Sequence record: SRR22947725_3392 | DNA length: 40,543 bases | Reading direction: 5' to 3' (one strand) | Shown here: piece after piece, positions 1-40,543 of the stretch | How positions within the stretch are numbered: the first letter of the stretch is position 1 | Layout: every line of letters starts with the position of its first letter | Program-made: the position numbers and the translations under genes | The notes under the pieces: model-generated | Databases searched by the model: none | What the model was told of the DNA's origin: nothing | Seen by the model: only the letters and a program-made list of their open reading frames with translations

Positions 1-732
1 GATGTACTTGAACTTCAAGATGTCGTCGGCCGATTTCACCATGGTGTCAAAGCGGTAGTTGATTTCCGCCTGACCTGCGGTGCCGACCTCGTGGTGAGAG
101 CGCTCCACGATCAAACCGGCATCGGCAAGCTTCAAGCAGATGTCATCGCGCAAATCGGCGATGTGGTCAACGGGGCTCACGGGGAAGTAGCCGCCCTTAT
201 ACGGGGTCTTGTTCGCCAGGTTTCCACCCTCTTCGTGACGCCCCGTGTTCCAGGCTCCCTCGATCGAGTCGACTTCGTAGAAGCTGCGATTCTGACGCAC
301 TTCGTAGCGAACATCGTCAAAGATGTAGAACTCCGCCTCAGGAGCGAAGAAAGCTGTGTCAGCGATACCCGTGCTGGCGAGATACTTCTCGGCCTTATGA
401 GCAACCTGACGGGGGTCACGGCTATAGATTTCACCGTTGCGCGGGTTGTAAATGTCAAAGAGCATGATCATTGTTTTTTCGTCGCGGAACGCATCCATGT
501 ACGCGGTGGTGACATCGGGAATCAACTGCAAGTCTGATTCGTGAATTGCCTGAAACCCGCGGATGGACGAACCATCGAAGAGCTGACCGACGGTGAAGAA
601 TTCTTCATCGACGGAGGCGGCGGGGATGTTGAAGTGCTGCTGGACGCCTGGCAAGTCAGTGAAACGAATGTCAAGGAACTTGACATCGTTCTTCTTGATG
701 TAGGCGAGTACTTCCGAAGAGTCTTTAAACAT
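1..732 (-). CDS. glnA: Glutamine synthetase type I (5' part, runs off the window start)
   Basis: Not in the ORF track; translated by hand from ATG at 732: MFKDSSEVLAYIKKNDVKFLDIRFTDLPG...FDGSSIRGF...APEAEFYIFD...KGGYFPV...ERSHHEVGTAGQAEINYRFDT. GGAG SD upstream. Confidence 0.97.
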   Translation of the reverse strand, partial: MFKDSSEVLAYIKKNDVKFLDIRFTDLPGVQQHFNIPAASVDEEFFTVGQLFDGSSIRGFQAIHESDLQLIPDVTTAYMDAFRDEKTMIMLFDIYNPRNGEIYSRDPRQVAHKAEKYLASTGIADTAFFAPEAEFYIFDDVRYEVRQNRSFYEVDSIEGAWNTGRHEEGGNLANKTPYKGGYFPVSPVDHIADLRDDICLKLADAGLIVERSHHEVGTAGQAEINYRFDTMVKSADDILKFKYI

Positions 733-788
733 TCTCTTCACTCCTATATTCGTGGGATAGAGGGGCCCGAGGTTTCGGACCTGACCCC

Positions 789-842
789 ACAGTACTGGGA
801 GGCAATTAACCGCGCGTTCCCGCAATGTTTCGGCAGTGTTAC
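789..842 (-). promoter_or_regulatory. GlnR-type box plus -10 element of the glnA promoter
   Basis: Minus strand reads GTAAC-n6-GAAAC-n6-GGAAC (842-816), matching the actinobacterial GlnR consensus GTnAC-n6-GAAAC; TACTGT -10 at 794-789. Confidence 0.85.
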
Positions 843-861
843 AGCCTTTTAGACTGAGACC

Positions 862-1257
862 ATGACATCACGCGAGAATGACTGGCCCGGCAAACGCTTT
901 GGGTTGCCCCAGGAGGGCCCCCGGTCCACACCGACGTACCTTCGAAGAGCCGCGGGACTCGTTGTGGATTGGGCCTTGTCGCTGGGGATTGCAGCGCTTT
1001 TCTTCAACTTCGAAGGGTTCGCGATCCTTCTGGTGTTTGTCGTTCTTTCGGCTCTCGGTGGCCTCTTCGCGGCGGGGTCGCCCGGTCACCTCGTTGCGCG
1101 CATACGTATTGCGCCGATCAAAGGCGGCGCGCTCGGCGTTGTCGCACCGATTGTGAGACCGCTACTCATCACGTTGGTACTACCCGCGGTGCTGGTGGAT
1201 TCGGATATGCGAGGGCTTCACGACCGGTTAGTCGGCACCATCTTGGTGGTGCGCTAG
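862..1257 (+). CDS. RDD family membrane protein
   Basis: WPGKRFGLP N-terminus, RR..G.VVDW motif, RGLHDRLVGT C-terminus; usual position divergent from glnA; TAGACT 6 nt before ATG. Confidence 0.88.
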   Translation: MTSRENDWPGKRFGLPQEGPRSTPTYLRRAAGLVVDWALSLGIAALFFNFEGFAILLVFVVLSALGGLFAAGSPGHLVARIRIAPIKGGALGVVAPIVRPLLITLVLPAVLVDSDMRGLHDRLVGTILVVR

Positions 1258-1961
1258 CGGGGTTTAGGCGCGCGAACTTTTGACGGGTCCATTCCCTTGG
1301 GAATAGGCATCGAATTGCCTTTGGAGAGCGAGGTGAGACGGTGAGAAACGGCGAGGACTTCAGCTTTACGCAGCTTGTTCTTGAAGGAACGCAGCTGCTT
1401 GTTCAGCTTGTAAAGGGGGGTGGAGTTCGCGTCTGTCCCGACGTGAATAAAGTGCACCGGAATTTCGGGAATCGCCCGTAAGACCGAGCGCCGTTCGTCT
1501 TCGAGCATCTTTTTGATCTTTGTTTGTGAGCCCTCGGCGATCAATACAACACCTGGCTTCCCCACCGCGCGATACACGGCCTCTTGGGTCCGGGGGTTCA
1601 CTGCTACCGGGAACTCGCTGGCCTGCCACGTGCGACGTAGGGCGCTGCGCAACACGGCACCGACCGCGCCGGGTTTGCCGGAAATCTCTTTATACGCCGC
1701 TTTTTCCGCGCGCTGACCCAAAATAATCAGGGTCACCAGCACCGACAACAGCAGTCCGGTAACGATGTACAGGATGAGGGTGAGGACACTGCCACCGCTG
1801 AGCAGCAGTGCCACCGTGATTCCTGCCCCCAAGGGCGCCAGGAAAGTGAGAATAAGGATGGGAACCAGGAGCTTGTCGGTCTTCCGGGTCAGGTTAAGGA
1901 CCTGCCACAGCTGCTTGATGCGGCCCGGCTCTTTTTCGACCTTCTTCTTTTTGTCAGCCAT
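1254..1961 (-). CDS. DUF4191 family membrane protein
   Basis: Two TM helices, RAEKAAY..I.GKPGA, VYRAVGKPGVVLIAEG, PIPKGMDP tail; conserved position between sucB and RDD/glnA. Confidence 0.88.
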   Translation of the reverse strand: MADKKKKVEKEPGRIKQLWQVLNLTRKTDKLLVPILILTFLAPLGAGITVALLLSGGSVLTLILYIVTGLLLSVLVTLIILGQRAEKAAYKEISGKPGAVGAVLRSALRRTWQASEFPVAVNPRTQEAVYRAVGKPGVVLIAEGSQTKIKKMLEDERRSVLRAIPEIPVHFIHVGTDANSTPLYKLNKQLRSFKNKLRKAEVLAVSHRLTSLSKGNSMPIPKGMDPSKVRAPKPR

Positions 1962-1968
1962 GGTTTCT

Positions 1969-3378
1969 CTACATTCCTAGATCGGCGTCAAAGTCGCCTG
2001 TTTCAAGGCGATCTTTGACCATGGTGAGGAATCGGGCAGCGTCGGCGCCATCCACGATTCGGTGGTCATAGGACAGGGCGAAGAAGACCGTGTTGCGAAT
2101 CGCAATCGAGTCATCACCGCCGTGGGTGACCACCACGGGCTTTTTCTGAACGATTCCGGTGCCGAGGATCGCGACTTGAGGCAGGAACACCACCGGGGTG
2201 TCAAAGAGCGCTCCGCGGGAACCAGTGTTGGTCAGGGTGAACGTTCCGCCGGCCAGCTCATCGGGGCTGAGATGGTTCGTTCGGGTGCGTTCTGCCAAGT
2301 CTGCGATATCGGCAGCAATGGCGGCGATGTTCTTGTCGCCGGCGTTTTTCAATACCGGAGTCAACAGACCGCGCTCAGTATCCACCGCAATCGAGATGTT
2401 CTCGGTGGCTGGATACGTGATCGTTTCGCCCTCGACCACAGCGTTAATAATCGGGTGCACCCGGAGCGCTTCAGCGGCGGCTTTGACGAAGAAGGGCAAG
2501 AAGCTGAGCTTCTGACCGGTGGCAGCCAGGAACTGATCCTTCACCGCGGTGCGCAACTCGGCGATTTCGGTGACATCGATTTCCACAACGGTGGTGAGCT
2601 GTGCGGTTTGTTGCATCGACGCAACAGCGCGCTCCGCAATCACTTTTCGTAGGCGACTCATCGGCACATTTGTTCCACGAAGTGCCGATGGCTCGACGGT
2701 CGTGGGGGCGGCTGCCGCTGCAGGCGCCACTGCCCCGGAGGCAGCAGCGACGATGTCTTCTTTACGGATGCGACCGCCCACTCCGGTGCCGGTAACCGAC
2801 TCAAGGTTGACTCCATGGTCGTTGGCAAGTTTGCGAACAATGGGAGTGACATAGGGCATGGACCGCGACCCACTGGGGCTTGCCTGGGGAACGCTCGGTG
2901 CTGGGGCGGGCACCGGAGGGGCGGTTGCTGCTGGTGGTAGGGGAGCCGCGACGGGTGCCGCAGGCGGGGCAACTGGGGCCGCGGGGGCTGCAGCGGGAGG
3001 AGGGGAAACCTCTTGAGGGGCTGGAACAGCGACAGGCTCAACAGCGGGCGTTGCTTCGGGCGCTGGAACCGCGGGCTGCTCGGCTGCAGGCTCCTCGACT
3101 GCGACAGCGGGTGCTTCCGCTGCGGGTGCGGCAGCGGCGCTGCCATCACCGATACGGACCAGGGGAGCGCCAACCTCAACAGTGTCATCTTCTGCGACAA
3201 GAATCGCTTCGATTACGCCGGCAATCGGGGAGGGGATCTCCGTGTCAACCTTGTCGGTGGAAATTTCGACTAATGGTTCGTCGACAGCAACGCTGTCTCC
3301 GACCTGCTTCAACCAGCGTGTGACGGTGCCTTCGGTGACGGATTCGCCAAGGGCTGGCAGATTTACTTCTTGACTCAT
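1969..3378 (-). CDS. sucB: 2-oxoacid dehydrogenase E2, dihydrolipoamide acyltransferase (SucB/DlaT)
   Basis: One lipoyl domain (EISTDKVDTE), Pro/Ala linker, E3-binding domain (VTPIVRKLA...GTGVGGRIRKED), catalytic SYDHRIVDGA. Confidence 0.95.
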   Translation of the reverse strand: MSQEVNLPALGESVTEGTVTRWLKQVGDSVAVDEPLVEISTDKVDTEIPSPIAGVIEAILVAEDDTVEVGAPLVRIGDGSAAAAPAAEAPAVAVEEPAAEQPAVPAPEATPAVEPVAVPAPQEVSPPPAAAPAAPVAPPAAPVAAPLPPAATAPPVPAPAPSVPQASPSGSRSMPYVTPIVRKLANDHGVNLESVTGTGVGGRIRKEDIVAAASGAVAPAAAAAPTTVEPSALRGTNVPMSRLRKVIAERAVASMQQTAQLTTVVEIDVTEIAELRTAVKDQFLAATGQKLSFLPFFVKAAAEALRVHPIINAVVEGETITYPATENISIAVDTERGLLTPVLKNAGDKNIAAIAADIADLAERTRTNHLSPDELAGGTFTLTNTGSRGALFDTPVVFLPQVAILGTGIVQKKPVVVTHGGDDSIAIRNTVFFALSYDHRIVDGADAARFLTMVKDRLETGDFDADLGM

Positions 3379-3425
3379 CTCGAGTGTTCTCCTTTTGAGA
3401 GTGTTAGGTGTCTCGGTTGATGTTC

Positions 3426-4799
3426 TTACAGCGCGTGGAGAGGCTTGCCGGCAATTGCCATGAAAGCCTCTCCCAGAGCTTCGTTTTGCGTGGGGTGAGC
3501 GTGGAGCAGTGGTGCGACATCTTCAGGATAAGCATCCCAGTTCACCGCAACCTGGGCTTCCCCAATCAGCTCACCCACGCGGGCGCCGATCATGTGAACG
3601 CCAATGATGGGTCCATCGATCTGGCGAATGACCTTGATTGATCCTGCGGTTTCCAAGATGTGGCTCTTGCCATTGCCGGCCAGGTTGTAGTCATAGACCG
3701 AGATTCCTTCGGCGCCGAATTCTTCGGTCGCCGCTTTCTCGGAATAACCCACTGAGGCAACCTCGGGCTCCGAGTAGGTGACCTTCGGGATGTTGCGATC
3801 CGCGACCACCATGGGGTTCAGCCCCGCGAGCTCTTCTGCGACGAAGATGCCGTGTTGGAAGCCACGGTGGGCGAGTTGAATGCCTGGAACAATGTCGCCC
3901 ACGGCGAAAACACCGGGGATGTTCGTCCGCAAGCGCTCGTCCGTGAGGACGAAACCGCGGTCCATCGTGACACCAACGGCTTCGAAGCCCATTCCTTCGG
4001 TCTTGGGACCGCGACCCACGGCAACCAGCATGATGTCGCCAGTCTCCACCGTTCCATCTTCGAGCGTCACCGTAACGCCAGTGTCGTCCTGTGTCGCGGA
4101 CTGAAAGCGCTTGCCAATGTGGAAGTTGATGCCGCGCTTGCGATAGGCGCGTTCAAACTGCTTCGAGATCGATTCGTCTTCTGCGGGAACCAGGTGGGGC
4201 AGACCCTCCACAATGGTGACCTCGGCGCCAAACGAGCGCCAGACACTGGCGAATTCCACGCCAATGACTCCACCACCCAGCACGATGACCTTGTTGGGAA
4301 TCCAGTCCATGGCCAACGCCTGCTCGGAGGTGATGATTCGCCCACCGATGTCGAGGCCTGGCAAAGACTTGGGATAGGAACCCGTGGCGAGGATCACGTT
4401 CTTGCCGACCACCGTGTCTTCGCCCACCGAAACCGTCGTGGGGGACACGAGCGTGCCGACACCTTCAATGGTGGTGATACCGCGTGCCTTGATAAGGCCC
4501 TGCAGCCCCTTGTGCTTCGAAGCAACGATCCCGTCCCGGTAAGCATTCACGGCAGGAAGATCCACCGACTCTAACGTGGCGCGAACACCAAACATGTCCG
4601 AATGCCGGGCAGAGTCGGCAACTTCGGCGGCGTGCAAGAGAGCTTTGGTGGGGATGCAACCCACGTGAAGACAGGTGCCACCCACCTTGTCCTTCTCAAT
4701 GAGGCCCACGCTCATTCCGAGTTGACTGGCACGCAACGCCGCGGCGTAACCTCCGCTTCCTGCGCCAAGAACGACAAGGTCAAAAGTGTGCTCAGCCAC
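3426..4799 (-). CDS. lpdA: Dihydrolipoamide dehydrogenase (E3)
   Basis: GAGSGG, GGTCLHVGCIP redox disulfide, GGGVIG, HPTQNE. Start moved to GTG 4799 (MAEHTFD), which has a GAGGGAG SD. Confidence 0.96.
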   Translation of the reverse strand: MAEHTFDLVVLGAGSGGYAAALRASQLGMSVGLIEKDKVGGTCLHVGCIPTKALLHAAEVADSARHSDMFGVRATLESVDLPAVNAYRDGIVASKHKGLQGLIKARGITTIEGVGTLVSPTTVSVGEDTVVGKNVILATGSYPKSLPGLDIGGRIITSEQALAMDWIPNKVIVLGGGVIGVEFASVWRSFGAEVTIVEGLPHLVPAEDESISKQFERAYRKRGINFHIGKRFQSATQDDTGVTVTLEDGTVETGDIMLVAVGRGPKTEGMGFEAVGVTMDRGFVLTDERLRTNIPGVFAVGDIVPGIQLAHRGFQHGIFVAEELAGLNPMVVADRNIPKVTYSEPEVASVGYSEKAATEEFGAEGISVYDYNLAGNGKSHILETAGSIKVIRQIDGPIIGVHMIGARVGELIGEAQVAVNWDAYPEDVAPLLHAHPTQNEALGEAFMAIAGKPLHAL

Positions 4800-4911
4800 T
4801 GGTGAAAACTCCCTCACAGGTGAATCTGGATAGGCCGCGTGGACGAAAACCGCAACGCGTCATGCGAAAAACAAGCCTACTACCCTCGACCCTTTTCTCT
4901 GCCAGGAGCTA

Positions 4912-6381
4912 CTAGCTCATCAACAGCGAAATGAGTGTGCGGGTGAGGGCTCCGGTGGGGCCCTTGGGGGTGTAGCCATAAGGACCCGATGAGTTTGCCG
5001 CAGGACCGGCAATATCGAGATGGGCCCAGGGAATCAGTTCCCCCGATTCGGTGGTTCCCACAAACTCTTTGAGGAACTGGCCAGCACTCAACATGCCGCC
5101 CAACGCTTCGCCCAGCTTCACGTTCGCGATATCAGCCACATCGGATTTCAAGTACGCCCGCATCTCGGGGGGCAGCGGCATGTGCCACACGAGTTCCCCC
5201 GCGTTGGTCGCTGCCTCCTGCACGAGACCAACGGCCTCATTGCTGCCCATGAGGCCTGCGTAGCGCTCACCCAGGGCCATGCGGGCTGCCCCGGTCAGGG
5301 TTGCGATATCAATAATCAGATCGGGCGAAAGCGCGCTTGCCGCTTGCAGACCATCGGCCATCACCAATCGCCCCTCGGCATCAGTGTTGAGGACCTCCAC
5401 CGTTTTACCACCCTTAATCGTAATGACATCGTTGGGTCGGGTTGCGGTGCCGCTGGGCATATTTTCTGCCAGACAGAGGTAGGTCGTTATTTCAGCAGGT
5501 GCGCCCATTTCGGCAGCAGCCAGGGTCGCGGCGGCCATGACGGCTGCGCCTGTCATGTCATATTTCATGCCCACCATCGCGGTGGGGGCTTTGAGGGAGA
5601 GACCACCGGAATCGAAAGTTATGCCTTTGCCCACCAGTGCCACATGGCGGGTGGAATTCTTCGGGGTATAGCGGAGGACCATCAGCCGAGGGGGGTTGAT
5701 GGATCCCTTCCCAACAGCGGAAATTCCGCCATATCCTTCCGCTTCGAGCCGTTTCTCGTCCAGAATTTCGAAGGTGAGGGAGGAGCCTTGTGTCCGTTTC
5801 TCGATTTCGGCAACGAACGAAACCGGGTTCAACAGGTTGGGTGGCGCGTTGACGAGATCCCGGACCATAAAAACCGCTTCACACCCGCTGACGACCCGGG
5901 CAAGGGCCTCTGATGACAGAGATCCAAGGAATGCGACCCTGGGGGAAGTGTCTTTTTCCTGTGAGGTGATTTTCTCAGTTCGGTAGGAGCCCAGTAGAGC
6001 TCCTTCGAGAATTGCTTGGGCTTGCGCCTCGTCACTGTGGGGAAGAGCGAATACCAACCGGGTGGGAGAATTCACGCTTTGAGCCGCGTAACCCGCAGCG
6101 GCTCTGAGTGCCTCCGCACTCGAGCCTGCCTCGCCCAGACCGGAAAACACGACGCTCGCCGCAGTCATGCCGTGGGGAGCGGGAACTCGCCAGGTGGAGT
6201 CCTTCGCTCCGTCAGCTTCAATGTGAGCAAGAGCCTGTGTCAGAGCTTCATAAACAGCTGGCGAAAAGCTATCTCCCAGCACGAGGGGCCCCTCTGCAGT
6301 CTTTGATACTCCGATGACAACAGTGTCTGTGGCCGTGAGGGATTCGAGCGAGGGTACAAGGGTGGGGGCGTGTAGGGGCAT
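4912..6381 (-). CDS. pepA: Leucyl aminopeptidase (M17)
   Basis: VGKGITFDSGG, MKYDM, NTDAEGRL, HLDIAG motifs. Confidence 0.95.
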   Translation of the reverse strand: MPLHAPTLVPSLESLTATDTVVIGVSKTAEGPLVLGDSFSPAVYEALTQALAHIEADGAKDSTWRVPAPHGMTAASVVFSGLGEAGSSAEALRAAAGYAAQSVNSPTRLVFALPHSDEAQAQAILEGALLGSYRTEKITSQEKDTSPRVAFLGSLSSEALARVVSGCEAVFMVRDLVNAPPNLLNPVSFVAEIEKRTQGSSLTFEILDEKRLEAEGYGGISAVGKGSINPPRLMVLRYTPKNSTRHVALVGKGITFDSGGLSLKAPTAMVGMKYDMTGAAVMAAATLAAAEMGAPAEITTYLCLAENMPSGTATRPNDVITIKGGKTVEVLNTDAEGRLVMADGLQAASALSPDLIIDIATLTGAARMALGERYAGLMGSNEAVGLVQEAATNAGELVWHMPLPPEMRAYLKSDVADIANVKLGEALGGMLSAGQFLKEFVGTTESGELIPWAHLDIAGPAANSSGPYGYTPKGPTGALTRTLISLLMS

Positions 6382-6475
6382 GGCATCATGCTAGCCATTC
6401 CCCGGACCCCATTTCCCGGTATCGCTGGAAGCGAAGTAGGCCGTAACGGCGTGGGTGGGGAAGTAGAGTTGGGAC

Positions 6476-7399
6476 ATGTTTGATGACCGGCTCTTTCGCG
6501 AAGCAATGGAGCTTTCGGACGTCCCCAAGGGACTGCCCTTAGTGGCTGGACTCACGGGCTTTGCTGACGCAGGGGGAGTCGTCACCCAAGTCAATCGTTA
6601 TTTGCTGGATGCGCTCGAGTCAGAGCGTGTGGGGACATTCAACAATGACCTCTTGATGGATTACCGCGCGAGACGACCAGTGTTTCAGTTCGAAGAAACA
6701 CACCTCACCTCCTACGAATCTCCGCGATTGAGCCTCGATTTGGTGCAGGACGAACTGGGGTCACCCTTTCTTTTCCTTTCCGGATATGAGCCCGATTTTC
6801 TGTGGGAAACAATGTCCCAGACCATCCTTGGGCTGATCGATTCGCTGGAGGTCTCGACCAGCAGCTGGGTGCACGCCATCCCCATGCCGGTTCCCCACAC
6901 CAGGAGCCTGGGCGTGACGGTCAGCGGTAATCGCGAAGACATCACCGATGCGCTTTCCGTGTGGCGCCCCACCACGGGTGTCCCCGGCACCCTGATGCAC
7001 CTCATTGAATACCGCCTCCAAGAGGCTGAGCACCCCACGGCAGGGTTTGTTGTTTTGGTGCCCCACTACCTCGCAGATACCGAATTCCCCGACGCTGCCA
7101 TCACGGCTTTGCAAAGTGTGACCAAAGCAACCGGGCTGATTTTTCCCACAGATAGTTTGCGCGAGTCTGGACGGGAGTTTTTGACGGGAATCGGCAAACA
7201 GGTCGAGGACAACACCGAGTTAGAGAAACTCATTGAATCCCTGGAAAAACGCCACGACTCCTACATGGAAGACAACGCCGTTCCGTCTCCTCTGATGGAC
7301 GCCGATGGCGAAGTGCCCAGTGCAGACATGATTGGTTCGGAGCTTGAAAACTTCCTGGCTAAGCGCCACCCCGGTGTGGCCGAGTCCACCGAAGACTGA
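6476..7399 (+). CDS. PAC2 / proteasome assembly chaperone family protein
   Basis: GFADAG, DYRARRP, GYEPDF.W, IPMPVPHTR, VPHYL motifs. Confidence 0.9.
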   Translation: MFDDRLFREAMELSDVPKGLPLVAGLTGFADAGGVVTQVNRYLLDALESERVGTFNNDLLMDYRARRPVFQFEETHLTSYESPRLSLDLVQDELGSPFLFLSGYEPDFLWETMSQTILGLIDSLEVSTSSWVHAIPMPVPHTRSLGVTVSGNREDITDALSVWRPTTGVPGTLMHLIEYRLQEAEHPTAGFVVLVPHYLADTEFPDAAITALQSVTKATGLIFPTDSLRESGREFLTGIGKQVEDNTELEKLIESLEKRHDSYMEDNAVPSPLMDADGEVPSADMIGSELENFLAKRHPGVAESTED

Positions 7400-7538
7400 C
7401 CAGCCACGCCAGGCTTTGGCCTGAACTCCAAGGTGCTCAACGCGTGCCATAATGGGAGAGAGCCCTGTGGGGTTCTTCGGGTGGAATCTCGAGGGACTTG
7501 ACAAGGGTTTTCTTACTGCCCGCTATCAGGATTGAAGC

Positions 7539-9188
7539 ATGGCCTCACAGACAGATAAACCCTCTTCCTCCTCTGAAGCGAGCAACAAAAGCGCTCCCGC
7601 AAAGCGAAGCTTCTTTGACCGGATCACCGGTCGAGCCTCGAAACCCTCTCCAGAACCTCAGAAAGCACGCGCCACGCCTGTGACCCCTCCCGCACAAAAA
7701 AAGACTTCCCCTTCGCCAAAAGCTGCTGCCAAGACGCCCGCCAAGAAGGCGCCTGTGACACAAAAGCCGGCTGCTAAGAAACCTGCGGCTAAAGCTGCTG
7801 CGGCGCCGGCGGCGAAGGCCGCAGCGAAGAAGCCTGTCGCCACGAAGGCACCCGCTTCGAAGACGGCGGCAAAGACTCCCGCGAAGAAGGCAGCCGTCAA
7901 GCCTGCAACGAAGGCCACCGCCACGAAGGCTCCAGCAACAAAAGCTGCTGCAAAACCCGCGGCAAAGGCCCCGGTCAAGAAGACGGCCGGAACAAAAGCT
8001 CCCGTTTCGAAAGCTCCCGCGAAGAAGGCGGCAAAAAAGCCTGCCGCCACGAAGGCCGTTGAAGCTGAAGAATCAACGCCAACGCCTGCGGGTGCCGATG
8101 CGGGCAAGGATGATGTTGCCGAAAAGCTGGGAGCAGACATTGTTGCCGGGCTCCAAGAGGTCTCTGAAGAGGAGGAAGAGGACACACCCGCGGTGGCTCT
8201 CCCTCTGGGGGCTCTCGTGCTTTCCAGCACGGATGACGACGATGCACCCATCATTTCGACCACGATTACCGGGGCGACTGCTGATCCGGTTAAGGACTAC
8301 CTCAAGCAGATTGGAAAGGTAGCACTCCTTAACGCGGAGCAGGAAGTGTCGCTCGCATTACGCATCGAAGCGGGTCTCTTTTCGGAAGAAAAGTTGTCTG
8401 CGATGACGGCGTCCCAGAAAACGACGAAACTTTCCCGCGAGCTTTATGAAATCGCCAAAGATGGCCAGCGGGCGAAGAACCACTTGTTGGGGGCAAACCT
8501 CCGCTTGGTGGTATCCCTCGCGAAGCGTTACACCGGGCGTGGGATGCAGTTCCTGGATCTCATTCAAGAGGGAAACCTTGGTCTGATTCGCGCGGTGGAA
8601 AAGTTTGACTACACCAAGGGTTTCAAGTTCTCGACCTATGCAACCTGGTGGATCCGTCAGGCCATTACCCGGGCGATGGCGGACCAGGCACGCACGATCC
8701 GTATCCCCGTCCACATGGTCGAGGTCATCAACAAACTGGCCCGTGTCCAGCGTCAAATGCTTCAGGACCTGGGACGAGAGCCCACTCCGGAAGAGTTGGC
8801 ACGCGAGTTGGATATGACGCCGGAAAAGGTTGTCGAGGTCCAGAAGTACGGTCGCGAACCCATCTCGCTTCACACGCCCCTGGGTGAAGACGGCGACAGC
8901 GAGTTCGGTGACCTGATTGAAGACACCGAAGCGGTTGTGCCTGCGGATGCAGTGGGTTTCACCATGCTCCAGCGCCAGCTCGAAGGGCTCCTCGAGTCAC
9001 TGTCCGAGCGCGAAGCGGGCGTCATTCGTATGCGCTTTGGACTGGGTGATGGAATGCCGAAGACGTTGGATCAGATTGGGGACACTTTTGGTGTGACGCG
9101 TGAGCGCATTCGCCAAATAGAGTCCAAGACGATGGCGAAACTTCGCCACCCCTCTCGGTCCCAGGCTCTGCGCGACTATTTGGAGTAA
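7539..9188 (+). CDS. sigA: Primary RNA polymerase sigma factor (SigA/RpoD/HrdB type)
   Basis: [59 protein letters not shown]; long basic N-terminal extension. Confidence 0.97.
7680..8060 (+). repeat. Degenerate Lys/Ala/Pro/Thr peptide repeats (PAKKA / ATKAP) inside sigA
   Basis: Protein reads [66 protein letters not shown]; boundaries approximate. Confidence 0.85.
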
Positions 9189-9192
9189 GCCA

Positions 9193-10461
9193 ATGAGGCT
9201 TTTTGCTGCGTTCGCTATCGCAAAGTTTTTGCGTTTTCTCACGCGGTTGCGTGGGGGCGGATCCGCTTTCCCCGGTTTTGTTCTCTTGCGTCTGGTTCCC
9301 GACGCCCTGGAGCGCGCAGTGGGGTCCCTCCCGCGGGGCGTGATTTTTGTGACCGGGTCAAATGGGAAATCGACAACCACAGCGATGCTGACGGAGATTC
9401 TGCGGGCCCACGGCCTCCGGGTGTTTTCTAATCCCGCCGGAGGGAATCTGCCGCAGGGTCTTGCCTCGGCTCTTGTCGGCGGTGCGAGCCTGCTTGGCCG
9501 GGTCGCAGCCGATATTGCCGTGCTGGAGGTCGATGAGGCCTACGGCCCCTCAATTTCGGACCTGGTCGCCCCCGACTGGGTCGTCATCACCAATATTCAA
9601 GTGGACCAGCTCAATCGCTTTGGCGAGCCCGAAGCGGTCTATCGGCTGCTCCTCACCCTGGGCCATCGGGCCACAGCGGGTGTCGTTATTAACGGCAGCG
9701 ACCCAAACACCACGGCTTTGGGGGCAGAATTGCATGCCACGGGGACTCGGGTGGAGCAAATGCAGGTGAGTTCCGCTGCGCAAGCCACGGCCGCCCACGG
9801 TCTAGTCCCGGCACCACTTTTTTTTGATCCCACACCGAACCTCGCTGTGGCGCCGGGAGTCGTCGTTTCCGCCGTCCACGGTCCACAGGCGAGCCTCGAC
9901 GTGGCGGGCGCTGTGTGGAAGGTCACTCTGCCCCAGCCGGGCCTGCACTATGCCGTGGATGCCGGTCTTGCGATGGAAATGGCTAGCGTGGTTCTGCAGG
10001 ACTTTCAGCCAGAACGGGCAGTAGCAGCGCTGGAACTCGGGGCCGGTGTCTATGGCAGGGGAGAGGTCATCCGCTATCGGGGGGTTGATATCTCGTTGAC
10101 CATGATGAAAAATCTGCCCAGTCTTCAAGTGAACCTCGACGCTTTTCCCGCCCCGCTCGAGAACGTTTTTATCGCCGTGGATGAGGGAACCCCGGATCCG
10201 TCATGGATTTTTGATGTGGATACCCGCTCGCTCGCATCGGTCTCGGTTTTGAGCGGCTCAAAGGCCTGGCAGTGGGCCTTGCTACTCGAACACCGTGGAA
10301 TTCCCTACGGCGAGGTCATCGAAGACTCTCGCGCTGGCTTAGATGCTTTTATCAAGAACTCACCGCCCCAAGGCGGCCCACTTCACGCAATCGTGAATTA
10401 TGAACAGATGATGCGTATTCGTCGAATTGCTGGATACAAAGAGTTGGAGGGAGCTCGATGA
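9193..10461 (+). CDS. murT: MurT-like Mur ligase family protein (lipid II D-Glu alpha-carboxyl modifying), no Cys zinc finger
   Basis: GGGSAFPG, P-loop TGSNGKSTT, LEVDE, DQLNRFGE, GRGE, MKN, DPSWIFDVD; followed by a GatD-like gene. Confidence 0.85.
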   Translation: MRLFAAFAIAKFLRFLTRLRGGGSAFPGFVLLRLVPDALERAVGSLPRGVIFVTGSNGKSTTTAMLTEILRAHGLRVFSNPAGGNLPQGLASALVGGASLLGRVAADIAVLEVDEAYGPSISDLVAPDWVVITNIQVDQLNRFGEPEAVYRLLLTLGHRATAGVVINGSDPNTTALGAELHATGTRVEQMQVSSAAQATAAHGLVPAPLFFDPTPNLAVAPGVVVSAVHGPQASLDVAGAVWKVTLPQPGLHYAVDAGLAMEMASVVLQDFQPERAVAALELGAGVYGRGEVIRYRGVDISLTMMKNLPSLQVNLDAFPAPLENVFIAVDEGTPDPSWIFDVDTRSLASVSVLSGSKAWQWALLLEHRGIPYGEVIEDSRAGLDAFIKNSPPQGGPLHAIVNYEQMMRIRRIAGYKELEGAR

Positions 10462-11189
10462 GCACCTTCACCATTGCGCGACTGGTGCCGCGGATGCTGG
10501 GGTTGAATGGGTCGTCCCACAACGCGTCCATTTTGGCGAGCTATCTCAAACACAGTGGTCACACCATCGAGATCGTCGATGTTGACGCCCCAGAGGATGC
10601 CCCGGCCCGGGTCGACGCGGTGTGTGTGGGCAGCGGGTCTGCATCGACCCTTCGGCCCGCAGCAACCCTCATCATCCCTTTGGTCCGGGTGCTCGCGCAG
10701 TGGCGCACCCACGGCGCCCACGTGGTCGCCGTGGGGACCGGGTGGGACCTCCTCGGTCACACCGTGACCACCCCGGAGGGCGAAGTGTTACCCGGTGCTG
10801 GAATATTGCCTTCGCACGCGAATCACGGTGGCACACGGTTTTCCGGGGAGGTTGCCGGTGTGGATTACCAGGGTCGCGCTAGCGCGGGGTATGTGAACCA
10901 GGTGGGGCACGTGAAGCTCGAGGGCGGAGCAAAACCGCTCATGGAGATTGATGCCCCAGAATCCGGATATCCCCGGGAAGAGGGCCTGGTGGGGGACAAT
11001 GTGTTCGCCAGCCGTGTGGGAGGTCCAGCCTTTGCTCTCAATCCCCACTGGTGCGAGGACGTTGCCAGCTCCCTACTTCAGGCGCGAGGCGAAACGCTTC
11101 AGCGGACAGAATTTCACTCCCGAATTGACCATGCTGCCAGGGAAGCTCGTCGCCTCATCGAAGCCCGATTGGGCGTCGCTAGGAGCTGA
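10458..11189 (+). CDS. gatD: GatD / CobQ-like class I glutamine amidotransferase homolog lacking catalytic Cys and His
   Basis: ATGA overlap with murT; GatD-like layout (VPRMLGLNG..N, VGSG, AVGTGWDLLG, LPGAGILP, GYVNQ, EG...NVFASRVGGP..LNP). Confidence 0.8.
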   Translation: MSTFTIARLVPRMLGLNGSSHNASILASYLKHSGHTIEIVDVDAPEDAPARVDAVCVGSGSASTLRPAATLIIPLVRVLAQWRTHGAHVVAVGTGWDLLGHTVTTPEGEVLPGAGILPSHANHGGTRFSGEVAGVDYQGRASAGYVNQVGHVKLEGGAKPLMEIDAPESGYPREEGLVGDNVFASRVGGPAFALNPHWCEDVASSLLQARGETLQRTEFHSRIDHAAREARRLIEARLGVARS

Positions 11190-12237
11190 AGCGTCGCTCC
11201 ACACGAGAACTCATGCTGGAGACGACCTCATCACCGATGGTTCCCGCCCACCTAGCCCAGTCTTCAGCGCTGGGGCTCGTCTCATCCCCCCACAGCGTGA
11301 CGATGTCTCCGAGTGCGACGCGGGCTTCGTGGGGTATTCCGATCACGAGGTGATCCACCTGCACTGACTGGAGTTGTGCTGGCGAACCTCCTAGCGAAAC
11401 CCACCCCGTGTGAGGGGGGAGCGGGAGGAGGCCGTGGCCATAGCCCATTCCCACCCAGGCCAGGTTCTGCTCGGTATCCACGTGACTCACGCGGGCACGA
11501 GCGGCCATAACGGGGGCAAAGCCCATGTCGGCGGGTGTTCGCTCATCAAAGGGGCTCACCCCGTACACGCTGATTCCCACCCTCACCATGTCCAGCCGAG
11601 ATTGCGGAATATCGGTCGCAGCGGCAGAGGCGGCAATGTGGAGAATATCGGGAGAAAGCCCTACCGCCCGCGCTTTCTCAACTGCACCGTGGAACCGTTC
11701 GAGAGATTCCAGGTTTTCCTCGGTGGAGGTGTCAGAAAGGTGGGACCAGATTCCGCGCACCCGCACGCGCCCACTTTTTTCCATGGCCGCTGCGGCTTCG
11801 CAGAGTGCGACCCAGTCGCCTTGGAGGGCGCCATTGCGGTGCAGTCCGGTATCAATTTTGAGATGGAGCGAAACGGGCCCCCCGGTTGCTTCGTGAGCAA
11901 GCTTGTCGAGTTGCCACAAAGCCGAAATCCCCAGGTCAACCCCGGCGCGTTGAGCCTTGGCGAAGTCGTCGTGGGGCGAGAGAAGCCACGCCAACAGCAT
12001 CGTGTCGCCGACGTGTGGCCTCAAGCGAACCCCGGACTCAATATCCAGCACCGCCAGGGATCCAGCTCCGTGGGCCAGCGCTGTGGTGGCGATGCTGACT
12101 TCTCCGTGACCGTAGGCGTCGGACTTCACCGCCACCATCAACTCTGCGTCACCGGCCAGGGCTCGCTTCGCCTTCGCCACATTGCTTGCAAACGCGGCGA
12201 GGGAAATGTCGATCCAGCAGGTGGCTTCTACATCCAC
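11179..12237 (-). CDS. Alanine racemase-family PLP enzyme with intact Lys barrel and degenerate C-terminal domain
   Basis: AVKSDAYGHG, HLKIDTGLHRNG, WSHL, RVGISVYG present; the SYG (Tyr265') and GRxxMD motifs are absent. Confidence 0.88.
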   Translation of the reverse strand: MDVEATCWIDISLAAFASNVAKAKRALAGDAELMVAVKSDAYGHGEVSIATTALAHGAGSLAVLDIESGVRLRPHVGDTMLLAWLLSPHDDFAKAQRAGVDLGISALWQLDKLAHEATGGPVSLHLKIDTGLHRNGALQGDWVALCEAAAAMEKSGRVRVRGIWSHLSDTSTEENLESLERFHGAVEKARAVGLSPDILHIAASAAATDIPQSRLDMVRVGISVYGVSPFDERTPADMGFAPVMAARARVSHVDTEQNLAWVGMGYGHGLLPLPPHTGWVSLGGSPAQLQSVQVDHLVIGIPHEARVALGDIVTLWGDETSPSAEDWARWAGTIGDEVVSSMSSRVERRFSS

Positions 12238-12848
12238 GTTCGCATCACCCGAGTCGCAAGACGGGATTGCACCGCTCCTGTTGGGCGGCGGGACCAGAGT
12301 GACCAGTCAGAAAGAGTGGGGCTTGCTCCCCAGATGGTGACGCTTTCACCGAGATCAATGGGGGAATCACCGACATCGAGAATGCACTGATCCATCGCGA
12401 TGCGGCCAGCAACTGGGAAATCGATGCCTCTGATGCTCATCCGAGCTCCCGGCGAGGCGGTGCGCGGGACGCCATCGGAAAATCCGGCGCTGACCAGAGC
12501 CAGCGTCGTCGCGGTGGCGGTGCGATATTCGTACCCATAGGACACGGGTGTTCCCGGACCTACCCGCTTGAGCGAGATCACATCCGCCTCAAAAGTCACA
12601 AAAGCCTCGGGAGAATCCCACCAGTTCGTGAGAGCGGTCTCAGAGACGGGATCGATCGGCAACACCGAGGCTTCGGAGTCTCCGGGTGAGGCGACGACGC
12701 GGGCAAAACCCACCTCAGCGGCAATTTCGGAGGTTTTCGCGAGCCCTAAACCGTATGCGTTGGCTCGTAGATCGAGAGTTTCGTGCGCCCCACGAAGGCT
12801 ACCCAGGTGCTCCCTGAGCGCCTGGGTGTTGATGAACGCTCGGCGCAC
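12228..12848 (-). CDS. Alanine racemase C-terminal-domain protein (barrel largely deleted)
   Basis: LDLRANAYGLG (PLP Lys replaced by Arg), then PVSYGYEY, GFSDGVPR, GRIAMDQ; 206 aa; overlaps the downstream alr-like gene by 10 nt. Confidence 0.85.
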   Translation of the reverse strand: MRRAFINTQALREHLGSLRGAHETLDLRANAYGLGLAKTSEIAAEVGFARVVASPGDSEASVLPIDPVSETALTNWWDSPEAFVTFEADVISLKRVGPGTPVSYGYEYRTATATTLALVSAGFSDGVPRTASPGARMSIRGIDFPVAGRIAMDQCILDVGDSPIDLGESVTIWGASPTLSDWSLWSRRPTGAVQSRLATRVMRTWM

Positions 12849-12853
12849 AGGAG

Positions 12854-13087
12854 CTAGCTGGAGTGTTCGGATCGGAGACGGTCAGTCTCGTCGTGCCAGG
12901 CAATAATGCTCGAGCCCAGGGTCTCACGGTGCTTCGACGCGTGGTGTCCACAGAAAAGAAGTTCTCCTGATTCAAGAGTGACGCGAACGTATGCTTGAGC
13001 GCCGCAGCTATCGCAAAGGTCGGTGAATCCGAGAGTTGCTGCGGTCTGAAGGGGGGCTTCCGTGGTTTCCGGTGTGGCGTACGACAT
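12854..13087 (-). CDS. Small putative zinc-binding protein (DUF7455-like) divergent from parE
   Basis: CDSCGAQAYVR...LLFCGHH motif; AAGGAG SD. Confidence 0.8.
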   Translation of the reverse strand: MSYATPETTEAPLQTAATLGFTDLCDSCGAQAYVRVTLESGELLFCGHHASKHRETLGSSIIAWHDETDRLRSEHSS

Positions 13088-13268
13088 CGCTTCTCCTTGA
13101 AGGCTCCATTGGTGAACAGTGCTATTCCATCACGAGAAACCTTGAACGGGTGCCGTGACGCTCCCAGTTTCGCCCACCGCGTATCCACAGGCTTCGGCGG
13201 GGGAACCCCCAGTACCGGGGGATTTGCCTAAGCTCAAGGCTGCAGATACACCACCTAAAGGACTTTTC

Positions 13269-15347
13269 GTGCCCACGACTGATTACTCCGCTCGCCACCT
13301 CACCGTGCTGGAAGGCCTTGAGGCTGTCCGCAAGCGGCCGGGTATGTACATCGGTTCGACTGACTCCCGCGGATTGATGCACTGTTTGTGGGAAGTCATT
13401 GACAACTCTGTCGATGAAGCGGTTGCCGGCCACGGGACAGATATCTCCGTCGTCCTCCATGATGATGGCAGCGTGTCGGTAGCTGATTCGGGCCGCGGTG
13501 TCCCCGTGGACAAAGAGCCGCGCACCGGCCTCTCTGGCGTGGAATTGGTATTCACTAAACTCCACGCTGGCGGCAAGTTTGGGGCGGGTTCCTATGCGGC
13601 CTCAGGGGGTCTCCATGGCGTGGGAGCCTCTGTGGTGAATGCTCTGTCCGAGCGTCTAGACGTCGAAGTAGATAGAGAAGGCAAGACGTGGGCGATGTCC
13701 TTCCACCGCGGCGAACCAGGTGTCTTTGCTGATTCCGCCGCACCCTCACCGGAGTCGGACTTCACTCCGTTCGTGAGCGAAAGCGTCCTGGCGAGTGTGG
13801 GGACGACCAAAAAAGGTGTCACGGGAACCCGGGTCCGGTTTTGGCCCGATCCGCAAATATTTGGAAAAAAGTCGACGTTTGCCTCGGAAGAGCTGACCGA
13901 GAGGGCTCGTCAAACGGCGTTCTTAGTTCCTGGGCTTTCCATCCACCTGGAAGATGGCACCGGCGAAGAAACCCTCTCCACCACCTTTTCCGCTGCCGGT
14001 GGGCTGGGCGACTTCTTGGGCTTTTTAGCTCCCGACCAGGCTGTTGTGGGCCCGTGGCACTTTTCGGGGGAGGGAGAATTTGAAGAGACTGTCCCGGTGC
14101 TTGATGACACGGGAAAACTCCTCTCTCAAGATGTCCTCCGCAACGTTCATGTCGATGTCGTCCTTCAGTGGGGCACTGGTTATGACACCGTCTCCAAGAG
14201 CTTTGTGAACATCATCCAAACCCCCAAAGGCGGCACCCACCAGCAAGGCTTTGACGCGGGACTGGTGAAGACGCTTCGGTCAGAAATTGACAAGAACGCG
14301 CGGAAGCTCAAGGTGGGCAAGGACAAAGTTGAAAAAGACGACATGATCGCCGGAATGACCGCCATTATCGCCGTAAGGGTGCCCGAACCACAGTTCGAGG
14401 GCCAAACCAAAGAGGTTTTGGGCACGCCGGGAATTAAATCCATCGTTCAAGCGGTCATATCTGAGGGGCTTTCGGCCAAGTTTTCCTCGACCAAACGCGA
14501 GGACAAAGCCTTTTCCGCCGTGTTACAGGAAAAGATCGTCGCGGAAATGAAAACGAGGGTCTCCGCCCGAGCTCTCAAAGAAACACAGCGGCGGAAAAAC
14601 GCGCTTGAGGCTTCCACCCTGCCCACAAAACTTGTGGACTGTCGCAGTAAGGAAACCGAAGGCAGCGAGCTGTTCATTGTCGAAGGTGATTCGGCCTTAG
14701 GGACAGCCAAGCTCGCCAGAGACAGCGAACACCAGGCTCTGTTGCCCATCCGCGGGAAGATTTTAAACACGCAAAAGGCCTCGGTTCAAGACATGCTGGA
14801 TAACGCGGAGTGTGCCGCCATCATTCAAGTGATTGGGGCGGGCTCTGGTCGAACTTTCGATGTCAGCCAGGCCCGCTACGGCAAGGTGATCATCATGTCT
14901 GACGCCGATGTGGATGGCGCCCACATTCGAACTTTGCTCCTGACGCTGTTCTTTCGATACATGAGACCACTGGTGGAAGAAGGCCGGGTCTACGCCGCGG
15001 TGCCGCCCTTGCATCGAGTAGTCATCAACGCGCGAGGCAAAGCACCCTCCGAAATCGTCTACACCTACTCCGAGGAAGAGCTCACCACTCTTCTTGCGCA
15101 GCTCGAAGCAGCAGGCAAAACCTATAAAGAGCCCATTCAGCGCTATAAGGGGCTGGGCGAGATGGATGCCGATCAGCTCGCAGAAACCACGATGAACCGC
15201 TCCGACCGGATGCTCCGACGAGTGCGGGTGAGTGACGCCGAGGCAGCCTCGACCGTGTTTGAACTACTGATGGGCAATGAAGTCGCTCCGAGGCGAGAAT
15301 TCATTGTCTCGGGCCCGGGGCTTGCCAGGGAGCGCATTGACGCCTAG
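13269..15347 (+). CDS. parE: DNA topoisomerase IV subunit B
   Basis: [54 protein letters not shown]. Start moved to GTG 13269 (MPTTDYSA) after AAAGGA; TAAGCT -10 at 13229-13234. Confidence 0.93.
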
Positions 15348-17785
15348 CTCAGGCGTTCACCAAAGGCCGTGACGGAACCCTCGAGGAGGGTTCCCGAGCC
15401 ATCACGCTTGGATACTTCCTCGGGAAGCGCGATGGCCTGACCTTTCGCCCCCATGGCGAGGGGCGAAACCCCCGCGAATGCGCGAGAAAGGATGTCCTCG
15501 CCTTTCAGGAACGCGTGCGCTCGAACTCCCGAAGTTGCGCGTCCCTTGGTGGGGAAGTCAACCAGCGGCGTTCGCTTTGCCCTGGCTGATTCCGTTCCAG
15601 GGAGCACCTGGCTAGACCCTGACACGGTGACCACTTCCGCAACAGAGCGGTCCACAGCACCAGCAAAGATCACCCTGGCGTCGTTGGACAAGGAGATCCC
15701 CGCAACTCCGGAGGCGGCAAGCCCTTGCGGGCGAACATCGCCGGAAGAGAAATTCAGTAGCTGACCGGCAGAGGTGATGAGAACCAGGGAGTGAGAATCG
15801 GGGGCCGATCCGCACCCGACAACACGGTCACCGTCCTTGAGGGTCATGACAGATTGGTGCGTTTTGTCCCCCAGGTCTGCCAGCGAGACGCGCTTGACCA
15901 CACCCGCTGCGGTGCCAAGCATGAAGGGAACATCGCTTCCTAGAGCGATGACGCCGAGGATGTCACCATCCTCACGGGAGAGCCCGAGATATTCCGACAG
16001 CGCGATGCCCTGACCCCACTGGGGCTTCGAGGATGCGAGCTCGGGCAAATCGGAGGGAGGGAAAGTGTGGAGCATTCCCGCGGAAGTGATGGCGCCCAGC
16101 TGTCCGCGGGTGCTTGTGAGGATGTGAGCCATGGCGGCGTCATGGGCCCTCCGTTGGTCGGTGAGGACTAATGCCCCGTTGGATGGAGCGAAACGACTCG
16201 CGCGGCCCAGTGCTGACACCACAACGGTGCAGGGAATGTCAGCGATTGCTAAGTCCTTCTGAGGCGCAGAGGACCGCGGAGCGACCGCAGGGGTATGGCC
16301 TGAAATAACACTGCGGCGGGGAGTGCCGTATTTCTCCGACATTTCCGAAAGCTCTGTGGACACGGTCTCGCGAATGCGTTCCTCGCTCGCAAGGAGCGCG
16401 GTGAGTTCGGTGATGTCTTCGGCAAGGGAGTCACGCTCCGTTTCCAGTTCCAGACGAGAGAATTTTGTAAGACGCCGCAACCGCAGCTCGAGAATGTATT
16501 CGGCCTGCTCGTCGGAGAGGTCAAAAACTTCCCGGAGACGCTCTTTAGCCTTTGACCCGTCATCGGAGGCCCGAATGACCTGAATAACCTCGTCGATGTC
16601 GGTGATGGCAACGAGTAGGCCTTCCACCAGGTGCAGGCGGGCAGTGCGTTGGGTGAGGCGAAAGCGCGAACGCCTGGTAACTACCAGGATGCGATGGTCT
16701 ACATAGACTTGAAGAAGTTCGCGAAGACCCAAAGTCTTGGGTTGACCCTCCACCAGCGCGACCGAGTTGATGGAAAAATTCTCCTCCAGCGGGGTCAATC
16801 GATAGAGCTCGGAGAGCACCGCCTCGGGGTCGAAGCCACCCTTGATACCAATAACCAGCCGCAGCCCGTGGTGGCGGTCGGTGAGGTCTGTCACATCACT
16901 GATGCCAGTCAGCTTCTTACTCCCGACGGCGTCCTTAATCTTGTCGATTACGCGCTCAGGTCCCACCAAGTAGGGCAACTCCGTCACAACAAGTCCTGTT
17001 TTGCGCGGCCCAATGTTTTCGATGCTGACGGTGGCGCGGGTCTTGAAACTTCCTCGACCGGAGAGGTAAGCATCGGCAATGCCCTCGGTGCCAATGATGG
17101 TTCCGCCGCTGGGCAAATCGGGGCCAGGAATGATTTTCTGTAAATCCTCGACGCTCGCCTCTGGATGGTTCAGGACGTGTTGTGCCGCAGCAATGACCTC
17201 GACCAGGTTGTGAGGTGCCATATTCGTGGCCATGCCCACAGCGATTCCGCTGGCCCCATTCACCAAAAGGTGGGGGATCGCGGCGGGCAAAACACTCGGC
17301 TGGGTCAGCTGGTTGTCGTAGTTGGGGATAAAATCGACCACGTCTTCGTCGAGGTCTTGAACCATGGCCAATGCTTCTGGGCGAAGCCGCGCCTCGGTGT
17401 ACCGGGCGGCGGCAGGCCCGTCATCGAGGGAACCAAAGTTTCCGTGTCCATCCACCATGGGAATGCGCATGGACCAGGATTGCGCCATCCGCACGAGGGC
17501 ATCGTATATCGCCGAGTCACCGTGGGGGTGGAGCTTTCCCATCACGTCACCGACAACACGGGCGGACTTCACGTGTCCCTTTTGGGGGGTGAGCCCCATT
17601 TGGGACATCTGGTAAATGATGCGTCGTTGGACGGGCTTCAAGCCATCGCGCGCGTCGGGCAGCGCTCGCGAGTAAATGACCGAATAGGCGTACTCCAAAA
17701 AGGAGCCTTCCATTTCGTCGGTGAGTTCGACGTCGACAATGCGTTCGGAATCGGCAGTTTCGGGGGGAGTAATCGGTGCAGTCAT
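15344..17785 (-). CDS. parC: DNA topoisomerase IV subunit A
   Basis: [21 protein letters not shown], catalytic AARYTE; beta-pinwheel CTD without a canonical QRRGGKG GyrA-box. Confidence 0.93.
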
Positions 17786-17788
17786 AGG

Positions 17789-18925
17789 ATGGCGCTTATG
17801 TTACTGGTCCCATCGAATGCAACGTTGAGGCTTGCCGACGTGCTCCCCAGTTGCCTTTCGGCCCTCACGGGTGTGGACAATGCGCTAGGACTTGCCCCCG
17901 TCAAAAATGCAGCCGTGTTGCTGGTGGACGGTTTGGGGGCACACAACCTCCGCGATCACCAAGGGCATGCCAGGTGGCTGGCGAAGGCCTGGGCGCAGCG
18001 CGGACTCAGCGCCGACGTAGGTTTTCCTTCCACGACAGCTAGTGCCCTGACCACCCTCACCACCGGCGTGCTCCCCGGCGAGCACGGCATCGTCGGCTAC
18101 AGCGTTCGGGACCCAGACAGCGGGAGCATCATCAACCACCTCAAGGACTGGCACCCCACGGTCGATCCCGACACCTGGCAGAAGAGCCCCACCGTATTTG
18201 AGGCCGCGGCACAGATGGGCATTAGCTCGCTGTCTCAGGGGGAACCCCGGTTCGCCACCAGCGATTTCACCAAAGCGGTCTGGCGTGGCGCTCGCTTCGA
18301 AGGGAGCACCTCTCTCAGCGAGCAGTTTGGACGGATGGAAGAGTTCTTTGCCGAAAACAACCAGGGCTTGGCCTACCTGTATTGGCCCGCCCTCGATCGA
18401 ACCGGTCACGGCAGCGGCTCGGAGTCCGATTCCTGGATGCATCGGCTGGAGGAACTAGATGCGATTCTCTCCCACAGCGCGGAGGCTTTGGGTCCGGACA
18501 CCGGACTGGTGATCACCGCCGATCACGGGATGGTCGATGTGCCACAGGAGTCAAAGATTTTTGTGGATGAACCCTCGCCGCTTTTGGAAGGCGTCATCGC
18601 GTGGGCAGGTGAGCCGCGGGCGCCGCAGCTTTCGCTCTCTTCGCCCTCCCTGGTCGGACCGCTAGTGAAGAGGTGGCGGGACGAATTAGGGGACGCCGCT
18701 CAAGTGCTCACTCGGGACGAACTCGTCGACACGGGAGCGTTGGGAGCGCTCTCCGATGGCATCGCAGAGCGTTTGGGGGACATCATCATTGTGTGCATCA
18801 AGCCGGTGGCGATTTATCACACCCCAAGCGCCTCAAAGAATTCTGTTGCCATGACAGGCCAACACGGCTCCGTCACGCTGTGCGAGCGCGAAGTTCCCAT
18901 CATTCCCGCGGGCGCGTGGCGCTAA
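17789..18925 (+). CDS. Alkaline phosphatase / nucleotide pyrophosphatase (NPP) family protein
   Basis: [49 protein letters not shown]. Real start is ATG 17789 or 17798; the 17165 extension is a shadow of parC. Confidence 0.88.
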
Positions 18926-19905
18926 GCGGGGTCGTCGTCTCCGCGCGATCCAAACACAATGTCATCCCAGCTGGGCATCTCTGGACGCTTCTTTTTTGCC
19001 CCTGAAGGGGGTTCTGGATCGTCATCGTCAGTGGTGTCGCGATGGCCAATAAGCGTGACTGACGCGTCGTGTCCCTCGTCCTCATCAACGAGTCGAATGG
19101 CGCCGGTTGCGGGGTGAGTGCCCCGGGACTCCTCTTCGGGCTCGGAATGCGCTGCTTCGCGCTCGCCGCGCTTCTTGCGCAAAACTTCCAGCAGGTCTGC
19201 TGTGTCCGCCATTCTTCCCTCGTCTTGGGGGGTGCGCCCATAGGGGACAGGCTCCAAGAGCGGGCCGGTTGCCCCGAGGTCAGCGGTTTCAAAAATTTCT
19301 GAATCGAACCGGTCTGGTTGCGAAGCGGGGCTCACCGCTGAAAGTGCAGGGATCAAGGTGGTGGGCATCGGTTCGTGCCGTGACAGCACCCTTGCGTCTT
19401 CGTTCACAGCCTCCAGTAGGTGCTTCCGGGGGTCAAAGGACCACCGAGCTTTGTGTTCCACATCGCCTTCGCGAAAGGCCAGTTCGACGTGCCAGCCGCT
19501 CTCTTCGCGCCACGCGCTCCACGCGTCTTCGGTCGCGGATATTTCTTCTAGGCGTTCGCGGACAGAGTCGCCGAAGGTGGACTCTTCTCCCGCGGTTGTG
19601 GACACAGCAACTCGCAAGGCTGACTCCGCGATGAAAGCGCGTTCGGCGAGGACGGCGCCTTCGAACTTCTCGACGTAGGCAACATCTTCTCCTGTGACAT
19701 CCGCAACCTGTTGCGCGGTGAGGCCTCGGCGGATGTGTGCCTGGATGTCGCGGGGGCTGACCCGGCGCACGGTGGGCTGGGAACCAGCGGGTTTGCGAAC
19801 AGCTTCGGTCAAGGTGTGAGAGAGGGGAACAGAGAAGCGCTCTCCATCTTCGGACACCAAAACGAGCTGGTCGTTTTCTGTTCCAACGACGCTGAGGGAT
19901 TTCAT
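18922..19905 (-). CDS. sepH: Septation protein SepH (DUF3071)
   Basis: SPRDIQAHIRRGLTAQQVA HTH, FEGAVLAER, WSAWR, C-terminal PSWDDIVFG; start set at ATG 19905 (MKSLSVVG). Confidence 0.88.
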   Translation of the reverse strand: MKSLSVVGTENDQLVLVSEDGERFSVPLSHTLTEAVRKPAGSQPTVRRVSPRDIQAHIRRGLTAQQVADVTGEDVAYVEKFEGAVLAERAFIAESALRVAVSTTAGEESTFGDSVRERLEEISATEDAWSAWREESGWHVELAFREGDVEHKARWSFDPRKHLLEAVNEDARVLSRHEPMPTTLIPALSAVSPASQPDRFDSEIFETADLGATGPLLEPVPYGRTPQDEGRMADTADLLEVLRKKRGEREAAHSEPEEESRGTHPATGAIRLVDEDEGHDASVTLIGHRDTTDDDDPEPPSGAKKKRPEMPSWDDIVFGSRGDDDPA

Positions 19906-20110
19906 GGGGCCACCTTTTCCTTTCCTGCCCTCGTAGCTTGTCACGCTTTGGGTCTGCTTTTGGCGATATTTCGGGTGTGGCGCCCCGCTAAGTCAGTCTT
20001 GGGCGTTACTGTGTAGCCCGTTACGAACTTCAGTTTGCGTTTTAACCGGTTTATCCGGCAAACTATCGCCCGACTGCCCACCACCATTTGAATCAGGGAG
20101 TGAGCTCACG

Positions 20111-20404
20111 ATGGCCACTGACTACGACGCCCCTCGCAAGACCGAAGAGGACACCGAGTCCATCCAAGCGTTGCAAGAGCGAGTCCCCGACAAGCTCTCC
20201 GGTGTGGTTGATTCAGAGGATGCAGACAACCTTGGTTCGCTAGAGCTGGCCGGGCAGGACCTGGCAAACGTCGAACTCGATGTTGTCGTCCTTCCGCCAC
20301 AAGCAGACGAGTTCACCTGCGTTGAATGCTTCTTGGTGAAGCACCGCTCCCAACGCGATCATGACACCAAGCTGGGAACCGTGTGCCTGGAGTGCTCTAG
20401 GTAG
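20111..20404 (+). CDS. DUF4193 family protein
   Basis: MATDYDAPRK, DEFTCVECFLVKHRSQ...CLEC; AGGGAG SD. Confidence 0.92.
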   Translation: MATDYDAPRKTEEDTESIQALQERVPDKLSGVVDSEDADNLGSLELAGQDLANVELDVVVLPPQADEFTCVECFLVKHRSQRDHDTKLGTVCLECSR

Positions 20405-20843
20405 TAGCACCAGCGGCTTGGAGCGCGGCGACGAGCTCTTGGGGTTTGCGCGAAGACACCAACCAGTAAGGCGCGGGATCTTCTGGATCTCCCAGTTCGA
20501 TCCTCACCACCGGGTCAACCCAGGCCCGAATGACTAGCCACGCTCGCGCATCGAGGGACACTCCACGTTGCTCTCGTGCAGCGTCACCATCGAAAAATGA
20601 CACGCTTCCGATGAATTCCCGTTCAAGGCGCGCGGTCCCCGCCTGAAAGCCGGTGTCATCGACAATGAGGGTGGGGGCTCTCCACCAGAGCAATCCCACC
20701 GAACCGGCCCACAAGCTAACTCCTATCACCACTCCGACAGCGAGGCTGAGCGGCAAAAAGACCAGCGTGGTTGCAGGAATGACCAAGCCAACGGCGAGAA
20801 TCAGCCACCAGGCGGGTGAAAGCTTTTCGCGGTATTTCAGCAT
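20397..20843 (-). CDS. DUF3093 family membrane protein
   Basis: YREKLSPAWW, LDARAW..IR.WV, DPEDPAPYWLVSSRKP; start set at ATG 20843. Confidence 0.88.
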   Translation of the reverse strand: MLKYREKLSPAWWLILAVGLVIPATTLVFLPLSLAVGVVIGVSLWAGSVGLLWWRAPTLIVDDTGFQAGTARLEREFIGSVSFFDGDAAREQRGVSLDARAWLVIRAWVDPVVRIELGDPEDPAPYWLVSSRKPQELVAALQAAGATT

Positions 20844-20874
20844 GCTCCTATTGGACCACGTATAGCCTGAGGGA

Positions 20875-21315
20875 GTGATCACACCCTCGGTAGACGTGCT
20901 CGTCACGGGAAATCCACCCCGCTATGCCAGGACGGGCGATGCTGGCGCGGATTTGTCCGCCACCTCCGCGCACACCCTCAAGCCGGGCGAACGAGCGCTG
21001 GTAGATACCGGTGTTTCGATCGCCCTCCCTGCGGGATTCGTGGCGCTGGTGATGCCGCGCAGTGGGCTGGCGCTGAAGAATGGGATCACCCTGTTGAACT
21101 CGCCCGGTGTGATTGATGCTGGATACCGGGGCGAGATTCGTGTCATCGCAATCAACCTTGACCCGGTGGAAGAGTTCACCATTAGCCCGGGGGACCGCAT
21201 CGCCCAGCTCGTCATCCAGAAAGTAGCGCACGCCACCTTCCACCCCGTTGAGATTCTTCCCGGTAGCGAGCGTTCGGAAGCTGGCTTTGGTTCCACGGGT
21301 GTGGGCGCCCACTAA
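20875..21315 (+). CDS. dut: dUTP diphosphatase
   Basis: All five motifs: AGADL, PRSG, GVIDAGYRGE, GDRIAQL, R...GFGSTG. Confidence 0.97.
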   Translation: MITPSVDVLVTGNPPRYARTGDAGADLSATSAHTLKPGERALVDTGVSIALPAGFVALVMPRSGLALKNGITLLNSPGVIDAGYRGEIRVIAINLDPVEEFTISPGDRIAQLVIQKVAHATFHPVEILPGSERSEAGFGSTGVGAH

Positions 21316-21318
21316 AGT

Positions 21319-21948
21319 ATGTCCGTGACTGACATTTCCTCCACCGTCCCCGCGGGGGCGAGCGACCACCCGAAATCTGCTCCAGCGGACCGAGCAACTC
21401 GAGGCCCGCTAGACGAAAATGAAGCCGGATCCATCCGGCCCTCCGTTGACTTGGGGAGCCTGAGGATAGACCCGCGCCGCGGCATGCAACTGCGTCTCGA
21501 AGTGGACAAATCAAACAATCGGGCGATTGCGGTGACCCTTGAGCACCACGGCTCGACCCTTCAGCTTCAGCCTTTTGCTGCTCCCCGGTCGAGCGGACTA
21601 TGGCACAGTATTCGCGCCCAGATTCAGGAACAGATCACGGCCCAGGGTGGCACTGCGACGGAAGCGGAGGGACCCTTCGGACTGGAACTGGTCGCTGTTG
21701 TGCCGGTGCAAGCCGAGGGAAAATTTGGCAAGAGAAATGTCCGTTTTGTGGGAATCGATGGGCCACGCTGGTTCCTGCGGGCTGTTATTGGTGGCACCGC
21801 GGCCACTGATGCGGCGGCCGCGGAAGACGTGCACGAGATGATCCGTAGCGTGGTTGTGGTGCGGGGCAACACCCCCTTGCCGCCCAGAGATTTGTTGCCG
21901 CTAACGGTTCCGGAAAATCCCGAAAGCACGGAGAAGGTCACGGTCTAG
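21319..21948 (+). CDS. DUF3710 family protein
   Basis: GPLD, DLGSL, FAAPRSSGLW, GPFG.EL, RFVGIDGPRWFLR; follows dut. Confidence 0.9.
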   Translation: MSVTDISSTVPAGASDHPKSAPADRATRGPLDENEAGSIRPSVDLGSLRIDPRRGMQLRLEVDKSNNRAIAVTLEHHGSTLQLQPFAAPRSSGLWHSIRAQIQEQITAQGGTATEAEGPFGLELVAVVPVQAEGKFGKRNVRFVGIDGPRWFLRAVIGGTAATDAAAAEDVHEMIRSVVVVRGNTPLPPRDLLPLTVPENPESTEKVTV

Positions 21949-21951
21949 GCG

Positions 21952-22650
21952 ATGTCGGAGGAAGTTCTGGATTCGGCCCCGAGAGCGGCCGCTGCCGCTG
22001 TCGTCGCAGGGTCGGGACTGGGGGCGTTGAATGGTGTCGAGAAACCAACCGGCCAGGCGCTGTGGGCTGCTGTGGGAAAGAGTCGAGGGGTGGCAGAGTC
22101 CCTCACCCCAGGGGTTGGATTTCTCTCCGTCTACACCGTAACGGCAGATGTTGTGCTCTCTGTTACCGCCCCTATGGTCCTGGCGGCGGTGTTCATCATC
22201 CTGAGGGTCGCGATGAAAAGCCAGGTGATGCCGGCTATTGCGGGGCTGATCGGGATTTCCGCTTCTGCCTCGGTAGCGTTGCTCAGCGGTCGTGCCGAGG
22301 ATAACTTTGTGCTCGGGTTTATCGTCAATGGTCTGTGGATAGCCGGACTTGTGATCTCGCTCATTGCCCGTCGCCCGCTGACTGGATTGCTCTTTGCCCT
22401 TGTGCAGGGGGTGAACCAGTGGCGTGGAATTCCTGCCATCATGCACGTGAGCGTGCTCACTACGGTGATGTGGGTCGGGATTTTTGGCCTTCGCTTGGTT
22501 ATTCAAGTGCCGCTCTATTTTTCGGGCGAAGTTGCGGCGCTCGCCGTGGCGAAGCTGGTATTGGGAATTCCGCTCTATGCAGCGGGACTCTGGTTCACCT
22601 GGTTGCTTTTTCGCCCCGTTCTCGAGGCTTCGAGGGTCTCCGCCGAGTGA
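21952..22650 (+). CDS. DUF3159 family membrane protein
   Basis: Multi-[39 protein letters not shown]. Confidence 0.88.
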
Positions 22651-22675
22651 TAAGATTTATCTCGACATAAAGATA
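22651..22675 (+). promoter_or_regulatory. acnA -10 element and overlapping 18-bp palindromic operator (TamR/UrtR-type MarR site)
   Basis: TAAGAT (22651-22656) followed by TATCT-CGACATAA-AGATA (22658-22675) in an AT-rich intergenic gap. Confidence 0.7.
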
Positions 22676-22705
22676 CCTGGGCACAAGCCCCGTGAGGAGT
22701 CACCG

Positions 22706-25396
22706 GTGAGTCCACTCAATAGTTTCCAGTCCCGATCCACTCTTGAAGTGGGAGACGAGACCTTCGAGATTTACCGCGTTGACGCGGTCGAAGGGCACGA
22801 AACGCTTCCCTTTAGCCTCAAGGTGCTCCTCGAGAACCTGTTGCGCACCGAAGATGGTGCGAACATCACGAGGGACCAGATTTCTGCCCTGGGTAGTTGG
22901 GACGAAAAAGCCGAGCCATCAACCGAGATTCAATTCACCCCTGCTCGCGTGGTGCTGCAGGACTTCACGGGAGTTCCCTGCATTGTCGACTTAGCAACCA
23001 TGCGCGAAGCAATCGTGGACCTGGGTGGGGACCCCAACAAGGTAAACCCCCTGTCACCAGCAGAACTGGTGATCGACCACTCGGTGATTGCAGATCTTTT
23101 CGGTAAACCCGACTCTTTCGAGCGAAACGTCGAGATTGAATACGGGCGCAATGGTGAGCGATACCAGTTCCTTCGTTGGGGTCAAAACGCTTTCAATAAC
23201 TTCAAGGTTGTGCCACCAGGAACCGGCATCGTCCACCAGGTGAACATCGAGAACCTCGCCAAAGTTACGTACACCAAAGAGGTGACCGGCGCGGTTCAGG
23301 CTTTCCCGGACACCTGTGTGGGCACGGACTCGCACACCACGATGGTCAACGGCCTGGGAATTCTCGGCTGGGGCGTTGGGGGAATCGAAGCAGAGGCCGC
23401 CATGTTGGGCCAACCCGTATCGATGTTGATTCCTCGGGTAGTGGGTTTCAAGCTCACCGGAGCTATTCCCACAGGAGTGACCGCCACAGACGTCGTGCTG
23501 ACGATTACCCAAATGCTTCGCGAGCACGGCGTGGTCGGCAAGTTCGTAGAGTTCTACGGATCAGGGGTCACTCAGGTTCCCCTGGCGAACCGCGCAACCA
23601 TTGGAAACATGAGCCCGGAATTTGGTTCCACAGCGGCGATGTTCCCCATTGACCAGGTCACTCTGGACTACCTGAGCTTGACCGGTCGCTCCGTCGAGCA
23701 AATTGCTCTTGTTGAGGCGTACTCCAAAGAGCAGGGGCTGTGGCACAACCCCGCAATTGAGCCGCGCTACAGCGAATTTATGGTGCTCGATCTCTCCACG
23801 GTTGTTCCCAGCATCGCGGGACCACGTCGCCCACAAGACCGTATTGAACTCAGCGGCGCGAAAGAAAAGTTTCACAGCGATCTGGAGGACTACCTCTCCA
23901 CTGAGACGACCCGTGGCGCCGTCAGTGTGAATTCGGAGGGGGTCGATTTTGAATTGAGTAACGGGGCCGTCACGATTGCCGCCATTACCTCGTGTACCAA
24001 CACTTCGAACCCTTCGGTCATGTTGGCTGCCGGGCTCCTCGCTCGCAACGCGAGGGCACAAGGGCTGACCTCCAAGCCCTGGGTGAAAACCACCCTGGCT
24101 CCCGGTTCAAAAGTTGTGACCGACTATTACGAAAAAGCCGGCCTGATGGATGACCTTGAAGCGCTTGGATTTTATCTCGTGGGCTATGGCTGCACCACCT
24201 GTATTGGAAACTCAGGGCCCTTGGCGGAAGAGATTTCTGGTGCGATCGCGGACAATGATTTGGCTGTCACTGCGGTCCTCTCCGGTAACCGGAACTTTGA
24301 GGGGCGCATCAACCCCGACGTGAAGATGAACTATCTCGCGAGCCCCCCACTGGTCATCGCTTACGCCCTCGCGGGAACAATGGACTTTGACTTTGAGAAA
24401 GAGCCTCTGGGCACTGATCCTGATGGGAAAGATATTTTCCTCGCCGATATTTGGCCAGACGCCAGCGAAGTTCAAGACACCATCGATTCGTCCATCAACA
24501 CGGAAATGTTCACCACGCAGTACGCCAGTGTTTTTGCCGGCGATGAGCGTTGGCAATCCCTCCCCACCCCCGAGGGCGACACTTTCGAATGGGACTCAAC
24601 CTCGACCTATGTTCGCAAACCACCCTATTTCGAGGGCATGACCCTCGAGCCCGAAGCCGTGAGCGACATTGCTGACGCCCGCGTGCTGGCGCTGCTGGGT
24701 GACTCGGTCACGACCGATCACATCAGCCCGGCGGGTTCCATCAAGGCCGATTCCCCTGCTGGCCGCTACCTCAGTGAGCACGGAATCGAACGCACTGATT
24801 TCAATTCCTACGGCTCACGCCGCGGTAACCACGAAGTCATGATCCGCGGAACTTTCGCGAATATTCGCTTGAAGAACCTTTTGCTCGATGGCGTCGAGGG
24901 CGGGTTCACCCGCGATTTCACGACACAGGATGGTTCTGAATCCGCAATTTATGATGCCAGTGATAACTATCGGGGGGCCGGAACGCCCCTGGTGATTTTG
25001 GCTGGGAAAGAATACGGCTCGGGTTCCTCGAGGGACTGGGCCGCCAAGGGCACCAGCCTGCTGGGAGTCAAAGCTGTTATCGCGCAGAGTTTCGAGCGGA
25101 TCCACCGTTCAAACCTGATCGGGATGGGTGTTATTCCGCTTCAGTTCCCTGACGGCGAAAGTGCGTCGTCGCTCGGGCTTGAGGGAACCGAAAGCTTCAG
25201 CATTAGCGGCATCGAAGAGCTCAATGACGGTTCGGTTCCCCACACCGTCCACGTCGTCGCCCAGTCGACTTCGCACTCCTCGAGTGCTGACACCTCCGTG
25301 AGCTTTGAGGCCCGCGTGAGGATCGATACTCCGGCCGAAGCAGACTACTTCCGCAATGGCGGAATCCTTCAGTACGTACTGCGGCAGTTGCTGTAA
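22706..25396 (+). CDS. acnA: Aconitate hydratase A
   Basis: [52 protein letters not shown]. Start moved to GTG 22706 after GAGGAG. Confidence 0.97.
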
Positions 25397-25449
25397 CTTT
25401 GCGAGGCTTTGCGCAGGCGAGAATCAGCCTTCCCCTTTAGGCTGTACTG

Positions 25450-27411
25450 GTGTCGATTCTTGATTCCATCCACTCCCCCCAGGACCTCAAGGGGCTGAGT
25501 GAAGCTGAGCTCGATCGGTTGGCGGAAGATATCCGTGAGTTTCTCGTAGAAAACGTCTCGAAGACTGGTGGGCACTTGGGCCCCAACCTTGGCGTGGTCG
25601 AACTCACTATTGCTCTGCACCGGGTTTTTGATTCCCCGTCTGACCCGATGATTTGGGACACCGGACACCAGTCGTATGTTCACAAGCTCCTCACGGGCAG
25701 GAAAGACTTCTCAAGGCTCCGCCAAAAAGGTGGGCTTGCGGGGTATCCCCAGCGCCGAGAGTCGGAGCATGACATTGTCGAAAGCTCCCATGCTTCTAGC
25801 TCGCTCAGCTGGGCGGAAGGCATTTCTCGTGCGTTCCAGATGACCAAGCAGGATGATCGCTACGTCATCGCAGTGGTGGGAGATGGTGCGCTCACCGGGG
25901 GAATGACCTGGGAAGCTCTGAACAATATTTCGCACGACAACAACCGGAATCTCATCCTTGTGGTCAACGACAACGGTCGTTCCTACGCCCCGACAATCGG
26001 TGGGATGGCCAGGTTCCTAGGGAATGTTCGAGGCAAAGACTCCTATCGCCTGATCAAAAGACTCGCCGAAGGGTTCTTTGGGCTGTTTGGCACCACAGGG
26101 CGGGCACTATTTCGCGGTCTCAGGGGTGGAACACGAGGCTTCTTGTCCCGCTTTGCCGGGAACGAGGCGCTGTATTCCAACCTCGATATCAAATACCTGG
26201 GTCCTGTTGACGGACATAACATCGGTGATGTCGAGCATGCTCTCCGCCAGGCCAAGCAGCGGCGCCAGCCGGTGATTGTCCACGTCATCACGGATAAGGG
26301 TCGCGGTTATGCGCCGGCTCGAAATGACGAGGCGGATCAGTTTCACGCCGTCGGTCAGATTGACCCTGCAACGGGCAAAGCGCTGCAGGCGAGCGATTCC
26401 CCCTCCTGGACCAGCGTCTTTGCCGATGAAATGGTCGCAATCGCAGGGGAAGAACCCACCGTTGTCGGGATTACGGCGGCCATGCTTGCCCCCACAGGTT
26501 TGCACAAAATGTCGGCTGCATACCCGGGACGAGTTGTCGATGTGGGAATTGCGGAACAACACGCGGTGACCAGCGCCGCAGGCCTTGCTTACGGCGGAAT
26601 GCACCCCGTAGTGGCGGTCTATGCCACCTTTATCAACCGAGCCTTTGACCAGGTCCTGATGGATGTTGCCCTCCACCGGGCCGGCGTCACCTTCGTGTTA
26701 GACCGGGCTGGCGTAACCGGACCAGATGGCCCCAGCCACCACGGGATGTGGGATCTGTCCATCCTTCAGGTCGTTCCTCATATTCGTCTTGCCGCTCCCC
26801 GTGATGCGCCTCGCCTGCGAGAAGAGCTCCGCGAAGCGATTGCTGTTGGTGATGCACCCACGGTATTGAGATTTCCCAAAGGCTCAATCTCACCCGTTCT
26901 GGATGCTGTGCGCAGAACACCAGATGGAGCAGATGTCCTGGCCGAAGCAGCCCATAAGGACGTCCTGATCGTTTCCGTGGGCACAATGGCCGAACTCGCT
27001 ATGGAGGTTCGCGACCGGCTTGCTGACCAGGGGATAGGAGCGACCGTCATCGATCCTCGATGGGTGATTCCGGTGGCAGCGAGCGTTATTGACCTCGCTC
27101 GCGACCACCGCATCGTGGTGAGCATTGAAGACGGTGTTCGCGTCGGCGGCATAGGCACCCGCATTCGGCAAGAGCTGCGCGCAGCGGGGGTGGACACAGC
27201 CGTTGACGAAATCGGTTTACCCGACGAATTCCTCGACCATGCCACACGGGATGAAATTCTCGAAGAGACCGGGTTGACTGCTCAAAACATTGCCAGGAAC
27301 CTGGTCGCCCAAGTCCTGGGAATGAAAGTTCCGGTTGCCAGGCCTCTGCCCGAGGATTCTGGAAGTGCAGCGGATGCTGCCATCACCCGAGAATCAGAGG
27401 ATTCCGCCTAA
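25450..27411 (+). CDS. dxs: 1-deoxy-D-xylulose-5-phosphate synthase
   Basis: GGHLGPNLG, WDTGHQSY, GDGALTGG..NDN, GIAEQHA, DRAG..GPDGPSHHG. Confidence 0.97.
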   Translation: MSILDSIHSPQDLKGLSEAELDRLAEDIREFLVENVSKTGGHLGPNLGVVELTIALHRVFDSPSDPMIWDTGHQSYVHKLLTGRKDFSRLRQKGGLAGYPQRRESEHDIVESSHASSSLSWAEGISRAFQMTKQDDRYVIAVVGDGALTGGMTWEALNNISHDNNRNLILVVNDNGRSYAPTIGGMARFLGNVRGKDSYRLIKRLAEGFFGLFGTTGRALFRGLRGGTRGFLSRFAGNEALYSNLDIKYLGPVDGHNIGDVEHALRQAKQRRQPVIVHVITDKGRGYAPARNDEADQFHAVGQIDPATGKALQASDSPSWTSVFADEMVAIAGEEPTVVGITAAMLAPTGLHKMSAAYPGRVVDVGIAEQHAVTSAAGLAYGGMHPVVAVYATFINRAFDQVLMDVALHRAGVTFVLDRAGVTGPDGPSHHGMWDLSILQVVPHIRLAAPRDAPRLREELREAIAVGDAPTVLRFPKGSISPVLDAVRRTPDGADVLAEAAHKDVLIVSVGTMAELAMEVRDRLADQGIGATVIDPRWVIPVAASVIDLARDHRIVVSIEDGVRVGGIGTRIRQELRAAGVDTAVDEIGLPDEFLDHATRDEILEETGLTAQNIARNLVAQVLGMKVPVARPLPEDSGSAADAAITRESEDSA

Positions 27412-29558
27412 GCGACACCCTTGATGGGTGGTGAGTGGAACGTCTGGCCTCGCACCTTCTCGCTCGCTCCGGTTCGATCTAGGTAGGGGGTGATGCCACC
27501 CATCTGAAACGGCCATCCGGCGCCAAGAATCATCGCCACATCGATATCTTCAGCGCTCTCCACGACACCCTCCTCCAGCATCCGCCAGACCTCATCGGCG
27601 AGTCCGTCATGGACCCGCTCGCGGAGCTCCCCGGCCGTATAGCCCGGCCCGGAACCGATCAGAGCCTTAGCTTCTTTGCTGACGCCCTTGATCGTCTTTT
27701 TCGCGTCCCGATCATAGATCTTGCCCTGCGTCACCAGCTGGTGGAGGGCGTCGCTGGCGAAGAAACGCTCGGGGAAAGCGCGATGGTGGGTATCGAGGAC
27801 GTGAGCGCCGACCTGAAGCCCCACAAGTTCGAGCAGTTCGAAAGGCCCCATCGGGAGGCCGAGGGGTTGAACGGATTCGGTAACCACCTCGTAGGGGGTC
27901 CCCGTCTCAATGGCGTGCATTGCCTCGCCGAGGAGTTTCGCCAAGAGCCGATTGACGACGAATCCTGTGCTGTCGGCGGTGACAATCGGAGTCTTGCGCA
28001 ACTTGCGCACCGCACTCACGGCTGTCGCTACAGCCGGCTCAGAGCTAAGTTCTGCTGCAACCACTTCCACCAGGGGCATCACAGCGACGGGGTTGAAGAA
28101 ATGAATTCCCACCATACGTTCGGGATGCTTCAGAGCAGAAGCAATGTCCGCGATGGCGAGTGAGCTTGTGTTGGAAGCCAATATTGCGTCCTCTCGGACG
28201 TGCTTTTCCAACTCTGTGAAGACTTGCTTTTTTACGGAGAGCTCCTCAAATACCGCTTCGATGACCAGGTCACAGTCAGAGAATGCCGCCATATCCGTGG
28301 CGCCCTCAATCAGAGCGGAGAGTTTCTGGAGCTGGTCGGTGTGGAGGCGACCCTTGTGGTGGAGAGTGGAAAGCTCGTCTCTCATCCACTCCGTTGCTGC
28401 ATCCACGCGTTCCCTGCTGATGTCGCTGATGACGACAGGCACTTCAAGGCGTCGCACGATTTCCAGGGCGAACTGACGGGCCATCAGACCCCCGCCCACC
28501 ACGCCTACTTTGGTGAGGGGCAGAGCATGCTCCTTATCCGGGGCGCCCGGGGTTACTTTTTGCCTTTTCTGAACGAGCATGAAGGCATAGATGCTCGCCC
28601 GGAATTGATCCCCTGCAATGAGTTCCGCGAGCGCAGCGTCCTCCGCAGCGAAACCTTGGGCTTTGGTCGAGGATTTTGCTGCCAACATCAGATCGAGGGC
28701 CACGTAGGGGGAGCGGGCCACGGTGCCCAGTTTCTCTCGCAGGCTCTTGCGGGCAACATTAATCGCTGCGGGCCACAGGGTTGCTCGTTCAATTTTTCCC
28801 GGTTCGTTGGGACGCTTTACCGTTATCTTCCCCGCCACGACGCGGTCTGCCCAGGCGAGAGAATCCTCCAGATATCGAGCCGGGGGAAACATCACGTCGG
28901 CGATCCCCAGTTCCAGGGCCCCAGCGGGTTTGAGGGTCCGGTTGGTTTTCAGTGGGTTCTCTACCATCACGGTGAGGGCATTTTTGATTCCGATCAGGTT
29001 GGGGAGAAGCCATGCCCCGCCCCACCCCGGAATCAAGCCGAGAAACACTTCAGGCAGCGCCAGAGCCGCCGCAGCGCTGGAGAGAGTCCGGTAGTCACAG
29101 TTGAGAGCAATCTCCAACCCCCCGCCCAAGGCGAGGCCGTTGATGAAACAAAAGGAGGGCACACCCAGTTCGCCCAGCAGGCCGAGAGTTTGGTGGCCCA
29201 GCTGCACCATCGCGAGCCCCGTTATCACGTCGGGGATATCTCCCACCTTGGACAGGTCTGCTCCTGCGGCAAGAATGAAGGGGTTCCCGGTGATGGCAAC
29301 AGCGCCGAGCGAGCCGCTGCGGGCTTCTTCCCGAAGTTCCAGCAGTGTTGCCCGAAGCTCCACAAGGCTGTGAGGGCCCAGCGTGTTGGGCCTCGTGTGG
29401 TCCTTGCCATTGTCGAGGGTAATGAGGGCGAGCGTCTTTTTACTGTTCGGGAGTGAAATTCGCTTCACGTAAGAGTGTGTGACGACTTCGTCCAGCGAGT
29501 GTTGCAGAAGTGTGCTGACATCGAGGGAGTCGTACTGGGACACAGCGGTCTTTGGCAT
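27408..29558 (-). CDS. fadB: Fatty acid oxidation multifunctional enzyme (enoyl-CoA hydratase / 3-hydroxyacyl-CoA dehydrogenase)
   Basis: ALGGGLE, LPEVFLGLIPGWGG, GGGLMA, EAVFE, SNTSSL, HFFNPV, GFVVNR. Confidence 0.9.
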   Translation of the reverse strand: MPKTAVSQYDSLDVSTLLQHSLDEVVTHSYVKRISLPNSKKTLALITLDNGKDHTRPNTLGPHSLVELRATLLELREEARSGSLGAVAITGNPFILAAGADLSKVGDIPDVITGLAMVQLGHQTLGLLGELGVPSFCFINGLALGGGLEIALNCDYRTLSSAAAALALPEVFLGLIPGWGGAWLLPNLIGIKNALTVMVENPLKTNRTLKPAGALELGIADVMFPPARYLEDSLAWADRVVAGKITVKRPNEPGKIERATLWPAAINVARKSLREKLGTVARSPYVALDLMLAAKSSTKAQGFAAEDAALAELIAGDQFRASIYAFMLVQKRQKVTPGAPDKEHALPLTKVGVVGGGLMARQFALEIVRRLEVPVVISDISRERVDAATEWMRDELSTLHHKGRLHTDQLQKLSALIEGATDMAAFSDCDLVIEAVFEELSVKKQVFTELEKHVREDAILASNTSSLAIADIASALKHPERMVGIHFFNPVAVMPLVEVVAAELSSEPAVATAVSAVRKLRKTPIVTADSTGFVVNRLLAKLLGEAMHAIETGTPYEVVTESVQPLGLPMGPFELLELVGLQVGAHVLDTHHRAFPERFFASDALHQLVTQGKIYDRDAKKTIKGVSKEAKALIGSGPGYTAGELRERVHDGLADEVWRMLEEGVVESAEDIDVAMILGAGWPFQMGGITPYLDRTGASEKVRGQTFHSPPIKGVA

Positions 29559-30752
29559 CTACTTTCCTCCTGTGAAGTGAGGGTTTTCCCAGAGGACACT
29601 TCCGCCCTGACCAAGACCCACACACATCGCGGTCAATCCGTACTGGACCTCCGGGCGAGTCTCAAATTGGCGGGCGAGTTGAATCATCAATCTCACTCCC
29701 GAAGCAGCCAGCGGGTGCCCCAAGGCAATCGCCCCACCCCACGGGTTGACCCGGGGGTCATCGTCGGCGATGCCGTAGTGATCAAGAAAGCTCAGCACCT
29801 GAACGGCAAATGCTTCGTTGAGTTCGAAGAGTCCAACATCTTCGATGCTGAGGCCGGCCTTATCCAGCGCTTTTTGGGTGGAGGGAATGGGTCCCAAGCC
29901 CATGACCTCGGGTTCAACGCCGGCAAACCCAAACGAAACCATGGTCATCTTTGCGCCAAGACCCAGTTTCTGTGCGGTGGTTTGCGAGGCCAGCGCGGCC
30001 ACGGTGGCACCATCGGTCAGCGGGGAGGCGTTGCCCGCGGTCACTTTGCCATGCGGGCGAAACGGAGTGCGAAGCTCGGCCAGACCCGCCATGGTGGTCG
30101 AGGGTCGACGACCCTCGTCCTCGGTCGCAAGCCCGTATCCTTCATCGCTGCGCAGCGCCACCGGTATCAGGTCCCCTTGGATGTGTCCCGCCTGATAGGC
30201 GGCTTCTACTTTGAGCTGAGAGGCCAACCCGAAAGCGTCGGCGCGCTCCTTGGTGAGATGCGGAAAGCGATCATGAAGGCGCTCCGCGGTGATACCCATG
30301 TTGAGGGCATCGGGGCTCACAAGCTTCTCTGAGAGAAAACGGGGGTTCGGGTCCACATCGGCCCCGAGGGGGTGGCGTCCCATGTGCTCTACGCCACCGG
30401 CTATGCCAATGTCGTACGCGCCGATACCGATAGCGCTGCCGATCGTGGTGACAGCTGTCATCGCCCCCGCACACATTCGATCGAGCGCATAGCCGGGAAC
30501 ACTCTGCGGCAGTCCGGCAAGAATGGCGGCGGTGCGACCCAGGGTGAGACCCTGATCGCCCTCCTGCGTGGTGGCTGCAATGGCAACATCATCGATGGCC
30601 TCGGGCGGAATGTTGGGGTTGCGCTCCAGAAGGCCAATCAGCGCCGAGACGACCATGTCATCAGCGCGTGTGCGCCAATACATTCCTTTTTCTCCGGCTC
30701 GCCCGAAGGGAGTTCTGACCCCATCAACGAAAACGACTCGATCTGGTTGCAT
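29559..30752 (-). CDS. fadA: Acetyl-CoA acyltransferase (thiolase)
   Basis: RTPFG, RMCAGA, NEAF, GHPLAASG, MCVGLGQG; stop directly abuts the fadB start. Confidence 0.93.
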   Translation of the reverse strand: MQPDRVVFVDGVRTPFGRAGEKGMYWRTRADDMVVSALIGLLERNPNIPPEAIDDVAIAATTQEGDQGLTLGRTAAILAGLPQSVPGYALDRMCAGAMTAVTTIGSAIGIGAYDIGIAGGVEHMGRHPLGADVDPNPRFLSEKLVSPDALNMGITAERLHDRFPHLTKERADAFGLASQLKVEAAYQAGHIQGDLIPVALRSDEGYGLATEDEGRRPSTTMAGLAELRTPFRPHGKVTAGNASPLTDGATVAALASQTTAQKLGLGAKMTMVSFGFAGVEPEVMGLGPIPSTQKALDKAGLSIEDVGLFELNEAFAVQVLSFLDHYGIADDDPRVNPWGGAIALGHPLAASGVRLMIQLARQFETRPEVQYGLTAMCVGLGQGGSVLWENPHFTGGK

Positions 30753-30851
30753 GACATGCCTCTCGACGGTGTCCTCCCATGCTAGAGAAAACCAGCCACC
30801 CGTGGGGGCGACGTTGGCTCGGACACAAATGCCCGCGCGACGACAACGGCT

Positions 30852-32069
30852 CTATTGGGGTTCAGAGACAAAGGCCTCCAGCAACAGGGGGACCATCAGT
30901 GTGCGCTGCCACGATCGGGCGCCAAGCTCACCCAGGTGCTCGGCCAGTGTGGCCTCGGTAAGAGGGGCAGGTGGCTCCCAACAGACCCGGCGCAGGTGAT
31001 CGGGGGTCAGCAGGTTTTCGCCAGGGATTCCTGTCTCGCCAGACAGGGCTTCGATGCCTTTCCTGGCAGCGATCAAGCGCTCTGCAGCGACAGGGTTCTT
31101 GTCGGCCCAGATGCGGGGTGGTGGCGGCCCGTCCGAGGCCATTCGAGCGGGGGGAAGATCTTCGGCGGCGCGTCCTGCCTCGATGGCAGCCCACCACCGG
31201 GGCAGTTCAGATCGGGACGCGCGGCCATGGAAGGCTTTCAGTGATGCCAACTCACGCTGGGAGGAAGGATTGGCCAAGACGGCGGCGACAAGAGATCGGT
31301 CGGGCACGAGCCGGCCGGGAGCGCGGTCGATCTCGCTGGCGTAGGAGTCCCGTGCTTCCCACAGCGCCTTCGCAATGGCGAGTGAGCGTCCGCCTTTCAC
31401 CTGGTGGAGCCCAGAAAGCCTTCGCCACGGTTGCTCTCTGGGCGCTGGTGCGGGGGCTTCCAGGGCTGCGACAAACTCTTCCTGCGCGATGGCTTCGAGA
31501 TCTTTTTCCTCGAGAAGGCCGTGCAAAATATCCCGCAGATCGGGGAGTAATTCGACATCGAGCGCCGCGTAGGTGAGCCAAGGAGCGGGCAAAGGTCTGG
31601 TGGACCAATCTGCCGCGGAATGCTCTTTGGCGAGCGCTAGTCCCATCAGATCCTCAACGGCCCCCTGCAACCCGACTCGCTCAAGTCCGACCAGTCGGCC
31701 CACCAGCTCGGTATCAAAGAGTCTCGTAGGGTTGACTCCCACTTCTCGAAGACAGGGGAGGTCCTGGTGGGCGGCGTGAATGATCCACTCGAGGTGGGCA
31801 AACTCTCGGGTCAACTCAGAAAGGTCAGAAACGGCGATGGGATCAACAAGGTAATTTGCTGACCCCCTGCGGTACAGCTGGACGAGGTAGGCCCGTTGCG
31901 AATACCGAAACCCGCTGGCACGTTCGGCATCGACGGCGAGAGGTCCTTCGCCAGCGGCAAGATCATCGCGGGCTGCCTGCCATTGCTCCTGGGTTTCCAC
32001 CAGAACAATGGGGGCCTTGAGGTGTGCTGTTGGAAGTTCAACAACAACGGCGTCGTCGCCGTCGGTCAT
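30852..32069 (-). CDS. rnd: Ribonuclease D (DEDDy exonuclease + HRDC)
   Basis: VDAERASG, HAAHQDL, FDTEL, DWSTRPL, YAALDV, HRDC region; start ATG 32069 overlaps the DUF3000 stop (ATGA). Confidence 0.9.
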   Translation of the reverse strand: MTDGDDAVVVELPTAHLKAPIVLVETQEQWQAARDDLAAGEGPLAVDAERASGFRYSQRAYLVQLYRRGSANYLVDPIAVSDLSELTREFAHLEWIIHAAHQDLPCLREVGVNPTRLFDTELVGRLVGLERVGLQGAVEDLMGLALAKEHSAADWSTRPLPAPWLTYAALDVELLPDLRDILHGLLEEKDLEAIAQEEFVAALEAPAPAPREQPWRRLSGLHQVKGGRSLAIAKALWEARDSYASEIDRAPGRLVPDRSLVAAVLANPSSQRELASLKAFHGRASRSELPRWWAAIEAGRAAEDLPPARMASDGPPPPRIWADKNPVAAERLIAARKGIEALSGETGIPGENLLTPDHLRRVCWEPPAPLTEATLAEHLGELGARSWQRTLMVPLLLEAFVSEPQ

Positions 32070-32659
32070 ACCTGAAAGCGACCAGGGGATAAGGGTGAAA
32101 CTCCCTCGGGTGTGGGCGGGAACCCAGCGAGCATGCACACAAACTCGCTCCAGGCTTCAAGGTGGGGAGAAAGGGCACTCGACGTGGGACTCCAGGAGGC
32201 ACGGACTTCGACTTGGGCTCCTGCGCCTTCAGAAGCTAAGTCACCGAAACCGGTAGAGAGAACCGTCGTTGTTGTTCCGGCGGAACGAACATATTCAGCA
32301 CCTCGGGTGTTGAGGGCGTCGATCAGCCAGGACCACGCGACGTCAGGAAGGAATTGGTCCGCACCCATATCTTGGTCGATCGGTGCTTGAGCAAAAACCA
32401 CCATCCGGTAGACCGAACTCCAGGATTCTGGTCTGCTGGGGTCACACAAAAAGACGAGGCGACCGGTGCCGTATTCGTTGTCGTCGGTGGTGGAGGTGGG
32501 TTCCACATCCGCTGCCCAAGCCTTTTGGAAGGGCGCAAGCCCTTGAGGGGCGGCGGTTTCGAATACCCGAAGCTCAGACCGAAATCCTGCTAACGCAGCC
32601 TGCTCCAGTGCGTCCCGAAATTCTGCAGGAGCGTCGGGGGGAACCTCAGTTGTGTTCAC
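32066..32659 (-). CDS. DUF3000 family protein
   Basis: AP..LAPF, GTGRLV, VAWSWL.DAL, EVRASWSP; upstream of rnd. Confidence 0.88.
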   Translation of the reverse strand: MNTTEVPPDAPAEFRDALEQAALAGFRSELRVFETAAPQGLAPFQKAWAADVEPTSTTDDNEYGTGRLVFLCDPSRPESWSSVYRMVVFAQAPIDQDMGADQFLPDVAWSWLIDALNTRGAEYVRSAGTTTTVLSTGFGDLASEGAGAQVEVRASWSPTSSALSPHLEAWSEFVCMLAGFPPTPEGVSPLSPGRFQV

Positions 32660-32692
32660 TATTCAACGATAGAGGCGTGGCGGGCAGGATTC

Positions 32693-33409
32693 TCAGGGCG
32701 CGCCGCGGACAGCCCGGTGGTGGTAATACAACATCCGGGCCTCATCGGTATAGAGAGCGGAGAGATTCCAGGAGGTTTCACCCACCGGCCACCACGACGG
32801 AAGGCCTTCGCGGTCACTCACCGGTGGTGGGCTCACCGCCAGCCACAGGTCATCGCACAGGGGTGCAAATTGCTTCCAGACGTTGCGTCCACCCTCCATC
32901 AGGAGGCCACCGCCACCGACCGTCCCTCTGATGAGCGCGGCAAGCTTCTCCGGGGTAAGCCCAGGTTCCATCACGATCACCTGAGCGGTATCAGAGTCCC
33001 CAGAGGCCACCAGCCCGGCCTCTGGGGAGGTTGTCATCACGATGACCCTGCCCGCGGCATCGGTTGGCCTCACCAGGTTGTCCCAGGCAATGTTGCCGGT
33101 GTGGGAAAGAATCACCAATGCTGCCCGCTGAGGAATGGGGATCCGCTCGTGGCGGAGTGTTGTGGCGCCCAGCACGACGGCATCAGCGTGGGAGCGGAGC
33201 ACACCCAATAGTGTTCGGTCGGCGCCGCGGCTGAGTGAGTTACTGGTGCCATCTTTGCCCGTTGTAGCGCCGTGGGAATTTGTTACCATCGTTGCTCGCA
33301 TCCACGTCGCCTGGGCGGGAGAGAGAAGCTCTCGAACCCTGTCAAGCTCGACCGGATCATCGAGGGAAAAACTCCGCCCCGGCAGGGGGGTGAGCTGGTG
33401 GAGCATCAC
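32693..33409 (-). CDS. RibD C-terminal / dihydrofolate reductase-like pyrimidine reductase family protein
   Basis: RATMV...G, LS..ADR, LRSHADAVVLGATTLRHE, LMEGG motifs. Confidence 0.8.
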   Translation of the reverse strand: MMLHQLTPLPGRSFSLDDPVELDRVRELLSPAQATWMRATMVTNSHGATTGKDGTSNSLSRGADRTLLGVLRSHADAVVLGATTLRHERIPIPQRAALVILSHTGNIAWDNLVRPTDAAGRVIVMTTSPEAGLVASGDSDTAQVIVMEPGLTPEKLAALIRGTVGGGGLLMEGGRNVWKQFAPLCDDLWLAVSPPPVSDREGLPSWWPVGETSWNLSALYTDEARMLYYHHRAVRGAP

Positions 33410-33837
33410 AGCGAGGTGGAACTTTCGACCTGTCGCTTTATCCGCCAGAGCATTCCCGACATTCCTCTCAAGCGAAGCATGCTGACCGCGTTTTGAAGGC
33501 CCAACTGCAGCGGGAAATCCGGGGGTGTGTCAAGAATTTGCTGCCTGGTCATCCCCTTTAGCCCGTGAACCAGGATGGACGCGAAACCCCGGGTGGTCGG
33601 GGCCTCCGGTGGCGCCGTTGCTAACACTGTCACCTCGTCACCCGTGGAGAGGACAGATATGAACACGGGGGACTGGCATTCCTCTACTTTCTCCCAGTGC
33701 CCTTCTTCCACGGTTCCCTCCGGGACTTCGGGAAGATTGTCAGAGTACTCGAGCAACAGCTGGAGGCGGTCCGGGATGTCCAGCGCGAGGAAATCGTCAC
33801 GGATGCTCGCCAACCCCTCTGGCAGAGAAGGGGACAC
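33406..33837 (-). CDS. sufE: SufE family Fe-S/sulfur acceptor protein
   Basis: RLQLLLE, ECQSPVF, EAPTTRGFA, SMLRLRG; start set at GTG 33837, just after the sseA stop. Confidence 0.88.
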   Translation of the reverse strand: MSPSLPEGLASIRDDFLALDIPDRLQLLLEYSDNLPEVPEGTVEEGHWEKVEECQSPVFISVLSTGDEVTVLATAPPEAPTTRGFASILVHGLKGMTRQQILDTPPDFPLQLGLQNAVSMLRLRGMSGMLWRIKRQVESSTSL

Positions 33838-33841
33838 GGTA

Positions 33842-34735
33842 CTAGGACACTTCCCCGGGCTGGTCACCGGTGTGGATGGGGACTCGAACTGCTGAACCCC
33901 ATTCGGTCCACGAGCCGTCGTAATTCTTTACCGATTCAAAACCGAGCAGGTATTTCATCACGAACCAGGTGTGACTGGAGCGTTCACCAATTCGGCAGTA
34001 GGTAATCACCTCGGCCCCAGGGTCAAATCCCTGCTGGGCGATGTAGAGCTCTGCGAGATCCTCGGCGCTCTTGAAGGTGCCATCCTCTTTTGCGGCCCGA
34101 GCCCAAGGAATGCTCCGCGCCGTGGGAATGTGGCCGCCGCGCAGCGCACCCTCTTCCGGGTAGGCGGGCATATGTGTTCTTTCCCCAGAATATTCTTCGG
34201 GGCTGCGAACATCGATGAGTGGTTTGCCCAGGTGCGAGAGGACGTCCTCTTTGAACGCCCGGATTTCTCCGTCGTGGCGCTCGATGACGGGATAGTCGGT
34301 GGGCTTTTCTGCGGGAATCTCCCGGGTTAGTTCGCGCCCCTCCAAAATCCACGCGTCGCGCCCACCATTGAGCAGGCGGACGTCGGGGTGGCCAAAGAGG
34401 GTGAAAACCCAGAGTGCATAAGCTGCCCACCAGTTGCTCTTGTCGCCATAGATGACGACGGTGTCCTCACGAGAAATTCCCTTGCGTTCCATCAGGGCGG
34501 AAAAGCCCTCACCGTCCACATAGTCGCGAATCACAGGATCGTTGAGCTCCGTATGCCAGTCGATTTTGATGGCGCCAGTAATGTGACCTGTGTCGTACAG
34601 CAGGATGTCTTCGTTGGATTCGATAACCCGCAACCTGGAGGTGCCGAGGTTGTCCTCCAGCCAATCCGTGGTGACAAGTCGTTCTGGGTGGGCGTAACCA
34701 GAAAGCTGGGGGGAAGAGTCCGGGGGAATGGTCAC
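33842..34735 (-). CDS. sseA: Thiosulfate sulfurtransferase (tandem rhodanese, SseA-type)
   Basis: [25 protein letters not shown], active-site [22 protein letters not shown]. Confidence 0.92.
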
Positions 34736-34841
34736 GAGTACTCCTTGGCTTGGGGTGGCTCACCGGCGGAGCCCGATACGCTAGGACCTATCCTGCCAGG
34801 GCCCCCTGAATGGTATCGGGGAATGTGACGAAGCGAGTCTG

Positions 34842-35906
34842 ATGGTAAAGCCTGCTCCCAAGGCTCGCGCGCGCGTGAGCCTCTGTGAGATTCACCCAGT
34901 GATGTCGATTGAGGCGATGCTCGCCCATTTCGTGCCACCGGAGCAATTCGAGGCAGCGCGGCTGGAGAACTATGTCCCCGACCCGCTCTTCCCCAGTCAG
35001 GACCTCGCCCGCTCGCGTGCGGAAGCTTTTGTGAAGGGAGGGGGACCCAAAGCCACAAAGCGGTGGGGCGGCCAAGCAAAGTCAACGGTGCAGCCGGGTA
35101 TCTATCTCGATGGTGGCTTTGGTGTGGGCAAAACCCACCTCCTGGCGGCCATGTGGCACCTTATGCCTGGGCGGACCTATTACGGCACCTTTATTGAATT
35201 CACCGCACTGGTGGGGGCTTTGGGATACCGGGGGGCTGTTGACCACCTCAAGGGTGCTTCCTTCCTCGCTATTGACGAGTTTGAACTGGATGATCCAGGA
35301 GACACTATGGTGATGTCAAGGCTGCTGGGAGAGCTGGTAGCGACGGGCACGCGGGTGGCGGCGACGTCCAATACTCCCCCCGCCGCGCTCGGGGAAGGGC
35401 GATTCGCTGCCGAGGACTTCCTGCGCGAAATTACCGCCCTGGCAGAGAAATTTGACACCATTCGTATTGATGGCGAGGACTATCGAAAGCGAGACTTCGA
35501 GGGTCACGCGGTGGTGACTTCCGCCGGGGAGTGGGAGGAAACTGTGGCTGAGATCGCGGGGACTGTTGCTGTCGACAGATTCAGCGAAGTCGTGGCCCAC
35601 CTCGCCACCATTCACCCCAGTCGATTCGTTGGTCTCGTCGAAAAAGTCGACACGGTCGGGTGGGAAGGCGTCTACCAGCTTCACAATCAAGCCGAGGCAC
35701 TGCGTCTGGTTGCCCTTGTTGACAGGCTGTATGACGCTCGGGTCGGGATTGTGAACTCTGGAATTCCCTTGGACGAGGTATTCGACGACACGATGCTCTC
35801 GGGCGGTTACCGAAAGAAATATCTTCGTGCTACCTCGAGGATGATCGCTCTGACCCGGCTGGCGAGCGAACCTGAGGGGCCAGGAGAAAGCTCTGTTCTA
35901 GACTGA
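34842..35906 (+). CDS. zapE: Cell division ATPase ZapE (AFG1 family)
   Basis: Walker A GGFGVGKT, Walker B AIDEFE, ATSN, DYR, LVDRLYD; the true start may be GTG 34875. Confidence 0.92.
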   Translation: MVKPAPKARARVSLCEIHPVMSIEAMLAHFVPPEQFEAARLENYVPDPLFPSQDLARSRAEAFVKGGGPKATKRWGGQAKSTVQPGIYLDGGFGVGKTHLLAAMWHLMPGRTYYGTFIEFTALVGALGYRGAVDHLKGASFLAIDEFELDDPGDTMVMSRLLGELVATGTRVAATSNTPPAALGEGRFAAEDFLREITALAEKFDTIRIDGEDYRKRDFEGHAVVTSAGEWEETVAEIAGTVAVDRFSEVVAHLATIHPSRFVGLVEKVDTVGWEGVYQLHNQAEALRLVALVDRLYDARVGIVNSGIPLDEVFDDTMLSGGYRKKYLRATSRMIALTRLASEPEGPGESSVLD

Positions 35907-35931
35907 AGTCATCTCGACAGACAGGGTCTTA

Positions 35932-37296
35932 ATGACACAGAATGCTGAACCATCTGGTTCTCTGGCTCAATCAAAATATCGCGAAGCGTTATGGATTGAG
36001 CGGATTCTTCGCCAGGAAACCATTGGTGGACTTATCATCGTGGGCGCCGCCGTCATTGCTGTCGTTTTAGCCAACTCCGCCTGGAGCGATGATTACTTTG
36101 GGTTCCGGGAAACGTATCTGTCTTTCGCTTTTGGAGATTTTGCCTGGAAGATCAGCGTGGGGCACCTCACCGCCGACGGGCTGTTAGCGATTTTCTTCTT
36201 TTTGGTCGGGCTTGAGCTCAAAAGGGAGTTTGTCTCCGGGGAACTTCGTGACCCCCGAAAGGCCCTGGTGCCTGTCGTGGCGGCGATTGGTGGGGTATTG
36301 GTCCCCGCTGGTATTTACCTCTACATCGTGAATTCGATGGGCGAGCTTGACGCGGCTCGCGGGTGGGCCATCCCGATCGCGACCGATATTGCTTTTGCTT
36401 TGGCGGTTCTGGCGCTAGTGGGGACGTGGTTGCCTCTTGCCCTTCGCACCTTCCTTTTGACCCTCGCGGTCGTTGATGACCTCATTGGAATCACCATCAT
36501 CGCGTTGGTGTATACCGATGAGGTGGTTCTGGCGAATCTTGGTTTATCTCTGGTTTTCATCCTCGCTTATGGCGTTTTGGCTCAGCGATACAGCGAGCTT
36601 TTTCACCTAAGACCCGGCGCCGCCTGGGTTATTCTGACCCCCTTGGGGCTGGTGGCGTGGTTCTTTATGTATGGCTCAGGCGTTCACGCGACCATTGCCG
36701 GCGTGCTGCTGGCGATGACGGTGCCGGTCCTTCGCCCGAAAAAAGACCGCCTGGCGAACCCGAACTCCACCGAGGAAGGGCTGGCCGAGGTCTTTGAACA
36801 TCGTTTCCGTCCGATGTCGGCCGGTATTGCTGTGCCCCTCTTTGCTTTCTTTGCGGCTGGGGTAAGCCTGGGAAACGACGAGCAGAGCTTCTGGTACCTC
36901 CTCACCCAGCCTGTCTCACTTGCCGTGATAGCGGCCCTCGTGGTCGGCAAGCCCCTTGGTGTCGTGGTGGCAACCTGGTTGATTACGCGCCTGCCTGGCG
37001 TCTCCATGCCAAAGGGGATGGCCTGGATTGACCTGCTGGGTGTGGCCTTATTGGCTGGTATCGGTTTCACCGTCTCTTTGCTGATTGGTGAATTAAGTTT
37101 CGGGGTTGAAAATATCCTGGGGGATGAAGCGAAGATTGGAATTTTGTTTGGATCGGTCCTAGCAGCAATGTTTGCCGCGTTGGTTCTGGGAAGCCGAAAC
37201 CGGCACTACCGGGCCGTGCGCGCACGGGAAGAAAAAGATCTCGACCGCGATGGTATTCCCGATGTTTTGCAGGACGCGGAGGAAACCCAGTCGTAA
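35932..37296 (+). CDS. nhaA: Na+/H+ antiporter NhaA
   Basis: FFFLVGLELKRE, GWAIPIATDIAFA, LAVVDDL, SGVHATIAG, GKPLG, GIGFTVSL. Confidence 0.95.
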   Translation: MTQNAEPSGSLAQSKYREALWIERILRQETIGGLIIVGAAVIAVVLANSAWSDDYFGFRETYLSFAFGDFAWKISVGHLTADGLLAIFFFLVGLELKREFVSGELRDPRKALVPVVAAIGGVLVPAGIYLYIVNSMGELDAARGWAIPIATDIAFALAVLALVGTWLPLALRTFLLTLAVVDDLIGITIIALVYTDEVVLANLGLSLVFILAYGVLAQRYSELFHLRPGAAWVILTPLGLVAWFFMYGSGVHATIAGVLLAMTVPVLRPKKDRLANPNSTEEGLAEVFEHRFRPMSAGIAVPLFAFFAAGVSLGNDEQSFWYLLTQPVSLAVIAALVVGKPLGVVVATWLITRLPGVSMPKGMAWIDLLGVALLAGIGFTVSLLIGELSFGVENILGDEAKIGILFGSVLAAMFAALVLGSRNRHYRAVRAREEKDLDRDGIPDVLQDAEETQS

Positions 37297-37300
37297 CACA

Positions 37301-37327
37301 AAGACTGTTTTGATACACCCCTGAAAC
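37301..37327 (+). promoter_or_regulatory. GlnR-type box upstream of amtB
   Basis: AAGAC-n6-GATAC-n6-GAAAC (AC every 11 bp), plus GTAAC at 37293-37297; candidate -10 CACACT at 37360-37365. Confidence 0.7.
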
Positions 37328-37417
37328 ATTTCTGCCCCTTCCAGGTAATCCTGCCTCGACACACTGAGGATGTTCATCGCACCTGCGATGAGAAGTGACT
37401 GACCTCAGGGGGAAGAA

Positions 37418-38638
37418 ATGGATTCAGGCCAATTAGCGTGGGGTATTACCGCCACGGCGTTGGTGTTGCTCATGACACCAGGACTCGCGTTCTTTTACGG
37501 CGGGCTGGTAAAAGCCAAGAGCGTGATCAGCATGATGATGATGAGCTTTGGCGCACTCGCGCTCGTTGGGACGCTCTGGGTGCTTTATGGCTACGGGATG
37601 ACCGCGGTCGATGGTCCCGGACAATTTTCCGGGAACCCCTTTTCCAGCTTCGGTTTAGCAGGTCTGGAAAACGAAGACCTTTTGGGTGCCGCGTTTGGTG
37701 CGACATTCGCCATCATCACGGTGGCCCTGATTTCCGGCGCTATTGCTGACCGGGCCAAGTTCGGTTCGTGGATGGTTTTCGCCGGCGTGTGGGTAACACT
37801 CGTCTACTTCCCGGTTGCTGCCTGGGTGTGGGGCGGCGGTTGGGTCATGGAGCTAGGGAACCTACTCGGTGACTACCCGAGCGTGATTGATTACGCGGGT
37901 GGAACTGCGGTTCACATCAACGCTGGGGCTGCTGCGTTGGCGTTGGCGGTGGTTCTGGGTCGACGGGTTGTTTTCAGCAAGGGCGCTCATAAGCCACACA
38001 ACGTTCCCCTGGTTCTGCTGGGTGCAGCACTGCTGTGGTTTGGGTGGTTCGGCTTCAACGCGGGAGCCGAGTTCCTTGCAGAGGGCATGCCCGGCGTTGG
38101 TCTCATCGTTGTCAACACTTTGGGCGCCACGTCCGCAGCAATTCTTGGCTGGATGATTATCGAGAAGCTGAAGGATGGAAAAGCCACGGCCGTGGGCGCT
38201 GCTTCGGGCGCCGTCACCGGTCTGGTGGCCATCACTCCGGCGTGCGCAAACTTGACTCCAGGGTTTGCGCTGCTCTTGGGTGTCGTTGCCGGAGTGATTT
38301 CTGCACTTGCAGTCGACCTGAAGTTCAAGTTCGGCTATGACGACTCACTCGATGTAGTGGGTATCCACTTGGTCGCGGGGTTGGTGGGAACCCTTTACCT
38401 CGGGTTCTTTGCCATCGACACCGGGCTCTTCACAGGTGGAGACTTCGGTCAGCTCACGGTGCAGGCAATTGCCGCGGTGGGAATCATGGTCTACTCCTTC
38501 GTTGTCGCGCTGGTCCTTGGGTTCGCCATCGAGAAGACACTGGGCTTCCGGGTCACCAGCGAAGACGAGGTAGCAGGGATCGATACCGCCGTTCACGGTG
38601 AAGAGGGCTACCAGTTGGAAGAAGACGCTCGAGTCTAG
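37418..38638 (+). CDS. amtB: Ammonium transporter
   Basis: LMTPGLAFFYGG, DYAGGTAVH, LWFGWFGFNAG, GLVAITP, DDSLDVVGIH (twin His); AGGGGG SD. Confidence 0.96.
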   Translation: MDSGQLAWGITATALVLLMTPGLAFFYGGLVKAKSVISMMMMSFGALALVGTLWVLYGYGMTAVDGPGQFSGNPFSSFGLAGLENEDLLGAAFGATFAIITVALISGAIADRAKFGSWMVFAGVWVTLVYFPVAAWVWGGGWVMELGNLLGDYPSVIDYAGGTAVHINAGAAALALAVVLGRRVVFSKGAHKPHNVPLVLLGAALLWFGWFGFNAGAEFLAEGMPGVGLIVVNTLGATSAAILGWMIIEKLKDGKATAVGAASGAVTGLVAITPACANLTPGFALLLGVVAGVISALAVDLKFKFGYDDSLDVVGIHLVAGLVGTLYLGFFAIDTGLFTGGDFGQLTVQAIAAVGIMVYSFVVALVLGFAIEKTLGFRVTSEDEVAGIDTAVHGEEGYQLEEDARV

Positions 38639-38645
38639 AACGAGA

Positions 38646-38682
38646 CAGAAGGGGTGGGACCAGTGTGGTCCCACCCCTTCTG
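38646..38682 (+). terminator. Perfect 17-bp stem hairpin after amtB (likely terminator)
   Basis: CAGAAGGGGTGGGACCA-gtg-TGGTCCCACCCCTTCTG, beginning 8 nt after the stop; no clear U-tract. Confidence 0.8.
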
Positions 38683-38753
38683 CATGCCAGCACGCGAAGG
38701 ATTTCTCGCCGGTAGGGAGAGAGGGAGACCTGGCCGCGACATAGACTGACGCG

Positions 38754-39389
38754 GTGCCAGAGCCCACCGCCATAGCCTCGTTCTTGCTTGTTGCCATCGT
38801 GGTCATTGTGGTTCCAGGCCCCAGTGTGATCTTTGTCATTGGTCGGGCGATGATCCTGGGCACCACAGGAGCACTGCTGAGCGTGTGGGGTAATGCACTG
38901 GGCGTGGGCGTGCAGATCCTTGCGGTGGCCTTAGGGGTAGGGGCGCTGGTCTCTGCCTCAGACTTTTTGTTCACCGCCGTCAAGGTTCTGGGGTCAGGTT
39001 TTTTGGTCTACCTGGGGATTCAAGGGATTCGGCACCGAGCAGACTTTGCGGCGAGTCTCACCGAGGGTCAGACTGCCGGTGCCTCGCGAGTGCTCCTCGA
39101 CAGCATCGTGGTGGGACTTACCAACGCCAAAACACTGGTGTTCTTCATCGCCACCTTCCCGCTCTTTGTGAGCACGAGTGCTGGGTCACCGATCACGCAG
39201 ATGCTGGTCTTGGGTGGTCTCTTTTTCATCATTGGCGTGGCCAGTGACATGGTGTGGGCGATAGCTGCGGGGACAGCCCGAAAATGGCTCACGCATTCTC
39301 TAGAGCGACTTGCGGCGGTCAGGCTTGGTGGGGGAGTGGCACTGATTCTGCTTGGCCTCTACCTCTTCGCCTATTCGTTCGTGCTCTAG
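38754..39389 (+). CDS. LysE/RhtB family amino acid exporter
   Basis: VVPGPS, G.ALG, K.LG..FL.YLG, LTNAKTLVFF motifs; hydrophobic helices. Confidence 0.9.
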   Translation: MPEPTAIASFLLVAIVVIVVPGPSVIFVIGRAMILGTTGALLSVWGNALGVGVQILAVALGVGALVSASDFLFTAVKVLGSGFLVYLGIQGIRHRADFAASLTEGQTAGASRVLLDSIVVGLTNAKTLVFFIATFPLFVSTSAGSPITQMLVLGGLFFIIGVASDMVWAIAAGTARKWLTHSLERLAAVRLGGGVALILLGLYLFAYSFVL

Positions 39390-40482
39390 TCTCCGCGAAC
39401 GGCCCGGTCCACTTGGGCCCAGCTATGGAACGACACCGAACAATAACCGGGAATCAGAGCGCGAGTACTGGAGCCACTGGCAGCGAGGTCTTCGAGGAAC
39501 CACGTGAGGCGTGGCGAGAACAGGTTGGCAAACGAACCGAAAGCGACTCGGTCGGGGTGGTGATGCGCAAGAAAGGCCCCATACGCTTCGTAGTCGCCTA
39601 AGTCGCGACCAATCGAATCGGTGGAAGATTTCCACCAATCCAGCAGGGACCGTGCTCCCTGGGGAAACATTTCTCGAACGACATCAGTTTGCATTAGTTG
39701 GTGGTGGGTAACAAAACTGAGTTTCAGCTTTTTGGGAACCTGAAAGTAGTGAAAGACGTGTGTCATGAAGTCTTTGTGGTATTCGTTAGCCACCTGAAGC
39801 AATTGTTTACCCTCAGAGGTGAGCCACGTTTTGGGGGACAGTAAGAGGGTGTCGGCGTCCAGAATCAGCGAAGCCCTCGCGGTGGAGGCCACAGCGGCAG
39901 ACAACTTGATGAGTTGTTGTGTTACCCAGCCGGCGTTGCGGTCGCCACGACCGAATCTCTCCTCCAGTTCGTCGAGAATTTCTGCACCCAGTACGTCTTG
40001 ATCAAAGCGAATTTCCACCGTCGGATGATCGTTGAGGATGGAGTCCAAAATCTCTGTTGATTGCTCGCGGACAAACCGAGGGCCAGTCCCCTCGCGGTTG
40101 CGAGGGGTGATGAGGATGATGTGTTCGATGGGGTTTCGCACGTTCTCCACCGCGTGCTCAATGACGAGATCGAGAGATCTCAGGTCCTTTCCACAAAAGG
40201 CACCACGAGATCAATGGGTGGAAGGTTGCGGCTGCGCCGGAGTGGGTCGCGCGGCTGGCATAGCGAAACAAGAGCCCTGATGGGCTCTCTCAGGTGTTTT
40301 CCCTTGCGCAATGCTGCTTGGGTGTAAAGGTGGCGGGAAAAAGCCCCGAGAGTTTTGCTGTTGGTGCGGCGCAACAAACGCCTGGTCGCCTCAAGGACTG
40401 AATGAGTGAACTCTGACTTTGGCCTGGCGCCGTAAAAACGCACACTCCTCGGGGCCGTGGCTTGCTGGGGACTGCCGCTCAC
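39386..40482 (-). pseudogene. Glycosyltransferase-like (DUF6492-like, DxD) gene split by a 1-nt frameshift near 40188-40190
   Basis: Upstream frame ...LPPIDLVVPFVE joins downstream frame KDLRSLDLVIEHAVENVRNP...GWVTQQLIKL...LILDADT...HHQLM if one A is added; AAGGAG + GTG at 40482. Confidence 0.6.
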
Positions 40483-40512
40483 GGGACTCCTTGCGAATTT
40501 TTCCACTCTTTC

Positions 40513-40543
40513 GGTGGGCGATACTGGGATCGAACCAGTGACC
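40513..40543 (-). tRNA. 3' part of a tRNA, probably tRNA-Val (anticodon outside the window)
   Basis: Minus strand GGTC-ACTGG-TTCGATC-CCAGT-ATCGCCC-A-CC gives a T-arm and acceptor stem matching actinobacterial tRNA-Val as I recall it; full CCA not encoded (ACCG). Confidence 0.85.

Follow-up and report, generated by a model that had tools for sequence, protein, structure and literature searches.

A conserved four-gene ligase and racemase module in Microbacteriaceae as a candidate for building the group-B peptidoglycan cross-bridge

In group-B cell walls the α-carboxyl of D-Glu carries a bridge, and the cross-link runs through a diamino acid in that bridge (the 2-4 cross-link). Chemotaxonomists have treated this architecture as a hallmark for fifty years, and to our knowledge no enzymes are known for installing the bridge or for making its D-diamino acid. 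The walls of Microbacteriaceae are of the group-B type, and the diamino acids in them are D-Dab, D-Orn, D-Lys or L-forms (PMC4156110; PMC7033078); Gly-D-Glu and D-Ala-D-Dab peptides are reported in a section of the first (PMC4156110). Does a ligase and racemase locus in a stretch of 40,543 nucleotides of actinobacterial DNA (the window) encode these steps? The original prediction was that a MurT ligase with an inactivated GatD partner attaches the bridge residue and that a pair of racemase genes supplies the D-diamino acid. Our literature searches found no publication on this four-gene module, nor on enzymes assigned to group-B bridge installation. The gene set proved to be conserved and, judged from its sequences, is a strong candidate for building the group-B cross-bridge.

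Open reading frame analysis of the window gave four real genes in 9193-12848, with the predicted layout of a murT-gatD* pair on the plus strand running tail to tail into two alr-like genes on the minus strand. The features of the locus and its surroundings are:

6476-7399, PAC2-family gene, preceding the sigma-factor gene
7539..9188, plus strand, principal-type sigma-70 factor gene, upstream border of the slot
9193..10461, plus strand, MurT*, divergent MurT-type Mur ligase of 422 aa
10458..11189, plus strand, GatD*, partner of GATase_3 fold (pseudo-glutaminase) of 243 aa
11179..12237, minus strand, AlrL, long racemase subunit of 352 aa
12228..12848, minus strand, AlrS, short racemase subunit of 206 aa
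13155..15347, plus strand, GyrB/ParE-type topoisomerase subunit gene (parE), downstream border of the slot
15344-17785, convergent, ParC/GyrA-type gene, following the GyrB/ParE-type gene

The start of GatD* overlaps the stop of MurT* by 4 nt, and the two genes are therefore probably translationally coupled. AlrL and GatD* share 11 nt at their 3′ ends (11179-11189), and AlrS overlaps the start of AlrL by 10 nt. The closest named record to the window is a Pontimonas MAG, with 98% identity; the source is a Pontimonas-like freshwater/marine actinobacterium, which places the host in Microbacteriaceae as anticipated. The window has 359 confirmed relatives, the best 80 of which carry the names Pontimonas, Rhodoluna, Leifsonia, Herbiconiux, Clavibacter, Conyzicola, Microcella, Gulosibacter and Terrimesophilobacter or are MAGs, including four MAGs labelled Cellulomonadaceae or Micrococcales. 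The arrangement is not due to chance, because it recurs in dozens of related genomes. Its position is constant, in the slot between the sigma-factor gene and parE. Linkage between ligase and racemase pair takes two forms: the genes are convergent in 65 of these best 80 loci, and co-directional, in the order murT*-gatD*-alrS-alrL, in two loci (L089 and L090).

MurT* matches the Pfam family Mur_ligase_M with 47.5 bits. Its best NCBIfam model is isoglutsynth_MurT (NF045635), with 89.7 bits against a cut-off of 800 and an alignment that covers only residues 14-172, and the Pfam domain MurT_C scores 20.3 bits, under its cut-off of 25. Over the full length, the protein is 33-37% identical to the MurT of neighbouring families, and the 29 Microbacteriaceae rows of a MurT tree form one clade (SH-aLRT 100) on a stem of length 1.09. 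The P-loop GSNGKST and Glu112 (E108 in S. aureus MurT) are invariant in 13/13 aligned homologues, as is Asp335, which corresponds to D349 and lies in a D-x-S-W-I-x-D-x-D stretch that aligns with the Asp349 context. By alignment, a Mur ligase's catalytic residues for ATP and Mg are retained in MurT*, the roles of the P-loop, E108 and D349 being described in part of PMC6113224. The Cys4 zinc ribbon is absent from MurT* in the comparison with MurT, and no second MurT-like gene was found in the nearest of the genomes analysed (G001, 97% complete). Automatic annotation names MurT* 'lipid II isoglutaminyl synthase (glutamine-hydrolysing)', the glutamine part of which is almost certainly wrong.

GatD* scores 43.5 bits with Pfam GATase_3 (PF07685; cut-off 27) and 30.9 bits with isoglutsynth_GatD (NF045636; cut-off 400). 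Aligned to solved GatD chains, it has Gly at the position of the catalytic Cys (VAVGTGWDLLG versus AICGGFQLLG) and again at that of the catalytic His (RVGGP versus YFHGP), in agreement with the claim that both catalytic residues are missing. The position of the lid residue Tyr17 is occupied by Asn; Arg127, equivalent to S. aureus R128, is kept here and in 79 of 92 Microbacteriaceae rows. The original prediction had proposed profiling the Cys-less GatD across the family, and the loss turns out to be general: the Cys position is Gly or Ala in 92/92 Microbacteriaceae rows, and a very divergent GatD of the family is likewise Cys-less. Cys is present in 7/7 aligned rows from other families of the same order, and Cys and His are both kept in all eight GatD sequences sampled from five such families, the eighth having been read by eye. 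In S. aureus, GatD C94G and C94A wholly lose glutamine-dependent activity and MurT without GatD is inactive (PMC3266927; PMC5871853), as is the GatD H189A mutant (PMC5871853). Since the glutaminase nucleophile is lost family-wide, GatD* should be unable to deliver ammonia from glutamine, and MurT*/GatD* is predicted not to use glutamine.

Within the family the former catalytic His position is occupied by G, N, Q, S or H, with variation also among taxa that we take to be of the Dab type (the wall types of Leifsonia, Clavibacter, Herbiconiux, Microcella, Gulosibacter and Pontimonas being our assumption), and this argues against GatD* as a tuned amino-acid pocket. The incoming amino acid would more probably bind MurT*, by analogy with other Mur ligases, than the decayed pocket of GatD*. 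Free drift at this position is also expected of a dead pocket in an enzyme that still amidates, using free ammonia, with GatD* as a structural partner only and the racemase pair as a neighbour with a separate job. The amide would then be placed on the D-Glu of bridge-less stems or on a different free carboxyl, for example the one that the bridge residue carries. A precedent comes from S. aureus, where MurT with GatD-C94G continues to amidate with free NH3 at pH 8.5 and MurT alone does not (PMC3266927). We consider such an amidase unlikely here, since the long MurT* stem, together with the absence of Cys throughout the family, points to an altered function rather than just a lost glutamine route, and the linkage to the racemases is kept in two gene orders. 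Moreover, the α-carboxyl in question carries the bridge in group-B walls by definition, with which the peptides mentioned above agree.

The racemase genes were predicted to be mutually complementary, and alignment to solved alanine racemases bears this out. AlrL exceeds the cut-off of the alr model TIGR00492 (184.5 bits against 168); AlrS scores 81.1 bits, and its domain match is to the racemase C-terminal domain alone (residues 84-204). The PLP barrel of AlrL is complete (Lys38, Tyr42, Arg134, His166 and Arg219), with the PLP lysine in the motif VAVKSDAYGHG, and the protein lacks a segment of ~15 residues that bears the second catalytic base, Tyr265′. Every complete AlrL row is without Tyr in this column, which is deleted except in L050 (Gly) and L058 (Ala). 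AlrS has Arg at the PLP-lysine position (DLRANAYGLG), and its N-terminus is a remnant in which most of the barrel is lost. It keeps the catalytic Tyr (VSYGYEY) in a complete C-terminal domain, where Tyr104 corresponds to Tyr265′ and Met152-Asp153-Gln154 to M312′-D313′-Q314′; Y104, M152 and D153 are invariant in an alignment of 23 rows. Across the alignment, K39, Y43, R136, H166 and R219 are kept in AlrL, which has lost Y265′, M312′ and D313′; AlrS shows the opposite pattern. A lysine-only gene is paired with a tyrosine-only gene in 62 of the 67 loci with alr ORFs, and the remaining five are cut by contig ends. On this residue pattern, AlrL and AlrS are complementary half-dead copies of an alr paralogue that together hold exactly one full active-site residue set. 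The 'split racemase' is better viewed as a duplicated alr whose copies degenerated complementarily than as a single gene broken into two parts. An unsplit Alr2 with Asp354 is found in Clavibacter and Herbiconiux, and locus L149 shows an intermediate state, in which 'AlrS' is full-length and carries Asp in place of the lysine.

Structure prediction yielded an AlrL/AlrS heterodimer with an ipSAE of 0.92 in 3/3 runs (best control 0.01; contact agreement of at least 91%; partner pLDDT of at least 89). According to the prediction tool, 58 of 80 solved complexes attain this mark, compared with 2 of 110 mismatched pairs, and the pass may reflect likeness to solved alanine-racemase homodimers. The predicted interface comprises AlrL residues 38-39, 42, 131-136 and 336-337 and AlrS residues 100-106 and 151-154.

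The side-chain pocket of alanine racemase is lined and limited by Tyr354, which corresponds to Asp336 in the AlrL of the window. Among 14 AlrL sequences this position holds Asp (12/14) or Glu (2/14); it is Glu in 6/6 further AlrL and Asp in 3/3 unsplit Alr2, and thus acidic in 23/23 sequences of the Alr2 lineage; in the housekeeping clade it is Tyr (11/13) or His (2/13). The acidic residue suggests a basic substrate. An AlrL/AlrS heterodimer acting as a racemase for alanine, serine or another small amino acid, additional to the housekeeping one, or as a regulatory pseudoenzyme, would be compatible with the score of AlrL above the alr equivalog cut-off, and VanT-type enzymes racemise serine owing to changes at Tyr354. 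Such a role is nevertheless distinctly unlikely, because the replacement is specifically acidic and fits a cationic side chain, a separate housekeeping alr is already present in every pair-bearing genome examined, and the pair adjoins ligase genes, not ddl or van genes. The wall of R. lacicola contains D-Dab according to a section of PMC4156110, and a second racemase was not found in two Rhodoluna-type genomes, each having one alr only. The proposal that the pair is the source of the D-diamino acid therefore holds in part: the acidic position fits a basic D-amino acid, but Rhodoluna has D-Dab without the pair, as would be expected if AlrL/AlrS acted on a small amino acid.

How widely the module is distributed was assessed in 251 Microbacteriaceae genomes of at least 90% completeness. 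At a threshold of E <= 1e-40, 71 of them gave no match to MurT*. At least one of three ligase types (MurT*, CofE-like or ATP-grasp) is present in 226/251, and none was found in the other 25 at the thresholds used. Five of these 25 were inspected: three have an empty slot, one has an ABC transporter in it, and one carries a divergent MurT/GatD pair that the threshold had missed. Absence from many group-B taxa was to count against the original prediction, and it does so partly; some group-B organisms must therefore rely on a different route to the bridge. Among the 176 genomes with MurT* as their only ligase type, 67 have a single alr-family match. That MurT* is not universal and that many MurT* genomes lack a second racemase would both suit an amidase fed by free ammonia.

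The slots without MurT* point in the other direction. In the five such genomes inspected, from three genera, an ATP-grasp ligase adjoins AlrS-AlrL in the same slot (5/5). A CofE-like ligase adjoins the ATP-grasp gene in 4/5, and in the fifth (G352) it lies ~7 kb further on, past inserted genes. MurT* and the CofE-like gene co-occur in 0/37 cases in the 251 family genomes. The two substitutes are carboxylate-amine ligases of other kinds, which join amino acids rather than ammonia, and their presence beside the same racemase pair argues for amino-acid ligation, not amidation. The ATP-grasp family, PF14397, is described as 'sugar-transfer associated', and the slot can carry cargo of an unrelated kind: in L143 it has a RiPP cluster, in L147 an ABC transporter.

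That description and that cargo would also fit a module acting outside the stem peptide, for instance on an anionic polymer attached to the wall, on a capsule-like polyamide or on a small metabolite containing a D-amino acid; poly-γ-glutamate and cyanophycin are likewise made by Mur-domain ligases, according to a section of PMC11915815. We regard such a target as very unlikely. Both sequence comparison and the tree place MurT* nearest to true MurT proteins; it retains features specific to MurT, namely a truncated N-terminus, a GatD partner and a stretch that aligns with the Asp349 context, and no other polymer-synthesis genes were found in the slots inspected.

The best explanation of the whole is a bridge-building ligase with a D-diamino-acid racemase for the group-B wall, to which we give a probability of about 0.5. 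AlrL and AlrS would pair into an obligate heterodimer whose single composite active site racemises a basic amino acid, which may be 2,4-diaminobutyrate here and ornithine or lysine elsewhere. MurT*, kept in its active form by the pseudoenzyme GatD*, would phosphorylate the D-Glu α-carboxyl of the lipid-linked precursor, like MurT, and the acyl phosphate would be attacked by the amino group of the D-diamino acid instead of ammonia. The product would serve as the acceptor arm of the 2-4 cross-link, the defining feature of group-B peptidoglycan.

More tentatively, and with less than an even chance, the slot between the sigma-factor gene and parE could be an exchangeable cassette determining which group-B chemotype a given lineage of Microbacteriaceae has. 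MurT* and its pseudo-glutaminase would place a diamino acid directly on the D-Glu α-carboxyl, and CofE-like with ATP-grasp ligases, or MurT* with ATP-grasp, would make two-residue bridges, for example Gly followed by the diamino acid. The heterodimeric racemase would decide between D-diamino acids (B2 types) and L-diamino acids (B1 types), with Asp or Glu at the Tyr354 position tuning it to Dab, Orn or Lys. If this is true, a single locus would suffice to tell the wall chemotype, and the enzymes still missing for 2-4 cross-linking would have been found.

The locus provides concrete, cloneable candidates for the group-B bridge enzymes and leads to sharp predictions. It also presents two cases of enzyme evolution, an amidotransferase that retains a dead glutaminase subunit while apparently switching its nucleophile, and a homodimeric racemase that seems to have become an obligate heterodimer through complementary loss of half-sites.

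Among known systems, the step proposed for MurT* resembles a reaction of Micrococcus luteus reportedly described by biochemistry of the 1960s, in which glycine is added to the D-Glu α-carboxyl: the carboxyl, the lipid-linked stage, the use of ATP and an amino-acid nucleophile are shared. We know of no enzyme identified for that addition, and our literature search turned up no paper that connects it with MurT. The archaeal 'MurT-like' ligases encoded in pseudomurein clusters are, according to a section of PMC11915815, MurT relatives of putative function that would also work without an active glutaminase partner, but a GatD gene is missing altogether and these ligases make up a clan of their own, basal to MurT.

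AlrL and AlrS share with alanine racemase (Alr/DadX; PDB entries 1SFT and 1VFH) the fold, the two-base residues (PLP-Lys and Tyr′) and, in the predicted model, the head-to-tail dimer geometry. Alr is a homodimer with two composite active sites, whereas AlrL and AlrS are two polypeptides with one half-site each, so that a single active site can form; AlrL has Asp at the Tyr354 position, and the barrel of AlrS is mostly lost. The VanT serine racemase, the broad-spectrum racemase Bsr and lysine racemase (PDB entries 4ECL, 4BEU and 4DZA) belong to the same fold family and have altered substrate pockets; all three entries are among the PDB matches of AlrL, and all are weaker than true Alr. Those enzymes are single-gene homodimers or monomers, unlike the two-gene AlrL/AlrS. 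We know of no two-gene enzyme among Alr-family members of these types, and our literature search found no two-gene Alr-family racemase.

The closest system is MurT/GatD, the lipid II isoglutaminyl synthase of S. aureus, S. pneumoniae and M. tuberculosis (PDB entries 6GS2, 6H5E and 6FQB). Both have overlapping genes in the same order, a MurT with a Mur-ligase middle domain, P-loop, E108 and D349 equivalents and truncated N-terminus, and a GatD of GATase_3 fold with R128 kept. However, GatD* lacks Cys94 and His189 and has Asn for Tyr17, MurT* lacks the zinc ribbon, and both fall far under the NCBIfam cut-offs (89.7 versus 800 and 30.9 versus 400). The genomic site also differs from the canonical murT-gatD site in neighbouring families, and the nucleophile proposed for MurT* is an amino acid rather than ammonia.

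All four predicted open reading frames were recovered at 9193–12848, in the layout originally given.

Open reading frames of the module in the window
9193–10461, plus strand: MurT*, divergent Mur ligase, 422 aa; MurT is the top model
10458–11189, plus strand: GatD*, Cys-less GatD partner, 243 aa; GATase_3 fold; 4-nt overlap between its start and the MurT* stop
11179–12237, minus strand: AlrL, long alanine-racemase-like subunit, 352 aa; convergent with GatD*, the two sharing 11 nt
12228–12848, minus strand: AlrS, short alanine-racemase-like subunit, 206 aa; 10-nt overlap with the AlrL start

Among the Pfam and NCBIfam models, MurT is the best match of MurT* (89.7 bits; cut-off 800), and GatD* reaches 30.9 on the NCBIfam GatD model (cut-off 400). 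AlrL narrowly clears the alr equivalog threshold of 168 with a score of 184.5, and the AlrS match (Pfam/NCBIfam) is confined to the racemase C-terminal domain. The four frames are intact, conserved and visibly constrained, which rules out a pseudogene reading. The sigma-70 factor is extended at its N-terminus by a Lys-, Ala- and Pro-rich stretch of approximately 250 residues (window 7539–8300).

A scan of named genomes returned 359 relatives of MurT*. The host is assigned to the Microbacteriaceae, as had been supposed, because the best 80 of these 359 relatives include Pontimonas, at 98% identity to the window, and Rhodoluna, Leifsonia, Herbiconiux, Clavibacter, Conyzicola, Microcella, Gulosibacter and Terrimesophilobacter. 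The nearest genome (G001; 1.3 Mb, 97% complete) possesses the same module and a separate housekeeping alr, and no second MurT-like gene was found in it. According to PMC4156110 and PMC7033078, this family has group-B walls containing Dab, D-Orn, D-Lys or L-diamino acids.

When GatD* is aligned to solved GatD chains, Gly occupies the positions of the catalytic Cys and His, in agreement with the absence of these residues noticed earlier, and the Arg equivalent to S. aureus R128 is retained. MurT* retains the P-loop and the equivalents of E108 and D349, residues whose roles are described in PMC6113224, and the Cys4 zinc ribbon is absent from the aligned MurT*. For S. aureus, PMC3266927 and PMC5871853 report that GatD C94G and C94A abolish glutamine use, that H189A and R128A abolish glutaminase activity, and that MurT is inactive without GatD.

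When the Cys-less GatD was profiled, the Cys column was Gly or Ala in 92 of 92 Microbacteriaceae rows, against Cys in 8/8 sequences from other families of the order: seven aligned rows (7/7), which also keep the His, and an eighth, read by eye, with both residues. L144, from a very divergent family member, likewise lacks Cys and His. Within the family, the R128-equivalent Arg is retained in 79/92 rows, the scaffold Gly, Asn and Pro positions are conserved, and the lid Tyr17 is replaced by Asn in 89/92, compared with Tyr in 7/7 outsiders. In the MurT tree, 29 Microbacteriaceae rows cluster as one clade with an SH-aLRT of 100 and a long stem (1.09), and the long-branch row L144 is placed outside it; the canonical murT-gatD of other families lies at a different genomic site. 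In the Microbacteriaceae, a dead glutaminase is a family-wide feature. Drift at the former His position (G/N/Q/S/H) suggests that GatD* is a structural pseudoenzyme rather than an amino-acid pocket.

Set against alanine racemases of solved structure, AlrL carries the PLP lysine and is missing the segment that bears the second-base Tyr; AlrS has this Tyr, with Arg at the lysine position and the barrel mostly gone. In alanine racemase numbering, with primes marking partner-donated residues, AlrL retains the own-barrel residues K39, Y43, R136, H166 and R219 and has lost Y265', M312' and D313', and AlrS shows the reverse pattern. The mutual complementarity noticed in the window is thus confirmed residue by residue, and such a K-only plus Y-only pair occurs in 62 of the 67 loci with alr-like ORFs, the other five being truncated by contig ends. 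No intact alr was found in the slot, the site between the sigma-factor gene and parE, at any of these 67 loci. AlrL adjoins murT*-gatD* in 65 of the 80 named loci (best 80 of 359); adjacency is unreadable in two cut by contig ends, and the 13 adequately flanked loci without it comprise nine Rhodoluna-type, two Herbiconiux, Clavibacter and the locus L065. Two g6 genomes (L089, L090) have the co-directional order murT*-gatD*-alrS-alrL.

The predicted AlrL–AlrS complex has an ipSAE of 0.92 in three runs (best control 0.01), with at least 91% contact agreement and a partner pLDDT of at least 89; by the tool's own figures, 58 of 80 complexes with a solved structure reach the ipSAE mark, as do 2 of 110 mismatched pairs. 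The predicted interface sets AlrL residues 38–39, 42, 131–136 and 336–337 against AlrS residues 100–106 and 151–154. This pass may reflect mere likeness to the solved alanine-racemase homodimers. An origin by splitting one gene in two is rejected, as AlrS keeps a remnant of its own N-terminus and the locus L149 has an apparent full-barrel intermediate. This full-length 'AlrS' (L149:3949–5004, G389; 351 aa) keeps the barrel and has Asp at the lysine position. Its neighbours are MurT*/GatD*, an ATP-grasp and an AlrL of normal type, and it resembles a transitional stage on the way to the split.

Phylogenetically, AlrL groups with the unsplit second alr (Alr2) of Clavibacter, Herbiconiux and L065g, which stands in tandem with the housekeeping alr, and this group falls outside the housekeeping clade (clade support 100/99). 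Tyr354 confines the alanine racemase pocket to alanine. This position is Asp or Glu in 23/23 sequences of the Alr2 lineage; in 13 housekeeping-clade rows it is Tyr in 11 and His in two, both extra paralogues. These third alr copies, in Leifsonia (L122) and Herbiconiux (L115), form their own pair on the tree (100/100).

Synteny across the family covers PAC2, sigma factor, ligase genes, alr pair, parE and parC, in this order. MurT* was found, at E ≤ 1e-40, in 180 of 251 family genomes and 79 of 95 genera. In the five MurT*-less genomes inspected, from three genera (L139–L143; G006, G061, G307, G396 and G352), the slot holds a PF14397 ATP-grasp ligase of 339 aa, which matched no NCBIfam family, beside AlrS-AlrL (5/5). 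A CofE-like protein of 231–233 aa, which matches PF01996 at approximately 48 bits and falls far short of the TIGR01916 threshold for true CofE, is encoded directly next to the ATP-grasp gene in four of the five and approximately 7 kb further on in G352. These two apparently take the place of MurT*/GatD* at this site. In G352, a RiPP-like cluster is inserted between them (L143:9750–15336); it consists of a LanC-like/HopA1-domain protein and a peptide maturase of the ATP-grasp type (TIGR04187, 183.6 bits).

Ligase content of 251 family genomes, at the thresholds used
MurT* only: 176
MurT* plus ATP-grasp: 4
MurT* plus CofE-like: 0
ATP-grasp and/or CofE-like, no MurT*: 46
None of the three: 25

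MurT* and ATP-grasp genes are adjacent in 3/3 of the genomes checked that have both. Of five inspected genomes that scored for none, the slot is empty in three and occupied by an ABC transporter in another, and the fifth encodes a MurT/GatD pair, divergent and Cys-less, that fell below the detection threshold. The transporter is of amino-acid type, with SBP_bac_3, permease and ATPase (L147:700–3100, G365).

Precursor analyses of the 1970s are reported to place the addition of the group-B bridge after the nucleotide stage. MurT acts on lipid-bound precursors and not on UDP-MurNAc-pentapeptide (PMC3266927). The original prediction took MurT*/GatD* to be an amino-acid ligase for the bridge residue and the racemase pair to be its source of D-diamino acid. 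Judged from the sequences, this is the best available explanation, because a Mur ligase for the D-Glu α-carboxyl is deprived of its ammonia source in the very family whose walls carry an amino-acid bridge on this carboxyl, because the neighbouring racemase to which the ligase is linked has an acidic pocket, and because other carboxylate–amine ligases replace it in place in some lineages. We put its probability at about 0.5, owing to empty slots, single-alr genomes, Rhodoluna and an ammonia route. MurT*/GatD* may instead be an ammonia-dependent amidase, given that in S. aureus the complex with GatD C94G retains NH3-driven amidation at pH 8.5 (PMC3266927). Against the bridge ligase also stand the empty slots and the 67 of 176 MurT*-only genomes that show one alr-family match. 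Two Rhodoluna-type genomes likewise have one alr each, yet the wall of R. lacicola has D-Dab (PMC4156110). In these streamlined genomes (G304, G305; L108, L110) the branch leading to the sole alr is long (0.64), and Phe takes the place of Tyr43; the specificity of this alr might have widened to supply D-Dab, which would explain the absent second racemase. The TIGR00709 diaminobutyrate transaminase proved unreliable as a marker of Dab-type walls, Clavibacter alone passing the cut-off and Leifsonia and Rhodoluna failing it.

Literature searches, with most subscription journals outside their reach, returned nothing linking MurT to group-B walls and nothing on a two-gene alanine racemase. The closest published parallel is provided by the archaeal 'MurT-like' genes, which occur without GatD (PMC11915815).

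What the first reader, a model, noticed from the sequence alone, without database searches (positions are those of the whole stretch)
11179..12848. Two complementary Alr paralogs suggest an obligate heterodimeric PLP racemase
Established: Alr active sites are composite, with Lys39 from one subunit's barrel and Tyr265' plus Met312' from the partner's C-terminal domain. Seen: the 352-aa gene has Lys38 (AVKSDAYGHG, codon 12124-12126) and the full barrel, but its Tyr loop is deleted (RVSHVDTEQNLAWVGMGYGHG) and GRxxMD has decayed to QSVQVD. The 206-aa gene has Arg28 at the Lys position and almost no barrel, but keeps VSYG (Tyr104, 12537-12539), GFSDG and GRIAMDQ. Both frames are intact and overlap by 10 nt. 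Inference: duplication and reciprocal degeneration produced a heterodimer with a single active site.
Basis: partly seen in the sequence, partly recalled or inferred. Interest (0 to 1): 0.85.

Follow-up and report, generated by a model that had tools for sequence, protein, structure and literature searches.

The report
Two-gene split alanine-racemase-type enzyme
Two overlapping genes each keep only half of the catalytic parts of an alanine-racemase-type enzyme, and the same two-part design recurs, split or fused, in many related bacteria, so the two proteins most likely work together as one enzyme with a single active site.

Summary
Two intact, co-oriented genes overlap by 10 nt.

- **A (352 aa):** has a full PLP barrel with Lys38, Arg134, His166 and Arg219. 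Its Tyr265' loop is deleted and GRxxMD is lost.
- **B (206 aa):** has almost no barrel and Arg28 in place of the lysine. It keeps VSYG (Tyr104) and GRIAMDQ.

This is not decay.
- A-like genes occur in at least 49 of 251 sampled Microbacteriaceae genomes. In 48 of the 49, a tyrosine-donating partner lies adjacent or fused.
- The catalytic residues are invariant in 44 A and 43 B sequences.
- dN/dS is about 0.1-0.3 for both genes.
- Relatives show intermediates (a partner with a full but dead barrel), fusions in both orders, and the mirror-image split at the housekeeping alr locus.
- One complete genome has only a fused form. Agreia bicolorata has only split pairs.

A complex model places B's Tyr104/Met152 region on A's Lys38 site (ipSAE 0.95, best control 0.39). 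A heteromeric, single-site racemase is well supported but has not been assayed.

The nearest genome has a canonical alr elsewhere, so this pair is a second system. Its Tyr354-to-Asp change and its MurT/GatD-like neighbours hint at a substrate other than alanine.

The parts
11179..12237 (-). Gene A (352 aa). It is the barrel and lysine donor: a full fold-type-III PLP barrel plus a degenerate C-terminal domain.
   Evidence: ORF. PF01168 1-220/220 and PF00842 28-126/127. TIGR00492 184.5 bits against a cut-off of 168. Invariant K38, Y42, R134, H166, R219 and G335-D336-E337 in 44 sequences.
12228..12848 (-). Gene B (206 aa). It is the tyrosine and Met-Asp donor: a complete Alr C-terminal domain plus a ~80-aa remnant of the barrel start.
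   Evidence: ORF. PF00842 2-126/127, 92.9 bits. Invariant R28, V102-S103-Y104-G105, D125, G126, R129, G148, R149, M152-D153-Q154 in 43 sequences.
12228..12237 (-). 10-nt overlap of B's stop (TAG) with A's GTG start. This is the likely site of translational coupling.
   Evidence: No earlier in-frame start exists in A's open frame, which opens at 12306. Relatives overlap by 4-31 nt.
12124..12126 (-). Codon of Lys38 of A, the PLP Schiff-base lysine (Lys39 of the Geobacillus enzyme).
   Evidence: Invariant in alignment A1. In the predicted interface.
11431..11493 (-). A residues 249-269, the stretch where 17-19 residues holding the catalytic Tyr265' loop are missing.
   Evidence: (loop occupancy 10 of 27 profile columns).
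11353..11370 (-). A residues 290-295 (QSVQVD), the decayed GRxxMD motif. The Arg and Met are lost and the stretch is one residue shorter.
11227..11241 (-). A residues 333-337 (TIGDE). Asp336 stands where canonical Alr has Tyr354, which sets specificity and binds the PLP phosphate.
   Evidence: Role of Tyr354 from passages of PMC4542195 and PMC3485190. Residues 336-337 touch B residues 123, 129 and 152 in the model.
12744..12776 (-). B residues 25-35 (LDLRANAYGLG), the remnant of the lysine motif with Arg28 in place of Lys.
   Evidence: Residues 28-30 and 32 are in the predicted interface with A's C-terminal domain.
12534..12545 (-). B residues 102-105 (VSYG). Tyr104 (codon 12537-12539) is the second catalytic base.
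   Evidence: Residues 100-106 are in the predicted interface.
12387..12407 (-). B residues 148-154 (GRIAMDQ), corresponding to Met312'/Asp313' of canonical Alr.
   Evidence: Residues 151-154 are in the predicted interface. Residue 152 touches A residues 42, 336, 337 and 340.
9193..11189 (+). Context, not shown to be part of the enzyme: a MurT-like ligase (9193-10461) and a GatD-like protein without the catalytic Cys (10458-11189), convergent on gene A.
   Evidence: They lie next to A in 24 of 28 distinct loci with enough flank. They are co-directional as MurT-GatD-B-A in Agreia.
12854..13087 (-). Context: a DUF7455 gene 5 nt upstream of B on the same strand. It may be co-transcribed.
   Evidence: It travels with the divergent parE-like gene in relatives.

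Best explanation
**What it is.** A and B are the two subunits of one PLP-dependent amino-acid racemase of the alanine-racemase family.

**Canonical enzyme.** In canonical Alr, two identical chains sit head to tail. Each active site is built from the barrel of one chain (Lys39, Arg136, His166, Arg219, PLP) and the C-terminal domain of the other (Tyr265', Met312', Asp313').

**This pair.** The two roles are divided between two genes.
- A supplies the barrel, PLP and the D-side base Lys38.
- B supplies the L-side base Tyr104 and Met152-Asp153.
- The second, mirror site is dead: B has no barrel and A has no Tyr loop. It survives only as an interface between B's conserved N-terminal remnant and A's C-terminal domain.
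- The genes are translationally coupled through a 10-nt overlap.

**Role in the cell.** The pair is a second system beside a canonical housekeeping alr. It belongs to a paralog clade in which Tyr354 is Asp or Glu, so its preferred substrate may not be alanine.

**Shown here:** the anatomy, conservation, co-occurrence, fusions, and a complex model that passes its controls.

**Inferred, not shown:** physical binding, racemase activity and the substrate.
For: 1. **Complementary residues are invariant.**
   - K38, Y42, R134, H166 and R219 in 44 A sequences.
   - R28, VSYG, R129 and GR.MDQ in 43 B sequences of 31-72% identity.
2. **The pair is always together.**
   - 40 of 41 B frames in the fetched loci have an A-like gene adjacent. 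The 41st lies at a contig end.
   - Ascertained from the A side, I read A-like genes in 49 of 251 family genomes among the 150 listed rows.
   - 36 of these pair by coordinates with B rows.
   - 12 of the other 13 have a Lys-less Tyr-donor directly upstream or fused. The 13th contig ends 45 nt past the gene.
3. **Both genes are under purifying selection.**

   | Pair | dN/dS of A | dN/dS of B |
   |---|---|---|
   | L059/L060 | 0.117 | 0.125 |
   | L052/L083 | 0.079 | 0.201 |
   | L050/L069 | 0.207 | 0.193 |
   | window/G001 | 0.23 | 0.32 |

   All 60 pairs printed are at or below 0.63.
4. **Natural fusions exist.**
   - All 29 of 29 proteins of 600-680 aa (named Pseudoclavibacter, Gulosibacter and others) have a first copy with Lys but no Tyr, and a second copy with no barrel but Tyr/Met-Asp.
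   - Fusions in the B-then-A order, and fusions of a dead full barrel with A, also occur.
5. **The mirror-image split sits at the housekeeping locus.** Agreia has glmS-A'-B'-tsaE.
   - Agreia bicolorata's six Alr-family matches are two split pairs and no intact alr.
   - Genome G115 (one contig, 99% complete) has only the fused gene.
6. **Intermediates exist.**
   - A with the loop kept but Tyr replaced (G044, Conyzicola).
   - B with a full but dead barrel (G175, G098, G041).
7. **The complex model supports binding but does not show it.**
   - ipSAE 0.95 in 3 of 3 runs; best of 3 controls 0.39.
   - That mark was reached by 58 of 80 solved complexes and 2 of 110 mismatched pairs.
   - Partner pLDDT 91-92; the runs share at least 93% of contacts.
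   - Interface: A 38-39, 42, 129-136 and 331-345 with B 100-106, 123-130 and 151-154; B 28-32 and 54-57 with A 263-272.
8. **The fused forms fold as one body.** pTM is 0.91 and 0.86, and only the linkers are disordered.
9. **Weak sign of expression.** Contigs from RNA libraries of three studies cover parts of both genes, and one spans the junction at 12007-12521.
Against: - No measurement of binding or activity exists.
- Alr homodimers are solved, so the pass may be memory of the family's interface. Only one job was allowed, so A:A and B:B were not compared.
- A canonical alr (270.1 bits) lies elsewhere in the nearest genome G001, and also in G030, G080 and G044. The pair is therefore not needed for D-alanine, and its function is open.
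- The distribution is patchy even within genera. In g99, G100 has the pair, while G177 and G240 show one Alr-family match each. The system is therefore dispensable.
- Asp in place of Tyr354 removes a PLP-phosphate ligand (passages). This could weaken catalysis rather than retune it.
- Most B-then-A fusions are single metagenome contigs. They could be frameshift errors across overlapping genes.
- The window/G001 dN/dS rests on only 25-29 substitutions per gene.
- The RNA contigs do not prove transcription.
Confidence: 0.75

Rival explanations
1. A works on its own, as a homodimer or monomer, as a one-base PLP enzyme that is not a racemase. Examples would be a stereospecific deaminase, aldolase or transaminase-like activity. 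B is then an unrelated or merely regulatory neighbour.
For: - A keeps every barrel residue for PLP binding.
- From recall, Tyr265 mutants of Alr keep side reactions.
- A canonical alr already covers D-Ala.
Against: - This does not explain why B keeps Tyr104, Arg129 and GR.MDQ invariant.
- It does not explain why 48 of 49 A-like genes have such a partner.
- It does not explain why the two are fused in many lineages.
- It does not explain why Agreia and G115 have no intact alr at all.
Confidence: 0.08
2. A and B bind each other, but the complex is catalytically dead or only a sensor or regulator. It would be a pseudoenzyme pair, for example one that binds D-amino acids or PLP.
For: - Tyr354, a PLP-phosphate ligand, is replaced by Asp.
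- The pair is dispensable in some congeners.
Against: - Both catalytic bases and all PLP-contacting barrel residues are invariant. A mere binder would not need this.
- The same design with Tyr354 kept is the only Alr-family gene in G115, and sits at Agreia's housekeeping locus. There it must make D-Ala unless another route exists.
Confidence: 0.1
3. The pair is a decaying leftover of a tandem duplication. B is a pseudogene fragment and A a crippled copy, with no function.
For: B lost about 180 residues of barrel and A lost its Tyr loop. A canonical alr is present.
Against: - Both frames are intact in every relative examined.
- dN/dS is 0.08-0.3 in close pairs.
- The catalytic columns are invariant down to 31% identity.
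- The pair occurs in at least 28 of 101 genera sampled, by my reading.
- Synteny is conserved.
Confidence: 0.02
4. The heteromer is simply a second alanine racemase, an isozyme like DadX, with no change of substrate.
For: - TIGR00492 scores A above its cut-off.
- The Agreia-type and fused forms seem to serve as the housekeeping enzyme.
- All pocket residues other than position 354 are canonical.
Against: - Position 354 is Asp or Glu in all A-type and TD sequences examined. That Tyr is reported to set alanine specificity: it is Asn in VanT, Thr in lysine racemase and Ala in the broad-spectrum racemase (passages).
- The forms that look like housekeeping enzymes keep Tyr at this position.
Confidence: 0.35

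Closest known systems
Canonical homodimeric alanine racemase (Alr/DadX; solved examples 1VFH, 1XFC, 1SFT)
   Same: - Same fold and family. A gives E 1.9e-48 to 1VFH, and B's C-terminal domain gives 1.7e-17.
- Same two-base chemistry is expected.
- The predicted head-to-tail contact uses the same residues.
   Different: - Two different chains instead of two identical ones.
- One complete active site instead of two.
- One chain has lost about 180 residues of barrel.
- The other has lost the Tyr loop and the Met-Asp motif.
- Tyr354 is Asp.
Alr-family racemases with another residue at Tyr354: VanT serine racemase (Asn696), lysine racemase Lyr (Thr391), broad-spectrum racemase Bar (Ala393)
   Same: The inner-layer tyrosine of helix 10 is replaced. 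In those enzymes this widens or retunes the substrate pocket (passages of PMC4542195 and PMC3485190).
   Different: - Those enzymes are homodimers with both bases in every chain.
- Here the residue is acidic (Asp/Glu).
- No activity is known.
The three published Alr architectures: type 1 canonical/DadX, type 2 VanT, type 3 MurF'-Alr chimera (PMC13726279, 2026; abstract and passages read)
   Same: They are variants of domain architecture within the same family. Type 3 also links Alr to a Mur-ligase-like partner.
   Different: None of the three divides the catalytic residues between two chains or adds a second C-terminal domain. The word 'heterodimer' does not occur in that paper.
Obligate heteromers of an enzyme with a degenerate paralog, e.g. 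trypanosome AdoMetDC with its prozyme (PMC5201418, search listing and abstract only). Also, from recall, trypanosome deoxyhypusine synthase DHSc/DHSp and ornithine decarboxylase K69A/C360A mixed dimers.
   Same: A homomeric enzyme whose active site spans the subunit interface was duplicated, and the copies became dependent on each other. The recalled ODC experiments show that in fold-type-III enzymes two dead chains can rebuild one live site.
   Different: - Different enzymes and organisms.
- Here both partners are degenerate in complementary ways.
- One partner has shed a whole domain.
- The design recurs split, fused and in mirror image within one bacterial family.

Membership tests
Alanine racemase family (Pfam PF01168 + PF00842; NCBIfam TIGR00492) | N-terminal fold-type-III barrel and C-terminal beta domain in one chain, scoring above the curated cut-off | tested here: met
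   A is met: PF01168 171.1 bits, PF00842 52.2 bits, TIGR00492 184.5 bits against a cut-off of 168. B alone is not met: TIGR00492 81.1 bits, C-terminal domain only.
Alanine racemase family | PLP-binding catalytic lysine (Lys39) | tested here: met
   A has Lys38, invariant in 44 sequences. B has Arg28 at that column, invariant in 43 sequences, so B fails this feature on its own.
Alanine racemase family | Second catalytic base Tyr265' in the same polypeptide | tested here: not met
   A lacks the loop, occupying 10 of 27 profile columns with no Tyr. The Tyr is supplied by B (Tyr104). It is met only by the pair taken together.
Alanine racemase family | GRxxMD motif (Arg309', Met312', Asp313') | tested here: not met
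   A reads QS-VQVD. B keeps GRIAMDQ. It is met only by the pair.
Alanine racemase family | PLP-contacting Arg136, His166, Arg219 and Tyr43 | tested here: met
   A has R134, H166, R219 and Y42, all invariant. They are absent from B, whose barrel is deleted.
Alanine racemase family (alanine-specific enzymes) | Inner-layer Tyr354, which restricts the pocket to alanine | tested here: not met
   A has Asp336 in TIGDE, invariant. Its role is taken from passages.
Alanine racemase family | Homodimer with two active sites | not testable with these tools
   Only an A+B model could be run. It supports a heteromer (ipSAE 0.95, best control 0.39). A:A and B:B were not modelled.
Alanine racemase family | Racemisation of L- and D-alanine | not testable with these tools
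Indirectly, the same design is the only Alr-family gene in G115 and in Agreia bicolorata.
Heteromers of reciprocally degenerate paralogs (a way of working, not a sequence family) | Each partner lacks what the other keeps; the partners co-occur and co-evolve; fused forms exist | tested here: met
   Complementary invariants. Partnered in 48 of 49 genomes. Similar groupings in the A and B trees. Fusions.

The most novel reading that the evidence does not exclude
The B-A heteromer is not an alanine racemase. It is a racemase for a basic or polar cell-wall amino acid, such as 2,4-diaminobutyrate, ornithine or lysine, with Asp336 reading the side-chain amine.

It would feed a D-diamino acid to the B-type peptidoglycan cross-bridge of Microbacteriaceae. 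It would act together with the neighbouring MurT-like ligase, whose GatD-like partner has lost its glutaminase cysteine. That ligase would then attach an amino acid, rather than ammonia, to the alpha-carboxyl of D-Glu.

More broadly, the family records repeated, independent conversions of a two-site homodimer into a one-site heteromer or pseudo-dimer. In some genera this includes the essential housekeeping alanine racemase.
Probability: 0.2. Interest if true: 0.85.

Novelty: new variant of a known kind. Interest (0 to 1): 0.7.

Why it matters
**Textbook view.** Alanine racemase is a textbook homodimer with two shared active sites, and it is an antibiotic target.

**What this shows.** A whole bacterial family has repeatedly rebuilt it as a one-site enzyme made of two unlike parts.
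- The parts occur as two genes, as fusions in either order, and in mirror image.
- Living intermediates survive at each step.

**Why it is useful.**
- It is a natural, datable series for the question of how homomers turn into obligate heteromers after duplication, and whether that change is adaptive or a ratchet.
- It is directly testable with simple co-expression and complementation.
- Annotation pipelines name A 'alanine racemase' and B 'alanine racemase C-terminal domain-containing protein'. Neither is expected to work alone.
- In Agreia and the Pseudoclavibacter/Gulosibacter group, the housekeeping enzyme itself appears to have this form.

**Literature.** No description was found in the held paper library. 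A 2026 paper lists only three Alr architectures.

Tried and rejected
- **Own genome:** the window's assembly is not held. I used the nearest genome, G001, which shares 50% of the sampled words.
- **Origin of B from the C-domain tree:** it does not resolve whether B descends from the canonical or the Asp-354 paralog (FastTree, midpoint root, no support values printed, output cut). I make no claim on B's origin.
- **Link to D-diaminobutyrate:**
  - Rhodoluna, close to Pontimonas, has D-Ala-D-Dab and Gly-D-Glu peptides in a B-type wall (PMC4156110, passages).
  - Small genomes G010 and G110 show a single Alr-family match. I cannot name them.
  - The taxonomic review PMC6113628 gave no wall data for the genera needed (only the first 300,000 characters are held, and supplements are closed).
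  - No correlation could be made. The idea is kept only as the novel case.
- **MurT/GatD in B-type walls:** no paper was found.
- **Gene picking by GC3:** unreliable in these high-GC loci. It was replaced by Pfam scans of all long frames.
  - Only the interface list and pTM values are available.
  - Foldseek on the fused model only confirms that its first copy is an Alr chain (1xfc_B, TMt 0.89, rmsd 2.7).
- **RNA contigs:** stretches of A without cover say nothing. A T7-promoter-like loose end in X17 is a library artefact.
- **tblastn rows:** some 'whole-length' B matches (for example G040) were spurious extensions into full-length genes. Counts were therefore redone with profiles.
- **Scripts:** crashed, one search was empty, and one search is the corrected run.
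Full report
**1.

The window has two intact, co-oriented ORFs on the minus strand.
- A = 11179-12237, 352 aa.
- B = 12228-12848, 206 aa.
- They overlap by 10 nt. B's TAG stop lies inside the first codons of A, whose GTG at 12237 is the first possible start in its open frame.

Family matches:
- A matches the whole Pfam barrel domain Ala_racemase_N (profile 1-220 of 220). It matches Ala_racemase_C only from profile position 28.
- NCBIfam's alr model scores A at 184.5 bits, above its 168-bit cut-off.
- B matches only Ala_racemase_C, end to end (2-126 of 127, 92.9 bits).

| Feature | A | B |
|---|---|---|
| PLP lysine | Lys38 (codon 12124-12126) | Arg28 |
| Other barrel residues | Tyr42, Arg134, His166, Arg219 present | about 180 residues of barrel missing |
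| Catalytic Tyr loop | occupies only 10 of the loop's 27 profile columns (17-19 residues short); no Tyr | VSYG with Tyr104 (codon 12537-12539) |
| GRxxMD | reads QS-VQVD | GRIAMDQ kept |
| Other | - | GFSDGVPR kept |

Coordinates were checked.

**2. The pair is conserved and selected, not decaying.**

*Who carries it.*
- The organism is a Pontimonas-like member of the Microbacteriaceae, judging by the names that sources give to the nearest named relatives.
- The window's own assembly is not held. The nearest held genome, G001 (1.3 Mb), carries the same pair, with B 94% identical.

*Invariant residues.*
- 44 A-type sequences keep K38, Y42, R134, H166, R219 and G335-D336-E337 invariant.
- 43 B-type sequences, 31-72% identical to the window's, keep R28, V102-S103-Y104-G105, D125, G126, R129, G148, R149 and M152-D153-Q154 invariant.

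*Family size.*
- A profile of B finds 18,023 proteins at E <= 0.001 among 1.84 billion representatives.
78 are short B-type proteins, 36 are ordinary full-length Alr, 15 hold two copies, 12 are other single matches and 3 are B-like parts of long proteins.

*Counts in genomes.*
- In a sample of 251 Microbacteriaceae genomes (101 genera), the 150 listed rows of a B-profile search hold end-to-end B matches in 39 genomes. A further 248 rows were not listed.
- An A-profile search separates the A clade (at least 382.9 bits, 51 rows) from canonical Alr (at most 376 bits). A further 197 rows were not listed.
- I read the rows by length, taking DNA span divided by 3, minus profile span. This gives A-like genes in 49 genomes of 28 genera.
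  - 36 pair by coordinates with a B row.
  - I fetched the other 13. 12 have a Lys-less Tyr/Met-Asp donor directly upstream on the same strand or fused to them.
  - The 13th contig ends 45 nt beyond the gene.
- Counting from the B side, 40 of 41 B frames in the fetched loci have an A-like neighbour, and the 41st is at a contig end.

*Selection.*

| Pair | dN/dS of A | dN/dS of B |
|---|---|---|
| L059/L060 | 0.117 | 0.125 |
| L052/L083 | 0.079 | 0.201 |
| L050/L069 | 0.207 | 0.193 |
| window/G001 | 0.23 | 0.32 |

- The window/G001 values rest on few substitutions.
- All 60 pairs printed are at or below 0.63.

*Trees.* The A-barrel and B-domain trees show the same sub-groups, for example (L056, window), (L066, L062), (L093, L090) and (L067, L046). 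This fits inheritance as a unit (FastTree, no support values shown).

**3. Relatives supply intermediates, fusions and a mirror image.**

*Tandem full-length paralogs.*
- Sixteen sampled genomes have a full-length paralog ("TD") immediately downstream of the canonical alr (my reading; named examples Clavibacter, Herbiconiux, Subtercola, Cnuibacter and Planctomonas).
- It sits at the housekeeping locus glmS-acpS-alr-TD-tsaE.
- TD keeps every catalytic residue but has Asp at the Tyr354 position. Its barrel groups with A, apart from canonical Alr.
- None of these 16 genomes has a B row.

*Intermediates.*
- In G044 and Conyzicola, A still has the loop but the Tyr is replaced.
- In G175, G098 and G041, the partner still has a full-length barrel that has lost Lys and other PLP ligands.
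- In G239 and G099, such a dead barrel is fused in frame to A.

*Mirror image.*
- In four Agreia genomes the housekeeping locus reads glmS-A'-B'-tsaE. The upstream gene has lost the Tyr loop and GRxxMD. The downstream gene has Thr at the Lys position, has lost most of its barrel, and keeps Tyr and Met-Asp.
- Agreia bicolorata's six matches to the alr model are this pair plus a window-type pair arranged MurT-GatD-B-A on one strand. There is no intact alr.

*Fusions in the A'-B' order.*
- In genome G115 (2.7 Mb, one contig, 99% complete) the only matches to the alr model lie in a single open frame at glmS-acpS-[fusion]-tsaE.
- Its relatives are 29 proteins of 600-680 aa, several named alanine racemase of Pseudoclavibacter or Gulosibacter.
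  - All have Lys but no Tyr in copy 1.
  - All have no barrel but Tyr, Arg, Met and Asp in copy 2.
  - This holds for 29 of 29.

*Fusions in the B-then-A order.* They also occur (P0391, P0394, P0400, P0444, P0445, P0491). Most are single metagenome contigs, so sequencing frameshifts cannot be excluded for those.

**4. Structure models.**

*Complex of A, B and PLP, using my alignments.*
- The model supports binding; it does not show it.
- ipSAE is 0.95 in three of three runs, and the best of three controls is 0.39. That mark was reached by 58 of 80 solved complexes and 2 of 110 mismatched pairs.
- Partner pLDDT is 91-92, and the runs share at least 93% of their contacts.
- A residues 38-39, 42, 85-90, 129-136, 168-170 and 331-345 touch B residues 89-106, 116-130 and 151-156. 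This puts B's Tyr104 loop and Met152-Asp153 on A's Lys38 pocket.
- B residues 28-32 and 54-57 (the conserved remnant) and 188-200 touch A's degenerate C-terminal domain (263-272, 294-295).
- This explains why B keeps an RA(N/D)AYGxG motif with no PLP to bind: it forms the interface of the dead mirror site.
- Caveats: Alr homodimers are solved, so the pass may reflect memory of the family's interface.

*Fusions.*
- The G115 fusion folds with mean pLDDT 89.3 and pTM 0.91. Only the linker (358-374) is disordered. Its first copy superposes on M. tuberculosis Alr (1xfc_B, TMt 0.89, rmsd 2.7).
- A B-then-A fusion (P0394) gives pTM 0.86 from only 10 sequences.

**5. Place in the cell.**

- The pair is not the housekeeping enzyme here. 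G001 has a canonical alr (270.1 bits) at glmS-alr-tsaE-tsaB-rimI. G030, G080 and G044 likewise have a canonical alr plus the B-A pair.
- The window is ordinary core chromosome: glnA, sucB, lpdA, pepA, sigA, then MurT-like, GatD-like, A, B, DUF7455, parE-like, parC-like.
- A parE-like gene lies upstream of the pair in every locus that reaches it.
- A MurT-like/GatD-like pair lies right after A in 24 of 28 distinct loci with enough flank.
- The GatD-like protein lacks the catalytic cysteine, by alignment to solved GatD.
  - It is missing in 7 of 7 loci and 2 of 3 more.
  - The third, G006, has the Cys.

**6. Expression.** Contigs from metatranscriptome libraries of three studies cover parts of both genes. 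One (X15, 515 nt, 19 differences) spans the junction at 12007-12521. This is weak evidence, because DNA carry-over cannot be excluded.

**7. Substrate.**
- Published work (passages read) reports that Tyr354 contacts the PLP phosphate and, with Tyr265', restricts Alr to alanine.
- It is Asn in VanT serine racemase, Thr in lysine racemase and Ala in the broad-spectrum racemase.
- A and TD have Asp or Glu there without exception in what I examined. The Agreia-type and A'-B' fused forms that look like housekeeping enzymes keep Tyr.
- I therefore regard alanine as unproven for the window's pair.
- A basic or polar substrate for the B-type cell wall is a lead. D-Dab occurs in the wall of the related Rhodoluna (PMC4156110). 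I could not test it.

**8. Novelty.**
- Six full-text searches found no description of a heteromeric, split or pseudo-dimeric alanine racemase.
- A July 2026 paper counts three architectures (canonical, VanT, MurF'-Alr) and does not contain the word heterodimer.
- Subscription journals and supplements are outside what I could see.
- Source annotations call A 'alanine racemase' and B 'alanine racemase' or 'alanine racemase C-terminal domain-containing protein'.

**9. Verdict.**
Two amendments apply: the pair is a second system rather than the sole Alr, and its substrate is open.
- My estimates:

| Claim | Probability |
|---|---|
| The two proteins form a complex | 0.85 |
| The complex is a PLP racemase with one composite site | 0.75 |
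| It prefers alanine | 0.35 |
| It serves a non-alanine wall amino acid together with the MurT-like neighbours | 0.2 |

Noticed in passing
window 10458-11189 (+); also L046, L047, L051-L054, L150, L151: The GatD-like partner of the MurT-like ligase lacks the catalytic cysteine of lipid II isoglutaminyl synthase (AVGTGW... where solved GatD has ..ICGG..). It is missing in 9 of 10 Microbacteriaceae sequences examined. G006 (L152) keeps it. This suggests the MurT-like enzyme no longer uses glutamine-derived ammonia in these B-type-wall bacteria.
   Followed up: partly
L135 (Agreia bicolorata, G122:C1) 6330-10457 (-): In Agreia the four genes MurT-like, GatD-like, B and A lie head to tail on one strand, like an operon. 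In the window they are convergent instead.
   Followed up: partly
L035-L044 (e.g. G084:C1), L075-L078, L082, L087, L102: Many genera carry a tandem pair of full-length Alr genes at glmS-acpS-alr-TD-tsaE. Named examples are Clavibacter, Herbiconiux, Subtercola, Cnuibacter and Planctomonas. The downstream copy is complete but has Asp at Tyr354. Whether the two form heterodimers is unknown.
   Followed up: partly
L070, L073, L081, L084 (Agreia spp.); L045 (G115): At the housekeeping alr locus, Agreia has a mirror-image split (a Tyr-less full gene, then a barrel-less Tyr donor) and G115 has the two fused. Neither genome shows an intact alr with the alr model.
   Followed up: yes
L145 (G239), L146 (G099); P0371, P0403, P0447, P0452: Single open frames of 716-795 aa join a full-length but catalytically dead Alr barrel (Lys replaced by Ser, Arg, Asp or Gly, and other PLP ligands lost, but Tyr and Met-Asp kept) to an A-type copy.
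   Followed up: partly
L065 4088-5399 (+): In this Pontimonas MAG the A gene is split over two reading frames. This is either a frameshift or an assembly error.
   Followed up: no
L060 and L067 (record titles): Contigs carrying Pontimonas-like B-A pairs are filed under 'uncultured Enterobacterales' and 'uncultured Cellulomonadaceae' MAGs. They are probably mis-binned.
   Followed up: no
window 12371 (run X17): An RNA-library contig over gene B ends in a 17-nt loose end that reads like a T7 promoter. This is an amplification-primer artefact, not biology.
   Followed up: no
window 12854-13087 (-): A DUF7455 gene sits 5 nt upstream of B on the same strand. In relatives it stays with the divergent parE-like gene even where the Alr pair lies 2.5 kb away (L048). 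Its function is unknown.
   Followed up: no
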